Shown: positions 1 through 10,588 of the stretch, one piece after another | Layout: every line of letters starts with the position of its first letter | How positions within the stretch are numbered: position 1 is the stretch's first letter | Source: Pseudomonadota bacterium | GTDB taxonomy: Bacteria; Pseudomonadota; Gammaproteobacteria; Burkholderiales; Burkholderiaceae_D | Assembly (NCBI GenBank): GCA_040384645.1 | Contig: JAZKIX010000205.1 | Span: forward strand, 927-11,514 | Length of the DNA stretch: 10,588 nt | Direction of reading: 5' to 3' | The notes under the pieces: generated by a model | Seen by the model: only the letters and a program-made list of their open reading frames with translations | What the model was told of the DNA's origin: nothing | Database searches by the model: none | Position numbers and translations under genes: made by a program

Positions 1-129
1 CATTATTTCGAAAAAATTTGCCTGATTCCACACAAAAAAATGCTGCCTTCTTCATATGCGGGCCGCATTGTCCATGTCTGAAGTTCCCATCCATCCATTA
101 ACAAGCGATCAAGATGCGCGCGTCAAGCC

Positions 130-1134
130 TCAATGCACAATAGCGATCTTGCCAAAATGTCGTCCGCCAGCGCTGAGTTCGGCATACGCTGCGCCCGTAT
201 TGTCGATGTCGAAAACACGGTCGATCACCGGCACGATACGGTGGGCGGCGATGGCGCGGGCGGCGTCTGCCAGGTCGGCTACAGAACCGGTATTGTTGCC
301 GACGATGCGCAACGACTTGACGATGATCGGCAGCAGGTCGATTGAAATTGCCGTGCCGGTCACGAAGCCTACGGTAAATACGGTGCCGCCGACCGCTGCC
401 GCATTCAGCGAGCGTGCGATGGTTGCGCTGCCGACGGTTTCCACCACCAGGTCGGCGCCGCGTCCATCGGTCAGTTTCAGCACTGCCTCGTCCCATGCCG
501 GCGTGGCGCGGTAGTTGATCAAGTGATCGGCACCGATCTGACGTGCGCGTTCCAGCTTTTCGTCGGATGACGAAGCGATGATGACGGTGGCGCCCGATGC
601 CTTGGCAAATTGCAGGGCAAAGATGCTGACGCCGCCGGTGCCCAGCAATACCACCACCGAGCCGGGACGAATTTGAGCCGAGCGCACCGCATTCCAGGCC
701 GTGGTTGCGGCAATGGGCAGCGCCGCGCCTTGGGCGAAATCGAGGTGCGCCGGCAGCGCCACCAGACTGCCGGCGGGAACTGCCACGTATTCGGCCAGCG
801 AGCCCGGCAGCGTGACGCCACGCATCGCAGCCACGTTGCGCGGCGTGATGGCGCCGCCCTGCCAGTGCGGCATGAAGTGCGGGATCACGCGTTCGCCAAC
901 GGTGATGCCGCTGACGCCTTCGCCCAAGGCGGCGACTTCACCGGCGCCATCGGCGACCGGAATCATTGGAAAACTGGCGCCGGGGAAGTTGCCGGTCGCA
1001 ATCGCCACGTCGAGGAAATTGAGCGTAGCGGCACGCAGGCGCACCAGCACTTCGCCACGACAGGCAATCGGGTCGGGCAACTCGGTCTGGCGAAAGGCAT
1101 TGAGATTGGGTGCGGTAAGTTGGATCGCTTTCAT
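130..1134 (-). CDS. Medium-chain dehydrogenase/reductase (MDR) superfamily protein, quinone oxidoreductase / zinc-independent alcohol dehydrogenase-like, 335 aa from ATG at 1134
   Basis: Track ORF 130..1221 starts at an upstream TTG. The internal ATG at 1134 gives MKAIQLTAPN..., a typical N-terminus for this family. The Rossmann motif VLLGTGGVSIFALQFAKASGATVI is followed by an acidic residue pattern (SSDEKLERARQIGADHLINY) as in NAD(P)-binding MDRs. Where the Zn-ligand GHEGAG motif would sit there is PVADGAGEV, so I call it the zinc-free Qor/zeta-crystallin type. The stop TGA is at 130-132. A weak GAGA-type RBS lies upstream of 1134. Confidence 0.85.
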   Translation of the reverse strand: MKAIQLTAPNLNAFRQTELPDPIACRGEVLVRLRAATLNFLDVAIATGNFPGASFPMIPVADGAGEVAALGEGVSGITVGERVIPHFMPHWQGGAITPRNVAAMRGVTLPGSLAEYVAVPAGSLVALPAHLDFAQGAALPIAATTAWNAVRSAQIRPGSVVVLLGTGGVSIFALQFAKASGATVIIASSSDEKLERARQIGADHLINYRATPAWDEAVLKLTDGRGADLVVETVGSATIARSLNAAAVGGTVFTVGFVTGTAISIDLLPIIVKSLRIVGNNTGSVADLADAARAIAAHRIVPVIDRVFDIDNTGAAYAELSAGGRHFGKIAIVH

Positions 1135-1239
1135 GATCTGTTCTCTAAAATGAAATAAGGGTTGAGGGGGGTAATCACTGTGCAAGAAGAAATACACGGC
1201 CTCAGTTTCATTTAAAATCAACGAGAGATAAACTATGCT

Positions 1240-1256
1240 TTGATTGATATATTCAA
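1240..1256. promoter_or_regulatory. Candidate LysR-type regulator binding dyad TTGATTGATATATTCAA (TTGA-N9-TCAA) in the divergent promoter region
   Basis: A 4-bp-arm inverted repeat with AT-rich spacer sits 16 bp upstream of the lysR-family start and about 106 bp upstream of the divergent oxidoreductase start. This is the classical position and architecture (T-N11-A type dyad) for LTTR autoregulatory/activation sites. Assigned by position and pattern only. Confidence 0.35.
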
Positions 1257-1271
1257 CAGTAGGGGTTGCAA

Positions 1272-2150
1272 ATGCATTTGCTCGACAGCATGAAGGTATT
1301 TGTTTTGGCGGTCGAAAAAGGCAGTCTCAGCGCGGCCGCCGGGGCCTGCGATATTTCGGCAACGATGGCTGGCAACCACTTGCGCATGCTTGAAAAACGC
1401 TTAGGCATGCAATTGCTCAACCGCACCACTAGGCGCCAGCATCTGACTGCTTTCGGCGAGGATTACTACGCGCGCTGCAAGGAAATCCTCAGGCTGGTGG
1501 CCGAAACCGATGTGCAAGCGCAGAACCTGCAACTGGCGCCGGCAGGGAAATTGCGCATCAGCGCACCGGTCAGCTTCGGCACCGAAGCCTTGATGCCCGC
1601 CTTGTCGGAGTATCTGGATCGTTATCCCGAGGTCAGCGTCGATGTCGCCCTATGCGACCGCGTGGTCGATCTGGTGGAAGAAGGTTTCGAGGCGGCGATC
1701 CGTATCGGCCAGTTGCCAGATTCGGCATTGATCGCCAAGCCGCTGGCGCCTTATCGGCTGATGATTTGCGCCTCGCCCGACTATCTGGCACGCAAAGGCA
1801 CGCCAAGCAAGCCGGACGACCTGAGCGACCACGAATGTCTGTCTTTCTCGCCCGTAGTGCTGACGCACTGGCGCCTGACCAATCAGGATGACACTTGGCG
1901 CGTTCCGGTCGCTGGCCGCTTGCAGGTCAATCACGGACAGGCTTTGCGGGTGGCGGCATTGCATGGTATGGGCATCGTATTGCAGCCCGCAATCTTGCTG
2001 GAGGCAGACGTTAAAGCCGGTCGTCTGGTTCAGCTATTCCCCGATCATGCACTCGCTAGCCGGCCAATGAGCGTGGTCTACCTGCCGGACCGGTATCGCT
2101 CGCCCAAGCTGCGTAGCTTTGTAGATTTTATGGTGGAACGGTTCAAGTGA
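1272..2150 (+). CDS. LysR family transcriptional regulator (LTTR), about 292 aa
   Basis: The N-terminal HTH region (MHLLDSMKVFVLAVEKGSLSAAAGACDISATMAGNHLRMLEKRLGMQLLNRTTRRQHLTAFGEDYY) matches the LTTR signature (M..F..V...GSFSAAA....S....LE..LG..LF.R..R...LT..G). The C-terminal substrate-binding-like domain is of the usual length. The track start 1266 is TTG. The ATG at 1272 has an AGGGG SD about 9 nt upstream. The gene is divergent from a metabolic gene, as is typical. Confidence 0.9.
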   Translation: MHLLDSMKVFVLAVEKGSLSAAAGACDISATMAGNHLRMLEKRLGMQLLNRTTRRQHLTAFGEDYYARCKEILRLVAETDVQAQNLQLAPAGKLRISAPVSFGTEALMPALSEYLDRYPEVSVDVALCDRVVDLVEEGFEAAIRIGQLPDSALIAKPLAPYRLMICASPDYLARKGTPSKPDDLSDHECLSFSPVVLTHWRLTNQDDTWRVPVAGRLQVNHGQALRVAALHGMGIVLQPAILLEADVKAGRLVQLFPDHALASRPMSVVYLPDRYRSPKLRSFVDFMVERFK

Positions 2151-2235
2151 TTTGCTGGCGCTCGCAGTGATAACTCGCTGCAGCGACACCCCCGTGCAAC
2201 TTTAAACACATCACCATTTGCAGCAATGAAATCGA

Positions 2236-2270
2236 TTAAAAAAATGTCGGAACAGCCTGCTTACTGTTCC
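2236..2270 (-). terminator. Putative rho-independent terminator for the SPFH gene (hairpin GGAACAG-N8-CTGTTCC overlapping the stop codon, then T-run on the minus strand)
   Basis: A 7-bp perfect inverted repeat at 2249-2255 / 2264-2270 has an 8-nt loop that contains the TAA stop (2261-2263). On the minus strand it is followed, after GAC, by a TTTTTTT run (plus A-run 2237-2243). On the plus strand the same hairpin is preceded by the A-run, so bidirectional function toward the convergent lysR-family gene is possible. Confidence 0.35.
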
Positions 2271-3802
2271 AAATCATCGCGCAATTTGAACGGCACCAGT
2301 TGTTTAAGCAGTCCTTCTAGTCCGCCATAAACATTCAAATGCTCGATCTTCTCGGTGATTTTTTCCAGCGTCTCTAGTTCCTTTAGCCGCAACGCCACCG
2401 GATTGTCTTCCATCACCTTGGCAGTATTCATCAGCGAGCGCGTGGCTGCCGTTTCTTCGCGGCGGCGAATCACATTGGCTTGGGCCGCTTTTTCTGCTTC
2501 CACTACCTTTCCTAATATAGTTTTTATTTCGCCAGGCAAGATCAAATCCTTGATGCCGAGGCTAATCATCTCAATCCCTTGCAACGCTGCTTTTTGCTTC
2601 ATATAACCGAGAATTTGTTCATCGGTTTCATTTTTATTTTCGAGCAAGCCATCCAAGGTCCGGCTACCGATTGCTGCGCGTAAAGCGAATTGAATTTCTT
2701 TATAAATGAAGTCCTTATAGTCGGAGAGACTAGACAGCGTCAGACGGCTATCGACTATTTTGTAACCCGCCGTCACGTTGACGCGAAGCTGTACTTTGTC
2801 TTGCGTCAGCATTTCCTGTCCCGTTATTTCTACCACCATCAGCCGCGTGTCGACTGTCGTCAACGAGAGGCGCTTACCGCCATGCCAATATAGATAAAAA
2901 CCCGGCTCCAACATGGATTGAAATACACCATCAACATAAAACAAGCCGACGTGCTCAGAAGGAATTTCATAACTCGAGACAAAAGGCGCCAGCAATTTTT
3001 CTGTGGCCTGAGTACTACGCATGGCGACGACGATATGGGTTTCGACCGGCTTTGGCGCTTGGTCGAGTGCGATCAATTCTGCCCGCAAATCTTTGCTGGC
3101 CAAAAGCTGGCCAGCCGCAGCCGACACCTGTATCAACTCTTTTTTATCCCACCACACGGCCAACTGTTTATCACCGGTTTCGACGCAACTGAGCTGCTCT
3201 GTCAGTGCCGGATGATTGCTGGTCAGGATGGCTTGCACGACATCCTTTGCCTCGATCACCTGCGATTGGCGCAGAATGATGAGCTTGGTTTTTGGCAGTA
3301 CGTCGAAGTAGGCATGACGTCCCGGCGACAGAAAATCGCTGAAAATTTCTTCTACAAATAGCAAACCAAAGGCACCAGCGGGAACTACTATCTGTTTGAC
3401 GCAACCGACCGAGACCCCCACAGCTAATTTGGCCAACCATTCCGCTGGCACTTTTAGGTCTGCACTGACGACAGTTCGATATATTTCTAGCGGTAGATCT
3501 TTTTTCCAAAACGCCTGTAAGGAATTGGGTAAAACAAAATGGCGCTGTTGGCCTGCGCAGACTAGTGCCACCTGATCAATTCCGGTACGGATGATTTCCA
3601 GATGCGCGCTTATCTCGGCAGAATGCGCCGACACCAACCATTCCAGATTGGCGACATTAGCGGGGAAATCGGCCAGATTACATACCTGAACCGTCTTGGA
3701 CGAAGGCAAGATATAGCGACCGCTTTCGAGTATTTTTTCAAAGCCGGTACGGGTATGGACCAAGCCAACTTGGCGGTCTTGAATGAGGTGCCGTTTGAGC
3801 AT
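2261..3802 (-). CDS. SPFH / band-7 (stomatin-prohibitin-flotillin-HflK/C) domain protein with an N-terminal extension of about 270 aa, 513 aa total
   Basis: The C-terminal half has the SPFH pattern: HVGLFYVDGVFQSMLEPGFYLYW ... TVDTRLMVVEITGQEMLTQDKVQLRVNVTAGYKIVD ... ISLGIKDLILPGEIKTILGKVVEAEKAAQANVIRRREETAA. It is followed by a coiled-coil-like acidic tail, as in slipins. The N-terminal segment QVGLVHTRTGFEKILESGRYILP weakly repeats the same opening motif, so a degenerate second SPFH-like repeat is possible. The ATG at 3802 has an AGGA SD 7 nt upstream. GC content is visibly lower than in flanking genes. Confidence 0.8.
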   Translation of the reverse strand: MLKRHLIQDRQVGLVHTRTGFEKILESGRYILPSSKTVQVCNLADFPANVANLEWLVSAHSAEISAHLEIIRTGIDQVALVCAGQQRHFVLPNSLQAFWKKDLPLEIYRTVVSADLKVPAEWLAKLAVGVSVGCVKQIVVPAGAFGLLFVEEIFSDFLSPGRHAYFDVLPKTKLIILRQSQVIEAKDVVQAILTSNHPALTEQLSCVETGDKQLAVWWDKKELIQVSAAAGQLLASKDLRAELIALDQAPKPVETHIVVAMRSTQATEKLLAPFVSSYEIPSEHVGLFYVDGVFQSMLEPGFYLYWHGGKRLSLTTVDTRLMVVEITGQEMLTQDKVQLRVNVTAGYKIVDSRLTLSSLSDYKDFIYKEIQFALRAAIGSRTLDGLLENKNETDEQILGYMKQKAALQGIEMISLGIKDLILPGEIKTILGKVVEAEKAAQANVIRRREETAATRSLMNTAKVMEDNPVALRLKELETLEKITEKIEHLNVYGGLEGLLKQLVPFKLRDDLEQ

Positions 3803-4084
3803 TAGAATCCTGTTAAATACCCTCGCGGGAGCCTTCCCCGCATCACAACGGATGGCAGGATCGGATCGACGCGGCCGTTTCGTCCCGCATACGCTCGATA
3901 TCGAAGGCGCACCCTAAGCACAGGCCGTCCTTGGCTATCGTTAATACATTGGGTAAAAACACCGGGCCAAACCAAAAGAACAACCATACAAAGCCGTGAC
4001 GCGTTGTTTAAACCAATCGGGCTCGATCGATTGAGTCCGACTGCCAAAAACAGGAAATTGGCTCCCTTGAGGGATGCTGCATCG

Positions 4085-4240
4085 ATACAAATTATAGGAA
4101 TCGAACCTATTGCTACCGGGTGTTTAGGCCGATGCTCTACCAGAGTTTTCAAACGAGGTGCGTAGTTCAGGACTCGAACCTGAAAGTTGTCGATTGATGC
4201 GGTACACAAACGGGCAGAGCCCATTGCGCCAGCCTGAACT
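4085..4240 (-). other. Two tRNA T-arm-like hairpins with acceptor-like 3' tails, 73 nt apart, in a long non-coding gap; no complete cloverleaf (tRNA relics or structured element)
   Basis: On the minus strand the first hairpin reads ATAGG-TTCGATT-CCTAT (plus 4094-4110). The second reads TTCAGG-TTCGAGT-CCTGAA followed by ACTACGCACC (plus 4157-4184). Both loops match the tRNA T-loop GGTTCGAnTCC consensus. A TGGTAGAGCA D-loop-like segment lies between them. I could not pair acceptor stems (a 5' strand GCGTAGT or ACAAATT would be needed and is absent). The D arm is truncated. The best anticodon stem has a mismatch. I therefore call these fragments, not genes. Confidence 0.3.
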
Positions 4241-4529
4241 CAAGAGTCAGAACCGCTGCAGCCAATCAACGAAGCTTCCACCATGGAAACGCCGGGCAAG
4301 TATAGCGCAGGGCAATATCCAAAAGCCAATAAACCTTATGTTGTGGGCAGTGCTGGCTTGACGTCACTCACCCTGAATCCATAGAAGTCGGACGGGGCTT
4401 GCCCATCCCGCTGGTTTCTCATGCCAAGAAAATAAGTGCCGACACTTTCATGCAATTTGATTCAATTGATTGGGCCGGCAACCTTGAGCTAGCTGCTTCA
4501 GAACCTGGCGATCATTGCTGCTTTTTTGC

Positions 4530-5906
4530 TTAAAACTGTACGACACTCTCAAAAGTCGGGCCAAAAGCCCCGCAATAGACCGGCAAGTTCGCCATCGATT
4601 CCAGCCTTGCAAGGAAGGCTCGCGGTATCGTGATCAATCCTGCCTCATACCTTGGCTGCGCTTTGAAAAGAGACTGGGTCAATGCGGCTTGGTGGCCCAG
4701 ATCCCCCATTAGCCCATGGCGCAAGCCAGTCACTAAACCTGTCGTACTGTCGCGAACCAGCGTCGCATCTGTGGCATCGGTAGGCGCAATCTCATAACCC
4801 TGGCACCAGCGCAGTCCCGGCAAGCGATCGAATACATCGAGATGGCTGACCAGCAAGCCATCCAATTTTCCGGCGACCGCCATCGCATATCGCAATAAAA
4901 TCGCATCAGGATGGCCGCGTCGAAACTTGCCCTGCCAGCCGTCCGAACCGTTATGCGGTTCTGGCAGGCTGTCCAGGCTGGCATCCCATGTTGGCAAAGG
5001 GCCGCAACCGTGCCGTGTCAGGTAGGAGCGCAGAACGCCAAAATGTTGAACCATGGCGGTTTGTCCAGCGTCGGCCAAAACTGCTTCAACTGCTGATGGG
5101 TGGATGCTGCTCCAGGTGGTATGCGGATGAAAGCCGCGCCATTCGTCGAGCAAGATACCCTGTGCGCCCTCGAAAATAACTGTCCCCGGCAAGTGCAGAC
5201 GTTGCGCAATAAGCGGTTGCTGTGCAGGCACAACTTGAAGCGTCAATGCACCTACTCGCTCAAGCCAGCGTCGCGAGATTGAAGCGTCGTTTAATACCTG
5301 CCATTCTGTCGCAAAGGCTTGCTGCATTTGGACATGGCTGGGGGCTGGCGCAGCGATATTTTCCAGTTCGCGCAGCAATGTGGTGCGGATGACTTCAAGC
5401 TTATCCAGGGCAAGTATCGGATTTAACAAGTCGGCGTAGCGCAATATCTGCCCCGGATGATCTAGGCTGTGGCGCACCGTTTCGCCCACGCCGACGCCAC
5501 AAGTGCCGTGCGCACCCTGCCCGCGCGCCAATTCCCGCAACCGCCCGGCGGCCTGATGGAACGGTGTAGTGACACGGCAGCGCGCATCAATCATCAATCT
5601 CTGCAAGCCGTCAGCGACGCCGGCGCGCTGCAGAAATTCATTTTCAATCAAGAGTGCGGTGGGATGCACGACAACCGGATACGCCAGCAGCGTCACCACG
5701 TCAGGTACAAAAGTAGCCGCGCCGAACTGCGAAAACGTGTGATGACGCCCATCCGGCAACACGACATTGTGTCCAGCCTGGGCGCCGCCGTTAAAACGCA
5801 CCACGGTATGGGCTTGCCAATGACGGCACAGATAATCAGTAAACAGACCCTTGCCGCAATCGCCGAAAGCAAGCCCCAACAACGAGATAAACCGGGTCGA
5901 ATTCAT
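4530..5906 (-). CDS. Adenylosuccinate synthetase (PurA) family protein, divergent paralogue with non-canonical P-loop, about 458 aa from ATG at 5906
   Basis: Collinear matches to PurA motifs, with our sequence listed first and the PurA consensus in brackets. LLGLAFGDCGKG [QWGDEGKGK]. VRFNGGAQAGHNVV [RFQGGHNAGHTVV]. GTCGVGVGE [TGRGIGPAYEDK]. IFEGAQGILLDEWRGFHPHTTWS [[23 protein letters not shown]]. TTGLVTGLRHGLMGD [TTGRxRRxGWLD]. GKLD [KLD/SKLD]. VLRSYLTRHGCGPLPT [KAYTTRVGEGPFPTE]. The track start 5978 would overlap the upstream gene by 62 nt. The ATG at 5906 puts the P-loop at residues 15-20 as in PurA and leaves a 10-nt gap after the vWA gene stop (5917-5919). The stop TAA is at 4530-4532. 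Confidence 0.8.
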   Translation of the reverse strand: MNSTRFISLLGLAFGDCGKGLFTDYLCRHWQAHTVVRFNGGAQAGHNVVLPDGRHHTFSQFGAATFVPDVVTLLAYPVVVHPTALLIENEFLQRAGVADGLQRLMIDARCRVTTPFHQAAGRLRELARGQGAHGTCGVGVGETVRHSLDHPGQILRYADLLNPILALDKLEVIRTTLLRELENIAAPAPSHVQMQQAFATEWQVLNDASISRRWLERVGALTLQVVPAQQPLIAQRLHLPGTVIFEGAQGILLDEWRGFHPHTTWSSIHPSAVEAVLADAGQTAMVQHFGVLRSYLTRHGCGPLPTWDASLDSLPEPHNGSDGWQGKFRRGHPDAILLRYAMAVAGKLDGLLVSHLDVFDRLPGLRWCQGYEIAPTDATDATLVRDSTTGLVTGLRHGLMGDLGHQAALTQSLFKAQPRYEAGLITIPRAFLARLESMANLPVYCGAFGPTFESVVQF

Positions 5907-5916
5907 ATGCCGCCGA

Positions 5917-6894
5917 TCAGCCGAATAAACGACGCCACCAGGTCGATTGTCCTTGCCCCGTGGTCGCTGTACCGGCATGGATCCGGTTATTAGCGTTCGG
6001 ATCGATCAGCTCGGCATAAGGCTGCAATACGCGGATCACGGCCGAGGCACGTTCGCCGCTGACACCATTGCCCTGCAAGGTATGCGCCAAGGTTGCCAGG
6101 TCGGGGATGGCGCGCTCGGTCAGGCCGACGATGGATGCGGCGACCGCACAAGCATCCTCGGGCGATTCCATGCAAATCACATTGTCGCCAAGTAGGTCGC
6201 GCCAGCGCCGCTCGCATTTTTGACGCCGTTGCAAGTCGGGGATCAGGAAGAATAAATGATAGGTTTCGGCTGCTGCAGCGATCACTTCTTCGATCGGAAT
6301 ATCTTCGTCGAGCTTTTCACCGATTAAAGCCTCGATCTGATGCCGCGATACTGCCGGATACGGCAGTTCATCGCCGGTCATGAACAGGTAACCGCGCTTT
6401 TTACGCTTTTCCCAACATTCCAGATCGGTGTGCTGGGCTAGCATGTAAAAGGCCAGCTCATAACTTTCTGAACCCGTGCCACCACCGCCGCCTTCCAGAA
6501 AACTCCAGGTCAACCATTGATCCATCAGCTCGGCTGTCGATTCAAATTGCCCCACCTGGAGCGGTGCATTGTCCGACGTGGCATCGCCGATAGCCATGAA
6601 CAGCAACTGCGGATCAGGGATGCCGCAGGCGGTCAACAGCTTCATAAAAGTCGGCAATTCTTGGGTCGCTAATATTTTGGGGATATCGCCCATCGAACCG
6701 GTTACATCGAGCGCAAAAACAATCCCAAGCGACGCCGGATGATCGGCGCTATCGCGCGATTCACGCATCTTCACGCCGCGTGGATCCATCAGTGGATGAC
6801 ATCGATGTTGGGTAAATACCTCGCCATAGGATGCAGAAGAACGGTCGGCGATGAGGGCAGCATGTGCGGCGTGCGAGTAATTTCCGTGTCCCAT
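5917..6894 (-). CDS. von Willebrand factor type A (vWA) domain protein, TerY-like, about 325 aa from ATG at 6894
   Basis: MIDAS motif IVFALDVTGSMGD (DxTGS). Downstream GDATSD and FMTGDE loops are consistent with the MIDAS Thr and Asp positions. A GGGGG linker is present. The track start 7098 would overlap the upstream gene. The ATG at 6894 (MGHGNYSH...) is preceded by AAGGAA, which sits directly after the upstream TAA stop (6905-6907), a 10-nt gap suggesting translational coupling. Confidence 0.75.
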   Translation of the reverse strand: MGHGNYSHAAHAALIADRSSASYGEVFTQHRCHPLMDPRGVKMRESRDSADHPASLGIVFALDVTGSMGDIPKILATQELPTFMKLLTACGIPDPQLLFMAIGDATSDNAPLQVGQFESTAELMDQWLTWSFLEGGGGGTGSESYELAFYMLAQHTDLECWEKRKKRGYLFMTGDELPYPAVSRHQIEALIGEKLDEDIPIEEVIAAAAETYHLFFLIPDLQRRQKCERRWRDLLGDNVICMESPEDACAVAASIVGLTERAIPDLATLAHTLQGNGVSGERASAVIRVLQPYAELIDPNANNRIHAGTATTGQGQSTWWRRLFG

Positions 6895-6904
6895 ATGGTT
6901 CCTT

Positions 6905-7897
6905 TTAGATGGTGGAGTGCGGGTTAAAGTGGATGAATCGGGATGGGCCGAAGGCACTACGGGCAGCGACTGCCAGCGCTTGATCAAGTCCTCGTGCGCC
7001 CAGTCTGGTGCACCATTGCCGGTCTTCGCTGGCGTTTTTGAGCAAAGCTTCCAATGCTGCCGGGGTTGACAGTGACAGCGATGGCTCGGCATCGCCATCG
7101 GCCAGCATAACGCGCATGGCCCAGGCCGATTGCATCAGGTCACGCACCATTGCGGGATGCAAGATTCCTGCAGTTGCAGGTGTCTGCACCTGCTGCGCAC
7201 CAGCCCAGCCGATCAGCAAAATGCCATGGTCTTTCGGATGCACCAACATATGCTCGGGCGACAGATTGCCATGCACCCATCCGGCGTCGTGCAGATACGC
7301 CAGCACTTCCAATACCCGGCGCCACATCCACACCACATGGCGCGGATCTAGTCCCAGCGGCTGCAACTGTTTTACATTCGCCAGGCTGCCCCAGAAGCCC
7401 GCCGGATGGCGCAGGACCAAAGCATCCCTGCTCTCGCCTGCCACACTTTCAGTCACGCCGCAAGCCACAGGCTGCGGCAAACGTTGCGAAAAATAAGCGG
7501 CGCCGGGTGCTGCAATTGCCTGTAGCTGTTGCAGCACAGCCATTTCTTTTTTCAGCCGCCCGGCAAGCGCCGATTGGTTTGCCAGTTTCAAAACGACACG
7601 CTCGGTCAATGCGCCCACCCGTTCTGCCAGCATGACTTTGGCAGACGTCCCAAAGCCCAAAGGCAGAAGAGTTTTGTAGTGTTGGCCCTGGCAGCGAATC
7701 AGGTTCGACGCAACGCCCGGCACCGGCTGGGTGCGCAGAAACGCTTGATGAAATGGCGCTGCTTCGACAAAATTTTCAGCGCGTGAAACCGAAATGCCGC
7801 AATACGTACATATCACGCTGCGCCAGCGGGCCTGCCTGGGCAAGGGCCCGCCGCACTGAGGGCAAATGAGCGACGCTGAAAACATGGGCTGTGTCAT
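6905..7897 (-). CDS. Zinc-ribbon + protein-kinase-like domain protein; catalytic-loop and DFG-equivalent acidic residues appear substituted (predicted pseudokinase or atypical kinase), about 330 aa from ATG at 7897
   Basis: N-terminal CPQCGG-X16-CTYCG zinc ribbon. Gly-rich loop LGFGTSAKV. VVLK (beta3 Lys). LKKEMAVL (alphaC Glu). The catalytic-loop position reads HGNLSPEH (compare HRDLKPEN, or HGDxxxxN of APH/choline-kinase-like kinases), i.e. Asn in place of the catalytic Asp. The DFG/IDWE position reads LIGWAGA, so Asp and Glu are absent. The track start 7969 is GTG and its extension would translate through the 21-bp palindrome. The ATG at 7897 (MTQPMFSAS...) has an AAGG SD. The alignment is by eye; exact residue equivalences are uncertain. 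Confidence 0.65.
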   Translation of the reverse strand: MTQPMFSASLICPQCGGPLPRQARWRSVICTYCGISVSRAENFVEAAPFHQAFLRTQPVPGVASNLIRCQGQHYKTLLPLGFGTSAKVMLAERVGALTERVVLKLANQSALAGRLKKEMAVLQQLQAIAAPGAAYFSQRLPQPVACGVTESVAGESRDALVLRHPAGFWGSLANVKQLQPLGLDPRHVVWMWRRVLEVLAYLHDAGWVHGNLSPEHMLVHPKDHGILLIGWAGAQQVQTPATAGILHPAMVRDLMQSAWAMRVMLADGDAEPSLSLSTPAALEALLKNASEDRQWCTRLGARGLDQALAVAARSAFGPSRFIHFNPHSTI

Positions 7898-7930
7898 TCG
7901 GATCGCCTTGCTTGAAAAAAATGGGAGAAA

Positions 7931-7951
7931 GTGCAAATCATAGGTTTGCAC
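7931..7951. promoter_or_regulatory. Perfect-arm 21-bp palindrome GTGCAAA-tcatagg-TTTGCAC immediately upstream of the operon (candidate operator and/or attenuator hairpin with downstream T-run)
   Basis: 7-bp arms, 7-nt spacer, 46-34 nt upstream of the ATG at 7897. On the minus strand it reads GTGCAAACCTATGATTTGCAC TTTCTCCCATTTTTTT (stem-loop then interrupted U-tract). Its size matches operators of dimeric wHTH regulators. The stop codon of a small upstream ORF lies in its loop. Confidence 0.4.
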
Positions 7952-8027
7952 CCAGCGCAAGGTCGGCACCCACGCCAGATACGCTAGCTTGGCTTATGCA
8001 ACGATCAATTTTTGCCACGATAGTCAT
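7938..8027 (-). CDS. Small ORF, 29 codons (MTIVAKIDRCISQASVSGVGADLALGANL), with strong SD; possible leader peptide or small protein
   Basis: The minus strand reads TTTTCGAGGAAATAAT ATG ACT ATC GTG ... AAC CTA TGA. A GAGGAAA SD lies 6 nt before the ATG at 8027. The TGA stop (7938-7940) lies inside the loop of the 21-bp palindrome, which is followed by the T-run and then the kinase-like gene. It is below the ORF-track length cutoff. I verified it by reverse-complementing 7938-8027. Confidence 0.3.
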   Translation of the reverse strand: MTIVAKIDRCISQASVSGVGADLALGANL

Positions 8028-8124
8028 ATTATTTCCTCGAAAATTCTTATCGCTTAGGCGGCTATCCAACTGCATCACACTGCCAACCTATTTCTACCGG
8101 GCTCAAGCACGGTTGCATCCGCAT

Positions 8125-8832
8125 TCAAAGACCGCGCTCCAATACGCGTAATTTTTCCCGGAATTGCGACTTTAGCCGATACAGCTGGGCCGGTCGATGT
8201 GCGCCGCCGCCTTCCATCTGGCCGTCAGCCGGCTCCAACATACCCATCTCCGTCATCTTGCGGCGAAAACTGACCTTGTTGATGCGCTGATCCATCACCG
8301 CCTCATACACTTTTTGCAGTTGTGGCAGCGTAAACGGTTCGCTGACAAGGTAGCAGGGCAAGGACGAATATTGGCTTTTGCTACGCAGGCGCGCTGCCGC
8401 AGTATCGATAATTTTGTTGTGATCGAAAGGCAAAGTCGGCAAGCGCCCGATACTGACAAGTTTTAGCGCAGGATGATTCGCCTGCAGAATGACTTGATAA
8501 GGAACTAGCGCATAGTAAGACACCGATACAGACCAGCCACGAGGATCGCGTGCCGGACCGGAAAAAGTAGCCAGTTGTTCAAGATAGGGCGCAATGATTG
8601 CTGTTTTCTCAAAAAGCACACGTAAAGCAGCCTCATGCGCATCGCCGTCTTCTTCCACATGGATATAACCGCCCGGTAGCGCTGCCACACCCTTGTATGG
8701 CTCGCGATCGCGCTTTAGCAAAGCCACGTTAAGCTGTTCATCCTTTAGCGTCAGCAAAACCACGTCGACGGTACAAATCACCTGATTCAAAGCATCCCCT
8801 GTTTGTTTCTTCTCCTGAGACGAAAAATACAC
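8125..8832 (-). CDS. nrtR: Nudix-related transcriptional regulator NrtR (N-terminal degenerate Nudix ADP-ribose-binding domain + C-terminal winged-helix), regulator of NAD salvage
   Basis: The Nudix-box region GGYIHVEEDGDAHEAALRVLFEKTAI has substitutions at the catalytic glutamates (RV for RE, EK for EE), as is common in non-catalytic NrtR Nudix domains. The C-terminal FTLPQLQKVYEAVMDQRINKVSFRRKMTEMGMLEPADGQMEGGGAHRPAQLYRL matches the NrtR wHTH signature (...NFRRK....G.L......GGAHRPA.LYRF). The genomic context (divergent from pncA, near pncB) is the canonical NrtR regulon. The track start 8832 is GTG with no clear SD. An in-frame TTG 15 codons downstream (preceded by CAGGGGA) is an alternative start. 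Confidence 0.85.
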   Translation of the reverse strand: MYFSSQEKKQTGDALNQVICTVDVVLLTLKDEQLNVALLKRDREPYKGVAALPGGYIHVEEDGDAHEAALRVLFEKTAIIAPYLEQLATFSGPARDPRGWSVSVSYYALVPYQVILQANHPALKLVSIGRLPTLPFDHNKIIDTAAARLRSKSQYSSLPCYLVSEPFTLPQLQKVYEAVMDQRINKVSFRRKMTEMGMLEPADGQMEGGGAHRPAQLYRLKSQFREKLRVLERGL

Positions 8833-8892
8833 TTAATTGCAAAACTATTCCAACTAAAAATGAGAATTTTCTTAAAATATTGATTAATTAAG

Positions 8893-8909
8893 ACATATAT
8901 TTTATATGT
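8893..8909. promoter_or_regulatory. 17-bp palindrome ACATATA-TTT-TATATGT in the nrtR-pncA divergent intergenic region (candidate operator)
   Basis: 7-bp perfect arms, 3-nt centre, located between the divergent nrtR and pncA-like starts where an NrtR or other regulator site would be expected. The background is AT-rich, so chance occurrence is not negligible. Confidence 0.25.
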
Positions 8910-8987
8910 AGAAATCGCATTCACTAGTTAGTTGCAAAATTATTTAAATACCCTATACTCGATTCATACCTTTCCCAAGGAAATATC

Positions 8988-9857
8988 ATGAAGCGCAAGC
9001 TGCACCTGTTGATCATCGATCCGCAAAACGATTTCTGCGATTTACCCGACCATTATCTACCGGCCAACCCGCTCGACGGCACGCCGATTAAACCAGCCTT
9101 ACCAGTGACCGGCGCCCATGCCGACATGCTGCGGGTGGCAAACCTGATCAATCGCGGACATGGCGGACTGTCTGGCATCAGCATCACGCTTGATTCGCAT
9201 CACCGGCTGGACGTGGCACATCCGACGTTTTGGATGGATGCACACCGACAAGCTGTCCCGCCATTTACCCAGATCAGCGCGGCACAGCTGCGGGCTGGTC
9301 AATATTTGCCACGCGATGCCACAGCCCTGCCGCGCGTAACCGCCTACCTTGATGCACTGGAGGTAGCCGGACGCTACACCCTGATGGTGTGGCCAGTGCA
9401 TTGCGAAATCGGCACCTGGGGTCATAACGTGCATGCAGACGTGCGCGCTGCCTATAACCATTGGGAAGAATCGGCGCTGGATACTGTCAACAAAGTGGTC
9501 AAAGGCACCAATCCCTGGACCGAACATTATTCGGCCGTGATGGCGGAAGTACCCGATGCGGAGGATCCGGCGACCCAATTGAACCGCACATTTTTAAGCA
9601 CCTTGGCGCAGGCAGACCGGATCTACGTTACCGGCGAAGCCGGCAGCCACTGTGTAAAGGCGACGACGGAACACATTGCGGACAATTTTGATCAAGTCAA
9701 TTTAGCGAAGCTGGTCCTGGTAAGCGATTGCATGAGTGCCGTCACAGGTTTCGAAAAACAAACCGATGATTTTTTGCGCGATATGGCGGCGCGTGGCCTG
9801 ACCATCGCTAAGGCGGAAGATGTACTGCAGGAATTAATGGCGAACAATGATTCCTGA
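8988..9857 (+). CDS. pncA: Nicotinamidase / pyrazinamidase PncA-like cysteine hydrolase (isochorismatase superfamily), long form, 289 aa
   Basis: Collinear with PncA catalytic and metal motifs, ours first and PncA in brackets. LLIIDPQNDFC [ALIIVDVQNDFC], the Asp of the triad. LPVTGAHADMLRVANLI [LAVTGGAALARAISDYL]. TLDSHHRLDVAHP [ATKDFHIDPGDH], metal-binding His cluster. MVWPVHCEIGTWG [SSWPPHCVSGTPG]. NKVVKGTNP, Lys of the triad. VTGEAGSHCV [VVGIATDHCV], catalytic Cys. Strong RBS AAGGAAAT before the ATG at 8988. It is about 80-100 aa longer than minimal PncA (insertions). Confidence 0.8.
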   Translation: MKRKLHLLIIDPQNDFCDLPDHYLPANPLDGTPIKPALPVTGAHADMLRVANLINRGHGGLSGISITLDSHHRLDVAHPTFWMDAHRQAVPPFTQISAAQLRAGQYLPRDATALPRVTAYLDALEVAGRYTLMVWPVHCEIGTWGHNVHADVRAAYNHWEESALDTVNKVVKGTNPWTEHYSAVMAEVPDAEDPATQLNRTFLSTLAQADRIYVTGEAGSHCVKATTEHIADNFDQVNLAKLVLVSDCMSAVTGFEKQTDDFLRDMAARGLTIAKAEDVLQELMANNDS

Positions 9858-9920
9858 ATCTCTCGGAATCCAGATTATTTTGCAATAGACATTTCAACTT
9901 TTTAGGATCACCAATTCATC

Positions 9921-10295
9921 ATGACTACAGTATCAAACGAAATAATCACACTTTATCGTCCGACGGGGCCCGAAGAGCTGGCACTGGTAAGGGAAAGTGG
10001 CTTTAAAAAATGGCCTCCGCGACTTGCTGAACAACCTATTTTTTATCCTGTCACCAACGAACTGTATGCAATTCAGATCGCAAGAGACTGGAACGTCAAG
10101 GCGAGCGGCGCGGGTTTTGTGACGCGTTTTTACGTAAAAAAATCATTCATGGATCGCTATCCAATACAAAAAGTCGGCGGTGCAATCCATACCGAATGGT
10201 GGATTCCAGCCGAAGAACTAGATGAAATGAATCGTAATATCGTAGGTGATATTGAAGTAATCCAAGAATTTGGAAGATCGGACAGCAATGTGTGA
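9921..10295 (+). CDS. Hypothetical protein, 124 aa, markedly lower GC than neighbours; no recognisable motifs
   Basis: Clean ORF with ATG at 9921 and an AGGA about 13 nt upstream. It sits between pncA-like and pncB, so it is probably co-transcribed with the NAD salvage genes. Composition (about 40-45% GC by eye) differs from the flanks. I do not recognise the family (sequence contains YRPTGPEELALVRESGF ... EWWIPAEELDEM). Confidence 0.55.
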   Translation: MTTVSNEIITLYRPTGPEELALVRESGFKKWPPRLAEQPIFYPVTNELYAIQIARDWNVKASGAGFVTRFYVKKSFMDRYPIQKVGGAIHTEWWIPAEELDEMNRNIVGDIEVIQEFGRSDSNV

Positions 10296-10359
10296 TTGGT
10301 GCTAAAAATATATTTGCGCTGCTAATTTCGTATTTGAAAATCCCAATAAGCCATACACC

Positions 10360-10588
10360 ATGAACCCCATCGTACGCAGCCTGCTGGAAACCGACTTATA
10401 TAAATTCACCATGTGGCAAGCATTGCTGCATAGCCATCCCGGCGCGCAAAGTGAATATGCTTTTGTTTGCCGCAACACACCGGCCTATCCGCTGGCAGAG
10501 CTGAGAGCCGAAGTCGAGCGTGAACTCGATCAACTGTGCACGCTTTCTTTTACTGACGATGAGCTCGATTACCTGCGCGGCCTGCGCT
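10360..10588 (+). CDS. pncB: Nicotinate phosphoribosyltransferase, N-terminal fragment (gene continues beyond window end)
   Basis: MNPIVRSLLETDLYKFTMWQALLHSHPGAQSEYAFVCRNTP...LSFTDDELDYLRGLR aligns with the PncB N-terminus ([36 protein letters not shown]...LRLQDDEYQWLSAL). The open frame runs to the window edge, which is why it is missing from the ORF track. Confidence 0.85.
   Translation, partial: MNPIVRSLLETDLYKFTMWQALLHSHPGAQSEYAFVCRNTPAYPLAELRAEVERELDQLCTLSFTDDELDYLRGLR

Follow-up and report, generated by a model that had tools for sequence, protein, structure and literature searches.

Gene layout and upstream region

Three genes, encoding a Zn-ribbon kinase-like protein, a vWA/MIDAS protein and a PurA-like ligase, lie one after another on the minus strand of the window (the whole stretch of DNA that was analysed, 10,588 nucleotides), and the features found at this locus are listed in Table 1. 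Both spacers are exactly 10 nt long and AAGGAA immediately follows the stop codon of the kinase-like gene, as the sequence-only reading had it, and its proposal of a single operon is supported by the operon-like packing. Relatives are also tightly spaced, though not by exactly 10 nt (the kinase-to-vWA gap has a median of 31 nt and the vWA-to-PurA-like gap a median of 9 nt, with a 4-nt overlap in 13 cases). Longer open reading frames with starts at 7969, 7098 and 5978 are upstream extensions which would overlap the neighbouring gene.

The small ORF, palindrome and T-run upstream of the kinase-like gene do exist, but the dedicated regulation that had been read into them was not upheld, the ORF being unsupported and the 6-bp core of the palindrome (TGCAAA-N7-TTTGCA) being only weakly above chance (0.06 expected per window; present in 12 of 200 shuffles). 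A search of the window for promoters and terminators gave none exceeding shuffle expectation, and, in looking for an NrtR operator, no motif was found to be shared between the region upstream of the module and the nrtR-proximal regions of related loci.

Table 1. Features at the locus, in order of position in the window
Feature	Position	Strand	Details
PurA-like ligase gene	4530..5906	minus	ATG 5906 to TAA ending 4530; 458 aa; P-loop GDCGKGL; PF00709
vWA/PurA-like junction, TCGGCGGCAT	5907..5916	minus	10 nt
vWA/MIDAS gene (gene 2)	5917..6894	minus	ATG 6894 to TGA 5919-5917; 325 aa; predicted MIDAS D63-x-T65-G-S67, E143/S144, D175
Kinase-like/vWA junction, AAGGAACCAT	6895..6904	minus	10 nt; Shine-Dalgarno-like AAGGA
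Kinase-like gene (predicted Zn-ribbon pseudokinase)	6905..7897	minus	ATG 7897 to TAA 6907-6905; 330 aa; N-terminal CPQC...CTYC ribbon and protein-kinase fold
Palindrome GTGCAAA-N7-TTTGCAC, then T7 run	7931..7951		34 nt upstream of the kinase-like start codon
Small ORF, 29 codons	8027-7938		upstream of the kinase-like gene
nrtR (Nudix and NrtR winged helix)	8125..8832	minus	directly upstream; candidate regulator of the module
Isochorismatase/nicotinamidase-like gene	8988..9857	plus	divergent from nrtR

Conserved and replaced residues of the three proteins

The PurA-like protein matched PF00709 (E 8e-56), in line with its first assignment to the PurA family, and alignment to E. coli PurA showed that the equivalents of D13, K16, H41, Q224, R305 and D333 are all retained in the window's protein and are kept in 144 to 155 of 156 module-linked PurA-like proteins. 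The ligands of the IMP 5'-phosphate, Asn38, Thr129 and Arg143 (the last from the partner subunit), are Q, C and H here, and R131 and K331 are replaced by V and H; across the clade of 156, position 38 is Q in 153, position 129 is C in 138 and V in 15, and the Arg143 position is variable. Thr300-Thr301-Gly-Arg303, which from the structural literature we take to be the aspartate-binding loop of E. coli PurA, reads W-Q-G-K here and [WYF]-Q-G-x in the clade, with no conserved Arg (position 300 is W, Y or F in 134 of the 156 and position 301 is Q in 150, and position 303 is unconserved). Judged by these residues, the protein is a divergent PurA in which the catalytic residues are kept and the aspartate-binding loop is replaced.

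That the gene is not the housekeeping purA is supported, beyond the replaced loop, by scores far below the cutoffs of the NCBIfam PurA equivalogs (NF002223, 150.1 against 402; TIGR00184, 122.5 against 395.55) and by its neighbours, which are nrtR, the vWA and kinase-like genes and an SPFH gene (whose product scores 30 against an HflK cutoff of 159) and not the hflX/hflK/hflC/hisZ context. Databases annotate the protein as adenylosuccinate synthetase. Canonical PurA was rejected as its identity on these scores together with the changed aspartate loop and IMP-phosphate ligands. PurZ was also rejected, as the NF038379 model scores 30.3 against a cutoff of 300 and the equivalent of Asp13, whose change to Ser is the PurZ hallmark (PMC12884076; bioRxiv 10.1101/2025.10.22.683976), is kept in 152 of the 156 proteins.

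The gene 2 protein has a vWA fold and the MIDAS motif (D63-V-T65-G-S67, E143/S144 and D175, a predicted metal site) is invariant or nearly so among homologues, so the earlier vWA call stands, and no Pfam or NCBIfam VWA or TerY model matched the protein. Its N-terminus, M-G-x-G-x-Y-S, is nearly invariant, and 132 of 133 homologues from bacteria and phages fit the pattern M-G-x-[GS]-x-[YW]-S. Further conserved motifs are RESRDSxxHP (44-53) and an LEGGGGG loop, and the C-terminal tail (304-325) is disordered. Neither of the other two proteins is as well conserved, the top matches being 72-81% identical against 56-67% for the PurA-like protein. An intein lies near the MIDAS Asp in the vWA gene of P0360, as described for the ET08 vWA gene gp248 (PMC3029335), and the PurA-like gene of one phage (L107) is also intein-interrupted.

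The kinase-like protein gave weak Kdo, APH and Pkinase domain matches, weak matches to PglW, PD-T4-6 and MADS kinases, and against PADLOC-DB v2.0.0 only weak partial kinase-domain matches. Its family profile matched CK2-type protein kinases (CK2alpha, E 2e-13) with the Gly loop, Lys, Glu and catalytic loop aligned, so that the domain call is confirmed at the level of the family and the protein is, on this profile match to both lobes, assigned to a Zn-ribbon protein-kinase fold. The VAIK Lys (K104) is retained in 93% and the alphaC Glu (E118) in 88% of sequences. The suggested loss of the catalytic Asp residues was borne out, as HRD reads HGN, the catalytic-loop Asn is His216 and DFG reads GWA, its Asp being Gly230; the HRD and DFG Asp residues do not occur together in any of 119 relatives.

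Distribution and genomic neighbourhood

The partners are conserved together elsewhere. The order kinase-like, vWA, PurA-like on one strand was found in 73 of 79 genome loci, which are the best of at least 584 species-level matches and span Burkholderiales, Myxococcota, Chloroflexota, Verrucomicrobiota, Planctomycetota and Acidobacteriota (counted as at least six phyla), and about 200 Mycobacterium cluster C phages carry these three genes as well. Four of the other six loci end at a contig edge and two (L059 and L076) have the kinase-like and vWA genes and are truly without a PurA-like gene. Among the best 80 of 401 viral contigs, the vWA and PurA-like pair is present in 75 (43 with the pair only, 30 with the kinase upstream and 3 with it downstream, less one reference phage) and the kinase-like gene in 34; viral loci without the kinase have in its slot a protein of about 120 amino acids, predicted helical (38 loci), or a Met-rich protein of 240-260 amino acids. 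The invariant core is the vWA and PurA-like pair, with a third partner that varies, and the kinase-like protein, which had been counted as a core part, is replaceable. The phage carriers are large and mostly myovirus-type, with the module among genes of DNA and nucleotide metabolism (SSB, UvsX, RNR), and the cassette is also widespread in bacterial chromosomes outside prophages. Its flanks are unrelated between loci, which suggests horizontal mobility, and one locus adjoins a toxin-antitoxin pair, a transposase and an integrase. No conserved fourth gene family was found in the 79 genome loci or in 83 viral loci, and no published description or function of the three-gene cassette was found in the literature searched.

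The adjacency to nrtR that was first remarked on in the window proved meaningful, as it recurs independently in NAD-salvage operons of Rhodocyclaceae and in jumbo-phage contigs, and there are three separate lineages with nrtR or genes of NAD salvage beside the module. In three loci (L009, L012 and L016) the pair formed in the window by nrtR and its divergent nicotinamidase-like neighbour heads an NAD-salvage operon that ends with the module, the co-directional array being nrtR | pncA-like, pncB, nadE, nadM, kinase-like, vWA and PurA-like, and nrtR lies directly upstream of the module in Massilia too. The jumbo-phage contigs (L090 and L094) have genes for NrtR, NAMPT, the vWA protein and a Zn-ribbon Nudix protein, with the PurA-like and kinase-like genes a few kilobases on. 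Adjacency to, or co-direction with, nrtR or NAD-salvage genes is seen in all of these five loci, in the window and in L010, L011 and L166, and NMNAT/Nudix, PncB, NAMPT or NADAR genes are near the module in L005, L006, L100, L103 and L150. NAD-related neighbours occur in just 14 of 165 loci (counted without a matched control), most loci, including about 25 from Variovorax, being without them, and in phages NAD genes are in any case often found with those of nucleotide metabolism, which weighs against a link to NAD.

Proposed function and comparison with known systems

We tentatively favour a reading, possible rather than probable in our estimation, in which the PurA-like protein is a GTP-dependent purine C6 ligase of a non-canonical kind, dependent on the vWA protein as its partner and linked to adenylate/NAD homeostasis. 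The window holds one copy of a widespread, self-contained cassette with an obligate core of a vWA/MIDAS protein and a PurA-superfamily enzyme, to which bacteria add the Zn-ribbon pseudokinase as a third, non-catalytic partner. As the PurA fold and catalytic residues are kept, the chemistry is probably the same, and we infer an active, GTP-dependent ligase that would phosphorylate the C6 oxygen of a 6-oxopurine nucleotide, as PurA does, after which an amine would displace the C6 phosphate. This amine would not be L-aspartate, although the replaced loop residues could still bind aspartate in another way, and the 5'-phosphate and dimer-interface contacts would differ from those of PurA. The vWA protein may be the required partner which completes or feeds the active site via its MIDAS metal site and invariant N-terminus, while the pseudokinase would bind nucleotide and gate or scaffold the pair, the three proteins presumably being in physical association. 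It is plausible, as the sequence-only reading had proposed in part, that the PurA-like ligase makes a modified nucleotide and is controlled or served by a non-catalytic vWA/pseudokinase partner. Physiologically the module would act in adenine-nucleotide/NAD homeostasis and not in abortive-infection defence, and in this lineage it may be under the control of NrtR and ADP-ribose; large phages would use the same core as an auxiliary nucleotide-metabolism function.

A more specific idea, which we regard as quite improbable, is that the PurA-like enzyme may couple the purine C6 to the alpha-amino group of Gly2 of the vWA protein (after Met removal), which if true would give a covalent N6-linked protein-nucleotide conjugate with about 330 Da added for IMP. 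Such coupling would explain the near-invariant vWA N-terminus, the loss of two carboxylate-binding residues of the aspartate pocket to an aromatic residue and Gln, the near-inseparability of the two genes and the better conservation of the vWA protein than of the enzyme.

The strong PF00709 match, the retention of every catalytic residue and of the guanine-specifying Asp, and the database label would all fit an ordinary second adenylosuccinate synthetase (using IMP, Asp and GTP) which boosts the AMP supply, as would suit ATP-consuming NAD salvage and phage DNA synthesis, with the vWA and kinase-like proteins merely regulating it or loosely linked to it. We consider this unlikely, as T300-T301-x-R303 is replaced by [WYF]-Q-x-non-Arg across the 156 sequences, N38, T129 and R143 are all altered, every PurA equivalog cutoff is missed by far, and the near-obligate pairing with a better-conserved vWA protein would be left unexplained. 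An enzyme of PurZ type, making a modified purine deoxynucleotide (2-aminoadenine or an N6-substituted adenine) for genome modification, is far less likely still: PHROG 1211 does group the protein with PurZ-like phage enzymes, large phages often carry it close to their replication genes and its altered amine pocket could give an N6-substituted base, but the Asp13 to Ser hallmark is absent, the PurZ model score is a tenth of its cutoff, no datZ, mazZ or dpoZ-like genes were found in the window or the annotated phage loci, and many bacterial chromosomes have the cassette outside prophages.

The TerY-P triad consists of the vWA protein TerY, a Ser/Thr kinase and a PP2C phosphatase, as in E. coli yegI/yegK/yegL, and the pairing here of a vWA protein with a kinase fold resembles it. 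The module could on this likeness be a signalling or anti-phage conflict system in which the vWA/pseudokinase part responds to infection or stress by activating the PurA-like protein as an effector of abortive infection, draining IMP/GTP or making a toxic or signalling nucleotide. The unrelated flanks, the locus beside a toxin-antitoxin pair and mobile-element genes, and the weak matches of the kinase-like protein to PglW, PD-T4-6 and MADS kinases agree with this. We nevertheless hold it to be rather unlikely. The idea of a TerY-P triad with its phosphatase slot swapped found no support, with no PP2C gene in the 79 genome loci, no complete kinase (the family is catalytically degenerate throughout) and no Pfam VWA/TerY match. 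A defence role itself is argued against by the lack of PADLOC matches for the vWA and PurA-like proteins (PADLOC-DB v2.0.0, a 2023 library), by the four Pfam-annotated bacterial neighbourhoods, which are not defence islands, by the placement inside NAD-salvage operons, by the frequency of the core pair among nucleotide-metabolism genes of large phages, and by the inteins in phage copies, which suggest that the phage needs the pair (PMC3029335).

That the module recurs within NrtR/NAD-salvage operons and in phage NAD clusters suggests a previously undescribed step of adenine-nucleotide or NAD metabolism, which could bear on how phages cope with immunity that depletes nucleotides or NAD. Two members of this enzyme superfamily have to our knowledge been characterised, PurA and PurZ, and work on PurZ revealed a new DNA base. 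By their sequences the PurA-like proteins form a third, large and sharply distinguished clade in which the catalytic machinery is kept and the aspartate site discarded. They are present in at least 584 species of bacteria, on 401 viral contigs and in about 200 sequenced mycobacteriophages, nearly always with the conserved vWA protein. The small size of all three proteins and the specific predictions make the hypothesis directly testable.

NARP1 and NARP2 are phage NAD+ reconstitution pathways, and are alike in being phage auxiliary genes with NAMPT and NMNAT/Nudix (the vWA gene lies between NAMPT and Nudix in the jumbo-phage contigs), but no module protein belongs to the NARP enzyme families and the NAD association is found in a minority of loci. 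ArnA/ArnB and the Sec23/24 core, in which a Zn ribbon packs on a vWA domain, show likeness at the level of fold only, their biology (archaellum regulation and COPII) being unrelated. TerY-P shares the vWA gene beside a protein-kinase-fold gene, the compact operon and the Zn ribbon with a vWA partner, whereas the module is without a phosphatase, has lost the kinase catalytic residues family-wide, has a PurA-like third gene and a vWA protein outside the Pfam VWA/TerY models, and in phages can dispense with the kinase. PurZ/PurZ0, of the 2-aminoadenine pathway in Z-genome phages, is similarly a phage-borne PurA paralogue with a retuned pocket in phrog_1211, but PurZ has Ser13, still uses aspartate and is not known to have a vWA partner, while this clade is without a DatZ/MazZ/DpoZ cluster, keeps Asp13 and appears to have lost the aspartate ligands. 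With PurA (EC 6.3.4.4) the clade shares the PF00709 fold and family, the P-loop GDxGKG, Asp13, Lys16, His41, Gln224 and the guanine-specifying Asp333; it differs in that the TTGRRR loop of PurA is [WYF]QGxFR, N38 and T129 are changed to Q and C and R143 is lost, and in that its gene, away from any hflKC/hisZ context, is nearly always encoded beside a vWA gene.

Organisation and conservation of the module

The three minus-strand genes of the module are separated by two spacers of exactly 10 nt, AAGGAACCAT between the kinase-like and vWA genes and TCGGCGGCAT between the vWA and PurA-like genes, the former opening with a Shine-Dalgarno-like AAGGA right behind the stop codon, and so the coordinates and three-gene description of the sequence-only reading are correct. 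Longer ORFs in a mechanical ORF list were rejected as upstream extensions, which would run into the preceding gene. Among relatives the kinase-to-vWA gap has a median of 31 nt, while the vWA-to-PurA-like gap has a median of 9 nt (with a 4-nt overlap in 13 loci); the conserved feature is the tight coupling of the vWA and PurA-like genes and not the 10-nt figure. A promoter and terminator scan, an inverted-repeat search, an Rfam scan and a plasmid search gave nothing informative on regulation or mobility, and the minus strand 3' of the PurA-like stop (4225-4529) has no recognisable terminator. The 140-aa ORF between the PurA-like and SPFH genes matches nothing in Pfam or PADLOC, none of the fetched loci holds a relative of it, and it may be spurious.

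Genes of the module and of its surroundings in the window
Feature	Position	Strand	Remarks
SPFH/Band7 gene	2261-3802	minus	513 aa; about 700 nt downstream of module
ORF	3802-4224	minus	140 aa
PurA-like gene	5906-4530	minus	458 aa; start MNSTRFISLLGLAFGDCGKG
vWA gene	6894-5917	minus	325 aa; start MGHGNYSH
Kinase-like gene	7897-6905	minus	330 aa; start MTQPMF
nrtR	8832-8125	minus	228 nt upstream of module, same strand; divergent from nicotinamidase-like gene
Nicotinamidase-like gene	8988-9857	plus	289 aa (long); Pfam isochorismatase 22.5 vs cutoff 27
ORF	9921-10295	plus	124 aa; no match in Pfam, NCBIfam or PADLOC

One genome per species was scanned with a 10-sequence vWA-family alignment as the query, which yielded at least 584 relatives. 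Of the best 79 loci, drawn from Burkholderiales, Myxococcota, Chloroflexota, Verrucomicrobiota, Planctomycetota, Acidobacteriota and Lysobacteraceae, 73 have the kinase-like, vWA and PurA-like genes in that order on the same strand. A contig end truncates four of the remaining six, and L059 and L076 truly lack the PurA-like gene. The flanks differ completely between loci and clustering of all neighbour ORFs gave no fourth conserved family; the cassette is self-contained.

About 200 Mycobacterium cluster C phages carry the trio as well, close to the right end of the genome, where it is annotated as a kinase, a hypothetical protein and a PurA-like adenylosuccinate synthetase. A vWA relative is encoded on 401 IMG/VR contigs, and among the best 80 of these the vWA and PurA-like pair was present in 75 and the kinase-like gene, almost always without its Zn ribbon, in 34. 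Genes for SSB, UvsX-like protein, RNR and exonuclease surround the pair in phages. Both core genes are broken up by inteins or homing elements in phages. Hint-type inteins split the vWA gene near the MIDAS Asp175 (in ET08 gp248 and the homologue P0360), about 20 other cluster C phages, in which the match ends at residue 169, also count among the interrupted cases, and a LAGLIDADG intein lies just after the His41 motif of one phage PurA-like gene (L107, 7913-10321). ET08 gp248 has no known function according to PMC3029335, where it is predicted to be essential. Longer vWA-like proteins with the look of fusions proved uninformative, P0316 being a frameshifted read-through and P0360 carrying its intein.

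Ten viral loci, from several large phages, carry within a few kb of the module a gene for a Ro60/TROVE-like 'RNA-binding protein' (phrog_850) of ~500 aa with a vWA/MIDAS motif of its own (for example L096 10346-11869 and L005 10353-11861), and a groundwater contig has a diversity-generating retroelement (bAvd and reverse transcriptase; L167 6544-7933) 2 kb downstream of the module.

Residue patterns of the three proteins

The PurA-like gene product matches PF00709 (E 8e-56) but falls far short of the model cutoffs, with 150 bits where the PurA equivalog requires 402 and 30 where PurZ requires 300. It was aligned to E. coli PurA, whose numbering is used here, and residues were counted over 156 module-linked homologues. 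The equivalents of Asp13, Lys16, His41, Gln224, Arg305 and Asp333, which we take to be the catalytic and GTP-binding set, are retained in 144-155 of the 156. Throughout this clade Thr300-Thr301-x-Arg303, presumably the aspartate ligands of PurA, has become [WYF]-Gln-x-variable, and the presumed IMP-phosphate ligands are also changed, Asn38 to Gln, Thr129 to Cys or Val and Arg143 (supplied in PurA, we assume, by the dimer partner) to a variable residue. With its low equivalog score and replaced aspartate ligands, the gene is other than the housekeeping purA, as the sequence-only reading had supposed. Judged from these alignments, the PurA-like proteins are a distinct clade under purifying selection, and their residue pattern points to an active enzyme with an altered amine substrate and an altered grip on the nucleotide. 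The hallmark of PurZ is Asp13 to Ser (PMC12884076; bioRxiv 10.1101/2025.10.22.683976), and since Asp13 is kept here the protein is not PurZ.

The MIDAS residues of the vWA protein (D63, T65, S67, E143/S144 and D175) show no or almost no variation, and a RESRDSxxHP segment and an LEGGGGG loop are likewise nearly invariant. Its N-terminus (residues 1-7, window 6894-6874) reads M-G-x-[GS]-x-[YW]-S from the initiator Met in 132 of 133 bacterial and phage homologues, which is unusual for any protein family. The protein has a disordered tail, and full-length representatives mostly end in a hydrophobic residue, about a third of them in -RL. A vWA-family profile matched only designed helical proteins among PDB sequences, and these were taken as noise. 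The vWA gene is doubled in some Myxococcota, one group having the order kinase-like, vWA, PurA-like, vWA2 and the other kinase-like, vWA, vWA, PurA-like; the loci with the doubling are L069, L070, L072 and L074 (Myxococcus/Corallococcus) and L075, L084 and L085 (Polyangiaceae).

Of 84 bacterial relatives, 79 keep the four-Cys ribbon of the kinase-like protein. The protein has a protein-kinase fold, its family profile aligning to CK2alpha (E 2e-13). The ATP-anchoring Lys and Glu are retained; in the window protein HRD has become HGN, the catalytic Asn has become His and the DFG Asp has become Gly. The two catalytic aspartates occur together in none of 119 relatives, bearing out the suspicion that they were missing; the kinase-like protein is a predicted pseudokinase, which can probably still bind nucleotide. 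Viral loci without the kinase have other proteins in its place. A helical ~120-aa protein with the consensus GAFxSSLKRNNKQIRDDRA...MLDLSP...YLFGG (for example L137 6630-7001) is encoded directly upstream of the vWA gene in 38 loci, and a Met-rich protein of 240-260 aa fills the kinase position in Vibrio and Rhizobium phages (L005 5216-5935; L006 4774-5568). Neither family has a match in Pfam or PHROG, and the Vibrio and Rhizobium phage proteins were ruled out as kinase homologues, being homologous to one another instead. The invariant core is thus the vWA and PurA-like pair, with an exchangeable third component, which together with the dead catalytic residues of the kinase fits an accessory or regulatory role.

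NAD-related neighbourhood

The position of the module beside nrtR, remarked upon from the sequence alone, is not an isolated accident. Massilia loci have the array nrtR, Band7, kinase-like, vWA, PurA-like. A Rhodocyclaceae MAG and two Accumulibacter genomes have nrtR beside pncA-like, pncB, nadE, nadM (NMNAT and Nudix), kinase-like, vWA and PurA-like genes, all co-directional with the module as the tail, and in these three (L009, L012 and L016) the nicotinamidase-like gene beside nrtR is conserved. In two jumbo-phage contigs (L090 and L094) with a vWA protein sharing only about 43% identity with that of the window, a true NrtR (Nudix and NrtR winged helix) and NAMPT are encoded directly 5' of the vWA gene, with the PurA-like and kinase-like genes a few kb further on. 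The gene directly behind their vWA gene (L090 8002-8532; L094 7850-8071) encodes a Nudix protein whose N-terminus carries a CxxC...CxxC zinc ribbon and which on our reading of its sequence resembles NudC. Other phage loci have NMNAT/Nudix, PncB, NAMPT or NADAR genes within 7 kb. A small nucleotidyltransferase gene adjoining the module in L167 was dropped as NAD evidence, its N-terminal motif being CoaD-like rather than that of an NMNAT.

Since genomes typically carry no more than one nrtR, chance is an unlikely source of three independent adjacencies, though this is a rough argument rather than a computed statistic. Any NAD-related neighbour was found in only 14 of 165 loci, and a search for a shared NrtR operator across module loci found none. 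The divergent region between nrtR and the pncA-like gene (8833-8987) is AT-rich (the 8501-9000 block has 42.6% GC) and holds the palindrome ACATATAAAATATATGT and two copies of TTGCAAA(A); GTTGCA...TGCAAC-like elements lie at the equivalent position in L012 and L016, and all of these may be NrtR boxes. To us the NAD link is a strong lead that falls short of a result.

An SPFH/Band7 gene also recurs beside the module. Three Massilia genomes encode a 325-aa Band_7_1 protein between nrtR and the kinase-like gene (L166 7033-8010; L010 and L011 about 4900-6015), and SPFH genes lie nearby in a Lysobacteraceae and in a Deltaproteobacteria locus (further coordinates are L029 9449-10582 and L059 26-928). 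At 30 bits, where the cutoff is 159, the SPFH protein of the window is not HflK.

Possible function and comparison with known systems

Beyond the folds, residue patterns, synteny and context observed here, we infer enzyme activity, substrates, complex formation and regulation as follows. Our best reading, tentative when all its parts are taken jointly, is of a non-aspartate PurA-type ligase with a vWA partner and an accessory pseudokinase, tied to adenylate/NAD homeostasis. The PurA-like protein would use GTP to activate the C6 oxygen of a 6-oxopurine nucleotide, which an amine other than aspartate would then displace. Loss of Arg143, the near-obligate pairing and the better conservation of the vWA protein than of the enzyme suggest that the vWA protein completes or feeds the active site. 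We consider it improbable that the amine comes from the N-terminal glycine of the vWA protein itself, which would give an N6-linked protein-nucleotide conjugate. The pseudokinase or its substitutes would be a nucleotide-sensing or scaffolding accessory, and the role, one tied to adenylate/NAD homeostasis, would be borrowed by phages.

A plain second adenylosuccinate synthetase is unlikely, given the rebuilt aspartate site and the pairing with a vWA protein. The sequence-only reading was right about the composition of the module (PF00709 match, protein-kinase fold by profile and MIDAS residues) and about the conservation of the partners together, but its TerY-P and conflict framing is not supported, nor is its placing of the kinase-like protein, exchangeable in phages, at the core. 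A TerY-P-like defence or conflict system seems distinctly unlikely to us, as there is no phosphatase, no live kinase and no PADLOC match, and the module is abundant in large, mostly myovirus-type phages. A PurZ-like DNA-modification enzyme is most improbable, as Asp13 is retained and Z-cluster genes are absent.

A literature search, of partial coverage so that a description elsewhere is possible, found the combination and the PurA-like clade nowhere described, and a 2026 survey that divided 481 phage PF00709 proteins into PurA and PurZ groups gave no description of the remainder. The parts of the module are known folds, named in databases as adenylosuccinate synthetase, VWA domain-containing protein and serine/threonine kinase; what we rate as new is a PurA-superfamily clade with an obligate vWA partner, and if its chemistry matches what the residue pattern hints at, the module could prove categorically new. 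It differs in their defining features from canonical PurA, from PurZ, from the TerY-P triad and from every PADLOC system.
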